Assembly (NCBI GenBank): GCA_963704885.1
Contig: CAVPIB010000001.1
Location: 448,001-512,000 of the forward strand
Direction of reading: 5' to 3'
DNA: 64,000 bases
Source of the DNA: an uncultured Actinomycetes bacterium
GTDB taxonomy: Bacteria > Actinomycetota > UBA4738 > HRBIN12
Each line of letters begins with the position of its first letter. The first letter of the stretch is position 1. The position numbers and the translations under genes were made by a program. This document shows, one piece after another, positions 1-64,000 of this stretch. The notes under the pieces were generated by a model. That model saw only the letters and a list, made by a program, of their open reading frames with translations. It ran no database searches and was not told where the DNA came from.

Positions 1-733
1 TGATCAGCTCCATGAAGTCACGCACGCGCTCCTCGTAGGCTCCCGGCCACTCGAACGTGCCCACGGAGGTCTCCTCGCGCCCCCCCGGTGTGCGGAGCGC
101 CTGGTTGTCGTTCTCGCCGAGCATCACCAGGACGAGGTCTGGCTCGAAGTTGTCGACGATCAGTTCTATGGCCGCCGGCCAGTCGAAGTAGTCGGGCCGG
201 GCCAGGCCGGTGGAGATCCGTCCCTGCCGCGAGACGCGAACCAGGGAGGGCTTCAGCACCCGCTCCAGGTTGATGCCGAGTCCTGCCGCGAGCGAGTCCC
301 CGACCACGACGACCCTGAGTTTGTCCTGGCCGGTCGGCTTGCGGATCGGTCCACTGACATCGGGCTCAGGATCGTCGCCGTCGCCGCCGGTCGACGTGGG
401 GATCGGCTCCGGCGGCAGGACGATCTGACCTCCCGGGGCGGCCTCGGGGTCGCGACCGAGGGCCTCCTCCACCGCGTCGGTGAGCTTGGTGATCTGCAGC
501 GCTCCGCTGATCGACGCGAACGGCCCCAACACGGCCAGCGCGGCCGACCGTCGCGCGCCCTCTGGTGAGGCCTCGGCGGCGCGCTTCAATGTGGGCGAGA
601 ACAAGAACGTCCAGAGCACCAGGCACACGAGCATCACCACGAAGACCCGGCCCGCAGGCATGGTCTGGCGAGCGGCCCGGGCAGGCCGTTCCGGTCCCTC
701 GGTCGCGGGTGCGGGTCGATCGGCGGCAGTCAT
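1..733 (-). CDS. SGNH/GDSL hydrolase-family membrane protein (DUF459-like), partial, runs off window start
   Basis: Not in ORF track. Read manually from ATG at 733: TM helix (VFVVMLVCLVLWTFLF), then LRVVVVGDSLAAGLG, STGLARPDYFDWPA and VMLGENDNQ. Directly downstream of the MBOAT gene. Confidence 0.85.
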   Translation of the reverse strand, partial: MTAADRPAPATEGPERPARAARQTMPAGRVFVVMLVCLVLWTFLFSPTLKRAAEASPEGARRSAALAVLGPFASISGALQITKLTDAVEEALGRDPEAAPGGQIVLPPEPIPTSTGGDGDDPEPDVSGPIRKPTGQDKLRVVVVGDSLAAGLGINLERVLKPSLVRVSRQGRISTGLARPDYFDWPAAIELIVDNFEPDLVLVMLGENDNQALRTPGGREETSVGTFEWPGAYEERVRDFMELI

Positions 734-737
734 GGCC

Positions 738-2165
738 TCAGAACTGGAAGTAGATGAACGGCGCCACGCCTTGTGGGCCGAGCGTCGAGATCGCGAAGAG
801 GACGAAGGCGAACATCGCGCCCATGGCGACAGGCTGCAGCGAGGCCACCCGGTCCATGATCCGATCCGCCGTATCGTGCGGCAGCTGCTGCAAGGACAAC
901 ATCAAGGCGATCGCGACGATCACGAGCGGAGTCACCAACAGGTTCCGCGCCCCCCAGCCTGTAAGGAGCCTTTCGAGCAGCGCGAACGCGGTGGAGATCG
1001 AGTCCGCCCGGAAGAAGACCCAGCCCACGCACACCAGTTGGAACGTGACGACTCGCTGTCCCCATACCCGCGCGGGAGTGTCGGGCGGCTCGGGAAGGCC
1101 GAGCTTCGTTCGCCGGGTCCGGCGCGCGGCGCCCAGCACCTGCCCGACGCCGTGGTACGCACCCCAGAGCACGAACGTCCAGGCGGCTCCGTGCCACAGG
1201 CCTCCCAAGACCATCGTGATCAGGATGTTGATGTACGTGCGTCGTTCGCCCTTCTTCGACCCTCCGAGCGGGATGTAGAGGTAGTCGCGGAGCCATCGGG
1301 AGAGCGTCATGTGCCATCGTCGCCAGAAGTCCCGTAGCGAACGCGCGCTGTACGGCCGGTCGAAGTTCAGCGGGAACCGGAAGCCGAGGAGCTTCGCCAC
1401 CCCGATCGCGATGTCGGTGTACCCGCTGAAGTCGGCGTAGATCACCACCGCGTATCCCCAGATCGCGAACAGGGTCTCGAGCGCGCTGTGCCGTGCCGGA
1501 TCGCCGAACACCGGATCCACGATCGCCGACGCCAAGAAGCTCGAGATGACGACCTTCTTGAACAAGCCGCCAAAGATGAGCCACGCTGCGCCCGCCACGT
1601 CGATGTCGCGTGGATCGCGCCGGACGTCCAGTTGCGGGATCAGCTCGTTGGGTCGCACTATCGGTCCGGCCACCAGGTGCGGGAACAACGAGAGGTAGAG
1701 GAACGTGTCGACCCAGGTGGCCGGCTCCGTCTGTCGTCTGTAGATGTCCACGATGTAGGCGACGGCCATGAACGTGAAGAAGGAGACTCCGATCGGCAGC
1801 ACCACCTGGATGAGAGGCGGCCCGGCGTGGATGCCCAGCTTCGCCAGTCCGTTCGTCACGTTCACGGCGAAGAACCCGTAGTACTTGAAGTAAGCGAGTG
1901 GCAGCAGCGTGGCCGCAACCGCCGCGGCCATCACGGCCTGCCGACGCTTCGGGTCCTGTTGGCGTGCGACCGCGAGTCCGCCCACCTGCGCCAACGCGCT
2001 CACGCCGGCGAGCAGCCACACGAAATGCCAGTCCCACCAGGCGTAGAAGACGTAGCTCGCGCCGATCATGAAGAGCTTCCACGGCAATGGGCGCGGGTTC
2101 AGGAGCCAATGGCCCAGGAAGACCAGGCAGAAGAAGATCGCGAAGTCGATCGTGGGGAAGAGCAT
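738..2165 (-). CDS. MBOAT family O-acyltransferase (AlgI/DltB/PatA-like)
   Basis: LPIGVSFFTF, LVAGPIVR, DFSGYTDIAIG, FWRRWHMTLSRWLRDYLYIPLGG and GLWHGAAWTF motifs; ends FIYFQF. Confidence 0.95.
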   Translation of the reverse strand: MLFPTIDFAIFFCLVFLGHWLLNPRPLPWKLFMIGASYVFYAWWDWHFVWLLAGVSALAQVGGLAVARQQDPKRRQAVMAAAVAATLLPLAYFKYYGFFAVNVTNGLAKLGIHAGPPLIQVVLPIGVSFFTFMAVAYIVDIYRRQTEPATWVDTFLYLSLFPHLVAGPIVRPNELIPQLDVRRDPRDIDVAGAAWLIFGGLFKKVVISSFLASAIVDPVFGDPARHSALETLFAIWGYAVVIYADFSGYTDIAIGVAKLLGFRFPLNFDRPYSARSLRDFWRRWHMTLSRWLRDYLYIPLGGSKKGERRTYINILITMVLGGLWHGAAWTFVLWGAYHGVGQVLGAARRTRRTKLGLPEPPDTPARVWGQRVVTFQLVCVGWVFFRADSISTAFALLERLLTGWGARNLLVTPLVIVAIALMLSLQQLPHDTADRIMDRVASLQPVAMGAMFAFVLFAISTLGPQGVAPFIYFQF

Positions 2166-2177
2166 GGCGGGGCAACT

Positions 2178-3407
2178 CTATGGCACGTCTCCGACTTCGC
2201 GAAGACGACGCTCCAGGAACGTCCGTTCGTGCGGGTTCATGGGCAGATCCAGCGCGCGTCGATAGGCGGCGGCGGCCTCTTCGGGCCGGTCTAGGCGTCG
2301 CAGCAGATCGGCCCGGGTCGCGTGGAACAAGTGATAGCCGCCGAGCTCCTCGCCCAGGGCGTCCACGAGCGGGAGGGCCGCCGCCGGTCCATCCGCCATT
2401 GCGATCGCCACGGTCCGGTTCAGCTCGATGATCGGTGACGGAGCCATCCGGGAGAGCGCGCCGTAGAGCGCGGAGATCTGCGGCCAGTCGGTGTCCTCGG
2501 GGCGAGGAGCCTGCGCGTGCAGGGCCGCGATAGCCGCCTGGGCCTGATAGGTCCCGGGGGATCCGAGCTCCATGGCGTCGTCGAGCACGGTGACCCCTTC
2601 GTCGATCATGTCGTGGTCCCACCGCGATCGGTCCTGGTCTTCGAGCAGCACCAGCTCGCCCACCGGATCGACGCGCGTGTCCCGACGGGAGTGCTGCAGG
2701 AGCATGAGTGCGAGCAACCCCAGCGCCTCGGGCTCTTGAGGCATCAGCTGGGTCAGCACGCGAGTGAGCCAGATCGCCTCGTCGCATAGCTCCGTACGAA
2801 GGAGCGGTCCCTCGGTGGCGGCATACCCCTCGTTGAAGATCAGATAGAGCACGGCGAGCACTCCGGGGAACCGCTCGGGGAGCAGTTCGCGGGGCGGGAC
2901 GCGATAGGGGATGGCGGCATCGCGGATCTTCCTCTTCGCCCGGACCAGGCGCTGCTGGATGGCGGGCTCGGAAAGGATGAATGCCCGAGCGATCTCGCGA
3001 GTGGATAGCCCGCCGACCGTTCGCAGCGTCAAGGCCACCCGGGCGTCCATCGGCAGCGCCGGGTGGCAGCACGTGAATATCAACCGGAGCCGGTCGTCGG
3101 GGATCTCGTGCATGTCGTCGCCCAGGGCCTCCAGGTCGCGGACGCGCTGCGCGTCCTCCTTCTTTCCTCGACCAAGCTGTTCCCGGCGGAGGCGATCGAT
3201 CGCACGGTGACGTGCGGTCGTCGTGATCCAGGCTCCGGGGTTGTCGGGAACCCCGTCCGTAGGCCATCGCTCGAGCGCGACCGCGAACGCCTCCTGCACA
3301 GCTTCTTCGGCCAGGTCGAAATCGCCGAGCACGCGGATGAGCGTCGCAACCGCCCGCCCCGATTCGTGGCGGAAGAGGCGGTCGACGACCTCGGACGCAT
3401 CGCTCAC
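2178..3407 (-). CDS. ECF sigma factor with C-terminal TPR-like extension (ECF42-type)
   Basis: [47 protein letters not shown] and DQDRSRWD motifs; translationally coupled to the upstream DGPF gene. Confidence 0.93.
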
Positions 3408-3754
3408 ATGTCGAGGATCGGCCTGACCTCGACGCTCCCACCGTGGCTCGCGGCCGGGAGCCGGGTGGCGGCCTCGATCGCCTCATCCAGGTTCGCGCAC
3501 TCGACGATGTAGTAGCCGCCCAGTTGCTCCTTGGTCTCCGCGAAGGGCCCGTCGGTGGTGAGCGTCTGCCCGTCGCGCATCCGGACGGTGGTGGCCTTGT
3601 CGGTGTCCGCGAGAGGATCGCCAGCGCGCATCCAATCCTTCTCAACCAGCCAGGCGGAGTACTTCTCGTATTCCTGCATGGTCGCCGACATCTCCGTCGG
3701 GTCCATGTCGGCGAACGCCGCCTCGTCTCCGTAGATGAGCAACATGTAGCGCAT
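3404..3754 (-). CDS. YciI/DGPF-domain protein
   Basis: MRYMLLIYG start after a GAAAGGGG RBS; [16 protein letters not shown] and VEVRPI motifs. Confidence 0.93.
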
Positions 3755-3859
3755 GCCCGACCCCTTTCGCTCACAGCGGCCATCGGCCGCACCCAACATT
3801 ACCGACGAACGAGCACGCGCGGAATCGACATCGTGGCGGCTCAGGAGGAAGAGTCCGGG

Positions 3860-4978
3860 TCAGCCGTGGAGGTCCGCGTATCGGTCGAAGTAGGACCGGA
3901 CGGTCGGGATCAACTCGGTCACGTAGCCGCCGTTCGAGCAGCCGCGGCACCAAGCTGATGCACGGATCGCCTCCGCCGTGGCGATGTCCCGCGCACACCG
4001 GTGCAGGGCGTCCAGGATGGCCGCGTAGCCGTAGGAGGCCGCACCGCCCGTGAGCGTCTCGGCCGATGCGCGCAACCCTTGGGTCAGAGAGAGGTAGTTC
4101 TGCACGCCGACGGCGTTGAAGCTGGTGGATCTCTTCATGCGATGAGTCGTGGCGAGCGGGTTCCACCGGGCCTCCGTGAACTCGTTCGCCTGCCAAGCCA
4201 CGACCACGATCAGGTTGTCGCGGCACGCCGGGGCGCCGATGTGCCCCAGGAACCGCGCGGCCCAGTCCCCGAAGGGGAGCGCACCTGCGCGTCGGGCCAT
4301 CCGTCGCTCCAGGCGACCGACCTGGCGGGTCGCGTCGTGGCGCTCACCAACAAGCTGTTCCAGCGCGGACTGCTGTTCGGCGAACGCCCCCAACAGCTCG
4401 ACACGCCGCGACTCGATGCGCGCCAGCAGTCGCCCCCGCTCCGAGGCGTTCCACTCCAGCGTGGCGCTCGTCGCGGCCAGCTGGATCGTACGAGCCTGCA
4501 CCTCCGCGGCCAGAGAAGCGTCGGACTCCTGCAGGCTGTCCAGCATCACGGTTCGATCCATCAGGTCGGCGAACGAGTCGGCGCCGAGCAGGTACGAGGC
4601 CGAGGCACCCGGACCTAGGGCTTGGAACGCCTGGCGAGCCCGAGAGTCCAATCGAGCCTGGACCTCTGCCAGGGTCTCGCGGGCCGCAGCGAGCGCGTGT
4701 TGCGCCGCGACCAGTCGCGCCTGTACGTGGTCGAGCGAACGCCGGGCCGAGCTCATGTCCGTTGCGAGCGCGAGTATCTGAGCCTGAAGCTCTGCCGCCT
4801 GCGCACGTGCGTCGCTCACCTCGCGTTCGAGCGATGCCGACCGGTGACGCGCGGACTCGATCGGGGTTCGCGCATCCGCCGTCGACGCGGCGCCGAGCAG
4901 CGCGGTGAGCGCCAAGATGAGAGCTGCCGGTCGACGGCCGCTGGAACTGCGTCTCGTTCGCGTCGTGGCTCCCCCCAC
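3860..4978 (-). CDS. Secreted coiled-coil protein (PcsB/CwlO-like stalk) with putative C-terminal peptidoglycan-hydrolase-like domain
   Basis: Signal peptide, long heptad region with YLLGADSFADLMDR, C-terminal WQANE..WNPLATT..FNAVGVQNY domain. Confidence 0.65.
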   Translation of the reverse strand: MGGATTRTRRSSSGRRPAALILALTALLGAASTADARTPIESARHRSASLEREVSDARAQAAELQAQILALATDMSSARRSLDHVQARLVAAQHALAAARETLAEVQARLDSRARQAFQALGPGASASYLLGADSFADLMDRTVMLDSLQESDASLAAEVQARTIQLAATSATLEWNASERGRLLARIESRRVELLGAFAEQQSALEQLVGERHDATRQVGRLERRMARRAGALPFGDWAARFLGHIGAPACRDNLIVVVAWQANEFTEARWNPLATTHRMKRSTSFNAVGVQNYLSLTQGLRASAETLTGGAASYGYAAILDALHRCARDIATAEAIRASAWCRGCSNGGYVTELIPTVRSYFDRYADLHG

Positions 4979-5043
4979 ATCTCTCCTTCGGCCCGCATAC
5001 CGCCCCGCTTGACGCTTGGACGGCGCGTTAGGCTACCTGGACG

Positions 5044-6210
5044 ATGGAGGCTCCCGACCCGCTCGACTTCCTAGATATCGATCACTTGTTGTCCGCCGAA
5101 GAACGTCAGATCCGCGACCTCGTCCAGGAGTGGGTGCGCGACAAGGTCCTGCCGGGGATCGAGGGCTGGTTCGAGGCGGGTGAGTTCCCGAAAGAGGTCG
5201 CGGTCGAGCTGGGTCGGCTCGGCCTGCTCGGCATGCACCTGGAGGGCTTCGGCTGTCTGGGCGCCAACGCGGTCTCCTACGGCCTGGCGTGTCTGGAGCT
5301 CGAGGCCGGGGACTCAGGCTTCCGGTCGTTCGTCAGCGTCCAGGGCTCGCTCTGCATGTTCCCGATATGGAGGTTCGGGTCCGAAGAGCAGAAAGAGCGC
5401 TGGCTGCCGAGGATGACTTCGGGCGAGGTGATCGGGTGCTTCGGGCTGACAGAGCCGGACTTCGGCAGCGATCCCAACAACATGCGGACGAACGCCAAGC
5501 GCGACGGCGACGACTGGGTCCTCAACGGCACGAAGATGTGGATCACGAACGGCTCGATCGCCGACGTGGCGATCATCTGGGCGCAAACCGACGATGGGAT
5601 CCGAGGGTTCATCGTTGCCACGGACACGCCGGGCTTCTCGGCGAGCGACATCCACCGAAAGCTCTCCCTCCGCGCGAGCGTGACCTCGGAGTTGGTGCTG
5701 GACGAGGTCAGGTTGCCCAACGACGCGGTGCTGCCGGGGGTCACCGGCTTGAAGGGCCCGCTCTCGTGTCTCACGGAAGCGCGGTTCGGGATCGTCTGGG
5801 GAGCGATGGGCGCCGCGCGCGCATGCTTCGCATGCGCGCTCGAGTACTCGAAGAGCCGCGTCCAATGGGGCCGGCCGATCGCCGGGTTCCAGCTCACGCA
5901 GGAGAAGCTCGCGAACATGGCGACCGAGCTGAACAAAGGCACGCTCCTGGCGCTGCACCTGGGCCGCATGAAGGACGAGGGGCGTCTCCGCCCCGAGCAC
6001 GTGAGCATGGGCAAGCTCAACAACGTCCGGGAGGCTCTGGAGATCGCGCGGACCGCGCGCACCATCCTGGGCGCCTCCGGCATCACGCTCGAGTACCCGG
6101 TGATCCGCCACGCGAACAACCTAGAGTCGGTCCTCACCTACGAGGGAACCAGCGAGATCCACACGCTGATCCTGGGCCAGGCGCTCAGCGGCGAGCGCGC
6201 GTTCGATTGA
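5044..6210 (+). CDS. gcdH: Acyl-CoA dehydrogenase, glutaryl-CoA dehydrogenase-like
   Basis: GCFGLTEPDFGSDP, LNGTKMWITNG, RHANNLESVLTYEGT motifs. Confidence 0.88.
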   Translation: MEAPDPLDFLDIDHLLSAEERQIRDLVQEWVRDKVLPGIEGWFEAGEFPKEVAVELGRLGLLGMHLEGFGCLGANAVSYGLACLELEAGDSGFRSFVSVQGSLCMFPIWRFGSEEQKERWLPRMTSGEVIGCFGLTEPDFGSDPNNMRTNAKRDGDDWVLNGTKMWITNGSIADVAIIWAQTDDGIRGFIVATDTPGFSASDIHRKLSLRASVTSELVLDEVRLPNDAVLPGVTGLKGPLSCLTEARFGIVWGAMGAARACFACALEYSKSRVQWGRPIAGFQLTQEKLANMATELNKGTLLALHLGRMKDEGRLRPEHVSMGKLNNVREALEIARTARTILGASGITLEYPVIRHANNLESVLTYEGTSEIHTLILGQALSGERAFD

Positions 6211-6279
6211 GGCCGCGTTCGCGGGCACTCATGTAGCCTGTCGACGCAGTCCTTCCTAAGGAGTCCGATGGAGGTACCT

Positions 6280-6465
6280 ATGTCGCGTGATACCGATTGG
6301 ATGGTGTTCGAGAAGGCCGTCGAGGTGACCGCGTCGGCCGTGCGCGGGACAGCAGGTGGTGCCCAGGCGGCATCGTACGTGGGCGACGTGTTCCGCGAGA
6401 TCCACAAGGCGCTCAAGGAGACCACGGACGCCATGCAGCCGAAGGAGTCGAAGGCGGGCTTCTAG
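6280..6465 (+). CDS. Small hypothetical protein (61 aa)
   Basis: GGAGG RBS, GC3-rich codons, fills the gap between two genes; alternative start 6268. Confidence 0.65.
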   Translation: MSRDTDWMVFEKAVEVTASAVRGTAGGAQAASYVGDVFREIHKALKETTDAMQPKESKAGF

Positions 6466-6481
6466 CTTCGCTGCTTCGGCG

Positions 6482-6847
6482 TCAGTCGCGCGGCGTGACG
6501 TCGCGGAGCGACACGATCCCCAACACACGGCCGTCCTCCACCACCGGCACGTGACGGAACCCCCGGTCGAGCATCAGATCCAGGGCCTCGCCGGCGTTTG
6601 ACCCAGGCGTCAAGGTGAAGGGGTCGGGCGTCATCCAGTGAGAGACCAGATGGCCCGCCGCGTCGAAGTCCGAGGCCAGGGCCCGCAGGATGTCGCGCTC
6701 AGTGAAGATCCCAGCCAGTCGTTCACCATCCATGATGAGCGCGGCCCCTACCTTCCCGGTGCCCATCACGGTGGCCGCCTCGGCGACGGTGGCGCCCGGC
6801 GTCACGCTGACCAATTCGGTGCTCATGACGTCCCGGATCGTGTTCAT
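6482..6847 (-). CDS. CBS-domain pair protein
   Basis: GIFTERDIL and FRHVPVVEDGRVLGIVSLRD. Confidence 0.93.
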   Translation of the reverse strand: MNTIRDVMSTELVSVTPGATVAEAATVMGTGKVGAALIMDGERLAGIFTERDILRALASDFDAAGHLVSHWMTPDPFTLTPGSNAGEALDLMLDRGFRHVPVVEDGRVLGIVSLRDVTPRD

Positions 6848-6925
6848 GACCCCTCCCGCCGCGAGCCTAGTCGTCGCGACGCGGCCCGGGAAGCCCTACC
6901 CGGTGGGTTCCGGGCCAGCGGAGTA

Positions 6926-6955
6926 TTGACAACCCGCCACCAACCCGCGTAGGCT
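6926..6955 (+). promoter_or_regulatory. sigma70-type promoter of znuCB-zur
   Basis: TTGACA (6926-6931), 18-nt spacer, TAGGCT (6950-6955). Confidence 0.75.
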
Positions 6956-6965
6956 CGGTTCCAGT

Positions 6966-6982
6966 TATGAGAATCATTCTCG
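6966..6982. promoter_or_regulatory. Zur/Fur-family operator
   Basis: AT-rich palindrome TATGAGAAT-C-ATTCTCG just downstream of the promoter; resembles actinobacterial Zur boxes; zur is in the operon. Confidence 0.8.
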
Positions 6983-7011
6983 ACTACTCGAGACGTTCCG
7001 AGGTGAACTGA

Positions 7012-7788
7012 GTGGAGGCCGTCGATCGTCGCAACGAGTCGACCTCGACCCTGCTCGAGGCGCGGAACGTGACCTTCGCCTACGGGCGCACTGACGTTCT
7101 CCAGGACGTGAGCCTCTCGATCGGACCGGGTGAGTTCGTGGCGCTGGTGGGGCCGAACGGTTCGGGGAAGTCCACCCTCCTGCGGATCCTCCTCGGCGTG
7201 CTGGCACCACGAGCGGGGTCCGTGTCGCTCTTCGGGACCACGCCACGGCATCTCCGTGATCGATCGCGACTCGGTTACGTCCCGCAGCGGCCCTCGCTCG
7301 CGTCCGAGGTCCCGGCGACCGTCGCCGAGATCGTGTCTGCGGGACGGCTCGAGCGAGGCCGTTGGTGGCGGCGGCTGGGCGATGCCGATGGGCAAGCGGT
7401 CCAGCATGCTCTGGAATCGGTCGGCCTGGTCCCGGACGCTGAGCGGCCGCTGAACGAGCTCTCGGGCGGACAGCAGCAGCGTGTATTCATCGCACGGGCG
7501 CTGGCGAGCGAGCCGCAACTCTTGGTGCTGGACGAGCCGATCGCCGGCGTCGACGCCGAGTCCCAGCGCCGGTTCCGCGACTCCTTGGTTCATCTCATCC
7601 AGGAGCACGGCGCCGGCGTGCTCCTCGTGTCGCACGAGCTGTCGGCCGTTGCTCACGACCTGGATCGTGTGATCGTCCTGAAAGGCCGGGTGCTCTTCGA
7701 TGGACCGCCGGCCCAGCTGGCAGCCTCCGGCGTGTCCCTCGGAGTGCACGCGGAGGATCTTCCTCTATGGCTGGAAGGGCTCCGATGA
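7012..7788 (+). CDS. znuC: Zn/Mn ABC transporter ATP-binding protein
   Basis: GPNGSGKST, GYVPQR, LSGGQQQRV, LDEP motifs. Confidence 0.9.
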   Translation: MEAVDRRNESTSTLLEARNVTFAYGRTDVLQDVSLSIGPGEFVALVGPNGSGKSTLLRILLGVLAPRAGSVSLFGTTPRHLRDRSRLGYVPQRPSLASEVPATVAEIVSAGRLERGRWWRRLGDADGQAVQHALESVGLVPDAERPLNELSGGQQQRVFIARALASEPQLLVLDEPIAGVDAESQRRFRDSLVHLIQEHGAGVLLVSHELSAVAHDLDRVIVLKGRVLFDGPPAQLAASGVSLGVHAEDLPLWLEGLR

Positions 7789-8633
7789 TCGCCGCACTGC
7801 CACTTCCGTATCCGTTCGACACGACCGCGATGCAGACCGCGTTGGTCGCATGCGTCGCCGTCGGCACGGTCGCTCCCATGATCGGAACGTTCCTGGTCCA
7901 GAAGCGCCTGTCGTTGATCGGCGACGGCGTCGGACACGTTGCGTTCGCGGGCGTGGGCGCAGGGTTGCTTCTCGGCGTCTGGCCCGTCTGGACGGCGCTG
8001 GTGTTCGCGGTGATAGGGGCCGTCGGTGTCGAGTTCCTGCGGATACGCCGCAAGGCGTCCGGAGATCTGGCGCTCGCCCTCTTCTTCTATACGGGTATCG
8101 CGCTGGGCGTCGTGTTCGCCAGCCGCGCCGGCAACCTGGACTTCGAGACGCTCCCGTACCTGTTCGGGGATCCGTTCACGGTGACCCGCACCGGCCTCGC
8201 CACGCTCCTGGCCCTCGGCGTCGTCGTCATGGCCGGCGCCGGCGCCCTGCGGCGCGTCCTGTTCGCCGTCGTTACCGATGAAGACTGGTCCCGGGTGGCG
8301 GGGCTCCCAGTCGAGGGACTCAGCATCGTCCTGGCGGCGCTGACCGCGGCCGTCATCGTCGCCGGGATGCGGGTGGTAGGGATCCTCCTGGTGGCGGCGA
8401 TGACGGTCCTCCCGGTGGCTTCTGCCCAGCTGCTCGCGCGCTCGTTCCGGAACACGCTGCGACTCGCCGTGGCGATCGGAGGGATGTCATCCGTCCTCGG
8501 CCTTGCCCTCGGCCGGATCCTGCATGTCGCCCCGGGCGGTGCGATCGTCCTGGTAGCGGCGGCGTTCTTCGCGGGCGTTGCGCTGGTGAAGGGTGGAGCG
8601 CTCAAGGTGTTCGAGATCGAGGCGCACCGGTGA
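7785..8633 (+). CDS. znuB: Zn/Mn ABC transporter permease
   Basis: SLIGDGVGHVAFAG and YLFGD motifs; ATGA overlap with znuC. Confidence 0.9.
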   Translation: MIAALPLPYPFDTTAMQTALVACVAVGTVAPMIGTFLVQKRLSLIGDGVGHVAFAGVGAGLLLGVWPVWTALVFAVIGAVGVEFLRIRRKASGDLALALFFYTGIALGVVFASRAGNLDFETLPYLFGDPFTVTRTGLATLLALGVVVMAGAGALRRVLFAVVTDEDWSRVAGLPVEGLSIVLAALTAAVIVAGMRVVGILLVAAMTVLPVASAQLLARSFRNTLRLAVAIGGMSSVLGLALGRILHVAPGGAIVLVAAAFFAGVALVKGGALKVFEIEAHR

Positions 8634-9061
8634 CCGAGACCGTTCACCAGACGACCGACATCCGGCTACGGGAGGCCGGACAGCGCTACACGGATCAGCG
8701 TCGCGAGCTGGTGGAGTTGCTAGCGAACCATGGCCCGCTCTCTATCCCCGAGGTGATGAGCGGCCATCGAGGGCTGAAGCAGAGCTCTGTCTACCGCAAC
8801 CTCGCTGTGCTGGAGCACGCAGGCGTGGTGCGGCGAGTCGTCACGGACGAGGAGTTCGGACGTTACGAGCTGGCCGAGGACCTGACCGGGCATCACCACC
8901 ATCTGATCTGCTCGACTTGCGGCCGTGTCGAGGACGTGACCGTCCCTCCTACGCTTGAGGGAACTCTGGATCGCACCCTCGACCGCCTGGCGAGGCGCGC
9001 AGGCTTCGCCGACGTCGATCACCGGCTGGACCTGATCGGCACGTGTGGCACCTGCGCCTGA
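8630..9061 (+). CDS. zur: Fur-family regulator, Zur-like
   Basis: SSVYRNL, HHHHLICSTCGRV and C-terminal CGTC; in operon with znuCB. Confidence 0.85.
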   Translation: MTETVHQTTDIRLREAGQRYTDQRRELVELLANHGPLSIPEVMSGHRGLKQSSVYRNLAVLEHAGVVRRVVTDEEFGRYELAEDLTGHHHHLICSTCGRVEDVTVPPTLEGTLDRTLDRLARRAGFADVDHRLDLIGTCGTCA

Positions 9062-9066
9062 GACCG

Positions 9067-9774
9067 TTACGGGGTCAGGTACGGCCGCCGCGGCTGGGGG
9101 ATGCCGGTCACCCGGCTCGCATCGACGATGATCTGGTTTCCGAGCGGGTAGATGCGGCCCGTGACGCTCACCCAGTCGTCGGCCTGGAATCGTCCCGGTG
9201 GGACGTTCACCACCAGGACCTGTGCGCTGGTGGCATCGGCCACACAGCACGTGATCACGTAGCGGGTGAGCAGGATCTCGTCGGCCGCGGTGCCGGTCTC
9301 ACGCCAGACGAATCCCTCCAGCGCCACCTGCTCGCCGGCACGCGAGCGAAGGGCGACCATCCCCGCCTTCGACGTCTGCGCGGCAGCCACGTCGATGAAG
9401 GACAACTCTCCCGAGGCGATGTCGTCGGCCGAAACGCTCACGCCGGATCCCACGAACCCGGCGCGTCGGCCGAGCGCATAGCCGGAGAGCGTGGCGGGGG
9501 GCAGGGCCACGATCAGTGCCACGGGGATCGCGATCACGGCGAGCGTCCAGGAAGTGGTGGGAAGCAAGGGGTCCCGGTTCACGGTCCTGGCGCTGGCAAG
9601 CCGCAGCACGGCGGCGATCGTCAGCAGTGCCGCGCCGGTCGGTACGACCCAAAACGTCCTGGTCGACAGATAAAGCGACCAGCGCCCAGTGACCAGGAGG
9701 AACCAGAACAAGCCGGCCCAGGCCACCAGGACAAGTCCTGCCGCCACGCGAGATGCGTTCCATGACCGGTTCAA
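9067..9774 (-). CDS. DUF1980/YcgQ (TIGR03943-like) putative permease subunit
   Basis: TTG start overlapping the stop of the upstream permease; LTRYVITCCVADA, DDWVSVTG and PYL motifs. Confidence 0.85.
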   Translation of the reverse strand: MNRSWNASRVAAGLVLVAWAGLFWFLLVTGRWSLYLSTRTFWVVPTGAALLTIAAVLRLASARTVNRDPLLPTTSWTLAVIAIPVALIVALPPATLSGYALGRRAGFVGSGVSVSADDIASGELSFIDVAAAQTSKAGMVALRSRAGEQVALEGFVWRETGTAADEILLTRYVITCCVADATSAQVLVVNVPPGRFQADDWVSVTGRIYPLGNQIIVDASRVTGIPQPRRPYLTP

Positions 9775-10784
9775 CCGAACACCACCTGCATCCACATCGT
9801 CCCGACGAGCGTGACCGAGAACACCACCCCGGTGACGGTCCACAGGAACGTCTTGCTGAAGGTCCCCACGTAGAGCGCGGCTAGCTTCAGGTCGATCATG
9901 GGACCGGCTACCAGGAACGCCAGCTGCGCGGAGGGGCCGAACAGCGTGAACGACGACGCGACGAACGCGTCCGACTCCGAGCAGAGCGACATCAGGAACG
10001 CGAGCACCATCATGGCCACCAGCGAGAGGATCGGGAGGTCCGCGACCTTGCCGACGAGCGCCTGGGGAACGAACGTCTGGACCGCCGCCGCGATGGCCGC
10101 TCCCATCACCAGGAAGCGGCCCATGAACACCACGTCGCCCGTGAGATGGGAAGCGAACCGCGCCCAACGCCGTTGGTCGGGCTCCTGCTCCTCCGCGACA
10201 TCGTCGTGCCGCGGACGCAGCAGATCCTCTTTGCGGGTGTTGCCCACCACCCATCCGACCGCGACGGCCACTAGGAAGCCCAGGGCAATCCGTCCGAGCA
10301 CCATCGTCCAGAGCGTGTCCCGACCGCGGTAGGCGACGAACGTCGACGCTACGACCACGGGATTCAGGATGGGTGCGGCGAGCATGAACGTGACGGCGGC
10401 CGCAGGTGCCAGCCCTTTCTGGGCCAGCCGTCGCGCAACCGGCACCGAGCCGCACTCGCAGACCGGGAAGGCCACCCCTGCGAGCGCGGCGGCGGGGAGC
10501 TGCAACGGACGGGGTAGGTGTCCCAGCCGTGCGAACACCGAGGTGGGGACGAACACTTCGATCGCCGCGGATACGAATGCCCCAAGCAGGACGAACGGCA
10601 TCGCCTCGACCAGCAACGAACCGAACACGATCAGGAAGTTCTGGAGCCACGCGATGCGCTCGGGGTCGGCCACGCGGACGACTAACGCGAGCACGGCGAG
10701 CGTTGCGATCACCAGGAGCGCGGGCCGTCGCGACGATCTCGACTGAGGTGGCGAGACGGGAGGGCGCGCCACGTCCACGGCCAT
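9771..10784 (-). CDS. DUF318/YcgR (ArsP-like) permease
   Basis: EAMPFVLLG, FPVCECGSVP, APILNP, SLCSESDAF, GPMIDLK motifs. Confidence 0.92.
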   Translation of the reverse strand: MAVDVARPPVSPPQSRSSRRPALLVIATLAVLALVVRVADPERIAWLQNFLIVFGSLLVEAMPFVLLGAFVSAAIEVFVPTSVFARLGHLPRPLQLPAAALAGVAFPVCECGSVPVARRLAQKGLAPAAAVTFMLAAPILNPVVVASTFVAYRGRDTLWTMVLGRIALGFLVAVAVGWVVGNTRKEDLLRPRHDDVAEEQEPDQRRWARFASHLTGDVVFMGRFLVMGAAIAAAVQTFVPQALVGKVADLPILSLVAMMVLAFLMSLCSESDAFVASSFTLFGPSAQLAFLVAGPMIDLKLAALYVGTFSKTFLWTVTGVVFSVTLVGTMWMQVVFG

Positions 10785-12085
10785 CAGCAGTACCTCGAGA
10801 ACCCGACCGCGAACCCCGGATACGCGTCCGCGAACAGGGGAGTGCCGAAGGATGGCGAGGTCGATGTCTTCATCACCCCGACGACCGAATCGGACGTCGT
10901 TCCGCTCGCGACCATCACGTCCTCGTCCAGGAAGAGGCCTCCGGCTACGCTCGCCGCGACGACCGGAGCGCCCAGCGCGTCGTTCACCGACGTGGCAACG
11001 TCGGGCGGATCGTCTAGAGCGCCGTACGCGGTTCCCGTCGTTGTGAGGACGAACGTGGCGTCGGCGACCTGCCTCTGCACAGCGGCGACCATCGCTTCCG
11101 TTCGGCGCTCCAGCCGCTTCAAGGGACCGCTCACCACCACTCCCAGGATGTCGGTGATGCCGTCGGAGCCGTAGCCGGATCCGAGCAACCGGGAGATCTG
11201 CGGAACGAGGTCGCTCGCGCCCAACGCGAGATCGTCGCGATCGCTATCCACGTACCACGTCCCTCCGATCAACCCCCGTTCGGTCTCGTCGTCGGCGATG
11301 AGGCCGATCAGGGCGCGTTGTTCGTTCGCGCGATCCCAGTCGTCGGGGAAGGTGGCGATGATCGAAGTGGGCGCGTCGGAGCTCCACGCCCGAACCGCCG
11401 CTCCGTCTGGATCCCGGATGATGGTTCCGGTGACGCCGTGCTGGGACGGAAGACCGCCGCTACCGATCGTGGTGAGGATGGCGGCCGGATCTACCGGCAA
11501 CGAACCCGTCGTCCCGTCCAATGTCCAAGCACCCTCTCGGCGCAGCGCCTTGACCCAAGGTGTTCGGGCGTGTCTGAACTGGATGCTCCCGACTGCCTTC
11601 CAGACGATCTCGACCACGAGCGGGGATCCTGTTCCCGGTTGGACGACGTCCTCTATGGGCGTGCCACTCCTCACTTCCGGATGTGGGCGGTCGAAGCCGA
11701 TCAGTTCGGCCAGGGTCGGGGCGATCCGATCGACGGCGATCCCATCGGCCAGTTGGCCCGGGACGATGCCTCGTCCGAAGAAGATGATCGGAACGGCGTT
11801 CCTCGATGGGGCGTACGGGACCTGAGGCCATGGGACGCCGTCGTCCTCGGCCAGACCCGGACCTGGCGGCGTCGCACCCATCACTTCCGGGGAGCGACCC
11901 TGCCGGTAGCCGGCCGCGATCTGGTCCCTGAGCGTCGCTGGGAGCGAACAGAACGGGAGCGGACCCGCCGACTCCTCCTGCGGCGCGCAGCTGTTGCCCA
12001 CGCAGAGCGCACGCATCGCAACGGCGGGGGCTCCCACCAGCGCCAACGCGACGACCAGCACGGTGAGACGTCGCCCGGGTGCCAT
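10784..12085 (-). CDS. Exported circularly permuted alkaline-phosphatase-superfamily paralogue lacking catalytic residues
   Basis: Signal peptide; VPIIFFGRGI, IAPTLAELIG, PLVVEIVWK, TIGSGGLPSQHGVTG in the same order as the divergent gene. Confidence 0.75.
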   Translation of the reverse strand: MAPGRRLTVLVVALALVGAPAVAMRALCVGNSCAPQEESAGPLPFCSLPATLRDQIAAGYRQGRSPEVMGATPPGPGLAEDDGVPWPQVPYAPSRNAVPIIFFGRGIVPGQLADGIAVDRIAPTLAELIGFDRPHPEVRSGTPIEDVVQPGTGSPLVVEIVWKAVGSIQFRHARTPWVKALRREGAWTLDGTTGSLPVDPAAILTTIGSGGLPSQHGVTGTIIRDPDGAAVRAWSSDAPTSIIATFPDDWDRANEQRALIGLIADDETERGLIGGTWYVDSDRDDLALGASDLVPQISRLLGSGYGSDGITDILGVVVSGPLKRLERRTEAMVAAVQRQVADATFVLTTTGTAYGALDDPPDVATSVNDALGAPVVAASVAGGLFLDEDVMVASGTTSDSVVGVMKTSTSPSFGTPLFADAYPGFAVGFSRYC

Positions 12086-12145
12086 GTGTTCGAGGCTACC
12101 GCTTGGGTTGTCGTTACGGGCGTGGTCGGGGACCCTAGTCGGCCA

Positions 12146-13796
12146 GTGACCCCCAAACGCTTGGTCTTATTCCTGCTCGCCCTTGGGCTCGTCGCGTCCT
12201 CCGCCGTCGCGCTTCCCAGGGCGCCGGCCCGCGCGCAGTCCTCTGATCAGGACTTGGCTGATCTGGCTTGCTCGCTGCCGCACGACTTCTTGCTTAGAAC
12301 CTGGCGAGGGTGGCGCCTGGACCGAGGCGCTCAACTCTCCTACATCCCGCAGGAGCCGAACTTCGTGGGCGCGGGACTGCCTCATGTGGGTCCGTGGGAC
12401 TACGTCCAAGACGTGCCGATGCTCTGGTACGGCCCGCCGTTCGTTCCCGCGAGAGGGAGCGTGTCGAGGCCTGTAACCGTTGCGGGCATCGCGCCCACGG
12501 TCGGCGAACTCCTGCACTTCGGCGGGTTCCGGGCGATCGATGGCCGGCCCATGACCGAGGCCATAGAGCCGAATGACCGGGTGCCGAGACTTATCGTCAC
12601 GATGATCTGGGACGCGGGTGGCGTCAACGTCCTGGACGAATGGCCCGACGCGCACCCCTATCTGGATCAACTGATCGCGAAGGGCACATGGTACGAGGAC
12701 ACGTCCGTGGGTTCGTCGCCGACGAGCACCGCCCAGGTCCACGCCACGATCGGCACGGGCGCGTTCCCGAACCACCACGGGATCACCGGCCACCATCTGA
12801 TCATCGGCGACCGGCTGACCAGCCCATGGAACGCCGGCCCCGCGTTCATGATCGAGCCCACGATCGGGGACCTCTACGACGTCGCCATGGACAACGAGCC
12901 CGTCGTGGGCATCGTGGGCACGGTCGACATCCACTTCGGGATGCTGGGGCACGGGTCGTTCTTCACAGGTGGTGACCGCGACATCGCACTCACTCGATCG
13001 GTGATCGGGGGCGAGACCCTCACCGACGAGGGGTTCGAGTGGAACCTGCCGCCGCGCGACGCCGCGTACTACAAGCTCGCGAAGTACGCGAACGACGTGC
13101 CCGGGTTCGACGATGACGTGCGCCGTGTCGACCAGGCCGACGGCAAGCTCGATGGCCTGTGGCGCGACAACGCCATCGACCAGCTCCTGAAGGGATTCGA
13201 CACGCCCGCGCGCACGCCATACCAGGAACGCGTGATCGAAACGGTCATCCAGAAGGAGGGGTTCGGCGAGGACGAGATCCCCGATCTGCTGTACCTGAAC
13301 TTCAAGGAGATCGACTACGTCAGCCACGTCTGGTCCATGAACTCACTCGAGATGCGCGATGCAGTAGTCGTGCAGGATCAGGCGCTCAAGCGGTTCGTCT
13401 CGTTCCTCAACGAGCAGGTCGGGAAAGGGACCTGGGTGCTCGCGCTCACCGCGGATCACGGCGCCATGCCCGACCCCGAGTTCTCGGGCGGTTTCCAGAT
13501 CTCGACGGGACCGATAGGGACGGGGATAGATGAGAGCTTCGATACGGACGGCGACGACATACCGGTCGTGGATCTGGTCCAGCCCTCGCAGGTCTTCCTT
13601 AACGTGGATGAGCTCGAGGAGAACGGCTTCACGATCGGCGACGTTTCGCGATACATCATGACGCTGACGCAGGCGCAGACGGCGGGCCCGGGTCAAACGG
13701 TCGATCCCGGCGACCGCCAACGATACCGTGTTCCAGGCGGCGTTCCCATCCCAGCTGATGGAGAGCCTGCCCTGTCTGCCCGAGGCTCGCCGGTAG
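12146..13796 (+). CDS. Exported alkaline phosphatase/nucleotide pyrophosphatase superfamily enzyme (PafA-like), circularly permuted; probable +1 error near 13706-13708
   Basis: GTG start and signal peptide; IWDAGG, PTSTAQVHATIGTG, DYVSH, TADHG. Removing one C gives the C-terminus TANDTVFQAAFPSQLMESLPCLPEARR* (stop 13796); the uncorrected ORF ends at 13813. Confidence 0.85.
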
Positions 13797-13809
13797 GATT
13801 CGACCTCGG

Positions 13810-16800
13810 ATGACGCAAACCGACGGCTCGCTTCGACCGACGCACGCGGACGTTTCCGTCGGTGGCAGTGGCCGGCTGGGCTCCTGGTGGGCCATCGGTG
13901 GGTTCACTGTCTTGATGCTGTTGGCGCTCAGCTGGCCCTTCTTGCGCGATCCCTCGCTGTCCGCCCCCACTCGCGACCCGGCCTGGTACACGTGGCGTGC
14001 GAACGTGATCATGGAGTCCGATCCCGCGTCGGTGGTCGGTGAGTGGGGGCCCGAGGGGCTGTTCTCAGGCGGGTACAGGGTCACCACGCCACTCGCAGGC
14101 GCACTGCTCCAGCGCGTGGCCGGGATCGACACGTACTCATTCAGCGCCTTCCTCATGATCGGCATCCCGGTGCTGACCGGCTTGGCGCTCGGTGTCGGCG
14201 CGCTCAGGAGCCGAGGCGATCCGCTGGCGATGCTCTTGACCATGCTCGCCACGGTCGCCTTGTTCCTGACCACCCCGTACGTCGGCTATCTGGACAACAT
14301 CACGGTCCTGTTCCTGCTGTCGCTCACGCTCCCGTTCCTGCATGAAGCGCGAACCTCGTGGGGAGCGCGCTCAGCCCTGTTCCTGATCGGGATGGCGGCT
14401 GCATTCACGCATCCGACCACCTGCGTGGTCTTCGGCGTGGTGTTGATGGCCGTCTTCGGCTGGCACTTCCTGACCAGCCGCTTCTCGCTGGGGTCGGCGC
14501 TCAAGGCCGACGGACCGATGCTGATGGCAGCAGGGTTCGGGATGATCGGCGGCCTCGCGATGTGGATGGTCGGGATCTGGGGACAGACCGCGAGTCTCGC
14601 GGAGGCGGCGCTACCGCCGCCGTACACGAAGGAGTTCTTCACCGCCCGCCTGGTCGAGTGGGTCGGGTCGCTTCAGCCGATCGTGATCGTTCCGTTCATC
14701 GTGACAGCGATCGTCTCCACGGTCTTGCTGGCACGGCGGGAACGTCGACCTGCTCACACCTACGACCTGGCTTCCATCGGCTGGATGCTCGCCTTCGTCG
14801 GTGTTCTGACGGTGTTCACGTCAACGGTGGTCCCCTACTACCGATTCATGAACGCGTCGGCCGCGCCGATGGCTCTCACCGGTCTCGGCGCCTTCGCGGC
14901 GATCCGCTGGTTCCTGCGCCTGGACGGGAGGGCTCGGATCGCGGGGGTCGCCGGCGCGTTGTTGGTGGTGGGCTCGCTCGGTTGGGTGCTCGTCGACGGT
15001 TTGCAGCATCGATGGGTGACCGAGAAGAACCAATGGGCCAACCAGGGCGTGCGGACCTCGCTCGCCGCCGTGCATGAGGTGGTCAACGACTCGGGTCCGC
15101 GACCGATCGTCTTGGTCATGAACTACAACGACACCGACGATGCGACGGGCACGAACACCGCGTACGGATGGGCCAAGACCTTCACGAACGTGTTCCGCAC
15201 CGGGCTCGACGGGGACTCGGCCGGTTACCAGACGACATTCCTGGGGACCGTGGACGATCTCCGTGCCGGGCGGGCGACGGTCGGCGCCAGCGAGGGCTAC
15301 ACAGAGGCGGCGTCGCAGCACTTCGACGAGCTCCAGACGCGCATGTCCTCGTATCCGGAGGACCCACTCGTCTTCTTGATCGGCCAGTACTACCGAGGGC
15401 TCTGCAACGGGGTCGAAGCCTGTGATGAGACGACCGAGCAGCGGCTCTTCGAGGAGGCGATCGCCGGCGCGATCGAGGTGGGTCCGGACACTTACGCGTT
15501 GACGGGGGATGGGTTCTTCACGCCGCCGACCGATGCGGTAGAGCTCGCTCGTGATGCCGCCACGACCGAGGCCGATCGGTTGGAGAACCATCCCGGCGCG
15601 TTCGGTGACCCTCTGCACACGCTCAGGGTGCTCTTCGGCCTGGCGTTCCTCCTGGTCCTGCCTGGCATGATCGCGGCGCCATGGTTCGGCCTGCGTGACA
15701 CCGCCGGCCGGATCGCACTCGTCCCCGCGATGTCGATCGTGCTCACCCTCCTGTCCGGCATCGCGGTGCTCGCCATCTGGCGAGGGCCGCTCACCACTCC
15801 GAAGGCCTGGGTGGTGGTGGCCGCCTCGGCGACGGTGGCGGCAGGTCTCCGGCTGGGGGCGCCAGCTCTGCTCCGTGTCCTGAACTCGTTCGGTGGGTTC
15901 TTCAACGACCTGTTCGGCGTCTTTTCCAACAAGGCGTTCGCCACGCTGATGGGTGTGCAGTTCTTGGTGCAGGCCGGACAGGGCGTGATCCAGGGGGCGA
16001 TCGCGAAATCGATCGCGTTCGGCGGCGAGAAGGGCTTCGACGTCACGGTGGTGCCTTCGGCGCAATACCTGTTGAAGGTGGTGCTGGCGCTGTACGTGCC
16101 GTACACGCTGGTGAGCCCGTTCATCGGCGTGGTCATCGACCGGACCGAACGGCGCCGGATCCTCACGTGGTCCAACATCGTGGTCGCGGGCGTGGTCGCC
16201 GTGGTCGCGGTCGCGTTCATGTTGCCGCTCGGGAGCGAAACCTCCGAGGGCAACGTGGGCGCGACGGTGGCGTTGATCGTCGGGCTACTCTTCATCCAGG
16301 GTTGCGTGCGCGTGGCTCTCGCGGTGAAGAGCGCCGCCATCCCCGACGTGCTGTCGGGGATCGACCTGCTTCAGGGGAACGGCCTTTCGCAGGCAGGTGG
16401 AGCGCTCTTCCAGGTGATCGGGATCGGCTTCGCGTTCGGCGCGGCGGCGGCATTCCCCACGTGGATCGTGGTGGTCCTGGGTGCCGGAGTCCTGGTCGTG
16501 GCGTCGGTGGTCGCCCGAAGGCTCGAGCGGATGGAGCTGCATCCGAAGCAGACCAGCTTCGGCGCGGAGGCCAAGCAGGTGATCGCGAACATCGTGGCCG
16601 GCTTGAAGGAGGTCGCCTCGCGCCCGCCGGCCGCGCTCGGGTTGTTCTCGTTCCAGATGCTGCGCTACCAGTTCTGGGGTTTCTGCCTGTTCACGTTCGG
16701 CCTGTACGCGAAGAACCTCGTGGAGAGCGGTGCCGACAACCTCGGGCTGGCGCTCGTCGGCGGTGGCGGGTTCTTGGGTGGCGCGCTCGGCCTAGTGCTC

Positions 16801-17226
16801 GCGCAGAAGTGGAAGGATCGCGTGCCGCCCATCCGGTTGTTGCTTGGCGCCATGTTCGCGCTCGGCGCCGGGGCTTTGGTGTTCGGCTCTCTCGTGTCAC
16901 TGGCCGGGTTCGCCGCCCTCTTGTTCGTGGGGTTCTTCACGTTCTTCCTGGGCAAGATCTCGGCCGACACGATCATGCAGCAGTCCATGCCCGACGACTT
17001 CCGCGGCCGCGCGTTCGCGCTGTTCGACATCGCCTATAACCTAGGATTCATCATCCCCGCGCTGATCTTGTCGTTCCTGTGGGTGGAGGGCGACGCCTTG
17101 CGGACCCGCGCGATCCTCATGGTGTCCGGTGCCGTGTTCCTTGCTCTCACCATGCTCATCTGGCGCTGGTCGATACGGATCCGCGACCAGTTCGCTCCCC
17201 AGGACGACCTGCTGGTCATCGAGTGA
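13810..17226 (+). CDS. Fusion of a GT-C-like polytopic membrane domain, an extracytoplasmic domain and a C-terminal MFS transporter
   Basis: N-terminal TM1 followed by RDPAWY loop, FTHP motif, many TMs. From about aa 700: PYTLVSPFIGVVIDRTERRRIL and MQQSMPDDFRGRAFALFD (MFS motifs). Confidence 0.75.
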   Translation: MTQTDGSLRPTHADVSVGGSGRLGSWWAIGGFTVLMLLALSWPFLRDPSLSAPTRDPAWYTWRANVIMESDPASVVGEWGPEGLFSGGYRVTTPLAGALLQRVAGIDTYSFSAFLMIGIPVLTGLALGVGALRSRGDPLAMLLTMLATVALFLTTPYVGYLDNITVLFLLSLTLPFLHEARTSWGARSALFLIGMAAAFTHPTTCVVFGVVLMAVFGWHFLTSRFSLGSALKADGPMLMAAGFGMIGGLAMWMVGIWGQTASLAEAALPPPYTKEFFTARLVEWVGSLQPIVIVPFIVTAIVSTVLLARRERRPAHTYDLASIGWMLAFVGVLTVFTSTVVPYYRFMNASAAPMALTGLGAFAAIRWFLRLDGRARIAGVAGALLVVGSLGWVLVDGLQHRWVTEKNQWANQGVRTSLAAVHEVVNDSGPRPIVLVMNYNDTDDATGTNTAYGWAKTFTNVFRTGLDGDSAGYQTTFLGTVDDLRAGRATVGASEGYTEAASQHFDELQTRMSSYPEDPLVFLIGQYYRGLCNGVEACDETTEQRLFEEAIAGAIEVGPDTYALTGDGFFTPPTDAVELARDAATTEADRLENHPGAFGDPLHTLRVLFGLAFLLVLPGMIAAPWFGLRDTAGRIALVPAMSIVLTLLSGIAVLAIWRGPLTTPKAWVVVAASATVAAGLRLGAPALLRVLNSFGGFFNDLFGVFSNKAFATLMGVQFLVQAGQGVIQGAIAKSIAFGGEKGFDVTVVPSAQYLLKVVLALYVPYTLVSPFIGVVIDRTERRRILTWSNIVVAGVVAVVAVAFMLPLGSETSEGNVGATVALIVGLLFIQGCVRVALAVKSAAIPDVLSGIDLLQGNGLSQAGGALFQVIGIGFAFGAAAAFPTWIVVVLGAGVLVVASVVARRLERMELHPKQTSFGAEAKQVIANIVAGLKEVASRPPAALGLFSFQMLRYQFWGFCLFTFGLYAKNLVESGADNLGLALVGGGGFLGGALGLVLAQKWKDRVPPIRLLLGAMFALGAGALVFGSLVSLAGFAALLFVGFFTFFLGKISADTIMQQSMPDDFRGRAFALFDIAYNLGFIIPALILSFLWVEGDALRTRAILMVSGAVFLALTMLIWRWSIRIRDQFAPQDDLLVIE

Positions 17227-17287
17227 TACCCCTCGTCTTCCGAGCGTCACCGCCGTAGCGGCAGCCTTGGCTAGCCAGAGAGGTCTC

Positions 17288-17596
17288 TCATCGAGCGACG
17301 GCCAAGCCGTCGAGGACGAGCACGTCGATCGGTCCCTCGAGCAGCTCCTCGACCCGCCGCCGGTACTCGATGTAGTGGTCGGACGCACGGTGCTGCTCCA
17401 ACGCCTCTGTGTTGCGGTATCTCTCGAAGAGATGGAAGGTCCCGCCGTCGTCGTGCCGGCCATAGAGGTCGTAGACCTCACACCCCGGCTCCCTGCGAGT
17501 GTGCTCGACCATCCACGAGAGTAGGTCTTGGAGCTCGCGCTCCTTCCCGGCGATCGGTCGGAACGACGCGAAGACGATGACTACGTTGTCGTCCAT
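17288..17596 (-). CDS. Antibiotic biosynthesis monooxygenase (ABM) family protein
   Basis: TRREPGCEVYDLY, FHLFERY, HRASDHY; GAGG RBS. Confidence 0.9.
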   Translation of the reverse strand: MDDNVVIVFASFRPIAGKERELQDLLSWMVEHTRREPGCEVYDLYGRHDDGGTFHLFERYRNTEALEQHRASDHYIEYRRRVEELLEGPIDVLVLDGLAVAR

Positions 17597-17734
17597 GAGT
17601 GGCACCTCGCGCTTCGAGTTAGGAACCAGCCGGATGGGAGGGCGACTCGAAGCATCCCTCGACAGAGTTCCCGTAGTGTATCGAGGTCTCTGGGTCCGAT
17701 CGCCGGTGTTCCACGTGCTCGTGCGGGGAGAGTA

Positions 17735-18670
17735 ATGGCTCATCTTCTGGTCGTCGATCCTCTCCTGCTGACGGAGGAGTTCGGTATCGACGCAGGCTGG
17801 GTCGGTGACGACCACGAGGTGATGGTCCCGTCCGGTTTCGCGCTGGACGACCTGCGACCACACCTAGAGCTGGCGGAGGGCATCCTCACGGCGCACCGCC
17901 CTGTGACGGAGGACATGATGGCGTTGGCGCCGAGACTTCGCGTGATCGCCAAGCCGGGCGCGGGTGTGGACAACATCGACGTGGGTGCCGCAGCCGCCCG
18001 CGGGGTCGTGGTGACCAACGTCAGGGGTGTGCGGGGCCGAGCGGTCGCCGAGCATGCACTATTCATGATGCTGTACCTCGCGCGTCACGCGTGGATGCGG
18101 GACGACCCGGAGTGGCAAGGAACAACGTCGGTGCAGCTGGGCGGCAAGACACTCGGCATCGTCGGGCTCGGCGAGATCGGCCGTCATGTCGCCCACTTCG
18201 GTCATGGACTAGGGATGACTGTCGTCGCCCACACACGCACGCCCGCATCCGAACCGATCGCCGGCGTGCCCGTGGGATCCGTCGGACGGGACGACCTGAT
18301 CGCTCGGGCCGACTTCGTCGTGTTGTGTGTCCCACTGACAGAGGAGACGCATCGGATGATCGACCGTTCGACGCTCAGATCCATGAAGGACGACGCGTAC
18401 CTGATCAACGTCTCGCGCGGGCCGGTCGTGTGCACGGACGACTTGTCGGACGCGCTCCGCACCGGGCGGCTGGCCGGGGCGGGCCTCGACGTGACCGACC
18501 CCGAACCCCTCCCGCCCGACCACGAGCTGCGTCGGTTCCCGAACGTCCTGATCTCGCCGCACAACGCTGGTCGCACGTCCGAATCGCAGGCCGAGGCCCT
18601 CGCCCGGATGCGCGCCAATGTGCGGCTCGTGCTCTCGGGCAGCCCACCGATCGACCTCGTCCGACCATAG
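17735..18670 (+). CDS. D-isomer-specific 2-hydroxyacid dehydrogenase
   Basis: GAGVDNIDV, GIVGLGEIG, INVSRG, LDVTDPEP, SPHNAG. Confidence 0.93.
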   Translation: MAHLLVVDPLLLTEEFGIDAGWVGDDHEVMVPSGFALDDLRPHLELAEGILTAHRPVTEDMMALAPRLRVIAKPGAGVDNIDVGAAAARGVVVTNVRGVRGRAVAEHALFMMLYLARHAWMRDDPEWQGTTSVQLGGKTLGIVGLGEIGRHVAHFGHGLGMTVVAHTRTPASEPIAGVPVGSVGRDDLIARADFVVLCVPLTEETHRMIDRSTLRSMKDDAYLINVSRGPVVCTDDLSDALRTGRLAGAGLDVTDPEPLPPDHELRRFPNVLISPHNAGRTSESQAEALARMRANVRLVLSGSPPIDLVRP

Positions 18671-18705
18671 CCGCGGCGAACGGGCCCCTCATCGATGCCA
18701 GCAGT

Positions 18706-19218
18706 TCAGCAGGCTCCGCACGCGCTCATCGTGTAGCCAAGCATCGTGTAGTACCCGACGGTCAGAACGAGCTCGACCATCCCCGACGTGCCGACCAGAT
18801 CGCGCGCGGCGCGGAATCTCTCGTCCGATACGGCGCTCGTGTCACAGAGCTCGTTCACGAACGAGACGAGGGTTGCCTCGCGGGCCGCGAGACCTCTTCC
18901 GTCGTTCCCGAGCGCCGCGATCGTATCTGGCTCGATCCCGGCCGCCCGAGCGGCCTCGAGATGCGATTCCCACACGAAGGCACATCCGTGCGCGCGCCCC
19001 GTCGCCAGGGTAACGAGCTCTCGATCCGCGTCAGCGAGACCCGACTCGAACCTGACGACATGGCCGAGCTCCGCGACCTTGTCCGCCATCGCCGGAGCGT
19101 GGAGCAGCACCTCGAACGGGCGAAGCGTCGTGCCTCGGCTCTCGACGATCCGATCGAACACGACGCGTCCCTCGGTGTCGAGCTCGCTCCGTGCCTTGAT
19201 CAGCGGGATCCGACTCAC
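18706..19218 (-). CDS. Carboxymuconolactone decarboxylase/AhpD-like protein
   Basis: GGAGG RBS then GTG; RELVTLATGR..CAFVWESH and VELVLTVGYY motifs. Confidence 0.85.
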   Translation of the reverse strand: MSRIPLIKARSELDTEGRVVFDRIVESRGTTLRPFEVLLHAPAMADKVAELGHVVRFESGLADADRELVTLATGRAHGCAFVWESHLEAARAAGIEPDTIAALGNDGRGLAAREATLVSFVNELCDTSAVSDERFRAARDLVGTSGMVELVLTVGYYTMLGYTMSACGAC

Positions 19219-19279
19219 GACTTGACCTCCTCTTCCTCGTTGACTTCCCATCGCGTTCTTCGAGCCCGAAGAGCTGGGG

Positions 19280-20269
19280 TCAATGCGAACCTTCGAGGGG
19301 ACGGATGGAGAGCAGCAGCTTGCCCGAGGTGGTCCCACTCTCCAGCTCGCGGTGCGCCTCATCGGCGCGTTCCAACGGGTGTCGGGCGTGTACGCGCACC
19401 TCCAGATCGCCACTGCCCACCATCGATAGCACCGCATCGGCGCGGCGGAGGAGCTCCTCGCGGGTCGCGGTGTAGTCGACCAGTCCGGGGCGCGTGAGGA
19501 ACACCGATCCCGCTCGTAGTAGCTTCCGGAGATCGAAAGGGGGGACGGGGCCGCTCGAATGCCCGAAGGCGACCAGGAACCCTCGCTTCGCGAGCGACCG
19601 TAGGCTGTCTTCGAAGGTGTCCCGCCCGACCGAGTCGAAGACGATGCGCGCACCGCTCCCGTCGCCGTATCCCCTCACGACCTCCGCCAGATCGCGCTCT
19701 CCACGGACGACGACGTCGGTGGCTCCCGCGCCTCGCGCCTGCTCGGCCTTCGCAGCGGTGGAGGTTGTGCCGACCACCAGGAGCCCGCGTGCCGACGCCA
19801 TCTGCGTGAGCAGGAGGCCGACCCCGCCGGCAGCGGCGTGGACGACGACGACGTCGCCTCGCTCGAGGGGGAGGATCGAATCCGTGAGGTAGTGAGCCGT
19901 CATCCCCTGGAGCAGGACGGCGGCAGCCGTATCTGTGGTCACGCTCGTCGGAAGCGGCACCACACGGTCGGCGGGGACCAAGATCGATTCCGCATAGGCA
20001 CCGGGCACGCCTGCGAACGCGACCCGATCACCGGGCGCGAACCTGTCCACGCCAGGTCCAACCTCCTGGACCTCCCCCGCTCCCTCGGTGCCCGGTGTGT
20101 AAGGCAACGACATCGGGTAGGCGCCGGAGCGCTGTTGCACGTCGATCATGTTGACGCCGGCGGCGTCGAGTCTGACCGACACCTGCCCCGCCGCCGGTCG
20201 CGGGGCCTCATGGTCCTCGAGGACAAGCACCTCCGGGCCACCGTGCTCCCGTACTCGGATCGCTCGCAT
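19280..20269 (-). CDS. qor: NADPH:quinone oxidoreductase (zeta-crystallin family)
   Basis: GGPEVL, LQGMTAHYL, HAAAGGVG, DSVGRDTF, TSGKLLL. Confidence 0.92.
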   Translation of the reverse strand: MRAIRVREHGGPEVLVLEDHEAPRPAAGQVSVRLDAAGVNMIDVQQRSGAYPMSLPYTPGTEGAGEVQEVGPGVDRFAPGDRVAFAGVPGAYAESILVPADRVVPLPTSVTTDTAAAVLLQGMTAHYLTDSILPLERGDVVVVHAAAGGVGLLLTQMASARGLLVVGTTSTAAKAEQARGAGATDVVVRGERDLAEVVRGYGDGSGARIVFDSVGRDTFEDSLRSLAKRGFLVAFGHSSGPVPPFDLRKLLRAGSVFLTRPGLVDYTATREELLRRADAVLSMVGSGDLEVRVHARHPLERADEAHRELESGTTSGKLLLSIRPLEGSH

Positions 20270-20431
20270 CTGCCTCCTTCACCCTCGGTCGAGCGAGGAA
20301 CCCCTTCCTCAGCGAACCTAGACAACCATGAAGATCCCTGCAGGCCAAGCCGTGGGCGGTGTCCTCGGCTGGGTTCGAACGTCCGCGGTCCGCAGAAACC
20401 CTGACCTCCGGGCCGAGGGGGGTGTTGGCCG

Positions 20432-20722
20432 CTACTCATCCTTGATCGTGGGGATGATCTCCCGATCGAACTCGGGGAAGTAGGTCGAGATCTGACTCAC
20501 GTTGAACGAACGCAGGATCGACTCCTTCGCTTCTCGCTCGAGCAAGAACGCGAAACAGGCCTGGATGAAGGCCTCGGGGCTCGGATAGCCTTCCCCCAGT
20601 CGAGCGTGATCGCCATGTGACAGGGTCACGTCGTGCTCGGAGGCGCTGCCGTCGTCATCTCTCACCCGCACGCTGAACCGGAGCAGTTCCTGGTCGATGC
20701 GGCTGACTTCGATCCCCGACAC
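20432..20722 (-). CDS. Small hypothetical protein
   Basis: FLLEREAKESILRSF..ISTYFPEF segment recalled from uncharacterised small proteins; start uncertain. Confidence 0.7.
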   Translation of the reverse strand: MSGIEVSRIDQELLRFSVRVRDDDGSASEHDVTLSHGDHARLGEGYPSPEAFIQACFAFLLEREAKESILRSFNVSQISTYFPEFDREIIPTIKDE

Positions 20723-20798
20723 CACGGCCCCCTCGGGCGCTGACGGCGCCGCGCCGCATCGTACGCTCTCCCGAACGCCCGAGGAGACCGTCCGACAC

Positions 20799-21593
20799 GT
20801 GCCCGACCTCAACACCGGAGACGCCACGCTGCACGTCGAGATCGATGGCAGCGGCGACCCCGTCACGGTCTTCGCGCACGGCCTTACCAACTCGAGTCAG
20901 GAGCTGGCCGCCTTCACTCCGTTCCTGACAGGAACCAAGGTGCGGTTCGACTTCCGGGGGCACGGCCGCTCGAGCGTGCCCGACGCGGGTGCCTACCGGT
21001 TCGCGGACTTCGCGCGTGACCTGGAGAACGTCGCCACCGAGTACGGGGCCACCCGCGCCGTGGGTACCTCGCTCGGTGCGGGCGCCATCACGAACCTGAT
21101 CGCGCGCGAGCCCGGGCGGTTCGAGCGGATGGTGTTCCTGCTCCCGGCCGCGCTCGACCGGCCTCTCGCCGACCACGACGACCTCGACCGAACGGCGGAG
21201 CTACTTGAGACCTTGCCCAGGGATCAAGCCATCGAGGCGATCTTGTCGTCCTCCGGCCGCGCGCAGGTCTACGAGAAGGCGCCGTGGCTCCGAGAGTTCG
21301 ACATGTTGCTCTGGCAGGACATGAACCCGGTTGGGGTGGCGCGAGCGATCCGCGAGGTGCTTCGTGACGTGGCCATCACGGACCGCGAGCTGCTCCGGCG
21401 GGTACAGACTCCGACCATGATCATCTGCCGCGAGGGCGACTCGATCCATCCCGCCGAGCTCGGCCGCGCCCTAGCGCAGATCATGCCGAACACCGAGCTG
21501 ATCGTGCTTCCGGGTGAGCAAGAGCTGATCGCCGCGATCCCCATGCTCGTCGGTCGCGTCAAGGCGTTCCTAGAAGAGGACGGGGACGCGTGA
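20799..21593 (+). CDS. Alpha/beta hydrolase
   Basis: AHGL, DFRGHGRS, GTSLG nucleophile elbow; the canonical C-terminal catalytic His is not obvious. Confidence 0.85.
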   Translation: MPDLNTGDATLHVEIDGSGDPVTVFAHGLTNSSQELAAFTPFLTGTKVRFDFRGHGRSSVPDAGAYRFADFARDLENVATEYGATRAVGTSLGAGAITNLIAREPGRFERMVFLLPAALDRPLADHDDLDRTAELLETLPRDQAIEAILSSSGRAQVYEKAPWLREFDMLLWQDMNPVGVARAIREVLRDVAITDRELLRRVQTPTMIICREGDSIHPAELGRALAQIMPNTELIVLPGEQELIAAIPMLVGRVKAFLEEDGDA

Positions 21594-22513
21594 GCGACGA
21601 CGCCATCGCCTCCCGTCGCGCGACCGACCCGCGCGGCGAGCTGATCGGCTCGCTCTCGAGCGTGACCATGGCGGTGCTATTCGCAGCGGTCGTGATCTTC
21701 GGCAAGCAGGTGGCCGCCGGGAACCTGCCGTTCGTCATGTTGGCGATCCGGTTCGGCGCGCAGTCGGTGCTTCTGTTCGGCGCGCTGGTGCTGCTGCGCA
21801 GACCCCTGATCCCGGTCAAGGGCGAGCGGCTTCCGCTCGTCATCGCCGGCACGATCGGCTACGGCTCCGAGGCGGCGCTCTACTTCAGCGCGCTGAACCA
21901 CGGGAGCGTGGCGGCGGTCACGCTTCTCTTCTACACGTACCCCGTATGGGTCATGCTGGTGACGATCGGTCTGGACCGGAAGGCGCCTCCGAGCACGCTG
22001 TTCGTCGCGCTCGCTCTCGCGCTGGGGGGAAGCGCCCTGGTCGTTCTTGGGGGAGGAGACGCGCAGGTCGCGACCGTCGGGATCGTTCTGGCGCTCTGCA
22101 CGTCGCTCGCCTACACGAGCTATCTGGTGGGGACCGACCGGCACGTCAAGTCGACCGATCCGCTCACGGCCGCCCTGTGGCTGGGCACCGGCGCCGCCGT
22201 GGCCAATGTCGTGTACGCCTTCGCGTTCAACGCGGTCGTTCTCCCGGACGCCGGCGATTGGTGGCGCTTAGCGGCCATGGCCGTCTTCTCGGCCGGCGCG
22301 TTCGCCGCCATGCTCGCGGGTTTGCAGCTGGTCGGCGCTGTTCGGAACGCGATCATCGGAGTCATGGAACCGCTGACGGTCGCCGTGCTCGCGTTCATCT
22401 TCCTGAGCGAACCCATCACTGCGTCTGTGGTCTTCGGCGGCGTGTTGATCCTCGGTGGAGCCATCCTCGCCATGTTGATCCGAACCACCAAGACCGCCGA
22501 ACCTCCGGTGTGA
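21590..22513 (+). CDS. EamA/DMT family transporter
   Basis: About 10 TMs; LLFYTYPVWV and MEPLTVAVLAFIFLSEP. Confidence 0.92.
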   Translation: MSDDAIASRRATDPRGELIGSLSSVTMAVLFAAVVIFGKQVAAGNLPFVMLAIRFGAQSVLLFGALVLLRRPLIPVKGERLPLVIAGTIGYGSEAALYFSALNHGSVAAVTLLFYTYPVWVMLVTIGLDRKAPPSTLFVALALALGGSALVVLGGGDAQVATVGIVLALCTSLAYTSYLVGTDRHVKSTDPLTAALWLGTGAAVANVVYAFAFNAVVLPDAGDWWRLAAMAVFSAGAFAAMLAGLQLVGAVRNAIIGVMEPLTVAVLAFIFLSEPITASVVFGGVLILGGAILAMLIRTTKTAEPPV

Positions 22514-22553
22514 TGAGGTCGGCGGGCCGTCCACCAAACGGGAAGGAGGCCAG

Positions 22554-23258
22554 ATGAAGGTCTTTCACGCGTTCGTCGTCAGCGTCGCGTTCGTCTCGCT
22601 GCTGTCTGCCTGCGAGGCTGCGGGGTCTCCGGCGGGTACGCCGTCGACCAGCCCTACGCCGCTGCCGTCCGCGTCGGCGAGTCCCGATCTGAGCCTCCCG
22701 CTACTCGCCGGGCCCTGCTGCTATGGCCTGCTGCTGGAATCCGGGCGATACGAGACGCCGTCCTGGTTCGAGCCGGGCTTCTCTCTCGACGTCGGTGATG
22801 GGTTCTTTGGCGTGGGGGCCGAGCGCGAACGTCTGATCCTCGTGGGTCGAGGTCAGAGCCAGGCCGGGAACCTGGAGCGATACGTGGGGTTCTTCGTGGC
22901 ACCCAAGGCCGACGCGTTGGTGCGTAAGCTCCGCGAAACCCCCCTCACGGTTCCGGAGGCCCTTCGGTCCATGGACGTGGACGGAGTCCCTGGGGTCGCG
23001 TTCGACGCTAGGGCGCTCCCGAACACCAACACGGCGGCCGACGATGAGATCACCCCGGGCGCGATCCGGATCCCGGCGATCGATCGGCTGGTCCCGCCCT
23101 TCTTCTACACAGAGAGCGGAGAGGCACGACTGCGGTTCATCGTCGTCGACTTCGGTGACCACGCTTTGCTCATCTACGTGGAGGCGCCCGGCGATAGGTT
23201 CGAGGCGTTCGCCGCGGAGGTCGACACGTTACTTGCGAGTCTCCGGTTCATCCCCTGA
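22554..23258 (+). CDS. Putative lipoprotein, function unknown
   Basis: AGGAGG RBS, LSAC lipobox, Pro/Ser linker. Confidence 0.75.
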   Translation: MKVFHAFVVSVAFVSLLSACEAAGSPAGTPSTSPTPLPSASASPDLSLPLLAGPCCYGLLLESGRYETPSWFEPGFSLDVGDGFFGVGAERERLILVGRGQSQAGNLERYVGFFVAPKADALVRKLRETPLTVPEALRSMDVDGVPGVAFDARALPNTNTAADDEITPGAIRIPAIDRLVPPFFYTESGEARLRFIVVDFGDHALLIYVEAPGDRFEAFAAEVDTLLASLRFIP

Positions 23259-23263
23259 ACCCG

Positions 23264-25223
<1,960 letters not shown>

Positions 25224-25226
25224 CGG

Positions 25227-27176
25227 TCAACCGCCGAACACCGCGGCCGCTGCGGCGATCACCACGTATACGAGCGCGCCGCCCAAAGTGAGCATGAGGC
25301 GCAGCTGTTTAGGGATCGGCGATCGGCCGAGCGCGAAGTACAGGATGGGTCCGAGCAGCGGCACCAGGATCACCACCGCCATCCATCTGGTGCGGAACGG
25401 GAGCGACACCGACTCCTGGCGGATCAGATCCCATAGAGCGATCGTGACCCACGCTGCGTAGAGGAACCCGGGCAACACGTACGCGTATAGACCCAAGATG
25501 AGGCCCCACCACGACGTGGCGAGCGGGATCCCGAACACGAGCACCTCCTTGCTCACCTGCGGCCCCGACGCTACAGATATGTCGGCGGGAGCGCGTATCC
25601 GATAGCTCTGTGGCAGCGCCGCGGGATCCGCGGGGAACGGCGGGGCCGTGAGTGGGCTCTCCATGCCTTCCTGGGGCGGCGGCTCGGGCTGTGTCCGCCA
25701 GTCGCCGTGCGGGAACTCGCCGTCCAGCGCATCCAGGAACTTGATGCCAAGGTTGACCGTGGGCGCCGGATCGCCGCCGCCGAACCATCGGAGCGACGGT
25801 CCAGAGCATCCGTACAGGGTCTGGATGCGCGGCGGCACGCTGCTCGAGGCGTCGTTCCCACTGAAGCAGTCGCCCCCCGAAGATGGCGCGCCGAGCGCCA
25901 GGTCCGCGTAGCCGCTCCGCCGCACCACGTTGTCGACAACCCTGTTGTCGCCGGTGGGCCACAGGTTGGCGTCCAGGTTGGGCAGGAGCGCGATCCCGTA
26001 GGTCGCTTGGTCCTCCACCAGGTTGTGGGTGACGGTGTTCTGGATACCGCCGGCGATCAGGATCCCCACCCCGAACGTCGGGTACTCCAGGTCCTTGGTG
26101 TCGGCGGTAGTGGAGTTGTTGTCGTGGACGTAGTTGCCGGCGATCACCACGGCGCGCTGCGGCGGATCGGCCTCGGAATCCAACGTGTTCGGCACGATGC
26201 CCGAGATGTTGTTGCGCCACTCGCTGTTCACGATCGCCAGGTCGCCGCCCGCGTTCGTCCCCGAGTAGCCGAGCGCGTTGTTCTCGGCCAGCGAATCCGT
26301 GATCAGCGCGTGGCACGGGTCGCATTGGCCGATGTAGAAGCCCGAGTCCGGCGAGCCGCTCGCGTATGAGTGATCGAACTGCCCGTACACGGAGTCGAAC
26401 GCGTAGATGCCGTAGTCACCGTTGTTGTACGCGGTCACGTACGAGGCTCGGTATCCGAAGACGCTCGACCAGTGCACGCCGTTCAAGGCGAAGTGACGCG
26501 TGGTCAGGTTCTCCACCGCCACACCGTCCGCCTCGATCACATGGATCCCGTTCGGCAGGGTGTCGTTGCCGTCCAGGATGGTTCGGTTGCGATCCTCGCC
26601 GCGGATCGTCACGAACGGTGTCGTGACGACGACCGCCTCGTCATAGACGCCGGGGGCGATCAACACCATGCCTCCCGGCTCCACCTGATCCACGGCCGCC
26701 TGGATCGTGTCGAAGTCCGAAGGCACGCGGATGGTCGGCGCGAACCCGGATGGGACCGGCTCGCGTCCTGGGCTAACGCCGCCACCGCCGGAGTTCGGGA
26801 TCTCGACGTCACCGACGGCGACGATCCCGATCATCCCGACCCCGGGTCCACCATGGAACCGACAGAAGTAGGCATACACACCCGGTTGCTCGAACGTCTC
26901 GGTGTAGGAGTCGCCCGGCTGGAGCTCGCCCGAGTCGAACGACCCGTCGTCCGCCGTCACCGTGTGCGGGCTGCGCCCGTCCATCCCCCACTCGACGGTC
27001 TGTCCGGGTTCGATCCGAACGATGCCTGGATCGAACGCGTTGTCTATGGCGCTCACCTCGGCGTCGAAGCCGCCGCCGCGAGCCGCCAGAGCCGGTCCCA
27101 GGGTCATGAGCACAAGGAACGCGACGGCTGCCAGGCGGCGCGCTGCCAGGCGGCGCATCGTCGGCCGGCGGATCAT
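25227..27176 (-). CDS. Exported cupredoxin + right-handed beta-helix protein with C-terminal PLDc_N-like membrane anchor
   Basis: Signal peptide; PHTV and YFCRFH..GM (type-1 Cu site); DYGIYAF and DSGFYIGQC repeats; C-terminal WMAVVILVPLLGPILYF. Confidence 0.85.
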   Translation of the reverse strand: MIRRPTMRRLAARRLAAVAFLVLMTLGPALAARGGGFDAEVSAIDNAFDPGIVRIEPGQTVEWGMDGRSPHTVTADDGSFDSGELQPGDSYTETFEQPGVYAYFCRFHGGPGVGMIGIVAVGDVEIPNSGGGGVSPGREPVPSGFAPTIRVPSDFDTIQAAVDQVEPGGMVLIAPGVYDEAVVVTTPFVTIRGEDRNRTILDGNDTLPNGIHVIEADGVAVENLTTRHFALNGVHWSSVFGYRASYVTAYNNGDYGIYAFDSVYGQFDHSYASGSPDSGFYIGQCDPCHALITDSLAENNALGYSGTNAGGDLAIVNSEWRNNISGIVPNTLDSEADPPQRAVVIAGNYVHDNNSTTADTKDLEYPTFGVGILIAGGIQNTVTHNLVEDQATYGIALLPNLDANLWPTGDNRVVDNVVRRSGYADLALGAPSSGGDCFSGNDASSSVPPRIQTLYGCSGPSLRWFGGGDPAPTVNLGIKFLDALDGEFPHGDWRTQPEPPPQEGMESPLTAPPFPADPAALPQSYRIRAPADISVASGPQVSKEVLVFGIPLATSWWGLILGLYAYVLPGFLYAAWVTIALWDLIRQESVSLPFRTRWMAVVILVPLLGPILYFALGRSPIPKQLRLMLTLGGALVYVVIAAAAAVFGG

Positions 27177-27214
27177 CGGTCGGGACCCTAGCACTTCGGT
27201 ACCGTTTGACGGTC

Positions 27215-28597
27215 ATGTCTCCCGAGCGCCTATCCAGCCTGGACGCGAGCTTCCTGTATCTGGAGCGACCGGCCATGCACATGCACGTGGCGGGCGTGTC
27301 GGTGTTCGCCCCCCGCGAGGATGGACCGCTCACGTACGACGATGTCGCCCGCGTCGCGGAGGCTCGCCTGCATCTGGCGCCCCGTCTGCGTCAGCGGGTC
27401 CTCACGGTCCCGGGCGGCCTGGCGCGCCCGCTCTGGGTGGACGATGACCACTTCGACCTGGACTTCCACCTGCGGCGGGCGGCTATCCCTTCGCCCGGTG
27501 GCCGTCTACAGCTCGAGCGAGCCGTGGGAAGAGTGCTCTCTCGTCCGCTCGACCGCGCGAGGCCTCTCTGGGAGCTCTACGTGTTCGAGGGACTCGAGCA
27601 CGAGCGAACGGCGGTGTTGCTGAAGATGCACCACGCGCTCGCCGACGGGATCTCGGGCATGCTGATCGCGTCTGCGCTCTTCGACCTGTCGGCGGATGCC
27701 GAGTTGGGACCGCCGCAGAAGGAGTGGAGACCGGAGCCGCCGCCGACATCGTTGGATCTGGCTGTCGATGCGGTCCAGGACCTGCTGCTCCATCCCATCG
27801 AGGCGTTGTTGCGCGCAGCCGAAGCGCCCGCGCACGCGGCCGCCGTCGTCGGCGAGACCTTGGACGGTCTCCGATCGATCGTGGGGATGGGTGCCCCGCC
27901 ACAAGGTCCGTTCGACGCGCATGTCGGTCCCAACCGTCGGTTCGCGACCGCCGAGGTGGCGTTCGAACGACTACGCGAGGTGAAGCGAGCCTTAGGCGGC
28001 ACGATCAACGATGTGGTGCTCACCGGCGTGGCGGGCGGCCTCCATCGGCTCCTGACCGAGCGCGGGGAACCCACGCGCGGTCGCACGTTGCGCGTGATGG
28101 TCCCGGTCTCCGTGCGATCCAAGGCCGAGCAGGGCGACGTGGGCAACCGCGTGGCGCCGGCGTTCGTCGACGTCCCCGTGGGGAAGATGACACCGGGATC
28201 GCGGCTGAAGCGTGTTCGAGCTGCCACCCAAGCCCTCAAGGAGTCGACGATGGCGGTGAGTGCCGATTCGATCATCGGTCTAGGTGCCTACGCCCCTCCC
28301 GCCATCCACGCGATGGCCGCGCGGATGGTCTCCCGCGGACACTGGTTCAACTTGGTCGTTTCGAACATCCCCGCGCCGCAGGTTCCGATGTACCTGGCCG
28401 GCGCGCGGCTGGTGGCCAACTACCCGTCCATGCCGCTCGGCGAGAGCACGGGCCTGTCGGTCGCATGCACGAGCCTGGGCGGCACGATGGGGTTCGGCCT
28501 GACCGCCGACTGGGACGCCCTCCGTGACATAGATGTCCTGGCCCGAGGCATCGAGTCCTCGTTCGACGAGCTCGAACAAGCGGCTGAGCGAGGGTGA
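27215..28597 (+). CDS. Wax ester synthase/diacylglycerol acyltransferase (WS/DGAT)
   Basis: LSSLDASFL, PLDRARPLWE, HHALADG, FNLVVSNIP. Confidence 0.95.
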   Translation: MSPERLSSLDASFLYLERPAMHMHVAGVSVFAPREDGPLTYDDVARVAEARLHLAPRLRQRVLTVPGGLARPLWVDDDHFDLDFHLRRAAIPSPGGRLQLERAVGRVLSRPLDRARPLWELYVFEGLEHERTAVLLKMHHALADGISGMLIASALFDLSADAELGPPQKEWRPEPPPTSLDLAVDAVQDLLLHPIEALLRAAEAPAHAAAVVGETLDGLRSIVGMGAPPQGPFDAHVGPNRRFATAEVAFERLREVKRALGGTINDVVLTGVAGGLHRLLTERGEPTRGRTLRVMVPVSVRSKAEQGDVGNRVAPAFVDVPVGKMTPGSRLKRVRAATQALKESTMAVSADSIIGLGAYAPPAIHAMAARMVSRGHWFNLVVSNIPAPQVPMYLAGARLVANYPSMPLGESTGLSVACTSLGGTMGFGLTADWDALRDIDVLARGIESSFDELEQAAERG

Positions 28598-30510
28598 AAC
28601 GTCCGGGATGGATCACCGTGCTCGCGTTGACGGCGTGTTTGAGCACGGCGCTCGCGGTAGCACCGCGTTCGCTCGCCACCGATCGGGCGCCCGAAGCGCC
28701 AACGCTCCGGCCATGCCCATGGATCGAGGGCGCCGAGTGCGGAGGGATCGAGGTAGCGCTCGACCGGAGGTATCCGGAGCTCGGGACGACACACGTGGGG
28801 TTCATCCGCTATCCGCATCGGCGCGACGATCTCCCGTCGTTCGGCACGATCGTGGCGGTGGAGGGTGGCCCCGGCTACTCGAGCATCGCCAGCCGCTGGT
28901 GGTACAAGCACCTCTACAACCCGCTCCTGGGTCGCCGCGACCTCCTGCTGATCGACTTGCGGGGGACCGGTCGTTCCGACCCCGTCGACTGTCCCGAGCT
29001 CCAGTCCTACCGAGGACCTTGGAAGCAACTGGTGAAACGCTGTGGCCGCGATCTGGGACCGCTGGCGGAACGCTACGGGAGCGCGTTCGCCGCCGCCGAC
29101 CTCGTCGTGCTGCTCGACGCTTTGGGCATCGAACGCATCGATCTGTACGGCGACTCCTACGGCACGTTCTTCGGCCAGACGTTCGCGATCCGCTATCCCG
29201 AGCGCGTCCGCACGCTCACGCTTGATGCGGCCTATCCGGTGGCGGGGGAGGACGCCTGGTGGCGGGACACGAACCGAGCGATCGCGGTGGCTTTCAGGGC
29301 TGTCTGCGAGCGGGATCCGGTATGCGCAGCCACGGCCCCTGATCCCATGGCGACCATCGGTCGATTGGCAGAGCGACTCCGTCGCGGGGCGATCGTCGGC
29401 GACGCCGCCGATGCCGACGGACGGATCCGGTCGATACGGGGCAACATCGACGCTCTGATCGGGCTTGTCGTTTCTGCCGCAACGAACCCCACGATCTATC
29501 GCGAGCTCCAAGCCGCCGCTCGCTCGGCCTTGCGAGGGGCGCGCCCCGACCCCGCGCCGCTCCTTCGCCTCATGGCCGAGAGCGCTTGGCACTGGGGCGC
29601 CGGGAACATCCACACGTATTCCGAGGGACTGGCCCAGGCGACGGGGTGCAACGACTACCCTCAGCTGTGGGACATCACCGCGCCGCTCGACGAGCGGCCG
29701 GCCCAGTACGCCCAGGCGCGAGCTGCCCTCGGCCAGAGCGACCCGGAGGCGTTCGCACCGTTCGGAGTCAACGAGTGGACCAACTCGTCCTCGGTCCTGT
29801 ACACGTCCTGTATCCGCTGGCCGTCTCCCACCGAGCACGTCCCGGCCAAACCTGTCGATGCACCGTACCCCGGCATGCCGACGTTGGTTCTCGATGGAGA
29901 TCTGGACTCGCTCACGTCGCCCGAGGGCGCGCAGACCGTGGCCTCCACGTTCACGAACGCGACCTATGTGGAGGTGGCGAACATGACGCACGTCTCCGCC
30001 CTGGGCGATCTTCTGGATTGCACCTCCGCCATCGTCCTGAGGTTCGTGCGCACTCAGGATCCCGGCGACACCTCATGTGCTGCCGGCTACCCGCCGGTCC
30101 GGACCGTGCCGCGCTTCCCGATCTTCGCAGCCGGAGTCCATGGGTCTTCGACCGCGAAGCGCGCCGGCATCGTGGCGGCGGCCACGGCTGCCGACGTCAT
30201 GGCTCGCTGGTGGAACATGGGCGGGACGTCGGGCGTTGGCTTGCGTGGGGGATCGTTCCAGACCCACGGCTACCGAGCGCCCCGGTTCCACCTGGCGGCG
30301 ACCCGGTGGGTCGAGGACGTGGCTGTGACGGGGGACGTCTCTTGGGATCGAAGATCGGGCCGGGTCGTTGCCATCCTGGAGTTGAGCGGATCGGGTATCC
30401 CGACATCCACGCTCCGCGTTCGGTGGAACACAGTTCACCCTCTGCGTCCCGCCGTCGTGATCGGCTTCGTGGGTGGATCAGCCGTGCAGCTTCACGTCCC
30501 CACACCTTAG
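28594..30510 (+). CDS. Secreted alpha/beta hydrolase (TAP-like peptidase)
   Basis: Signal peptide; EGGPG, DLRGTGRS, GDSYGT, GDLD, TH. Confidence 0.87.
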   Translation: MKRPGWITVLALTACLSTALAVAPRSLATDRAPEAPTLRPCPWIEGAECGGIEVALDRRYPELGTTHVGFIRYPHRRDDLPSFGTIVAVEGGPGYSSIASRWWYKHLYNPLLGRRDLLLIDLRGTGRSDPVDCPELQSYRGPWKQLVKRCGRDLGPLAERYGSAFAAADLVVLLDALGIERIDLYGDSYGTFFGQTFAIRYPERVRTLTLDAAYPVAGEDAWWRDTNRAIAVAFRAVCERDPVCAATAPDPMATIGRLAERLRRGAIVGDAADADGRIRSIRGNIDALIGLVVSAATNPTIYRELQAAARSALRGARPDPAPLLRLMAESAWHWGAGNIHTYSEGLAQATGCNDYPQLWDITAPLDERPAQYAQARAALGQSDPEAFAPFGVNEWTNSSSVLYTSCIRWPSPTEHVPAKPVDAPYPGMPTLVLDGDLDSLTSPEGAQTVASTFTNATYVEVANMTHVSALGDLLDCTSAIVLRFVRTQDPGDTSCAAGYPPVRTVPRFPIFAAGVHGSSTAKRAGIVAAATAADVMARWWNMGGTSGVGLRGGSFQTHGYRAPRFHLAATRWVEDVAVTGDVSWDRRSGRVVAILELSGSGIPTSTLRVRWNTVHPLRPAVVIGFVGGSAVQLHVPTP

Positions 30511-31397
30511 GTCACGCGCTCCGCGTACCAATCCGCGACCTCCGTGAGCCATCGGCCGGGCGCCTCCATCTGCGGCGCGTGGCCAAGGTCGGGGAAGATC
30601 CGCCCGCGCCACGTCGGGTACCTCCGCAAGGTCGCCTCGGCGAACGCCGCGGGCACGAACCGATCGCGCCGGCCGTGCAGGAGGAGGACTGGGCAATGAA
30701 CCCCGCCCATCGCTCGCGCTACCACGTCCGGTCGCTTCCCCAGGCGGAGGATGGAGCGAGCGGCATCCAGGAACGCGGCCGGAGCGTCGGGGTCTTCCTT
30801 GCGCTCGCGAGCCAGCGCCACGTCCATCTGCACGATCTCTTCTGGGATCGACCGGGGATCCGTGGTGACCATCCGATAGCCCAGCCGGACCGTCCGCTCC
30901 GGATCGATCCCGTGCATCCGGGCGATGACGGCCCGATCTCCGATCGAGGGGATGTCGTAGACAGCGAACACGCCGACCACCGCCGGATGTGGCCACCGAC
31001 CCTTGACCCGTGGGAGCACCGACGATGTCAACACCAGTCCTGCCACAGAGTCCGGCTCGACGGCGGCCTGCAGGATCGCGATCCCTCCTCCCATCGAATT
31101 CCCACAGATCACGACGTGCCCCGTGCCAAGCTCGTGGATGAATCGAGAGAGCACCCGTCGTTCGTCCATCAGGCCCGAGCCACGCCCCGATCTCGGGGAT
31201 CGGCCGAACCCAGGCAGGTCCAGGGCCAGCACCCGCCCCAGTCCAGACAGGCCTGGGGCCACCTGAAGCCAGTTCAGATGAGAGCCGCCGAGTCCGTGAA
31301 CCAGAACGAACGTCGCCTCGGCCGGCCCCTCCCAGGCGCGGTACCGCACCGGTCCGTCCAGGTCGATCGTCGCGAGATCAGGAAGCTCGAGATCCAC
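30507..31397 (-). CDS. Alpha/beta hydrolase
   Basis: HGLGGS, DLPGFG, GNSMGG, GRRDRFVP, GHAPQME; TAGGCT 6 nt before the GTG at 31397. Confidence 0.93.
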   Translation of the reverse strand: MDLELPDLATIDLDGPVRYRAWEGPAEATFVLVHGLGGSHLNWLQVAPGLSGLGRVLALDLPGFGRSPRSGRGSGLMDERRVLSRFIHELGTGHVVICGNSMGGGIAILQAAVEPDSVAGLVLTSSVLPRVKGRWPHPAVVGVFAVYDIPSIGDRAVIARMHGIDPERTVRLGYRMVTTDPRSIPEEIVQMDVALARERKEDPDAPAAFLDAARSILRLGKRPDVVARAMGGVHCPVLLLHGRRDRFVPAAFAEATLRRYPTWRGRIFPDLGHAPQMEAPGRWLTEVADWYAERVT

Positions 31398-31479
31398 CAC
31401 GACAGCCTACCGGTGAGCCTCGGGTGGGCCGTTCGAGGTGTGGTGAGACGTCGTCACAAGACCTCCATGCCCTCTGAGC

Positions 31480-31509
31480 TTTACAAATGCGACCTTCGCC
31501 CCTTACCAT
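31480..31509 (+). promoter_or_regulatory. sigma70-type promoter for the sigma factor gene
   Basis: TTTACA (31480-31485), 18-nt spacer, TACCAT (31504-31509). Confidence 0.6.
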
Positions 31510-31515
31510 ACGATT

Positions 31516-31644
31516 GAGCGGCTGCCAAGGCGTTTCTTCTTGCGCGCCTGCACCTCAGCCGCCACCCAGAGGAAACCGAGTTCCCGAGGACCGGGCACGC
31601 TGCCTCCCGCAGCCGACCGGCCTCGAGGAGGAGCGTGATACGGA
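31516..31644 (+). promoter_or_regulatory. Structured 5' UTR, candidate cis-regulatory RNA
   Basis: Two compound hairpins whose loops are complementary to downstream purine tracts, including the Shine-Dalgarno sequence. Confidence 0.45.
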
Positions 31645-32577
31645 GTGCCCGAACCAGCGCGTCCCCTAGGGACGGACGACGCAGACGATCTACGCCTCTA
31701 CCTGGAGGCAGCGGCTCGCGAGCCGCTGCTCACCAAGGAGGAAGAGGTGGAGCTCGCCATGACGATCGAGGCGGGCAAGGAGGCCGAGGATCGGCTCCGC
31801 GCCGGACGTCTGCGTTCAGAGAAGAGCATCGCGAAGGCCCGTCGTGCGGTCCGAGACGCCGAGGCCGCTCGCCAGCGTTTCATCATGGCCAACCTCCGGC
31901 TGGTCGTGTCCGTGGCCCGCAAGTACCAGGGCCAGGGACTTCCCCTCCTTGACCTGATCCAGGAAGGCAACATCGGCCTGATGCGCGCGGTCGAGTTGTT
32001 CGACTGGCGCCGTGGGTTCAAGTTCTCGACCTACGCCACATGGTGGATCCGCCAAGGCATCACCCGGGCGATCGCCGATCGTTCGCGGTCGATCCGCCTG
32101 CCGGTCCACATCCACGACCGGCTCCGCAAGCTGAACCGCACGCGGTTCCAGTTCGCCCAGTCGATGGGCCGCGAGCCCAGCCGTGACGAGCTGGCGAAGG
32201 CGCTCGACACCACCGTGGAGGAGATCGACGACCTGACCGAGATGGGACGTCGCGAGCCGCTGTCCCTGCAGTCGCCCGTTGGCGAGGACACGGAGCTCGG
32301 CGACCTGATCGAGGAAGTCGACTCCGATGCCGCGTTCAACGAGGTCGAGGACGCCCTGCTCCGCGAGGAGATCGGCGATGCGGTAGATCGCGTGCTGGAC
32401 GAGCGCGAGCGCCACGTCGTGGCCCTGCGCTACGGTCTGGAGAACGGCCAGCCTCTCTCGCTCCGCGAGACCGGCAAGGTGCTCGGCCTCTCCGGCGAGC
32501 GTGTCCGTCTGATCGAGCGCGAGGCGCTACGCAAGCTGCGCGACTCCAACCTGATCACGGCGGTGGCGCTGGGCTGA
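31645..32577 (+). CDS. RNA polymerase sigma-70 factor, group 2 (SigB/HrdD-like; no region 1.1)
   Basis: [51 protein letters not shown]. Confidence 0.93.
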
Positions 32578-32599
32578 CGCGGACCGTCAACCGAGGTAC

Positions 32600-32629
32600 G
32601 GAGGGCCGGCCCTAACGGGTCGGCCCTCC
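32600..32629 (+). terminator. GC-rich hairpin after the sigma gene
   Basis: GGAGGGCCGGCCC-TAAC-GGGTCGGCCCTCC; weak U-tract. Confidence 0.6.
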
Positions 32630-32745
32630 CCGTTGGTCCCAGGACTCGTCGAGCCATCGGACATCTACGGTCACGCGATCGGCGGGACCATCGGCCGTTC
32701 TTCCTCTCCGCTCTCGGCCTATCGTGGAGGAGGGAGGTGAGGATC

Positions 32746-32973
32746 ATGACGACCTCCGAGGTTCACGGACACTCCGTATGTCCTGCCTGCGGGACGGATC
32801 TCTTGGTTCCCGAGCGAGAGGACCTAGGCTTCGTCTGCAAAGGGTGTGGGGTTCACCTGGTGCGACGCGGGCGGCGGATCCACCTGGAGTGGGATCACCG
32901 CGATCTGGCAAGTCCCGGACCACACGAGCGACCCCATCTCTATGTGGAAGAGCGGCCCGTCCAGGTGCGCTGA
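32746..32973 (+). CDS. Small CPxCG zinc-ribbon protein
   Basis: Strong GGAGG RBS; CPACG and CKGCG motifs. Confidence 0.7.
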   Translation: MTTSEVHGHSVCPACGTDLLVPEREDLGFVCKGCGVHLVRRGRRIHLEWDHRDLASPGPHERPHLYVEERPVQVR

Positions 32974-32977
32974 GCCG

Positions 32978-33646
32978 ATGAGCGACACCGTCGTCGAGAT
33001 CGGCGCGCACCGGCTGGAGGGCGACTTTTCGGTGCCGGACGGGACGGCAGGTCTCGTGATCTTCGCCCACGGCAGCGGGAGTAGCCATCTGAGCGTCCGG
33101 AATCGAGCGGTCGCCTCGTCGCTCAACGAGTTGGGCCTCGCGACGTTGCTGTTCGATCTGCTTGAGCCTGAGGAGTCCGACGACCGAAGCCTGGTCTTCG
33201 ATATCCGTCTGCTCGCGGATCGCCTATTGGCAGCGACAACGTGGGCGCGGAGTCAAGGGGACATCGGTGGGCTGCCGCTCGGATACTTCGGCGCCAGCAC
33301 CGGTGCCGCCGCAGCGTTGATGGCGGCCGCTGAGGAGCCGGCGGCGGTAGGTGCCGTCGTCTCTCGGGGCGGTCGCCCCGATCTCGTCTCCGCCCGTGAG
33401 CTCTTGCGCGTACAAGCCCCGACGCTCCTGATCGTGGGAGGGCATGACCAGGTCGTGCTAGGCCTCAACCGCGAGGTCGAAGGGGTCATGCGTTGCGTCC
33501 GTCGCCTCGAGGTGGTGCCGGGTGCGACCCATCTGTTCGAGGAACCCGGGGCGCTCGATCGGGTCCTGCACCTCGCGAGGGCCTGGTTCCTCCGGTACCT
33601 GGTCGTGCAGGGGACCGACGGTCGGGAGCTAAGCGCGAGCGTCTAG
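32978..33646 (+). CDS. Dienelactone hydrolase-like alpha/beta hydrolase
   Basis: FAHGSGSS, GYFGASTGAAAA, SRGGRPDL, GATHLFEEPG. Confidence 0.9.
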   Translation: MSDTVVEIGAHRLEGDFSVPDGTAGLVIFAHGSGSSHLSVRNRAVASSLNELGLATLLFDLLEPEESDDRSLVFDIRLLADRLLAATTWARSQGDIGGLPLGYFGASTGAAAALMAAAEEPAAVGAVVSRGGRPDLVSARELLRVQAPTLLIVGGHDQVVLGLNREVEGVMRCVRRLEVVPGATHLFEEPGALDRVLHLARAWFLRYLVVQGTDGRELSASV

Positions 33647-33694
33647 CCGCCGCCTATGCGTGGCTCGCGGGAGCGAGCGGCGGCGATCGGTAGC

Positions 33695-34366
33695 TCACCC
33701 CGCGGCGGCCATCCGGCGGGCACGGACGACCTGGTCGGCGATCGCGCCGCGAACGCATTCGGAGAACGTCTCGATGTCGGTGACGAGCTCGGGATCTCCG
33801 TACGGGTCGATCGGCTCGCCGAACACGAACGCCAACCGGGGTCGCCACGGCCGCCCGAACCGGAGCCCGGACTTCGGCCAGCGGACCTGCGAGCCCCACA
33901 GTCCCACCGGGATGACGGGCGCTCCGGTGGGGAGCGCCAACCTCGCGACCCCCCGCCTCGCCCGCTGCAGGCCGGCTTCCGGATCGTCGTTCACTCGTCC
34001 CTCGGGCGCGATCGCCGCGATCGCGCCAGCCTCGACGGTCCGGATCGCCTCGTCGAGCGCATGGGCGTCGCCCTGACCACGCCGGATCGGGATCTGATCG
34101 AACGACCGCAACGCCCACCCGAAGAAGAACTTGCTGAACACCTCCGAGGCGACCAGGAACCGCGACTCGCGTCTCGTGCGCCGAGCGACCTCGATCGCCA
34201 GCGCGGGTCCATCGATCACGCTCACGTGGTTGAAGGCGAGGATCGCCGGGCCCGATGCCGGGATGTTCGAGATCCCCTCAACCCGAACGCGGAACGCGGC
34301 GCGCAGTAGGAGCATGCTGATCCACGAACCCACAGACCACCATGGCGTCAGCTCCGATGTGCGCAT
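33695..34366 (-). CDS. 1-acyl-sn-glycerol-3-phosphate acyltransferase (PlsC family)
   Basis: NHVSVID and APEGR motifs. Confidence 0.9.
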   Translation of the reverse strand: MRTSELTPWWSVGSWISMLLLRAAFRVRVEGISNIPASGPAILAFNHVSVIDGPALAIEVARRTRRESRFLVASEVFSKFFFGWALRSFDQIPIRRGQGDAHALDEAIRTVEAGAIAAIAPEGRVNDDPEAGLQRARRGVARLALPTGAPVIPVGLWGSQVRWPKSGLRFGRPWRPRLAFVFGEPIDPYGDPELVTDIETFSECVRGAIADQVVRARRMAAAG

Positions 34367-34390
34367 CGCGGCGGATGTTACCGGAGCGAC

Positions 34391-35494
34391 TCAGTCGAAC
34401 ACGACGACCGAACGGACGACCTCGCCGGCGAGCATCGCCCGGAAGGCTTCGTCGATTTCGGTGAGCGAGAGGCGCCGCGAGACCATGTCGTCCAGGTTCA
34501 GTCGGCCGTCCAGGTACCAGGCGGCCATCTGCGGGAAGTCCTCGCTCGGGATCGGGTCGCCGCCGTCGGTGATCAGCAGGCTGGTCTTGCGCGGATAGGC
34601 GGCCCGATCGGAGCCGTTCCACGGCAGGATGAGATCGCTCGGGATCGGAGGAACCCCTATCGCGACGGCGGTGCCCGCGTAGCCGAGCATCTCCACAGCC
34701 TGGCGGACGCACGCGGGAACACCCGTCGCCTCGAACGCGAAATCCACGCCCTCGCCGTTCGTGAGCGACCAGACGGCGTCAACGGGGTCGGACGCGGACG
34801 CATCCACGACGTCGGTAGCGCCGAAACGTCTTGCCCAGGCGAGCTTGTTCGCCGCGATGTCGACGGCGATCACCCGTTCCGCACCGGCGATCTTCGCTCC
34901 CTGCAGGGCGGCAAGGCCGATGCCGCCCAGGCCGATGACCGCCACGGTCGCGCCCGGCCAGACCTTGGCGGTTTGTACGGCTGCGCCCACACCGGTGGAC
35001 ACGCCGCACCCCAGCAAACACGCGCTCTCGAGCGGGATCCCGGCGGGCAGCGGGATCGCCTGTGCGGCGTGAACGACGGTGTGGGTGGCGAGCGTGCCGC
35101 ACGCGAGCACGCCGAACAGTTGGGCTCCGTCGCGTTCGCGATGGATCCGAGGTGGCTGCGTCCAGGCGTGCGAGCACCGTCGGGGGATGCCTCTCAGGCA
35201 CGGCCGACACGTCCCGCAGGGCACGGCCCACGACAGGACGACGGCGTCGCCGGGCGCTACGTTCTCAACGTCGGCTCCGACCTCCTCCACGATCCCCGCG
35301 CCTTCGTGCCCGAGCAGGAGCGGGAACGGCGACCCCCAGTTCCCGTTATCACGCGCCCACAGGTCGCTGTGGCAGACGCCGCTGGCCACGATCCGGACCA
35401 GGACCTCGCCCGCTTCGGGCGGATCGATCCGAAGCGGCTCGATGACCACCGTTCCGCCTGCCTCGTTCACGATCGCACCGATGGCTCCTTGCAT
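34391..35494 (-). CDS. Zn-dependent alcohol dehydrogenase (S-(hydroxymethyl)mycothiol dehydrogenase-like)
   Basis: GVCHSD, GHEGAG, CGTCRPC..C, LLGCGVSTG, GLGGIG. Confidence 0.88.
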   Translation of the reverse strand: MQGAIGAIVNEAGGTVVIEPLRIDPPEAGEVLVRIVASGVCHSDLWARDNGNWGSPFPLLLGHEGAGIVEEVGADVENVAPGDAVVLSWAVPCGTCRPCLRGIPRRCSHAWTQPPRIHRERDGAQLFGVLACGTLATHTVVHAAQAIPLPAGIPLESACLLGCGVSTGVGAAVQTAKVWPGATVAVIGLGGIGLAALQGAKIAGAERVIAVDIAANKLAWARRFGATDVVDASASDPVDAVWSLTNGEGVDFAFEATGVPACVRQAVEMLGYAGTAVAIGVPPIPSDLILPWNGSDRAAYPRKTSLLITDGGDPIPSEDFPQMAAWYLDGRLNLDDMVSRRLSLTEIDEAFRAMLAGEVVRSVVVFD

Positions 35495-35549
35495 GACACC
35501 CTCTCGTGGCCGGGTCGTGCGGTTGACGGGTCATGCTACCGTCCGCCCC

Positions 35550-36710
35550 GTGGACGCCAAGGGGCTCCGTCAGTTCGCGTCCGGTCGTTACGACGACTTC
35601 GTCGCTGTGCTCGAGCAGATGGTGAACGTGGACTGCGGCTCCTACTCACCCAACGGGGTGAACGTCATCGCCGACCTGTGCGAGGCGCGTTTCCGCGATC
35701 ACGGTTGGGAGGTCGAACGGCGGCCGCATGTGCCGATCGACGGGGAGCCGCAGCTCGGCGACCTGGTGATCGGCCGGCTGCGCGGAGCCAGCGGTCCAAA
35801 CGTCCTGCTCGTTGGTCATATGGACACGGTGTTCGACGACGGAACCGTGGCTGAGCGTCCCTTCTCCATCGAGGGTGACACGGCACACGGGCCGGGCGTC
35901 TCCGACATGAAGGGCGGCCTGCTCACAGGGTTCTTCGCGGTGGAGGCACTGCAGGAGGCGGGATTCGACAGGTTCGGGACGATCACCTACGTCTGCAACC
36001 CGGACGAGGAGATCGGCTCGCCGTTCTCCGGCCCGGTGATCAGGGAGCTCGCGCCGCAGCACGACGCGGCGTTCGTCCTGGAGGGAGCGCGTGCGAACGG
36101 CGACATCGTGTCGTCGCGAAAGGGCATCACGGACTATCGGATCGTGTTCCATGGACGTGCCGCCCACGCCGGCGTGGAGCCCGAGAAGGGCCGGAACGCG
36201 GTGTTGCAGGCGGCCCACGCGATCCTCGCGCTGCAGGCGCTGAACGGCCGCTGGCCGGGCGTGACCGTGAACGTCGGTGTCGTCCACGGTGGCACGCGAA
36301 CGAACGTCGTAGCCGAGCGTTGCGAGCTCCACGTCGACCTGCGCTCGCCAGAGCTCCGAACGCTCGAGGAGGCCGAGTCCGAGATCGAGCGTATCTGCGC
36401 GGAGCAGGCCATCCCTGACGTCACCGCCGAGATCCTGGGCAACGGCTGGCATCGCCCGATGGAGAAGGAGGAGGGCGCGGTCCGCCTGGTGCAGATCGCG
36501 AAGGATGTCGCTGCCGAGCTTGGGTTCGAGCTCCGGGACGCGGCCACCGGGGGGGCGTCAGACGCGAACACCACGTCGGCAGCGGGCACTCCGACGATCG
36601 ACGGACTCGGTCCGGTCGGCGGCGACGATCACGCGCCCGCGGAGTGGCTGGACCTCACCAGCGTGGTTCCCAGGGTGGCGCTACTGGCCGGGATCATCTC
36701 CCGGACCTGA
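35550..36710 (+). CDS. M20 family metallopeptidase (glutamate carboxypeptidase-like)
   Basis: GHMDTVF, DMKGG, DEEIGS, GGASDAN, HAPAE. Confidence 0.92.
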   Translation: MDAKGLRQFASGRYDDFVAVLEQMVNVDCGSYSPNGVNVIADLCEARFRDHGWEVERRPHVPIDGEPQLGDLVIGRLRGASGPNVLLVGHMDTVFDDGTVAERPFSIEGDTAHGPGVSDMKGGLLTGFFAVEALQEAGFDRFGTITYVCNPDEEIGSPFSGPVIRELAPQHDAAFVLEGARANGDIVSSRKGITDYRIVFHGRAAHAGVEPEKGRNAVLQAAHAILALQALNGRWPGVTVNVGVVHGGTRTNVVAERCELHVDLRSPELRTLEEAESEIERICAEQAIPDVTAEILGNGWHRPMEKEEGAVRLVQIAKDVAAELGFELRDAATGGASDANTTSAAGTPTIDGLGPVGGDDHAPAEWLDLTSVVPRVALLAGIISRT

Positions 36711-36746
36711 GGCACCAACTCGCTACGAGAGGACGAACGCCGCTCG

Positions 36747-38138
36747 TCAGCGACCCGCGATCAGATCGATCGTCGTTCGAGCCACCATCTCGTGACGCAT
36801 CCGAAGATCGGCGTACGCGACGACGTCCGAGTCGAACGGTCGCTCGTGCTCCTGGACGGGATCGAGTCGGTCTGGGTCGAGGTCCAGGCCGATCGCGCGT
36901 CCGGCGATGATCGCGGCACCCGCCGATGCGGCCGCTCCATGTCGCCGGGCGATCACCGGCCGGTTCGAGACGCCCGCGAGGATCCGGCGCCAAAGCGGTA
37001 GCGAGGCGCCACTTCCGGCGAGCGTCAGCTCCGCCGCGTCGGGCGCGGTTCGTTCCAGGCAGCGTGCAGCGTCGAACGCCAGGCCCTCGACGAGCGCCCG
37101 GGTCAGGTGGGCGGGCGTGTGCGCGTGCGAGAGGCCGGAGAAGGTGAGCCCGGCGCGAGGTTCCCACCAAGGGGCCCGCGCCCCGCCGAGCCACGCGAGA
37201 GCCAGGAGTCCGCCCGCCCCTGCGTCAACGTCGTCGGCCTCGGAGAGCAGTTCCTTCACGGGACGTCCAGTCAACCCCTCCAGCCAAGTGAGCGCGGAGC
37301 CAGCCGCTGCCAGATCCGACTCCATCACGTAGCCGCCTAAGGCACCCCGTGTGACGACCACGCCGGGAACCGGAGGCGGAACGTGCCCGACGGGCACGGC
37401 TACTCCTGCGGTGATCCCCCACGACACCATGGGCCTGGAGATGGTGGCAGCGACCCCCAGGACCTCGCACGCCCGGTCCCCACCGCCGGCGATCACGCGT
37501 GTCCCCGGCAAGATACCGAGCGCGACCGAGGGCTCCGGAAGGCTCTCGCCGACAACGGTCTTCGACGCGACGACCTCAGGCAGCAGATGCCCCCCTTCGA
37601 GGGCGGCGCCGTCGAGCGCGAGCAAGCCGGTGCGGGAGGCGACCGAGGCGTCGGTTACGGCGCGTCCGGTCAACCGGAAGGCGACCAGGTCGCGAGGCCC
37701 CAAGATCCATCGCTGGCCCTCCAGGCGCTCGGCGTCGTGGGACCACATCCAGGCGAGCTTGGCCGCAACGGTTCCCGCATCGGGCACGACCCCGGTGAGC
37801 ACCTGGAAGTCATCTCCAAGTGCGGCCGCCTCGTCGATTGCTCGCCGGTCCCACCAGACGATCGCCGGCCCGAGGGGCTCGCCCGCTGCCGTCACCGGCA
37901 CGAAGGTCTCGCGCTGGGTCGAGAACGCGATCGCCTCGACCTCCATCCGGTCTTTCCCAGGGAGCTGGGCGCAGGCCGCGACGGTCGATGTCCACCACGT
38001 CTCCGGATCTTGTTCCGCCCAGCCGGGTCGTGGTTGCACGACATCCACCGGCACGTGGGAGATCGCGACCAGGCCGTGCTCAGACCAAAGCGCCGCCTTC
38101 GTGGCGCTCGAGCCTAGATCGATGGTTAGGAGGTTCAT
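36747..38138 (-). CDS. FGGY-family carbohydrate kinase (xylulokinase-like)
   Basis: IDLGSSATK, EQDPETWW, STQRE, GGGD, GARAPWW. Confidence 0.88.
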   Translation of the reverse strand: MNLLTIDLGSSATKAALWSEHGLVAISHVPVDVVQPRPGWAEQDPETWWTSTVAACAQLPGKDRMEVEAIAFSTQRETFVPVTAAGEPLGPAIVWWDRRAIDEAAALGDDFQVLTGVVPDAGTVAAKLAWMWSHDAERLEGQRWILGPRDLVAFRLTGRAVTDASVASRTGLLALDGAALEGGHLLPEVVASKTVVGESLPEPSVALGILPGTRVIAGGGDRACEVLGVAATISRPMVSWGITAGVAVPVGHVPPPVPGVVVTRGALGGYVMESDLAAAGSALTWLEGLTGRPVKELLSEADDVDAGAGGLLALAWLGGARAPWWEPRAGLTFSGLSHAHTPAHLTRALVEGLAFDAARCLERTAPDAAELTLAGSGASLPLWRRILAGVSNRPVIARRHGAAASAGAAIIAGRAIGLDLDPDRLDPVQEHERPFDSDVVAYADLRMRHEMVARTTIDLIAGR

Positions 38139-38189
38139 GTTGCCCGAACACCCCCACCCGCGAGTTCCATGGGATCGGTCCAACCCATC

Positions 38190-39707
38190 CTAGGGCGAGC
38201 GGGTTGCCATCACGTGCAGGGGGCGCCCGAACACCTGATGGAATCGATCGGCGACCCCGCGTGGGCGCCAGCTGGAGGGGAGCGGCCCCTCGACGACGAA
38301 CGCCGATGGATGCCAGGTGCAAGATACGGTCGCCGGACGCGAAGAGGGGATGCGCCGTTTCAGCTCGTCGGCAAGGGCGAGCACGGTCGCGGCCCGTAGC
38401 ACGGCCGGCCGGTCGGCGTCGGCGATGAGTCGTCGATACGGACCGAGCCGGATGTCGTCGTCGGCCTGGCGGAGGATCGCCGACAAGATCCCGAGGGCTT
38501 CATGCGTGAAGCCGCCGAGGTCCGCGGCGGTGACGACCATCGCCGCATGTTCGAAGCGGTCGTAGTAGTCGATGGCCCTTCCGACGTCGAGAACCGTAGA
38601 CGCGTGCACCAGCATCTCCCGAACGGCATCTCGTGCCTCAGGGTCCAACGTCTCGTGCAGGCGCGTGGCGATCGTGGTGCGTCGCTCGGCCGCCGCCGCA
38701 TCCCATGTCGCGAACCGTGCCGAAAGCGTTGCGACAGAGATGGTCCGCACCCAGCGCGGAGATGGGACGGTCCAGTCGTCGCCACCCAACGCTAGCCCCT
38801 CGCGCACTCCGCGGCTCGACACCACGATGCCTTGAGCACCGAGGGCCCTCATCACCTCCAGCAGCACGAGCCCACCGCCCAAGACCGAGTCGGCGCGGTC
38901 GGGGTTCAGGCCGGGCGTCTGAGCCCGGCGCTTCATCGTTCGTCCTGCCAGCTCATCGATGAGCGTCTCCAGACGGTCGACGGGGAGCCGGTAGCCGTGC
39001 AACAGACGGAGGGGATGCTCGGATCGGTGCATATCGATCTTGGCCAGGTTGCGGACGGTGCCACCTATGCCAACCAGAACATCGCCTTCGCCGAGACGCC
39101 CGATCTCGGCCGGCAACGACTCGGCTACGAACCGGCGTAGGCGCTTGAGTTGCGACGTCGAAGGGGGGTTGCTGCTCAGGAATCGATCGCTCATCCGTAG
39201 CGACCCCATACCGAACACCCATGTCCGCTCCAGGCGTCGGTCTCGGAACCGGGAGATCTCCGCGCTGCCCCCACCCAGGTCGAGCGTCGCGCCATCGGTA
39301 ACCGCAAGGTCGTGCACTGCGCCGACGAAGCCGAGGCGCGCCTCCGCCTCCCCGTCGATGATCTCCAACGTCATGCCGATCGCCTTGGCTCGATCGAGCA
39401 GGGTTTGTCCGTCGATCGCGTCTCGGACCGCCGACGTGGCGATCGCCAGGATCCGGTCCGCTCCGGCGCCGTCGGCCACCGCCCGGAAGTCCCTCAGTGT
39501 CTCCATGGTCTTGTCGATCGCCTCGGCGCCCAACTCGTTCCCGTCGCGGAGGGCGCGCGCAAGCCGAAGTGGGGAACGAACATCTTCCAGCACGTCCAGG
39601 TGCTCGCCCTGGCTGAGCCGGAAGACGATCATCCGCGCGGAGTTGGAGCCGACGTCCAGGACCGCGAAGGGGCGATCGTCCGTCGATGTGGGGTCGTGCT
39701 CGGCCAC
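38190..39707 (-). CDS. ppx: Ppx/GppA exopolyphosphatase
   Basis: DVGSNSARM, ATSAVRDA, DLGGGSAE, GVREG, plus C-terminal HD-like region. Confidence 0.9.
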   Translation of the reverse strand: MAEHDPTSTDDRPFAVLDVGSNSARMIVFRLSQGEHLDVLEDVRSPLRLARALRDGNELGAEAIDKTMETLRDFRAVADGAGADRILAIATSAVRDAIDGQTLLDRAKAIGMTLEIIDGEAEARLGFVGAVHDLAVTDGATLDLGGGSAEISRFRDRRLERTWVFGMGSLRMSDRFLSSNPPSTSQLKRLRRFVAESLPAEIGRLGEGDVLVGIGGTVRNLAKIDMHRSEHPLRLLHGYRLPVDRLETLIDELAGRTMKRRAQTPGLNPDRADSVLGGGLVLLEVMRALGAQGIVVSSRGVREGLALGGDDWTVPSPRWVRTISVATLSARFATWDAAAAERRTTIATRLHETLDPEARDAVREMLVHASTVLDVGRAIDYYDRFEHAAMVVTAADLGGFTHEALGILSAILRQADDDIRLGPYRRLIADADRPAVLRAATVLALADELKRRIPSSRPATVSCTWHPSAFVVEGPLPSSWRPRGVADRFHQVFGRPLHVMATRSP

Positions 39708-39933
39708 GTCGCGATGCTCGCACGGGGGGAGCGATCCGTGCGGTAGGCGACGGTTCACGGTTGGCGTGAGCGCTCCGGTCTCCCTCTTAGTCTCGGGACC
39801 ACTGCGCCTGCCGTCGCTCCTGCTGTACCGTCGCGCGATCAGACCTGGATCGGTCGGAACGCTCGCGCCCGATCAGATCGAGCCCACTCTAGGGCTGGAG
39901 GATGGGATGGGCCACTAGGCCAGGAGGGGAGAA

Positions 39934-41544
39934 GTGGGACGAAGGACGCCGTTGATGCGTGCCATGCGAGAGCTGGCCCAGGTGCACTCCTCGCTACCGG
40001 GCGAACGCCCGGTTTCGCTCGATGAGGCGATCGAGCTGTCCGGTCGACCCGTCACCCGACGCCAGCTCCTCAAGGGAGCCGGTGTCGCTGGGGCGGCCGC
40101 CGTGGTCGCGGGCCCTGCGCTCGCGGCTCTGGGACGTCCCGCCCGTCGTTCGCCTCACGAACCCCGCGTCGTGATCGTGGGCGCGGGGCTCGCCGGACTC
40201 TCGTGCGCGTTCAAGCTGCACATCAACGGCGTCGCTGCCGATCTCTACGAGTCGCGCGAACGTGTCGGCGGACGCTGCTGGACGTCCCGGGCGTTCGCCT
40301 ACGGCCAGGTTGCGGAGCACGGCGGCGAGTTCATCGACACGCGCCATGTCCAGCTCCGCCGTTTGGTATCCACGCTCGGCTTGAAGCTGGACGATCTGTG
40401 GGCCGCCTACGATGAGCTTGAGGAGACGACGGGCCTGTTGGTCCTTGACGGCGAGCGGCAGGACCGTAAGGAGGTCTTCGCGGACATCGATCTTGTGGTC
40501 CGCCGGCTGGCCCGAGACGCGAAGAGGATCGGGCCTTACCGATGGGGACAGGCCGGGCCCGAGGCGAAGGCTTTCGATCGCATGACGATGCGCGAGTGGA
40601 TGGACGCGAATGTCCCAGGCGGCAGCTCGTCGCTGCTGGGCCGCGCCCTCGACGTCGGTCTCACCGGGTTCTGGGGGATCGATCCCGAAGACACCTCCGC
40701 GATCACGTTGATCGATACCTACATCACGTCATACCCGGGAGGCCCGGCCGACGAGCGCTATCACGTCCACGGGGGCAACGATCAGGTGCCGACCCTGCTG
40801 GCGGACATGCTTCCGGCCGGATCTCTGCACCTGGAGGCTCCGCTCTTGGCGATGTGGGAACGGGTCGACGGTTCATACGCGCTCCGCTTCGGCGGCTCGG
40901 CCGAGACGGTCGTAGCGGATCAGGTCGTTCTATGTCTGCCGTTCACAGCCCTTCGCGACGCGGACCTCCAAGGAGCCGGGCTGGACGCCAAGCGCCTGAA
41001 GTCGATCCGCGAGCTGGGCATGGGAACGAACTCGAAGGTGCTGCTGCAGTTCCGCGAGCGGCTCCATTCGTTCCAGGACTGGAGCGGGACCTTCAACACC
41101 GATGCGCCGAAGACGGACGGCTGGGACAGCTCGATCGGCCAGAGCGGACGTGGCGGCTTGCTCACCATCTACTCGGGCGGCAAGACCGGGGCTGGATATC
41201 CGGTCGACGAGGCTCACGCGATCGCCCCCACCCAGGTGGTGGATCAGGCGCTCGGCTTCTTGGACGCGTGGCTCCCGGGGATCGGTGCGGCGTTCAACGG
41301 CCGGTCCTGGCTGGATTCGTGGATCGACGACCCATGGGTCAAGGGCTCATACGCCGCGTTCCTGCCGGGTCAATGGACCAGCCTGTTCGGCTATCTGGGC
41401 CGCTCCGGACGCAACGTTCACTTCGCAGGAGAGCACACGTCCACGTACAGCCAGGGCTATCTGAACGGTGGGGTGGAGACCGGCCTGCGGGCGGCGCGAG
41501 AGATCCTCCACGCGGCCGGCAGGAGCACGCTGACGATCGCCTAG
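39934..41544 (+). CDS. Flavin monoamine oxidase family protein with Tat-like motif
   Basis: TRRQLLKG followed by hydrophobic stretch; GAGLAG, RVGGR, EHGGEF, HFAGEHT..GYLNG. Confidence 0.9.
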   Translation: MGRRTPLMRAMRELAQVHSSLPGERPVSLDEAIELSGRPVTRRQLLKGAGVAGAAAVVAGPALAALGRPARRSPHEPRVVIVGAGLAGLSCAFKLHINGVAADLYESRERVGGRCWTSRAFAYGQVAEHGGEFIDTRHVQLRRLVSTLGLKLDDLWAAYDELEETTGLLVLDGERQDRKEVFADIDLVVRRLARDAKRIGPYRWGQAGPEAKAFDRMTMREWMDANVPGGSSSLLGRALDVGLTGFWGIDPEDTSAITLIDTYITSYPGGPADERYHVHGGNDQVPTLLADMLPAGSLHLEAPLLAMWERVDGSYALRFGGSAETVVADQVVLCLPFTALRDADLQGAGLDAKRLKSIRELGMGTNSKVLLQFRERLHSFQDWSGTFNTDAPKTDGWDSSIGQSGRGGLLTIYSGGKTGAGYPVDEAHAIAPTQVVDQALGFLDAWLPGIGAAFNGRSWLDSWIDDPWVKGSYAAFLPGQWTSLFGYLGRSGRNVHFAGEHTSTYSQGYLNGGVETGLRAAREILHAAGRSTLTIA

Positions 41545-41548
41545 CGCG

Positions 41549-41845
41549 TCAGGCCGGAGGGAGCTCGGGCATGGCAGGCTGAGCGACGCCATCCTGTGCT
41601 CGCTCCCAGTCGCGTATCAGCTCCGCGAGCTTCACGACTATGACCGCTCCTCCACCGACCTCGATCATCTTCCCCAGAGGCGAACGCCGGAGCCACGGCA
41701 GCCGCATGACGATCGGCACGGACAGGATCAGGCCGGTGGCCAAGCGTTGTCGCAGCCGCCGTCCAGCGGGCGAATCGAGGAATGCGAGCAGCTCCTCCAC
41801 CGTCGAGTCGACTCGATCGGCGATCTCTTGTAACTGTTCGTTCAT
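41549..41845 (-). CDS. Hypothetical protein
   Basis: TAGGCT 6 nt before ATG at 41845; coding-like codon usage. Confidence 0.7.
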   Translation of the reverse strand: MNEQLQEIADRVDSTVEELLAFLDSPAGRRLRQRLATGLILSVPIVMRLPWLRRSPLGKMIEVGGGAVIVVKLAELIRDWERAQDGVAQPAMPELPPA

Positions 41846-41854
41846 CACTGCAGC

Positions 41855-42442
41855 CTACCCATCGTCCTCGATCACGAGTATCGATCCGGGAGGCGCGTCA
41901 AGCGCGGGCACAGTCAGGCGGGCCGCCTCGTCAACATGGATCTTTGGCGGAGCCGGCTCCTCGTGTTCGAAGTACGTTCTCGGCCCGTAGAACCGGCCGT
42001 AGCGAACAACGACTCCGCCGACCTCGAGCACGGCTCGTTCGTGTTCACGAACCGCCGCGCCGGCGTCGCCGTCGAGCTCCCATGCGACGCTCTGCGCGAC
42101 GATCTTGGACGCCCCGCAGGCCCGAGCAGCGGCGAGTAGGTTGTGCGTCCCTTCACGACGGATCCGCGCGTTAGCGGCTTCGAACTTCGGGATCGAAGCG
42201 ACATCGTCGGGCAGATCGGTCAGCTGATGGACGATCGCGTCCGGCGCGAAGGCCACGACCGCTTCTCGGAGCGCATCGGCATCGAACACATCGCAGACCA
42301 CGGGTTCGGCGCCGATCGTCGCGAGTCCGTCGGCCTTGTCCTGCGAGCGCGTCATGCCGGCCACGACGTGGCCCGCATCGACCAGGAGCGGCACCAGACG
42401 CACGCCGATCACCCCGCTTGCGCCGGCAAGGAAGATCGGCAT
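41855..42442 (-). CDS. NAD-dependent epimerase/dehydratase (atypical SDR)
   Basis: IFLAGASGVIG, HQLTDLP, RYGRFYGP; AAGGAG RBS. Confidence 0.9.
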   Translation of the reverse strand: MPIFLAGASGVIGVRLVPLLVDAGHVVAGMTRSQDKADGLATIGAEPVVCDVFDADALREAVVAFAPDAIVHQLTDLPDDVASIPKFEAANARIRREGTHNLLAAARACGASKIVAQSVAWELDGDAGAAVREHERAVLEVGGVVVRYGRFYGPRTYFEHEEPAPPKIHVDEAARLTVPALDAPPGSILVIEDDG

Positions 42443-42472
42443 GGCTATCGCTCCTTAGATGTCGAAAGCTAT

Positions 42473-42567
42473 TGGCGGAGGCGGACGGGAATCGAACCCG
42501 CCTGGGAGCTTGCGCCCCCACGTCGGTGTTGAAGACCGCGGGGCCCACCAGGAACCCTGACGCCTCC
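42473..42567 (-). tRNA. selC: tRNA-Sec (UCA)
   Basis: Minus strand GGAGGCGTCAGGGTTCCTGGTGGGCCCCGCGGT-CTTCAAC-ACCGACGTGGGGGCGCAAGCTCCCAGGCGGGTTCGATTCCCGTCCGCCTCCGCCA: UCA anticodon, long D-stem, long variable arm, G73, encoded CCA. TAGGCT -10 box upstream. Confidence 0.95.
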
Positions 42568-42752
42568 GCACGGGAGCCTACCGGTCTGCCGAACACCGAA
42601 CTCGTGCCCCGCACCCCGAGTGTCCGCGCGCGGCTTACCGGTTCCTTTGCCGAACCTTGACCGGGGGGTGAGAGCGGCCGCTCCAGACTGGGCGTAGTAC
42701 CGGTGACGTGTGGGTAGTCCGATCGATCGCACGTCGGAGGGAGGGAGCACAG

Positions 42753-43136
42753 ATGCGAAAGCAGATGGTCGTCGTCGCCCTGTTCATGGGTATCTCGACC
42801 TGGCTGGTCGCCCCGGTGGCCCACGCGGGCGGCCAGGAGGTGATCCGACGCGGGAGCTGCAGCGCGCAGAGCGACTGGAAGCTGAAGGTCAAGCCCGACA
42901 ACTCTCGGCTCGAGCTCGAGTTCGAAGTGGATCAGAACGTGGTCGGAGAGGTATGGCGGGTGCGGATCAAGCAGAACGGCGCCCGGATCTTCGCAGGCAC
43001 GCGAACCACGCGGGGACCGAGCGGATCGTTCGAGGTGAGGCGCCGTCCGGCGGACGGTGCCGGGGTGGATCGGTTCGTCGCGCGAGCGACGAACCTGTCG
43101 AACGGCGAGAAGTGCGTGGGTCGGATCTCGATCTGA
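42753..43136 (+). CDS. Secreted hypothetical protein
   Basis: GGAGG RBS, signal peptide ending AHA, two Cys. Confidence 0.8.
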   Translation: MRKQMVVVALFMGISTWLVAPVAHAGGQEVIRRGSCSAQSDWKLKVKPDNSRLELEFEVDQNVVGEVWRVRIKQNGARIFAGTRTTRGPSGSFEVRRRPADGAGVDRFVARATNLSNGEKCVGRISI

Positions 43137-43155
43137 GAGATGCCGGCTCAGCGAT

Positions 43156-43182
43156 GAGGCCGGGGCCTTCGGCCCCGGCCTC
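43156..43182 (+). terminator. Perfect 12-bp hairpin
   Basis: GAGGCCGGGGCC-TTC-GGCCCCGGCCTC. Confidence 0.65.
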
Positions 43183-43205
43183 CCTCACGTCCATCACGTT
43201 GCCCA

Positions 43206-43249
43206 CTAGTCCGCTATGGACTAGACTTCGCTGGTCCGCATCAGACTAG
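43206..43249. promoter_or_regulatory. Tandem 7-5-7 palindromic operators, probable PadR autoregulatory sites
   Basis: CTAGTCC-GCTAT-GGACTAG (43206-43224) and CTGGTCC-GCATC-AGACTAG (43231-43249). Confidence 0.65.
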
Positions 43250-43266
43250 TGGGGAGATCACGACGG

Positions 43267-43815
43267 ATGAGCGTATCGAAGGTCGAGGTCGTGGTGTTGG
43301 GGCTCCTAGCAGAGGAGCCGATGTACGGGTACGACCTGCTGGAGCGGTTCCGGACCAGGAGCATGGGGTTCTGGGTCGAGGTCGGGAAGGCCTCGGTCTA
43401 CCAGGTCCTCCGCCGGCTGGAGCGCGAGGGGCTGATCGGCGGCCGTTCGCAGGATGGGCCCGAGGGCCCGGATCGCCGTGTATATCGGATCACCAAGGCA
43501 GGCAGGGATCGGTTGACCACAGGGCTCTCGGACCGGTTCGGCATGCTGGAGCCGTACGAGACCGGTGCCGGCCTGGCGCTGGGATTCGTACATCTCCTGT
43601 CGGCCACGGAGGCCCGCAAGGCGGCCGACGCGCGCGAGACGGCCGTTCGAGACCTACTCGACGCCGTAAGAACCGAACGTTCGCGGACGGCAGCCGATCG
43701 CGGCGCCGGACGTACGGTCTCGACCTCGATGCTCGATCGGCAAGAGGCCTTAGCCAAGGCCGAGCTCGCATGGATCAAGGGGTTCCGGACCGACCTGGGC
43801 CGCATCCGCCGGTAG
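43267..43815 (+). CDS. PadR family transcriptional regulator
   Basis: VLGLLAEEPMYGYDL, SVYQVLRRLEREGLI, RRVYRITKAG. Confidence 0.93.
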   Translation: MSVSKVEVVVLGLLAEEPMYGYDLLERFRTRSMGFWVEVGKASVYQVLRRLEREGLIGGRSQDGPEGPDRRVYRITKAGRDRLTTGLSDRFGMLEPYETGAGLALGFVHLLSATEARKAADARETAVRDLLDAVRTERSRTAADRGAGRTVSTSMLDRQEALAKAELAWIKGFRTDLGRIRR

Positions 43816-43895
43816 CGACGTTTCTGTGAACATCAAGGGAACCGGCGGTTCAGCCGAGGGTCATGTCGGGACACCACCGTAGGATGGATGCAACC

Positions 43896-44708
43896 ATGGA
43901 AGCCGCGTTCTTCGATCTGGACAAGACGATCATCTCTCGATCGTCCTCGCTCGCGCTCTCTCGTCCCCTGTATCGGGCCGGCATGGTCTCGCGTGGACAG
44001 CTCCTGCGCGGAGCCTACGCGCAGCTGGTCTACCTACTGGTGGGAGCCGACGAGGACAAGATGGAGCGCCTGAAGGAGGGCATGCTCTCCCTCACGAAGG
44101 GGTGGGATCGCTCGCAGGTCGAGCGCCTCGTGCAGGACGTGCTTCTAGACGTGATCGATCCGTACGTCTATCAGGAGGCTCTGGATCTGATCGACCTGCA
44201 CCGAAGCGAGGGTCGCCGGATCTACATCGTCTCGTCGTCTCCGGAGGAGATCGTCCGGCCTCTGGCCCGTCACTTCGGTGTCAGCGGAGTGATCGCCACA
44301 CGCGCCGAGGTCGGCGACGACGGTCGATACACCGGCGGACTGGAGTTCTACGCCTACGGTGCTCAGAAGGCCGAAGCGATCCAGGGGCTCGCCGTCAGGG
44401 CGGGTATCGATCTCTCGGGTTCGTTCGCTTACAGCGACAGCATCACCGACCTCCCCATGCTCGAGGCCGTCGGCAACCCTGTGGCGGTGAACGCCGACAA
44501 GGAGCTCCGCAAGATCGCGGAGGAGCGCGACTGGCAGATCCGCGACTTCCGTCGCCCCGTTCGGCTCCGCTCCCGTATCGCCTCGACCGCGTCGCAGCCC
44601 AAGACTCAGGTCGCGGCCGGCGTGCTGGCCGCCGGCGCGGTGGCCGCGGTCCTGGTGTGGGTGGCGCTCCGGTCGCGCGGCGGAACACGAGGCCGCGGAC
44701 GAGCCTGA
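43896..44708 (+). CDS. HAD-IB family hydrolase (Rv3661-like)
   Basis: AAFFDLDKTII, AYSDSITDLPMLEAVGNP, C-terminal TM helix. Confidence 0.93.
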   Translation: MEAAFFDLDKTIISRSSSLALSRPLYRAGMVSRGQLLRGAYAQLVYLLVGADEDKMERLKEGMLSLTKGWDRSQVERLVQDVLLDVIDPYVYQEALDLIDLHRSEGRRIYIVSSSPEEIVRPLARHFGVSGVIATRAEVGDDGRYTGGLEFYAYGAQKAEAIQGLAVRAGIDLSGSFAYSDSITDLPMLEAVGNPVAVNADKELRKIAEERDWQIRDFRRPVRLRSRIASTASQPKTQVAAGVLAAGAVAAVLVWVALRSRGGTRGRGRA

Positions 44709-44730
44709 GCCCGCACCAGGCTTGCCCGCG

Positions 44731-44759
44731 TTGCGTCGATCCCGGGTCGGGTGTACGGT
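44731..44759 (+). promoter_or_regulatory. sigma70-type promoter with no downstream + strand CDS
   Basis: TTGCGT (44731-44736), 17-nt spacer, TACGGT (44754-44759). Confidence 0.65.
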
Positions 44760-44764
44760 CGAGT

Positions 44765-44902
44765 TGTCTCTTCGGAGGCATCGGGGGGAGCAGAACCCAC
44801 GCGCGAGTCAAGCCGCGGGAGGCATGCTCAGGACCCGGGGGCGCGTAGCCGCCCGGCTCCCGAGCAAGTGCAGACGATGCGCTTGATACCTGCTCCCCTC
44901 GA
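44765..44902 (+). ncRNA. Ms1/6S-like RNA polymerase-binding RNA candidate (compact)
   Basis: Own promoter; 5' UUCG hairpin; 13-bp closing stem 44781-44793/44890-44902; asymmetric bubble; long apical rod; sits downstream of a HAD-IB gene as Ms1 does. Confidence 0.75.
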
Positions 44903-44919
44903 CTATGGCCTGGCGCGGA

Positions 44920-46146
44920 TCACGCTTGGGCGGCGACGGGGCGTAGGTACTCGAAGTGCATCCCGTCGGGCACGATCCAGTCGCCACCCCATGCGAACCC
45001 CCACCGATCCATGACCGCGACGAGTCGTGGATCCTGGGCCGGCGGCGTCCCGAACCGATTCGTGTCGGCGTTCACGTCGAAGGCGATCCCCCAGGCGTGA
45101 TGCGAGATCGACGCCGACGGAGATAGCAGAACGAATCGGGACGAGAAGCAGCCGTCGTAGACGTGGATCGCGGACGCCAAGCCCTCGGCGACGACCTCTT
45201 CCATGGCGCCTCGCAGCTGCGGGATGAGCTTGCGGTTGCAGGACACTCGCCCGATCGCGGGTAGCACCGCAGTCACGATGTGCGCCTGCACCCAGGCCGG
45301 GTCTATCTCGATGTATCCGGCGTCTCCCGGCTGTGGACGCCCCGCCCACTCGCTGAACCGACGCTTGATGAGCGCGGGCGGGAGCACGGCGTCGCCTTGT
45401 CGTAGGTACTTCGTCTGGCCCGGGGCGCGAACCTGTACCACCGGGTACTGCAGATCGGACGGGAGCAGCGCCCGGAACCGGTTCTCGAGTTGGGTGTCGG
45501 ACGGCTGTAGGCCTGTCTCTGGCTGGAAGAGCACGTACCGGTTCTGGTGAACACCGATCGCGGCGCCGGTGGCCCGTGTCACCACGACCTCCGCCGCCCC
45601 CACCAGCTCATCGGGGAGGATGCCGATGACCGTGACGCTCGCCCCTCCCAAGAACGTCATAACGCCACCTGGTCCCAGGTGCCTGAGCTTGGATGACGTC
45701 AGTCCCAAGATCGCCTGGCCGTCCTGGAGGTTGGCAACGATAGGCCTGGTCTCGGGAGGAAGGAATCGCGCGTAGGCGGCCTGATCGATAGCCGCCGCGT
45801 CGATGGGGATCATGTAGGGGGCGGGGGGTTCGTCGACCAGGTTGCCGCCCTTGTCGAGCGAGCTGGTCATCCAGACGTTGTCCTGGGCGACCACGGCCAC
45901 CCCGGCGACGGTTGGGAGGGCGGCGACCTTCACCCCGAAGCCCACCGGGAGACCGCCGGGTACCCAGGCGAGGTACGCATCGACTCGCGGCCCCTCGGGG
46001 GGAGGCGCCGAAGGAGTTCCGGTGGATGGGGTGGGCGTGCTTGCTTCACCGTCAGCCTCCGCTCGCTGGATGAGCGTCACCAGCACCGAACCCGCAGCTG
46101 CGACGGCCACGAACGCTGAGATCCCGGCGATGAGCGCTCGCCGCAC
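44920..46146 (-). CDS. Exported M15 family metallopeptidase (D,D-carboxypeptidase-like) with long N-terminal domain
   Basis: N-terminal TM/signal; SHHAWGIAFDVN, WGFAWGGDW, DGMHFE. Confidence 0.87.
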   Translation of the reverse strand: MRRALIAGISAFVAVAAAGSVLVTLIQRAEADGEASTPTPSTGTPSAPPPEGPRVDAYLAWVPGGLPVGFGVKVAALPTVAGVAVVAQDNVWMTSSLDKGGNLVDEPPAPYMIPIDAAAIDQAAYARFLPPETRPIVANLQDGQAILGLTSSKLRHLGPGGVMTFLGGASVTVIGILPDELVGAAEVVVTRATGAAIGVHQNRYVLFQPETGLQPSDTQLENRFRALLPSDLQYPVVQVRAPGQTKYLRQGDAVLPPALIKRRFSEWAGRPQPGDAGYIEIDPAWVQAHIVTAVLPAIGRVSCNRKLIPQLRGAMEEVVAEGLASAIHVYDGCFSSRFVLLSPSASISHHAWGIAFDVNADTNRFGTPPAQDPRLVAVMDRWGFAWGGDWIVPDGMHFEYLRPVAAQA

Positions 46147-46236
46147 GTGTCTACCCCTCAGTTCTCTCGGCCGGAGGTGAGTCTAGGTCTCGCGACCGTC
46201 GCGTGCGAGGGAACGCGCGGCCGCGCGACTACGCGT

Positions 46237-46488
46237 CTATGCGAACGCTGCCGGGTGTTCCAACCGATCGGCCAGGCGTTCGGCCCGTTCCGCGGCATCC
46301 TGGGGTCGACCGGCGGACACGGCACCGGCGATCGCGAGCAGCTCACGTTCGACATCCAGGAGCAAGCGGCCGGGCGAACGCCGGACGAGCGGTTCGAGGC
46401 GGACGACCGCTCCGTCCAACCTGGCCATGGCGGCGGGCAGCCGGTCGTGGCGCGCCCGGTAGCGGTCGAGAGATATGACCTGACCCAT
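46237..46488 (-). CDS. Small hypothetical protein
   Basis: TAGCCT 6 nt before ATG (leaderless); helical composition. Confidence 0.6.
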   Translation of the reverse strand: MGQVISLDRYRARHDRLPAAMARLDGAVVRLEPLVRRSPGRLLLDVERELLAIAGAVSAGRPQDAAERAERLADRLEHPAAFA

Positions 46489-46524
46489 GTCGCCAGGCTA
46501 GCCCGGGGGTCTGACACGGCCGGG

Positions 46525-49281
46525 CTACGGCGTCGTTGGTGCGTTCGGATCCACGGTCCACGAGCGCAACACGACGATCGAAGCGTTCCCGGCTCGATCC
46601 TGGGCGATCACCCTGAACGAGTGAGGTCCGTCCGCAAGGTCGACGTAGAGCGCCGGAGATGCGCACGGTGTGAACTCGGCTCCGTCGAGCGAACAGGAGA
46701 GCGAGCCGGGCTCGCTCTGCCAGATCTCGAATGACGCCGTGCGGTCGACGGTGACCGCTCCTTCCTCGGGTGTCCCGGTGAGGATCAGCCCGGGTGGGAT
46801 CGTGTCCACGGTCCAGTGATAGGTGACCGCGTGCGACCGATTCATGGCGGCATCGAGCGCCCAGACCTTGAGCGAGTGCCGGCCGTCGAGGAGAGGTCCG
46901 AATATGTTGTCGTCGTCGCAGGGCATGAGCACCATGCCGTCGAGGGTGCAGAGGAAGAGCGCGGGATCGGTGCGGGACCACAACCGGAAGGTCGCGATGG
47001 TGGAGGGCGTGAATCGTTCCGGGTGGCGGGCCAACCGCACCTTCGGCGCTCCCACGTCGACCGTCCACGTGAAGTACGTCTCACCCCGGTTCCCGAGCCC
47101 GTCTTGGGCGGCAACACGAAGTACGTGCGGACCCTTGGCCAGGCCCGACGCCGATATCCGCCCGGCCGAGCAGTCGGATGCCCGGCCACCATCCAGGCGG
47201 CAGGAGATCGCTCCGGCCACCCCTTCCGTGGGCACGAAGCGCAGGTCCGCATCGCTCGACGAGGTGAAGCTGCGGGGGCCCCGCGCCAAGGCGAATCCCG
47301 GACCCGTCGTGTCGACCCGGAAGAGCCACCCGGCGGGGGGTTGGCTCTTCGCCTGCGTGGCCGGATCGACGGCGCGGACCTCGAAGTACCAGGCTCCCTC
47401 GGCCAGTTCGGCATAGTTAACACCGGTCGTCCGATCGCAGCCCGACCAGTCGCCCGCCGGCCCACCGACCGCGGAAAGTCGGCACTCGAACGTCGCCCCT
47501 GCGGCCCCGCTCGCGAAGGTGAATGAGGCGTTCTCGCCCGTCTGGGCGACGGGCGGATGGGAGACGATCGAGACCGCGGGTCCGCTGGAGGTCACCGTGA
47601 AACTCCTGGCCGCCGGCGTCGGATCGACCAGGCCGCCGAGATCGGTGCCTACGACCTCGAAGGTGTAGTCGCCGTCGGCCAGACCTCCGATCGCGTCTGA
47701 CTGGCCGTTGCAATGATGCCAAGGGTCGGCTACGCCATCGTGGACGAGCCGACATCGATACGTGGAGAACCGAGAGGGCGAGAAGAAGGTGAAAGCGGCC
47801 AGTCGAGTGGGCTGCGCACCGGAGGGCCAGGGCCCGGTCACGATCGTCGTGTCGATCGTAGGAGCCGACAGGTGGGCGAGCTTGGCTCTCAGCGAGGCCG
47901 CGATCGACGCGGAGCCCGGAGTTCCGATGAGGTTCAGGAGTTCGTTCGGGTCGGCCTTCAGATCGAACAGCTCACGCTCCCCGCTGTCGTACCGCACGAG
48001 CTTGTAGCGAGGGGTGACCACGCCCGCGAAGGCCGCCGCCCTGGTCTGGTGCGCGAAGAACGAGATCCCGGAGCAGGGGACCGAGCCGGAGCTGGCGCCC
48101 TGACAATGCTCGATCAGGAGCGCGGATCGCACGCTCGCCGCCGAACCGTTAAGCAACGGGACCAGCGAGCGGCCGTCCGCAGACCAGGGGATCCCGGCCA
48201 GCGCCGCGAACGTGGGTGTGAGGTCGATGTTCGAGACGAGCGCACGCGATGTGCGCGCCTGCTCCGCCTGTAGCATCGCCGGGTAGCGGACGACCATCGG
48301 CACCCGCACGGACTCCTCGTAGGCATCGGTCTTGCCGAACCGGCGGTGCTCGCCGAACAGGAACCCGTTGTCGGATAGGTAGACCACCAGCGTGTCGCGC
48401 GACCGATCGCCCAAGCCCGCCAGGATGTGTGCGACCCCGTCGTCGAGCGCTCGCACCGAGTGCGCCATCCTGGTGAAGCGAAGGTCCGAGCTGGCAACCG
48501 CCTCGGGCGTCAAGGGGACTCGACGTGCGTACACAGGGCTCTTCGACGTGAGCGTGTTCTGATCGAACGACGGACCCCTTGGTGGTGTGACCGGCATGCC
48601 GTTGTAGCGCGGGTCGTCCGCGGGCATGTGCGGGGTGGTGGGGGCGTATATAGCGAAGAACGGCTGTTCGGCGGGGGTGGTCTGCACGAAATCGACGACC
48701 CGTTCGGCCAGGATGTCCGATTGGTAGCCCTGGGATCGGTGCCAGGTCCCGTTCTCGTTGATCCACGGATCGACCATGGAGTAGTTCGCGGGCGCTGGCG
48801 CGCCCACGCAATGCCATCCGTCGAACTCGGGACGAGGACCGCACGACTCCCAACTGTTCAGGTACTTGCCCGCCAGCAAGGTTCGGTAACCGGAGTCATG
48901 CAGGGCCTGCACGATCGTCGGGCGTTCCAGTGGAACCGCGTTCGTGTCGACACCGGTGTGATGCTCGTACAGCCCGGTCAGCATCTGCGAACGCGACGGA
49001 CAACAAAGGGGAGTGTTCACGTACGCGCGCTTGAACAGCATCCCCTGGTCGACCAGATCACCGAAGACGGTTGGCATCAGCTCTCGCGAGAAGTCCGACC
49101 ACGCCTGGTCATCGCTCACCAGGAGCAGGATGTTCGGGCGCTCCTGCGGTGGGGATGATGCCCGGACCTCGGTGGGGCGTGTGCCTATCGACAGCGTGGC
49201 GGCGAGCGCCAACACGGTGCAGGCAACGATGGTCACGCGTCCTACGCCGCTCGCTCCGTGCACCCGTCTCCCCCGTCGCAC
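46525..49281 (-). CDS. Exported sulfatase with C-terminal Ig-like repeats (start uncertain)
   Basis: PNILLLVSDDQ, CCPSR (CxPxR), AGKYLN, SDNG; four C..DG...C / F.V.A.D..G repeats. Confidence 0.88.
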   Translation of the reverse strand: MRRGRRVHGASGVGRVTIVACTVLALAATLSIGTRPTEVRASSPPQERPNILLLVSDDQAWSDFSRELMPTVFGDLVDQGMLFKRAYVNTPLCCPSRSQMLTGLYEHHTGVDTNAVPLERPTIVQALHDSGYRTLLAGKYLNSWESCGPRPEFDGWHCVGAPAPANYSMVDPWINENGTWHRSQGYQSDILAERVVDFVQTTPAEQPFFAIYAPTTPHMPADDPRYNGMPVTPPRGPSFDQNTLTSKSPVYARRVPLTPEAVASSDLRFTRMAHSVRALDDGVAHILAGLGDRSRDTLVVYLSDNGFLFGEHRRFGKTDAYEESVRVPMVVRYPAMLQAEQARTSRALVSNIDLTPTFAALAGIPWSADGRSLVPLLNGSAASVRSALLIEHCQGASSGSVPCSGISFFAHQTRAAAFAGVVTPRYKLVRYDSGERELFDLKADPNELLNLIGTPGSASIAASLRAKLAHLSAPTIDTTIVTGPWPSGAQPTRLAAFTFFSPSRFSTYRCRLVHDGVADPWHHCNGQSDAIGGLADGDYTFEVVGTDLGGLVDPTPAARSFTVTSSGPAVSIVSHPPVAQTGENASFTFASGAAGATFECRLSAVGGPAGDWSGCDRTTGVNYAELAEGAWYFEVRAVDPATQAKSQPPAGWLFRVDTTGPGFALARGPRSFTSSSDADLRFVPTEGVAGAISCRLDGGRASDCSAGRISASGLAKGPHVLRVAAQDGLGNRGETYFTWTVDVGAPKVRLARHPERFTPSTIATFRLWSRTDPALFLCTLDGMVLMPCDDDNIFGPLLDGRHSLKVWALDAAMNRSHAVTYHWTVDTIPPGLILTGTPEEGAVTVDRTASFEIWQSEPGSLSCSLDGAEFTPCASPALYVDLADGPHSFRVIAQDRAGNASIVVLRSWTVDPNAPTTP

Positions 49282-49398
49282 CTGCCGCGAGTCTCGGATG
49301 CCGTTCGGGCGTCCGTCAACCGCGACGGGGCGAAAAGACTCCCGACGACCAGAACGGAACGGCTGCGGGAGGCCTTCGCACCTGGCAGGTCGCAAGAC

Positions 49399-50468
49399 TC
49401 AGTAGGAGACGCGGACCGAGGTGACGGGGGCCAGACGTTCGTGGATGGTTGACCAGCTGGCCCCCGCGTCCACCGAGCCGAAGACGTCGCCTGAGGTGGC
49501 GCCGAAGTAGAGGCCGAGAGGCGAGCCACCGTCGTGGTCGAAGGCTTGGCGGAGGATCGTGAGGTAGGTATCGCTCGCGGGCAGGCCGTCGCCGTGGCCG
49601 GTCCACGTGGCGCCCGCGTCTCGCGTCTGGTACACGCGCAGCTGTCCATCGGGGGTGACTCGGTCGGTATCGGCTGTGAGCGGGATCACGTAGGCGCTAT
49701 CCGGATCCGCCGGGTCGACGACCATCGGGAACCCGAACCCCGACGGCAACCCTTCCGCGATGTCGTTCCACGTCGATCCGGCGTCGTTGGACCGGTACAC
49801 ACTCCCGTGGAACTGCATGAACAGTCGCTCTGGTCGCAGCCGGGCGCGGTGCATGTTGTGGACGCAGAGCGCGTGCGTGCCTTCGCGCTGCTCCTCGGGG
49901 AGATAACCCGGGACGAGGCCCGCGTACCCGGTTCGCCAGGTGTCCCCGGCGTCCTCGGATATCCAGACACCAGCTGCAGAGATACCCACGGCCAGACGGT
50001 TGGGGTCGCCCGGCCACGGGCAGATGGAGTGCAGCGCCAGCCCGCCCAAGCCCGGCCCCCAGTCCGGGCGGGTCGGCACGTTCCACAGGCTCCGGTTCAG
50101 CTCCCAGGTCTCCCCCGAATCGGTGCTCACGAACAGGGCCGCCGGATCGACGCCCGCGTAGAGCACGCCGTCGGACTCGCCGGGCTTGACGATCCAGATG
50201 CGCTCGACGGCGACGTCGGGGATGTCCTGAGGGAAGGCCGGGCCTTTCGCCTGCTCCCACTCGCCGGTGGGATCGTCGGCATACATCACTCGAGGTCCGT
50301 AGAACCCCGAGGTCACGGAGGCGAAGTATCGACCGGTAGCGCGGGTCGCGCGTCGCGAACTCAACGACGTCGCCGGGGAACGCTCGCTCGGCGATGTCGA
50401 ACGGCTCGCCCTACCTCGCCCCTGAGGACGAACAGGCCCTTCTTGGTTCCCACGAGCAGTTCGGTCAC
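49399..50468 (-). CDS. BNR/Asp-box beta-propeller (sialidase-like) protein; two apparent +1 errors near 50413 and 50338
   Basis: Corrected start VTELLVGTKKGLFVL overlaps the MoaD stop; repeated S.D.G.TW boxes. Confidence 0.85.
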
Positions 50469-50734
50469 GACCCTCCTCCTCCTGCGATCGATGGCAACAC
50501 GTGGATGCGACCCTGCGGCGCCACAGGCGTGTCCTCGCGACCGCGTTCACCGTCCACGAACACGTTCACGTGGCGGCGGATGCGGCCATGCTCGTCGAGC
50601 ACCCAGCCCTCCAGCCGGGGGTAGGAGCGCTCGAGCTCGAGCAGGACGGCGCCGATCGACTCGCCGGGCACTTCGATCTGGGATCGGCCGTCGGCTCGAT
50701 CCTTGAGTGGCGCCCGGAGCGTCACCACCGCCAT
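50465..50734 (-). CDS. MoaD/ThiS ubiquitin-like protein
   Basis: RRHVNVFVDGE and LPSIAGG(GGS); leaderless TAGACT promoter. Confidence 0.9.
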   Translation of the reverse strand: MAVVTLRAPLKDRADGRSQIEVPGESIGAVLLELERSYPRLEGWVLDEHGRIRRHVNVFVDGERGREDTPVAPQGRIHVLPSIAGGGGS

Positions 50735-50886
50735 CGGTCGAGTCTAGGTCCCCACGCCGACGCCCACTTGCGCCTTCTTGCGGTGAGGACTTCGCGTGTC
50801 GGTGCCCGGGGGTAGGGTGCATCGGTCGTTGAACCCGCGCGATCCTCCCTCATGCCGGCCTGAGCCGGCCCAGAGAGGGGGAGCCT

Positions 50887-51966
50887 GTGGACCAGGTAGC
50901 CAGGGTCGTGTTGGGGATGGAGCAGCACGATGTCGCCGAAGAGGTGATGCATTTCCTGGACCGGAGCGGCCATGCCCGAGTCGTGGCCACGGCTGCCGAC
51001 GATCGTCAACTCCTGGAGGCGGTGCGACAGCTGGATCCCGACGCGGTGATCGCGCAGGCCCTCGTGGCCGGCGACGCGGTCAAGGCCCGCGCGTTCCTGG
51101 CACTCGAGCCGCGCGAATCGATCGCCGCGCTTCGCGCGGCGATCAAGGGCGGTGCCCGCGGGTTCTTCGTGTGGCCGGCCGATCGCGAGGCGTTGTCAGG
51201 CGCGGTCGCTGCGATCCTTTCTGCGCCGCTCGCCCTCGAGCGTCGTGCCACCGTCGTGGCCGTGCACGCCGCGCGGGGTGGCGCCGGCGCTACCTTCGTG
51301 ACCACCCACCTGGCGCAGGCGTTCGCCAGGCGCGGTCAAGCCTGCATCGTGGTCGACGCCGATCCGCTCAGCGGCGAGATCGGAGCGGCGCTAGGGGCGC
51401 CCGAGGAGGACGTCCATAGCCTGGGAGACCTGCTCCCGCTCGCGCACGAGTTGGCGGCGGGCCACCTGGAAGACGCCCTGTGGACGCACTCCGCCGGGTT
51501 CCGCGTGCTCCTCGCGCCCCCCGTCAACGAGGCCGTGGTCGTCGACGCTACCCATCTTCGCCCCGTGGTGGACGTGGCGGCGGCCACCGCGGACGTCGTC
51601 CTACTACACCTCCCTCGCGCGGTCGATGGGTTGGTACGGGCGGGCGTCGAGACCGCCGACCGCGTGGTCGAGGTGCTCACGCTTGACATGCTCTCGTTCC
51701 GGGCGACGAAACGCGCTCTGGACCTGCTTCGGCCCATCCATCTGGAAGGACGGCTGGGGTTCGTGGTGAACCGTGCGTCCCGAGCCGAGATCACCGTGCG
51801 TGACGTCGAACGGGTGTTCGGGTGTGAGCCGATCGCCGTCGTGTCCACCGACCGAGCCGTGGGGCGCATGCAGGATCACGGTCGTCTGATCTCGCCGCGG
51901 GGGCGAACGGGGCGAGCTTTCAACCGACTTGCTGAGCGGTTGACGGTAGGTGTTGCTTTGGAGTGA
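50887..51966 (+). CDS. CpaE/TadZ/Ssd-like protein (receiver-like domain + MinD/ParA ATPase)
   Basis: N-terminal receiver-like region (AAIKGGARGF), deviant Walker A ARGGAGAT, VVNR. Confidence 0.82.
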   Translation: MDQVARVVLGMEQHDVAEEVMHFLDRSGHARVVATAADDRQLLEAVRQLDPDAVIAQALVAGDAVKARAFLALEPRESIAALRAAIKGGARGFFVWPADREALSGAVAAILSAPLALERRATVVAVHAARGGAGATFVTTHLAQAFARRGQACIVVDADPLSGEIGAALGAPEEDVHSLGDLLPLAHELAAGHLEDALWTHSAGFRVLLAPPVNEAVVVDATHLRPVVDVAAATADVVLLHLPRAVDGLVRAGVETADRVVEVLTLDMLSFRATKRALDLLRPIHLEGRLGFVVNRASRAEITVRDVERVFGCEPIAVVSTDRAVGRMQDHGRLISPRGRTGRAFNRLAERLTVGVALE

Positions 51967-52088
51967 ATCGTTACCCGGCTTGTCCCCTATACCGGGTGAG
52001 AATCACTCGTGCTCCATTCGAGGGCCTCTGTTGTTGCATGCGCCGGTGACGGCCGCCCCGTGTTCGGCGGGCCAAACCATCTGGCGTC

Positions 52089-55000
52089 GTGGGTCCGGGC
52101 GTGTTGAGGCTGCGGGTATCCCGGTGGGCGCGGCTGGGGGCCGCCTATCTGGTGATCGCCGGGGTGGTCATGCTGCCGGGCGCATCCCGCGCCGCGGAGG
52201 CTCCTCCTGCCGGCAACTTGTTCGCACTCCAGACGAACGGCCCGAACGGCCTGGTGACACTGGGGGACTGGTACACATCTACGACCGCGGGGGCGGGAGC
52301 GGGGTACCACTACGTCCGGTTCACGGTTCCGTGCGGGTGGCCGGCAAGCCTACCGGTCTACGTCGACCTGTTCAGCCCCGAGATGAACCAGGTGTCGGGC
52401 GCGGCTGCCCAGTCAGAAGAGCCCAACGGGGCGTACGACTCCACGCAGTTCGAGCTGTACGGGCCGGGCGCCACTATCGGGCCAGGCTACGCATCCCCCG
52501 GCCCAGGAACGGGCATCCCCGGCACCCAGACGACCTTCCAGCCTGGCGCGGCGGGCGTCCCGGAGGCGTGGATGCGCTATGCCACGCTCGCCGCGCCGGT
52601 GACGTGCGGCAGCTACCTCGTGCGTTCTGAGGTGCTGACGGTAGATCCATTGAACCCCGCCGGCACCGGAAACGACCAGAACGGATGGCGTATCCGGGTC
52701 GGTACAGACTCGGACCTCGATCCCACGAACGCCCCGCCGGTGAACTACGACGACCCCGACGGCCTTGTTGGGACGAACGACGAGCTCACGCTCGGTGTGG
52801 ACCAAGCGACCTTCCAGCAGGACAGTGGTGGGCTCGCGTGTCAGACGTTCTTCGAGTACGTGAGTCCTGGTCAGGCGTCGGTCATCTTCCACAACTTCGA
52901 CATGGACGGCAACACCCGCGTCCGATACTACGCACCGTCCGATACGAGCTACGTTCCGGACGCGACCTCCGGCGGTGTGCTCGGCACCTTGTCGAGCAAC
53001 GGCCTATGGAACGGCGGGACGCTAGCCACGCGGGTCGGGGACACCATCTTGGGTCCCGAGTCAGGCTGGTGGCGGGTCGTGACTTGTATCTCGTCGCAGA
53101 ACCAGTTCATCCAGGAGGGTGAGGCGGGAAGAGCGGCCTATTACACGCAGCCGCCGACGCCCAATCTGACGATGGCCAAGAGCGACGGGTTCGCGACCAT
53201 CTCGCCCGGACAGGCCGTCACCTACACGATCGACGTAAACAACACATCCACGGGAGCCACAGCCGGGGCTGCGAACGCCGTTGTGATCCAGGACACGCTG
53301 CCCTCGGAGTTCACCTACGGGGGATGTGCCATCCCTACACCGGCTCAGGGCACTTGGTCCTGCTCGGAGGCAGCGGGTGTAGTGACCTTCACGCAGACCG
53401 GTTGGATCAACGCCGGTGCCTCCGCGCAGCTCACGGTGACCGCCACGTTGAACCAGGGAGCGTCCGGGAGCAAGACCAACACCGCGGTCGCCAACTACCA
53501 AGACCAGATCGGGAACCCGTTCGCTCCCGTTACTGCCACGGACGTGGATACGGTAGTCGCGTCTTCCGACCTTGCCATAACCAAGACCGACGGGTTGGCC
53601 TCGGTCATCGCCGGCGCCTCCACCACCTACACGATCACGGTGATCAACAACGGACCCTCGACCGTTCCCGCCGGGGTGGTCATCTCCGATGCGATCCCGG
53701 CCGGGACCTCGGGATCTGAGTCAGAGGCCGACTGCGCGATCGCCGCCGGGGTGTTCACCTGCACCACGACCGCCGCCCTAGCGCCTTCGGGATCGGTCTC
53801 CTACCAGCTCACCCTCACCCTGGATCCGGACTACCCCGGCGCCTCGCTCTCGAACACCGCCTCGATCACGTCTTCTCCTTACCCCGATCCGGTTCCGGGC
53901 AACGACTCGGCCACCGACACCGACACCGTCACGACCTCGGCCGACCTTGCGATCACCAAGTCCGACGGGGTGGCCTCGGTCATCGCCGGCACCTCCACCA
54001 CCTACACGATCACGGTGACCAACAACGGACCATCGACCGTTCCCGCCGGGGTGGTCATCTCCGATCCGATCCCGGCGGGGACCTCGGGATCTGAGTCAGA
54101 GGCCGACTGCGCGATCTCGGCGGGGACGTTCGCCTGCACCACGACCGTGGCGCTGGCGCCATCGGCCTCGGTCTCTTATCAGCTCACCTTGACCCTGTCC
54201 GCCAGCTACGCGCTGCCGACCCTTGCCAACACCGCCTCGATCACGTCTTCTCCCGTCCCCGATCCGGATGCATCCAACGACTCGGCGACCGACACCGACA
54301 CCGTCACGACCTCGGCGGACCTTTCGATCACCAAGACCGATTCAGCCGACCCGGTCGATCCCGGAACCTCCTTCTTCTACACGCTCACCGTCGTGAACAA
54401 CGGTCCGTCGGATGCCTCGGGTCTGACCGTCACCGACACCGTCCCGGCCGGGTTCACGATCTCCTCGGTGACCTCCGGTCTGGGTAGCTGCGGCAACCTG
54501 GGTAACCTCGCCACCTGCACCCTGGCCTCGCTTGCCCTGTCGGACACCTGGACGATCACGATCAACGTCGACGTGGACCTTTCGACCGGTGGCGGTCTCT
54601 ACACAGACACGGCCACCGTGTCGGCGACCACCTCTGACCCGGTGCCTGGGAACAACACCGATACCGAGGGCACGGTCGTCACCCCCGCTGGGGACCTTTC
54701 GATCACCAAGACCGACGGGGTGGCCTCCGTCATCGCCGGCACCTCCACCACCTTCACGATCACGGTGACCAACAACGGCCCTTCGACCGTTCCCGCCGGG
54801 GTGGTCATCTCCGATGCGATCCCGGCCAACACCACAGGTTCTGAACTAGATGCCGACTGCGTCATCGCGGCCGGGGTGTTCACCTGCACCACGACCGCGG
54901 CCATGCTGTCCGGAGGATCAGTCTCCTACCAGCTCACCCTCACCCTGGATCCGGACTACCCCGCCCCCACCTTGGTCAACACGGCATCCGTGTCCTCATC

Positions 55001-58000
55001 TCCGATCCCCGATCCGTTCCCGGCCAACGACACGGACACCGACACCGACACGGTCACGGGCTCGGCCGACCTTGCCATAACCAAGTCCGACGGGTTGGCC
55101 TCGGTCATCGCCGGCGCCTCCACCACCTACACGATCACGGTGATCAACAACGGGCCCTCGACCGTTCCCGCCGGGGTGGTCATCTCCGATCCGATCCCGG
55201 CCGGGACCTCGGGATCTGAGTCAGAGGCCGACTGCGCGATCGCCGCCGGGGTGTTCACCTGCACCACGACCGCCGCCCTAGCGCCTTCGGGATCGGTCTC
55301 CTACCAGCTCACCCTCACCCTGGATCCGGACTACCCCGGCGCCTCGCTCTCGAACACCGCCTCGATCACGTCTTCTCCTTACCCCGATCCGGTTCCGGGC
55401 AACGACTCGGCCACCGACACCGACACCGTCACGACCTCGGCCGACCTTGCGATCACCAAGTCCGACGGGGTGGCCTCGGTCATCGCCGGCACCTCCACCA
55501 CCTACACGATCACGGTGACCAACAACGGACCATCGACCGTTCCCGCCGGGGTGGTCATCTCCGATGCGATCCCGGCGGGGACCTCGGGATCTGAGTCAGA
55601 GGCCGACTGCGCGATCTCGGCGGGGACGTTCGCCTGCACCACGACCGTGGCGCTGGCGCCATCGGCCTCGGTCTCTTATCAGCTCACCTTGACCCTGTCC
55701 GCCAGCTACGCGCTGCCGACCCTTGCCAACACCGCCTCGATCACGTCTTCTCCCGTCCCCGATCCGGATGCATCCAACGACTCGGCGACCGACACCGACA
55801 CCGTCACGACCTCGGCCGACCTTTCGATCACCAAGACCGATTCCGCCGACCCGGTCGATCCCGGAACCTCCTTCTTCTACACGCTCACCGTCGTGAACAA
55901 CGGTCCGTCGGATGCCTCGGGTCTGACCGTCACCGACACCGTCCCGGCCGGGTTCACGATCTCCTCGGTGACCTCCGGTCTGGGTAGCTGCGGCAACCTG
56001 GGTAACCTCGCCACCTGCACCCTGGCCTCGCTTGCCCTGTCGGACACCTGGACGATCACGATCAACGTCGACGTGGACCTTTCGACCGGTGGCGGTCTCT
56101 ACACAGACACGGCCACCGTGTCGGCGACCACCTCTGACCCGGTGCCTGGGAACAACACCGATACCGAGGGCACGGTCGTCACCCCCGCTGGGGACCTTTC
56201 GATCACCAAGACCGACGGGGTGGCCTCCGTCATCGCCGGCACCTCCACCACCTTCACGATCACGGTGACCAACAACGGCCCTTCGACCGTTCCCGCCGGG
56301 GTGGTCATCTCCGATGCGATCCCGGCCAACACCACAGGTTCTGAACTAGATGCCGACTGCGTCATCGCGGCCGGGGTGTTCACCTGCACCACGACCGCGG
56401 CCATGCTGTCCGGAGGATCAGTCTCCTACCAGCTCACCCTCACCCTGGATCCGGACTACCCCGCCCCCACCTTGGTCAACACGGCATCCGTGTCCTCATC
56501 TCCGATCCCCGATCCGTTCCCGGCCAACGACACGGACACCGACACCGACACGGTCACGGGCTCGGCCGACCTGGCGATAACCAAGTCAGACGCCTCGGAC
56601 CCGGTCGCCGCTGGCGATGACGTCACGTACACCCTTTCCGTCACGAACAATGGCCCCTCGGATGCCGCCGCCGCGGTCGTGACCGACACGCTGCCTGGGT
56701 CCGTCGTGTTACGTGTCCGCGACACCGAGTCCGGGCTCTTGCTCGCAGGCGGCGGGGGTCGTTACCTGCCCGCTGGGAACCCTCGCGTTCGGCGCGACCG
56801 CAACCATCACGATAGTGGTGACCACCACGATCGACGGCGTCATCACCGACGTCGCGTCGGTGACATCAAGCACGCCGGATCCCGTGCCGGGCAACAACTC
56901 CGACTCCGAGGACACGACGGTTGATGCCTCGGCCGACCTCTCGATCGCCAAGACGGACGGCGTAGCGACGTTAACGCCGGGCACCTCCACCACGTACACG
57001 ATCACGCTCACCAACAACGGACCCTCGACCGAGCCGGCGGGTGTCGTGATCTCGGACCCGATCCCGGCCGGGACCTCGGGGTCTGAGTCGGAGGCCGACT
57101 GCGCTATCGCCGCCGGCGTGTTCACGTGCACCACCTCGTCGGTCCTCGTGTCGGGGGGCTCGGTCTCCTACCAGCTCACGGTGGTGGTCCCCGGCGCATA
57201 CGCGTTGCCGACGCTTACGAACACGGCCGCGATCACGTCGACTCCGATCCCGGATCCGGACGCGTCGAACGACTCGGCCACCGACGTTGACGCGATCTCG
57301 ACCTCGGCCGACCTCTCGATCGTGAAGACCGACGCGGTCGATCCGGTGATCGTGGGCGACGACATCACATACACGCTCACCGTCACGAACGCCGGTCCAT
57401 CGGATGCCGTCGGGGTCGTGGTGACCGACACGCTGCCGGGCACCATGGTCTATGTCTCATCGACCCCGAGCCAAGGTTCGTGCGTTGAGCTCGGCGGCGT
57501 CGTCACTTGCGCCCTCGGCCCGATCGCCGTCACGGCCGTAGCGACGGTGACCATAGTCGTTACCACGACGATCGACGGGGTGTTCACCGATGTAGCAGCG
57601 GTGTCGGCCACGACGACGGATCCGGTGCCCGGGAACGACTCAGACTCGGAGGACACGACGGTCGCTCTGCCATCGGCCGACCTGTCGGTCGCAAAGACCG
57701 ACGGTGTAGCCACGGTCGATCCAGGCACCTCCACCACCTACACGATCACCGTCACGAACAACGGGCCTTCCGTGGAGCCTGCGGGCGTAGTCGTCTCCGA
57801 CCCCGTTCCGCCGGGGACGACACCGTCCGAATCCGAGGCCGACTGCGCGATCGTGCTCGGCGTGTTCACATGCACCACCTCGGCCCCTCTCGGCATCGGC
57901 GCTTCGGTGTCCTATCAACTCACCCTCGCGTTGCCGATCTCCTATGCGTCCGCAACCCTGACCAACACGGCCTCGATCACGTCGGCGCCGCTCGCCGACC

Positions 58001-59791
58001 CCGATCCGTCGAACGATTCGGCGACCGACGTCGACGCCGTCACGTCGGCGGCAGACCTCTCGATCGTGAAGGCGGATGCACCCGATCCGGTCGCGGTGGG
58101 TTCGGTCCTCACGTACACGCTCACGATCACCAACAACGGGCCTGCGGACGCGACCGGCGTGACGGTCACCGATACCCTCCCGGGGACGGTCACTTTCGGG
58201 ACCGCGACGCCCAGCCAAGGGTCATGCGTGCAGGCCGCGGGGGTGGTGACCTGTTCGCTGGGCACGATCTTCGTGTCGGCGAGCGCCATCGTGACGATCA
58301 TCGCGACGCCCACAGCTCCGGGAACGATCTCGAACGTGGCGACAGTAACCGCTACGACGCTCGACCCCGTGCCCGGCAACAACAGCGACACCGAGGACAC
58401 GCTGGTCGCCGCGTCTGCCGATCTGTCGATCACGAAGACCGACGGCGTGGCCACGGTACAGGCGGGCGCTGCCACCACATACACCATCACCTTGACGAAC
58501 AACGGGCCCTCCGACGCGCCGGCGGGAGTCGTGGTGACCGATCCGATCCCGGCCGACACCACGGCCGCAGAGAACGAAGCCAACTGCGCCATCGTTGGGA
58601 CCACGCTCATCTGTACGACGACCGACGTTACTCCCGGTCGGCGGGTCGGTGAGCTACCAGCTGACGCTCACACTCGACGCGGATTACCCGTCGACCACGC
58701 TCGTGAACACGGCCACGATCACCGCGTCGCCCATCGGAGACACGAACTCGGCGAACGACGCCGCGAGCGACATCGATGCTGTCACTCCTATCGTGGCCGA
58801 GCTCTCTATCGCCAAGATCGACTCGACAGACCCCGTGCTGCCGGGGAGCGCCTTCACGTACACGATCACCGTGTCCAACGCCGGTCCTGACGCTGCTCGC
58901 AGCGTTGTGGTGACCGACACCGTTCCGGCGCCGTTCGTGGTCACGGGGGTCTCGACCGGGACCGGCGCCTGCATCACCACGGGGAACCTGTTGACCTGCG
59001 CGCTCGATCCGTTGCGCGGCCGGGGCCACATGGATCATCACGGTGCAGGTGACCGTTCCCGACGATGCGCCGGCCGGCACGTTCACGGATACGGCGACCG
59101 TGACCGGGATCGGCGACGTCGATCCATCGAACAACGCCGCCAGCCAGCCCACCACGATCGGTGAGCTGGTCGGCTCCTCCGATCTCTCCTTGGCGAAATC
59201 CGTGGACGATCGCGACGCCCCAGGAGGGTGACACCATCACCTACAGCGTCACGGTCTCGAACGCCGGCCCGGACGACGCCACCGGCGTCCAGGTGACCGA
59301 TGTCCTTCCGGCGGGTCTGACGTTCGTGTCTGCCTCGGCCAGCCAAGGCACGTACGAGCAAGGGACCGGCGTCTGGAACGTCGGCGGTCTCGCGGTGGGG
59401 GAAACGGCCACGCTAGACCATCCAGGTGCGGATCGATACCGGAACCGCGGGGACGACCATCACGAACGTGGCCGGCGTCTCAGGAGCCGATCAGGCGGAC
59501 CCGAACCCCGGCGATGAAGCGGACACAGCCCCGATCGACGTGGACAACTCTGGGGGTTCGGATGGGGGAGGCACCGGCAATGACACCGCGTTCACCGGCT
59601 TGCCCGGCGGTCCAGGCCCCATCGTCTGGCTGATCGTGCTCTCGGTGCTCGGCCTGATGGCTCTTGCGACCAGCCGTCGTGGCTCGTTCCGCCGTGGCCG
59701 GCTTTCCACGGTGGTCGCCTCCGATCACTCTTCGGCCGGTTCGCCGCCGCCCGGCCGGTTCCTGGCGACGTCCTTCTTCTTCGAACGGTGA
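52089..59791 (+). CDS. Giant surface protein with about 17 DUF11 Ig-like repeats and a sortase-like C-terminus; five apparent +1 errors
   Basis: Signal peptide; repeated DL.I.K.D / YTITV.NNGPS / V.D / N.D.TD units; frames join after removing single bases near 56710, 58629, 59015, 59211 and 59415 (7698 nt); C-terminal TAFTG + TM + RR tail. Confidence 0.85.
53566..56572 (+). repeat. Near-identical 1500-bp tandem duplication (four DUF11 units)
   Basis: 53566-55065 vs 55066-56565 match line by line; only about six substitutions seen. Confidence 0.95.
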
Positions 59792-60134
59792 CAACTGGCC
59801 GGTTCGGGAAGAGGGCGCTGTAGAACTGCACGCGCCGAGTCTTGGTGGAAAGGGGGTAATGGGCTGTTGCAGCGGGCCGGGATGTGGCCCCTGCTCTGGG
59901 TGATGGCCGTGTCGACCAAGCTCTTCTCGCTCGCCCCGCAAGCTGCCGAGGCGGAGTCGACCGACACGTGAGCTTGGGATCGCGGAGTCACCTCGACCCC
60001 CACGAAGCTGGACCCGATCGCCCACCGTCCTCGAGTAGTCTCACCCCCCATCTAGCCCGGATCGATCCTGGTCTTCCTCTCGGGGATCGGGGATAGGGGT
60101 CGTGTGAGAGTGACCGAAGGAGGTCTGAACCGCG

Positions 60135-62603
60135 GTGTCCGATAACGGGTCGATACCCGCTCGCGCACGAGTCGTCGTCATCGGCGGCGGCGTGATCGGC
60201 TGCAGCATCGCGTATCACCTCACGAAGATCGGCGTGACCGACGTGGTGCTGCTGGAGCGCAAAGAGCTCACGGCGGGAACGACGTGGCACGCCGCCGGGC
60301 TGATCACGTCGGCGGGGATGCCGACCGAGACGTTCCAGTGGATGTCGCGCTACACCACGGAGCTCCTTCCCAGGCTCACGGAGGAGACAGGCCAGGAAAC
60401 CGGGTTCCGAACGATCGGCCACCTCCACCTCGCGTGCACGCCTCAGCGGTTGGAGACCGTCACCCGCGAGGCTCTGTTCGCCAAGGGCCACGGGATCCCT
60501 GTCGAGATGGTGGACGCTGCGGAGGTCAAGCGTCTGTGGCCGGAGGCGATGGTCGACGACATCCTCGCCGCGGCCTGGGTGCCGGACGAGGGTCGCGCGA
60601 ACCCCGCCGACGTCACGCAGGCGTACGCCAAGGGCACGCGGGCGCGCGGCGCGCGGATCGTCGAAGGTGTCACCGTCACCGGCATCGTCCAGGCGAACGG
60701 CCGCGTGACGGGGGTCGATACCGACCACGGCACGATCGAGTGCGAGACGGTCGTGAACGCGGCCGGGATGTGGGGCCGGCAGCTCGGCGAACTGGCCGGC
60801 GTCGCCCTGCCGCTGCAGGCCGCCGAGCACTACTACCTGATCACCGAACCGGTGACGTGGGCGCATCCGGACCTCCCCGTCGTGGAGGACCCCGACCGCT
60901 ACGGCTACTACAGGGAGGAGGCGGGCGGCATCCTCGTCGGTCTCTTCGAGCCCGAGGGGGCGCCGTGGTCGCTCGACGAGATCCCGCAGGACCTTGGGTT
61001 CGCGGTTCTGCCGCCGGACTGGGAGCGGATGAGCGGGTACCTGTCCGATGCGATGGACCGGTTCCCCGCGCTGCATGGGGCGGGGATCAAGACGTTCTTC
61101 TGCGGCCCGGAGTCGTTCACGCCCGACAACGGTCCGCTGATCGGCGAAGCGCCGGAGCTCCGAGGCTTCTTCGCGGCGTGCGGCCTGAACTCGCTCGGCA
61201 TCCTGCTCTCGGGCGGCGTCGGCTCGCTGGTCGCGCAGTGGATCGTGGACGACGACCCTCCGGTAGACGTCACGGGCATCTCGCCCGACCGGAACATGCC
61301 CTTCATGAAGAACCGGTCGTTCCGGCGGGAGCGGACCGTGGAGCTGCTGGGGGCGTTGTTCGGCGACTCCGGCTTCCCGACGTGGAAGCCGCGCTACGGG
61401 CGCAACGTTCGCCGCTCCGTCATCCACGACCGGCTCGCTGCTCGCGGCGCCGACTTCATGGTGCTCTCGGGGTACGAGGTGCCGGAGTGGTTCGCCCACG
61501 AAGGCGTCTCGCACGAACGTCCGCAAACCTGGGGGCGCGATCAGGCGTTCGAGGCGACGGGCGTCGAGCATCGCGCGGTGCGAGAGGCGGTGGGCGTCAT
61601 GGACATGTCGTTCATGGCGAAGATCCTCGTCGAGGGGCCGGGCGCGGAGGCGCTACTGAACAAGGTGAGCGTCTCGAACGTGAGCGTCCCACTCGGCAAG
61701 ATCGTGTACACGCAGTGGCTCACCCCGAAGGGCGGGATCTGGACCGACGTGACGGTGACCCGTCTGCGCGATGACGCGTACCTGGTGATCGGCGCAGACG
61801 TCCTTCATCGCCGGATGATCGCCTGGCTGGAGCGCCACGCGGAGGGGGGTCCCTACGTGGCGATCGTCGACGTGTCATCGTCCAGGACGCTCCTCACGGT
61901 GCAGGGACCACGATCGCGGGAGTTGCTCTCGCGGCTGACGACGTCCGATCTGTCCAACGAGGCATTCCCTTACATGACGGCGAAGGAGATCGATGTCCAC
62001 CACGGCGTCGCCCTGGCCTTACGCGTGACCTACCTCGGCGAGCTCGGTTGGGAGCTGCACATCCCGACCGACTACGCCTTGACGGTCTACGACGCGCTCG
62101 TCGAAGCGGGCCGGGATCTGGGCCTCCGCGACGCCGGGCTCGGCGCGTTGAACTCGCTCAGGCTCGAGAAGGCGTACCGGGACTACGCGCTGGACGTCTT
62201 CAACGACGACACGCTGATCGACGTCGGGCTCGATTTCACGGTCGGCTGGGACAAGCCCGGCGGGTTCATCGGCCGGGACGCGCTCGTCGCGCAGCGCGAC
62301 GAGGGCGTCAGGCGCTCGCGGATGGTCCAGGTGCTCGTGCGCGACCCCGAGCCGCTCCTCTACGGCGACGAGCAGATGTACCGCGACGGCGTGCACGTCG
62401 GGGAGAATCGCGTGGGCGCCTACGGACATACCTTGGGCGGAAGCGTGGGCCTGGCGATGGTCGAGTCGGAGGAGGACATCACCGACGAGTTCCTGACCAG
62501 CGGGAGATGGGAGCTCGACATCGTGGGTCGGTGCTACCCCATCGACCTTTCGCTCACGCCGATGTACGACCCGAAGCGCGAGCGGATCAAGGCCGATGGG
62601 TGA
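60135..62603 (+). CDS. GcvT-family FAD oxidoreductase (dimethylglycine/sarcosine dehydrogenase-like)
   Basis: GGGVIG, GTTWHAAG, GPESFTPD, TYLGELGWELH, SLRLEKAY. Confidence 0.92.
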   Translation: MSDNGSIPARARVVVIGGGVIGCSIAYHLTKIGVTDVVLLERKELTAGTTWHAAGLITSAGMPTETFQWMSRYTTELLPRLTEETGQETGFRTIGHLHLACTPQRLETVTREALFAKGHGIPVEMVDAAEVKRLWPEAMVDDILAAAWVPDEGRANPADVTQAYAKGTRARGARIVEGVTVTGIVQANGRVTGVDTDHGTIECETVVNAAGMWGRQLGELAGVALPLQAAEHYYLITEPVTWAHPDLPVVEDPDRYGYYREEAGGILVGLFEPEGAPWSLDEIPQDLGFAVLPPDWERMSGYLSDAMDRFPALHGAGIKTFFCGPESFTPDNGPLIGEAPELRGFFAACGLNSLGILLSGGVGSLVAQWIVDDDPPVDVTGISPDRNMPFMKNRSFRRERTVELLGALFGDSGFPTWKPRYGRNVRRSVIHDRLAARGADFMVLSGYEVPEWFAHEGVSHERPQTWGRDQAFEATGVEHRAVREAVGVMDMSFMAKILVEGPGAEALLNKVSVSNVSVPLGKIVYTQWLTPKGGIWTDVTVTRLRDDAYLVIGADVLHRRMIAWLERHAEGGPYVAIVDVSSSRTLLTVQGPRSRELLSRLTTSDLSNEAFPYMTAKEIDVHHGVALALRVTYLGELGWELHIPTDYALTVYDALVEAGRDLGLRDAGLGALNSLRLEKAYRDYALDVFNDDTLIDVGLDFTVGWDKPGGFIGRDALVAQRDEGVRRSRMVQVLVRDPEPLLYGDEQMYRDGVHVGENRVGAYGHTLGGSVGLAMVESEEDITDEFLTSGRWELDIVGRCYPIDLSLTPMYDPKRERIKADG

Positions 62604-63759
62604 TCCGCATCGAAACACGGGTTCGGAGGTCACTCGCAGATCGTTCCTGGCGCGTGCGGGGCTAACCGCGGCCGGTCTCGCGGCGGCAGGCACGCTGGTC
62701 GGCGTTCTCGCTTCGACGAAGTCCGCGAGCGGTGCGACCTGGCGGGTGCCGAAGGAAGACTCTCCGCTCGCGCGCATGTGGATGGCCTGGCCCTCGAACG
62801 TCAACATCTGGGGGACCAGGCTCCTGAGAGGGATCCAGACCGACATCGCGACGCTCGCGAAGGAGGTCGCGAAGCACACGCCGGTCATCATGTGCGCGAC
62901 GGATCCGAGTGCGGCCACGACGGCCCGCGGCATGTGCGGGCCTACGGTGACGGTGATCAGCTCGATCCCCGTTGACGATTGCTGGATGCGCGACACAGGT
63001 CCGTTGTTCCGCATCGATGGCGTCGGCGGCCGGGACGCGTTCGGCCTGAACTTCAACGGATGGGGCAACGAGCAGGCGCACGTCAAGGATGTGCTCGTCG
63101 CGGGGCGTATTGCCGCATACGCGGGAGTCTCGCCGTTCACCTCGGCGAGCATCGTGGGCGAGGGCGGTGCCGTGGAGTACGACGGCGACGGCACGCTGAT
63201 GGCCACGGAGAGTTCGCTGGTCAACGCTAACCGTAACCCCGGCAAGACGAAGGCGCAGGTCGAGGCCGAGCTTCTCAGTAAGTACGGGGCGACCAAGATG
63301 ATCTGGTTCCCAGGACTCGTAGGCAAAGACATCACCGACGACCACATCGATGGCACCGCTCGCTTCGTCCGCCCGGGGGTCGTGATCAACCAACTCTCGC
63401 CACCTGGCCGCACAGATATCTGGGCGCAGGATGAGCGGCAGATCGACCTGATCCTCCGCAGCTCCACCGACGCCAAAGGCCGGCAGCTGCAGCTCTACAC
63501 CGTGTACGGACCGGACTCGCTCCCCCGGGTGCCCCGAGACAAGCGGCGTTCGTTCTTCGATGGGTACGTGAACTTCTGCATCGCGGGTGATGCGGTGATC
63601 ACGGCGCAGTTCGGGGACGCAGAGAAGGATGCCGCCGCGAAGGCCACGATCGAGGCCGCGTTCCCCGGGAAGACCTGCGTGCAGCTCGATCTGGACCATC
63701 TGCACGGCGATGGCGGCGGGGGTGCCCACTGCGTCACGATGCAGGAACCTCTGCCCTGA
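62596..63759 (+). CDS. Tat-exported agmatine/peptidylarginine deiminase family protein
   Basis: TRRSFLAR followed by hydrophobic stretch; DDCWMRDTGP, GEGG, DDHIDG, GGAHCVTMQ. Confidence 0.88.
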   Translation: MGDPHRNTGSEVTRRSFLARAGLTAAGLAAAGTLVGVLASTKSASGATWRVPKEDSPLARMWMAWPSNVNIWGTRLLRGIQTDIATLAKEVAKHTPVIMCATDPSAATTARGMCGPTVTVISSIPVDDCWMRDTGPLFRIDGVGGRDAFGLNFNGWGNEQAHVKDVLVAGRIAAYAGVSPFTSASIVGEGGAVEYDGDGTLMATESSLVNANRNPGKTKAQVEAELLSKYGATKMIWFPGLVGKDITDDHIDGTARFVRPGVVINQLSPPGRTDIWAQDERQIDLILRSSTDAKGRQLQLYTVYGPDSLPRVPRDKRRSFFDGYVNFCIAGDAVITAQFGDAEKDAAAKATIEAAFPGKTCVQLDLDHLHGDGGGGAHCVTMQEPLP

Positions 63760-63803
63760 CGGACCTTCCTCGAGGAGCTTGCCGCCCCGGACCGGGGGGA
63801 GTC

Positions 63804-64000
63804 CTACCCATTCTGAAGCCGCCGGATCTCTTCAGTCACGGCCGGAACCACCGCGCGCAGGTCGCCGATCACGGCGTAGTCGGCGTGCGCCAGGATCGGC
63901 GCCTCGGGATCCGTGTTGATGGCCAGGATCTTCTTCGCCGCCTTGCATCCCACGATGTGCTGGATGGCGCCGCTGATGCCGCAGGCGATGTACAGGTCGG
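63804..64000 (-). CDS. etfA: Electron transfer flavoprotein alpha subunit, 3' end only
   Basis: Not in ORF track; reads DLYIACGISGAIQHIVG..AINTDPEAPI..ADYAVIGDL. Confidence 0.93.
   Translation of the reverse strand, partial: DLYIACGISGAIQHIVGCKAAKKILAINTDPEAPILAHADYAVIGDLRAVVPAVTEEIRRLQNG

What the first reader, a model, noticed from the sequence alone, without database searches (positions are those of the whole stretch)
44731..44902. Unannotated compact Ms1/6S-like RNA at the Ms1 syntenic position
Seen: a promoter (TTGCGT-17-TACGGT) with no + strand gene behind it, then a ~137-nt sequence that folds completely. Elements: TGTCTC-TTCG-GAGGCA hairpin; 13-bp stem TCGGGGGGAGCAG/CTGCTCCCCTCGA; 14-nt unpaired AACCCACGCGCGAG opposite TAC; TCAAGC/GCTTGA; GCA-TGCTC/GAGCA-TGC; CCGGG/CCCGG apex. 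Known: mycobacterial Ms1/MTS2823 lies just downstream of the Rv3661 HAD-IB hydrolase, near ssd, and binds RNA polymerase core. From memory, CCCACGCG and CGCTTG(G/A)TA resemble conserved Ms1 motifs. Inference: a minimal homologue about half the length of mycobacterial Ms1, with a 6S-like rod and bubble. It could define the Ms1 core or link Ms1 to 6S in a deep lineage.
Basis: partly seen in the sequence, partly recalled or inferred. Interest (0 to 1): 0.85.

Follow-up and report, generated by a model that had tools for sequence, protein, structure and literature searches.

The report
Compact Ms1-type RNA polymerase-binding sRNA
A small, strongly folded RNA gene sits just after a membrane-anchored HAD hydrolase gene and is a shortened relative of Ms1, the RNA that binds RNA polymerase in mycobacteria and Streptomyces, here found in a different, uncultured branch of the same phylum.

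Summary
Window 44766-44902 (+) folds far better than shuffles (z -4.8) and lies between a C-terminally anchored HAD-IB gene and a convergent M15 peptidase gene.

- **Conservation:** one copy per genome in 120 of 151 genomes of its class.
- **Promoter:** conserved, with TANNNT at the -10 position in 26 of 28 aligned relatives.
- **Structure:** 22 of 31 base pairs show compensatory changes.
- **Rfam:** the 6S and Ms1 models do not detect it.

It is nevertheless an Ms1 homologue. It shares Ms1's junction: closing stem, ACCCACGCG...CGCUUG(A/G)UA helix, GCC-loop-GGC hairpin and apical hairpin. A model trained only on 12 sequences from the Streptomyces/Mycobacterium class (R3) ranks the element first (E 1.6e-13). 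The same model hits 4 of 4 mycobacterial-type Ms1 loci (three Rfam-verified), 2 of 3 Streptomyces loci and 0 of 25 control loci. It finds one site in the whole genome.

RNA polymerase binding and transcript ends remain untested.

Verdict: a new, short member of a known family. Its main value is defining a phylum-wide Ms1 core.

The parts
43863..44708 (+). HAD-IB hydrolase gene with a C-terminal membrane anchor; the conserved upstream neighbour of Ms1
   Evidence: Pfam PF12710, E 4.7e-35. Hydrophobic C-terminal tail in this protein and in 11 of 11 orthologues inspected. Upstream of the RNA in 20 of 20 first loci.
44731..44736 (+). Predicted -35 hexamer, TTGCGT
   Evidence: Sequence. TTGCG is conserved at this aligned position within the genus and family.
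44754..44759 (+). Predicted -10 hexamer, TACGGT (TANNNT type); predicted start near 44766
   Evidence: 26 of 28 aligned relatives carry TANNNT at this position and 2 carry GAGAAT (my reading). Not flagged by the sigma-70 consensus scanner. The start site is inferred, not mapped.
44766..44779 (+). Small 5' hairpin, GTCTC-TTCG-GAGGC (optional module)
   Evidence: Present in the MFE fold. Its sequence varies with compensatory changes among relatives, and it is absent in L022, L024 and L026. An analogous small 5' hairpin occurs in Streptosporangiales-type Ms1.
44781..44793 (+). P1 closing stem, 5' arm
   Evidence: Pairs with 44890-44902. 11 of 12 modelled pairs show double changes and 97.8% of cells are paired across 53 distinct sequences.
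44794..44805 (+). 5' junction motif AACCCACGCGCG (ACCCACGCG is shared with all Ms1 types examined)
   Evidence: Invariant in A1 and A4. Present in 7 of 7 Streptomyces-type and mycobacterial-type loci. Corresponds to the CCa / GCG helix strands of RF02566.
44812..44823 (+). P3 small hairpin, GCC-GCGGGA-GGC
   Evidence: Invariant in 53 of 53 distinct sequences. Equivalent to the ugCC-GCgaaAuA-GGca hairpin of RF02566. The identical GCCGCGGGAGGC occurs in named Streptosporangiales and Lentzea records.
44825..44866 (+). P4 apical hairpin (TGCTC...GAGCA with a variable G+C-rich apex)
   Evidence: All 10 modelled pairs show double changes (helices 5 and 6). Its length varies between lineages and is about 100 nt longer in mycobacterial Ms1.
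44879..44889 (+). 3' junction motif GCGCTTGATAC (CGCUUG(A/G)UA shared with Ms1)
   Evidence: GCGC pairs with 44801-44804 and TG with 44798-44799 in the consensus. CGCUuGGUa lies at the same place in RF02566.
44890..44902 (+). P1 closing stem, 3' arm; the RNA probably ends a few bases beyond (about 44903-44908)
   Evidence: Covariation. One RNA-library contig ends at 44904, followed by 4 other letters and Illumina adapter sequence (table 7). This is a weak hint only. No U-tract terminator was found.
44920..46146 (-). Convergent M15_4 peptidase gene (downstream neighbour; its stop codon lies 17 nt from the RNA's stem)
   Evidence: Pfam PF13539, E 1.5e-13. Conserved neighbour within the family in 20 of 20 loci, but missing from most loci of other families.

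Best explanation
Window 44766 to about 44905 (+) encodes a stand-alone small RNA of roughly 137-140 nt that is an orthologue of Ms1, the actinobacterial RNA that binds RNA polymerase core.

It is transcribed from its own TANNNT-type promoter directly after the anchored HAD-IB gene. It folds into a short 5' hairpin followed by a rod whose 5' and 3' ends pair in a 13-bp stem.

At the centre is an invariant three-way junction:
- the ACCCACGCG / GCGCUUGAUA helix,
- the GCC-GCGGGA-GGC hairpin,
- a variable apical hairpin.

By homology (inferred, not shown), this junction is the surface that binds RNA polymerase core lacking the primary sigma factor. On this reading the RNA holds a reserve of polymerase during slow growth or dormancy, as Ms1 does in M. 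smegmatis and scr3559 does in S. coelicolor.

Compared with known Ms1 RNAs it has lost the long 5' domain, most of the apical domain and the separate 3' terminator hairpin. What remains is essentially the family's conserved core.

Shown here: conservation, structure, strand, synteny and homology to Ms1. Inferred: the transcript ends, its abundance, and polymerase binding.
For: **A real, conserved structured RNA on the + strand**
- Fold z-score is -4.79.
- BLASTN finds it in 30 of 41 relatives.
- Model R1 finds one locus per genome in 120 of 151 genomes of the class, scoring 92-131 bits on + and 36-40 bits on -.
- 96% of cells are paired and 22 of 31 pairs show double changes. 0 of 500 shuffles reach this, and the covariation score is 0.235 against 0.035-0.083 for slid controls.
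- G-U pairs and 1-2-nt indels within the genus rule out a coding reading and fix the strand.

**Own promoter**
- TTGCG is conserved at -35. TANNNT sits at the aligned -10 position in 26 of 28 relatives.

**Synteny**
- The upstream HAD-IB protein has a C-terminal anchor, as MSMEG_6173 is described (PMC9130861 section 23).
- 58 of 80 loci chosen only by the HAD protein carry the RNA.
- Rfam-verified Ms1 sits in the same place after the HAD orthologue in mycobacterial-type genomes.

**Shared core**
- ACCCACGCG ... CGCNTGGTA occurs in 7 of 7 Streptomyces-type and mycobacterial-type loci chosen by HAD alone. Among the other 25 HAD-downstream loci, ACCCACGCG occurs in 1 (L179, which carries the compact RNA itself).
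- The composite pattern occurs exactly once in this 3.0-Mb genome, at the element. The reversed-pattern control gave about 56 matches in 401 genomes by my count.
- The RNAalifold consensus has the same topology as the central domain of RF02566.

**Model-based links**
- R1, built from this order only, matches 12 of 12 named Streptosporangiales, Lentzea and Geodermatophilaceae loci full length, at E 6e-7 to 1e-4. These loci were preselected by the 5' motif.
- R2, built without this order, hits the Streptomyces Ms1 core at E 0.0016-0.07.
- R3, built from 12 sequences of the Streptomyces/Mycobacterium class, ranks the window element first (60.8 bits, E 1.6e-13). It hits 4 of 4 mycobacterial-type loci (E 1e-6 to 1e-3), 2 of 3 Streptomyces-type loci and 0 of 25 other HAD-downstream loci. 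It finds exactly one site in the whole genome (E 5.6e-12).

**Supporting observations**
- No 6S RNA was found in the genome.
- Near-identical short contigs (12 contigs, 41-62 nt, 11 of them at 95% identity or more) covering 44782-44897 are present in a groundwater RNA library. Relatives' contigs covering the RNA occur in 3 further RNA libraries from other studies.
- Ms1 and scr3559 binding to polymerase core is published (PMC4191392 passages; PMC11077062 passages).
Against: - Rfam's Ms1 model gives no match at E <= 10 in 451 nt or at E <= 1 genome-wide.
- R1 does not reach mycobacterial or Streptomyces Ms1 (best E 0.04, hairpin only).
- Pairwise alignment to Streptomyces loci is no better than shuffles. 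Against mycobacterial-type loci it is modest: 0, 6, 12 and 59 of 500 shuffles reach the observed score.
- R3's training loci were picked with a motif derived from this family, so its hit on the window is partly circular. Its hits on Ms1 loci chosen by HAD and Rfam are not.
- Model E-values come from a shortened calibration and are rough.
- At about 137 nt the RNA is below the 150-nt floor that the Ms1 discoverers used to exclude candidates (PMC9130861 section 18).
- It lacks the 3' hairpin and any recognisable terminator.
- Other Ms1 context features are missing:
  - the other flank is a peptidase, not an oxidoreductase;
  - no 6C RNA is in the window;
  - it lies 295 kb from dnaA and is transcribed away from it.
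- 22 of 80 HAD loci carry no such RNA. This includes all seven loci labelled Acidimicrobiia or Acidimicrobiales. Some of the 22 are cut by contig ends.
- Expression rests on assembled contigs. These cannot show strand, ends or level.
- Polymerase binding is untested.
Confidence: 0.8

Rival explanations
1. It is homologous to Ms1 but works differently. For example, it might bind the sigma-containing holoenzyme (as 6S does, or both forms as CoRP does), or bind another partner. The short form may have lost or never had core-specific binding.
For: The 5' domain, the long apical domain and the terminator hairpin of validated Ms1 RNAs are all missing. Published deletion data concern only the 'central bubble' of the 304-nt RNA (PMC4191392 passages). 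scr3559 shows a minor association with HrdB, and CoRP binds both polymerase forms (PMC11077062 passages). No 6S RNA was found in this genome, so a 6S-like role is vacant.
Against: The parts retained are exactly those that are invariant across all lineages, which argues for a conserved partner. The 2014 paper calls the internal bubble and adjacent helices the most conserved elements and found them important for core binding. There is no similarity to any 6S model.
Confidence: 0.13
2. It is not an independent RNA gene but a cis element: a 3' UTR structure or bidirectional terminator for the convergent HAD and M15 peptidase genes.
For: It lies between two convergent genes, 58 nt after the HAD stop codon and 17 nt before the peptidase stop codon. 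A 13-bp G+C-rich stem closes it. One RNA-library contig from a relative joins the HAD 3' end to the element (table 5). In some other-class versions the closing stem is followed by a T run (L062).
Against: - Terminators do not keep about 45 invariant internal bases across classes.
- A positioned promoter is conserved upstream.
- The element also occurs away from HAD and M15: in f16, f7, f44, f54 and Streptosporangiales, and inverted about 1.1 kb away in 5 loci.
- The peptidase neighbour is lost outside the family.
- Strand asymmetry of model scores is large, about 130 against about 36 bits.
Confidence: 0.04
3. It encodes a small protein (ORFs 44722-44886, 54 aa, or 44751-45014, 87 aa, on the + strand).
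For: These open frames exist.
Against: One- and two-base indels occur within the genus inside the frames. The substitution pattern is compensatory in helices, not codon-like. In high-G+C DNA such frames arise by chance.
Confidence: 0.01

Closest known systems
Ms1 RNA of mycobacteria (Rfam RF02566; M. smegmatis Ms1, MTS2823)
   Same: - Lies directly downstream of, and co-oriented with, the orthologous anchored HAD-IB gene, with its own promoter.
- Central domain topology and motifs match: long closing stem, ACCCaCGCG / CGCUuGGUa helix, small GCC...GGC hairpin, apical hairpin.
- Both are hit by the same model, R3.
   Different: - About 137 nt against 304 nt.
- No 66-nt 5' domain; only a 14-nt hairpin.
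- Apical domain about 100 nt shorter.
- No 3' terminator hairpin.
- The Rfam model does not detect it.
- Different downstream neighbour, no 6C RNA nearby, and transcribed away from dnaA.
scr3559 / Str13, the Ms1 homologue of Streptomyces coelicolor (about 230 nt; binds RNA polymerase core)
   Same: Located downstream of the HAD orthologue (SCO3558 type). ACCCACGCG ... CGCTTGGTAAC is flanked by a closing stem. Spacing between the two motifs is similar: 78 nt in L153 against 76 nt here.
   Different: Different sequence between the motifs, with CCCG-loop-CGGG in place of GCC-GCGGGA-GGC. It is longer and has a terminator hairpin. It is linked to the window only through models R2 and R3 (E 8e-4 to 0.07), not by pairwise similarity.
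Ms1-type RNAs of Streptosporangiales and relatives (Nonomuraea, Actinomadura, Microbispora and others; genera listed with predicted Ms1 in PMC9130861 Table 4)
   Same: The 5' junction and hairpin are identical (ACCCACGCGCG...GCCGCGGGAGGC). They share the small 5' hairpin, and the core is of similar size at 92-105 nt. R1 scores 32-44 bits.
   Different: They have a two-part closing stem and a separate 3' terminator hairpin, for a total of about 170-175 nt by my estimate. HAD is mostly not within the 8-kb loci. I could not see the paper's supplements, so I cannot confirm that its predicted Ms1 coordinates coincide with these sites.
6S RNA (RF00013)
   Same: An abundant rod-shaped RNA that targets RNA polymerase. 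Ms1 was first found in 6S searches (PMC4191392).
   Different: No sequence or structure match. There is no large open central bubble. 6S binds the sigma-70-type holoenzyme, whereas Ms1 binds core.
CoRP RNA of Corynebacterium (about 500 nt; binds core and holoenzyme)
   Same: An actinobacterial RNA associated with RNA polymerase, found in a lineage without recognisable Ms1 or 6S (PMC11077062 passages).
   Different: Different locus (between tRNA genes) and size. No similarity was tested or seen here.

Membership tests
Ms1 RNA | Gene lies downstream of, and co-oriented with, the HAD-IB hydrolase gene whose product has a C-terminal transmembrane segment | tested here: met
   PF12710 at E 4.7e-35 with a hydrophobic C-terminal tail. 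58 of 80 HAD-selected loci carry the RNA. Rfam-verified Ms1 occupies the same position in 3 of 4 mycobacterial-type loci at gathering score, and the fourth (L157) is found by R3.
Ms1 RNA | Conserved central domain (the 'internal bubble and adjacent double-stranded regions'): sequence and fold | tested here: met
   Same helix order and motifs as the RF02566 consensus. R3, trained on sequences from the Streptomyces/Mycobacterium class, gives E 1.6e-13 for the window and E 1e-6 to 1e-3 for the four mycobacterial-type loci. The composite motif is unique in the genome.
Ms1 RNA | Reaches the gathering score of Rfam RF02566 | tested here: not met
   No match at E <= 10 on 44600-45050 or at E <= 1 on the whole genome. 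The discoverers note that Rfam finds Ms1 only near mycobacteria (PMC9130861 section 28). This fails the Rfam model, not necessarily the family.
Ms1 RNA | Own promoter; single-gene transcription unit | tested here: inconclusive
   Conserved -35 and TANNNT -10 at a fixed position. The consensus scanner found none and no start site has been mapped.
Ms1 RNA | Length of about 200-300 nt, with short hairpins at both ends (the 3' one a terminator) | tested here: not met
   About 137-140 nt. A small 5' hairpin is present, but there is no 3' hairpin and no terminator-like site. Candidates under 150 nt were excluded by the discoverers.
Ms1 RNA | Located near the replication origin and transcribed towards it (84% of cases in the 2014 paper) | tested here: not met
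   dnaA is at contig C1:197603-198082 (+). The RNA is at C1:492781-492902 (+), 295 kb away, and points away from dnaA.
Ms1 RNA | [quoted passage not shown] | not testable with these tools
   The only evidence is the sequence's presence in four metatranscriptome assemblies.
6S RNA | Match to 6S covariance models; large central bubble mimicking an open promoter | tested here: not met
   No 6S hit locally or genome-wide. The consensus is a three-way junction with a paired, invariant centre.

The most novel reading that the evidence does not exclude
The junction module of about 95-120 nt may be the ancestral, self-sufficient module of all Ms1 RNAs that binds RNA polymerase core. It consists of the closing stem, the ACCCACGCG/CGCUUGRUA helix, the GCC-GGC hairpin and a short apical hairpin.

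On this reading it predates the split of the Actinomycetota classes, and the long 5', apical and terminator domains of mycobacterial and Streptomyces Ms1 are later additions.

The field's working length floor (150 nt or more; intergenic regions of 100 nt or less called 'too short') and its view of Ms1 RNAs as 'sequentially unrelated' would then have hidden Ms1 in several lineages. A single covariance model could annotate it phylum-wide.
Probability: 0.55. Interest if true: 0.65.

Novelty: new member of a known kind. Interest (0 to 1): 0.52.

Why it matters
Ms1 is one of only three known classes of abundant RNAs that bind bacterial RNA polymerase. No structure of its complex turned up in one targeted search of the library, and the part that contacts the enzyme is poorly defined.

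This locus, with the 50-plus relatives collected here, shows three things:
- Ms1 extends beyond the class that holds Mycobacterium and Streptomyces into at least one other, largely uncultured class of the phylum.
- All Ms1 types share an invariant junction. The published surveys do not describe it in the main texts I read; they call the RNAs weakly conserved or 'sequentially unrelated'.
- A natural version of about 137 nt exists, and forms of about 95-110 nt exist in another lineage.

These give a minimal construct for binding and structural work. They also give a single model for annotating Ms1 across the phylum, and a reason to re-examine lineages declared Ms1-free because their intergenic regions or candidates were 'too short'.

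It does not change what Ms1 is thought to do, and the function here rests on homology only.

Tried and rejected
- **Rfam.** At gathering threshold on the whole window the only hit is tRNA-Sec. At E <= 10 on 451 nt there are three chance-level hits and no 6S or Ms1. RF00013 and RF02566 on the whole genome give none.
- **Promoter and terminator scanner.** 0 and 0 sites. It is too strict for TANNNT promoters, so I do not count this against a promoter.
- **R1 against HAD-downstream loci of other families.** Only L179 is significant. The Ms1 loci give hairpin-only hits at E >= 0.04.
- **R2.** Does not reach mycobacterial-type Ms1 at E < 1.
- **Pairwise local alignment against shuffles.** Not significant for the Streptomyces-type loci.
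- **Loose two-motif pattern.** It has a real background, with about 40 of its matches lying in unrelated, mostly coding-like sequence. It is therefore useful only together with position.
- **Whole-genome searches with strict filters.** These miss Streptomyces and mycobacterial Ms1. One G290 hit at E 0.0054 is not at the Ms1 locus and is probably spurious. L071 and L072 (E 0.02 and 0.25) look like chance hits in coding-like sequence.
- **Alignments A3 and A5.** Contaminated by reverse-strand matches, so they were not used.
- **Sequencing runs.**
  - 24 runs were listed (22 on record as RNA). Each holds only 0.05-0.08 of the sampled words.
  - In run X12 the flanking genes have no cover while the RNA does.
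  - In X5 and X9, relatives' contigs (under 90% identity) run on from the RNA into the 3' end of the peptidase gene, so no common 3' end is shown.
- **Earlier findings of this scan.** Nothing is on record for this genome.
- **Literature.**
  - A search for Ms1 together with Acidimicrobiia, Thermoleophilia, Rubrobacter or Coriobacteriia listed nothing relevant among the 10 shown of 105.
  - A search for the motif strings listed only primers and unrelated sequences among the 10 shown of 274.
  - A search for an Ms1-polymerase cryo-EM structure gave 2 papers, neither of them one.
  - These searches are weak evidence of absence. The supplements of the Ms1 papers, which hold the species lists, alignments and structures, could not be read.
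- **Taxonomy.** Naming the class of the organism failed. The nearest named records are only 'Actinomycetota bacterium' or 'uncultured Actinomycetes bacterium', plus one 'Solirubrobacterales'.
Full report
**1. What is at the locus**

Window 44709-44919 is the gap between two convergent genes.
- Upstream, on the + strand, is a 281-aa HAD-IB-type hydrolase (43863-44708; Pfam PF12710, E 4.7e-35). Its C-terminus is a hydrophobic anchor followed by basic residues.
- Downstream, on the - strand, is a 408-aa protein with an M15_4 peptidase domain (44920-46146).

- TTGCGT at 44731-44736, 17 nt, then TACGGT at 44754-44759.
- A GTCTC-TTCG-GAGGC hairpin at 44766-44779.
- A 13-bp stem in which 44781-44793 pairs with 44890-44902.

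The 137 nt from 44766 to 44902 fold at -78.9 kcal/mol. Shuffles give -59.35 +/- 4.08 (z -4.79, 0 of 200 shuffles as good). The opposite strand folds less well (z -3.81).

**2. It is a conserved RNA, not a chance fold**

- BLASTN with 44731-44919 found a match in 30 of 41 related genomes, reaching into other families of the same order.
- In the first 20 loci the arrangement HAD, element, convergent peptidase was present 20 of 20 times. In more distant families HAD stays but the peptidase neighbour is mostly lost.
- The alignment shows a block of invariant bases flanked by helices whose sequences change in a compensatory way.
- Upstream there is a positionally fixed -10 element of the actinobacterial TANNNT kind. 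By my reading, 26 of 28 sequences have it (TACGGT, TAGCGT, TAGAAT, TAAAAT, TACAAT, TAGGAT, TAAGGT, TAGGGT) and 2 have GAGAAT.
- RNAalifold predicts these elements:
  - a 12-bp closing stem;
  - a short CA/UG plus GCGC/GCGC helix;
  - a small GCC-GCGGGA-GGC hairpin;
  - an apical hairpin.
- Model R1, built from 28 sequences of this order, found one locus per genome in 120 of 151 genomes sampled from the class. It scored 92-131 bits for most on the + strand against 36-40 bits on the reverse strand.
- On 56 forward matches (53 distinct) from this order and two other families, one search gave:
  - 96.0% of cells paired;
  - 22 of 31 pairs with changes on both sides;
  - 0 of 500 shuffles reaching any of the five measures;
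  - a covariation score of 0.235, against 0.035-0.083 when partners are slid.
- The closing stem and the apical hairpin carry the covariation. The junction helices and the small hairpin never vary, so their pairing is neither supported nor contradicted by covariation.
- G-U pairs, the strand asymmetry, and 1-2-nt indels within the genus exclude a coding reading and fix the strand.

Three rows of these alignments (L008, L018, L027) come from genomes flagged unpublished. The conclusions do not depend on them, but I did not recompute without them.

**3. Known RNA families do not claim it**

- Rfam 15 at gathering threshold finds only a tRNA-Sec in the window.
- At E <= 10 on 451 nt there are three chance-level matches and no 6S or Ms1.
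- RF00013 (6S) and RF02566 (Ms1) find nothing in the whole 3.0-Mb genome at E <= 1.

**4. It is nevertheless an Ms1 homologue**

*Background from the literature.* Ms1 has been reported in 824 species of 14 orders. All of these belong to the class that holds Mycobacterium and Streptomyces. It was found mainly through its linkage to the 'HAD IB hydrolase' gene, whose M. smegmatis product has a C-terminal transmembrane segment (PMC9130861, abstract and sections 22, 23).

*Synteny.* I located the HAD orthologue in a 151-genome sample of the phylum; 79 genomes had a match at E <= 1e-30. I fetched 32 downstream regions. Rfam's Ms1 model hit 3 of the first 20 loci scanned (L156, L158, L159; 235-316 bits), directly after HAD and in large genomes of one family.

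*First model test fails.* R1 did not reach these loci (best E 0.04, hairpin only).

*Shared motifs.* A motif scan showed ACCCACGCG in all 7 loci of that family and of a second family with 7.5-9.2-Mb genomes. It is followed 78-142 nt later by CGC(T/A/C)TGGTAAC. The same two motifs lie in the same order in the window (44795-44803 and 44880-44888). Among the other 25 loci, only L179 has the motif, and it carries the compact RNA itself. The second family is Streptomyces: a 45-nt stretch of its element matched only Streptomyces-titled records among the 80 rows shown of 120.

*Shared fold.* Rfam's own alignment of RF02566 to L156 shows what these motifs are. After a long closing stem, CCa pairs with uGG and GCG with CGC. 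Then come a small hairpin (ugCC-loop-GGca) and the long apical stem. That is the same order of elements that RNAalifold derived independently for the window's family.

*Background rate of the pattern.* ACCCACGCG-N(50-170)-CGCNTGRTA occurs exactly once in this genome, at the element. The reversed-pattern control gave about 56 matches in 401 genomes by my count. A chance co-occurrence in this particular 210-nt gap is therefore of the order of 1e-5.

**5. Intermediates and formal links**

- The 5' junction plus hairpin motif, scanned over named genomes, returned two groups:
  - window-type MAGs;
  - many cultured members of the Streptomyces/Mycobacterium class: Nonomuraea, Herbidospora, Microbispora, Actinomadura, Sphaerisporangium, Planomonospora, Microtetraspora, Spirillospora, and also Lentzea. 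All are genera listed with predicted Ms1 in Table 4 of PMC9130861.
- All 120 loci also show the 3' motif and a closing stem.
- R1 matched 12 of 12 such loci full length, at E 6e-7 to 1e-4. These loci were preselected by the 5' motif, so only the rest of each match is independent.
- Their anatomy is: promoter, small 5' hairpin, two-part stem, 92-105-nt core, then a separate terminator hairpin. By my estimate that totals about 170-175 nt.
- R2 was built only from sequences outside the window's order (families f18, f16, f44, f54). Its three best hits in 92 kb fell on the Streptomyces Ms1 core, at E 0.0016, 0.014 and 0.072.
- R3 was built only from 12 sequences of the Streptomyces/Mycobacterium class. 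With filters off over 37 loci (85.6 kb) it gave 12 hits at E <= 0.1:

| Target | Result with R3 |
|---|---|
| Window element (L001 1551-1672 = window 44781-44902) | Ranked first; 60.8 bits, E 1.6e-13 |
| Compact forms of other families (5 loci) | E 1e-8 to 1e-12 |
| Mycobacterial-type loci (4 of 4, three Rfam-verified) | E 1.1e-6, 1.1e-5, 6.8e-5, 1e-3 |
| Streptomyces-type loci (2 of 3) | E 8e-4 and 0.016 |
| Other HAD-downstream loci (25) | No hit |

- Over whole genomes R3 finds exactly one site in this genome (E 5.6e-12).
- Caveats:
  - R3's training loci were picked with a motif taken from the window's family, so its hit on the window is partly circular. Its hits on Ms1 loci chosen by HAD and Rfam are not.
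  - E-values from the short calibration are rough.
  - Pairwise alignment alone is weak.

**6. Distribution**

- Of 80 named loci chosen only by the HAD protein, 58 carry the RNA at E <= 1e-6:
  - 52 lie on the + strand within about 70-180 nt after HAD.
  - 5 lie inverted about 1.1 kb downstream.
  - 1 is cut at the locus end.
- The other 22 gave nothing even with filters off. Several are cut by contig ends. All seven loci labelled Acidimicrobiia or Acidimicrobiales have full flanks and no RNA.
- In a phylum sample, R1 and R3 find compact forms (93-110 nt) in family f18 (7-8 of 10) and some of f16 (1-3 of 10). R3 also finds them in f7 and f44.
- In f16, f7, f44 and f54 the RNA is not next to HAD.
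- In L062 the closing stem is followed by TTTTT, so there the stem may double as terminator.
- The tool labels Streptomyces-type and mycobacterial-type genomes 'same phylum', not 'same class', as this genome. The lineage is therefore outside their class. I could not name it.

**7. Expression**

- 24 listed runs (22 on record as RNA) hold a small share of the 601-nt query. Four were laid, from four studies.
- A groundwater RNA library holds 12 short contigs (41-62 nt; 4 at 99% identity or more, 7 at 95-99%, 1 at 90-95%) covering 44782-44897.
- One further record ends at 44904, followed by four other letters and Illumina adapter. This is a weak hint of a molecule end there.
- Three other RNA libraries hold relatives' contigs over the RNA. 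One joins it to the HAD 3' end. Two run on into the peptidase 3' end.
- Contigs cannot show strand, ends or level, so this shows presence in RNA libraries and no more.

**8. How it most likely works**

- Shown: a conserved, independently promoted, + strand structured RNA that is homologous to Ms1.
- The invariant junction is the obvious candidate for the contact surface. It is the only part kept in all lineages, and the 2014 paper found the central region to be both the most conserved part and needed for binding.
- The terminal stem would protect both ends. How the 3' end forms here is unknown.

**9.

- The TCAAGC/GCTTGA helix is not conserved (75.6% paired).
- The centre is a junction, not a 6S-like bubble, and nothing links it to 6S.
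- Relative to canonical Ms1:
  - the RNA is short, below the 150-nt floor the discoverers applied;
  - it lacks the 3' hairpin;
  - it has a different downstream neighbour and no nearby 6C RNA;
  - it lies 295 kb from dnaA and points away from it.

**10. Verdict**

This is a real feature and a new, short member of the Ms1 family in a lineage where Ms1 has not been reported, as far as the main texts I read and three literature searches show (supplements unseen). Its chief value is that it exposes a phylum-wide Ms1 core and a near-minimal natural construct.

Noticed in passing
window 42477-42567 (-): A selenocysteine tRNA (Rfam RF01852, 70.9 bits, E 1.7e-12), which suggests the organism uses selenoproteins. 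It was the only Rfam gathering-level hit in the 64-kb window.
   Followed up: no
L223 3066-3160 (-), a MAG labelled Geodermatophilaceae: An Ms1-type core (R1 32.7 bits) lies about 500 nt downstream of a HAD orthologue with 51% identity. The 2022 Ms1 survey reported neither Ms1 nor its synteny in Geodermatophilales (PMC9130861 section 23).
   Followed up: partly
L081, L083, L095, L098, L125 (about 3410-3550, - strand): In five HAD-selected loci the RNA lies about 1.1 kb downstream of HAD on the opposite strand, which suggests a local inversion or insertion in one sub-lineage.
   Followed up: no
L216 2564-2702 (-), a contig labelled 'uncultured Alphaproteobacteria bacterium': The contig carries an Ms1 core of the Streptomyces/Mycobacterium-class type with a long apical insertion (R1 39.3 bits), next to a HAD-like gene of 32-34% identity. 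The label looks like a binning or labelling error.
   Followed up: no
L062 1501-1596 and relatives (families f18 and f16): Still shorter forms (93-110 nt) begin a few bases after a TANNNT box. In L062 the form ends in a T run right after the closing stem, so the whole RNA may be only about 105 nt, with the stem acting as terminator.
   Followed up: partly
L189 1493-1587 and L192 1486-1597 (families f54 and f44): These Ms1-type cores have a UCC-loop-GGA hairpin in place of GCC-loop-GGC. No HAD gene lies within 1.5 kb, and both have promoter-like and terminator-like flanks.
   Followed up: partly
window 44651-44720 (+): A weak match to the c-di-GMP-II-GCG riboswitch model (18 bits, E 1.7, far below the gathering score of 47.9) lies inside the 3' end of the HAD gene. 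It is most likely chance.
   Followed up: no
window 46525-49395 (-): A large 956-aa sulfatase with an SGSH_C domain and a C-terminal bacterial Ig-like (Big_13) domain lies just beyond the peptidase gene.
   Followed up: no
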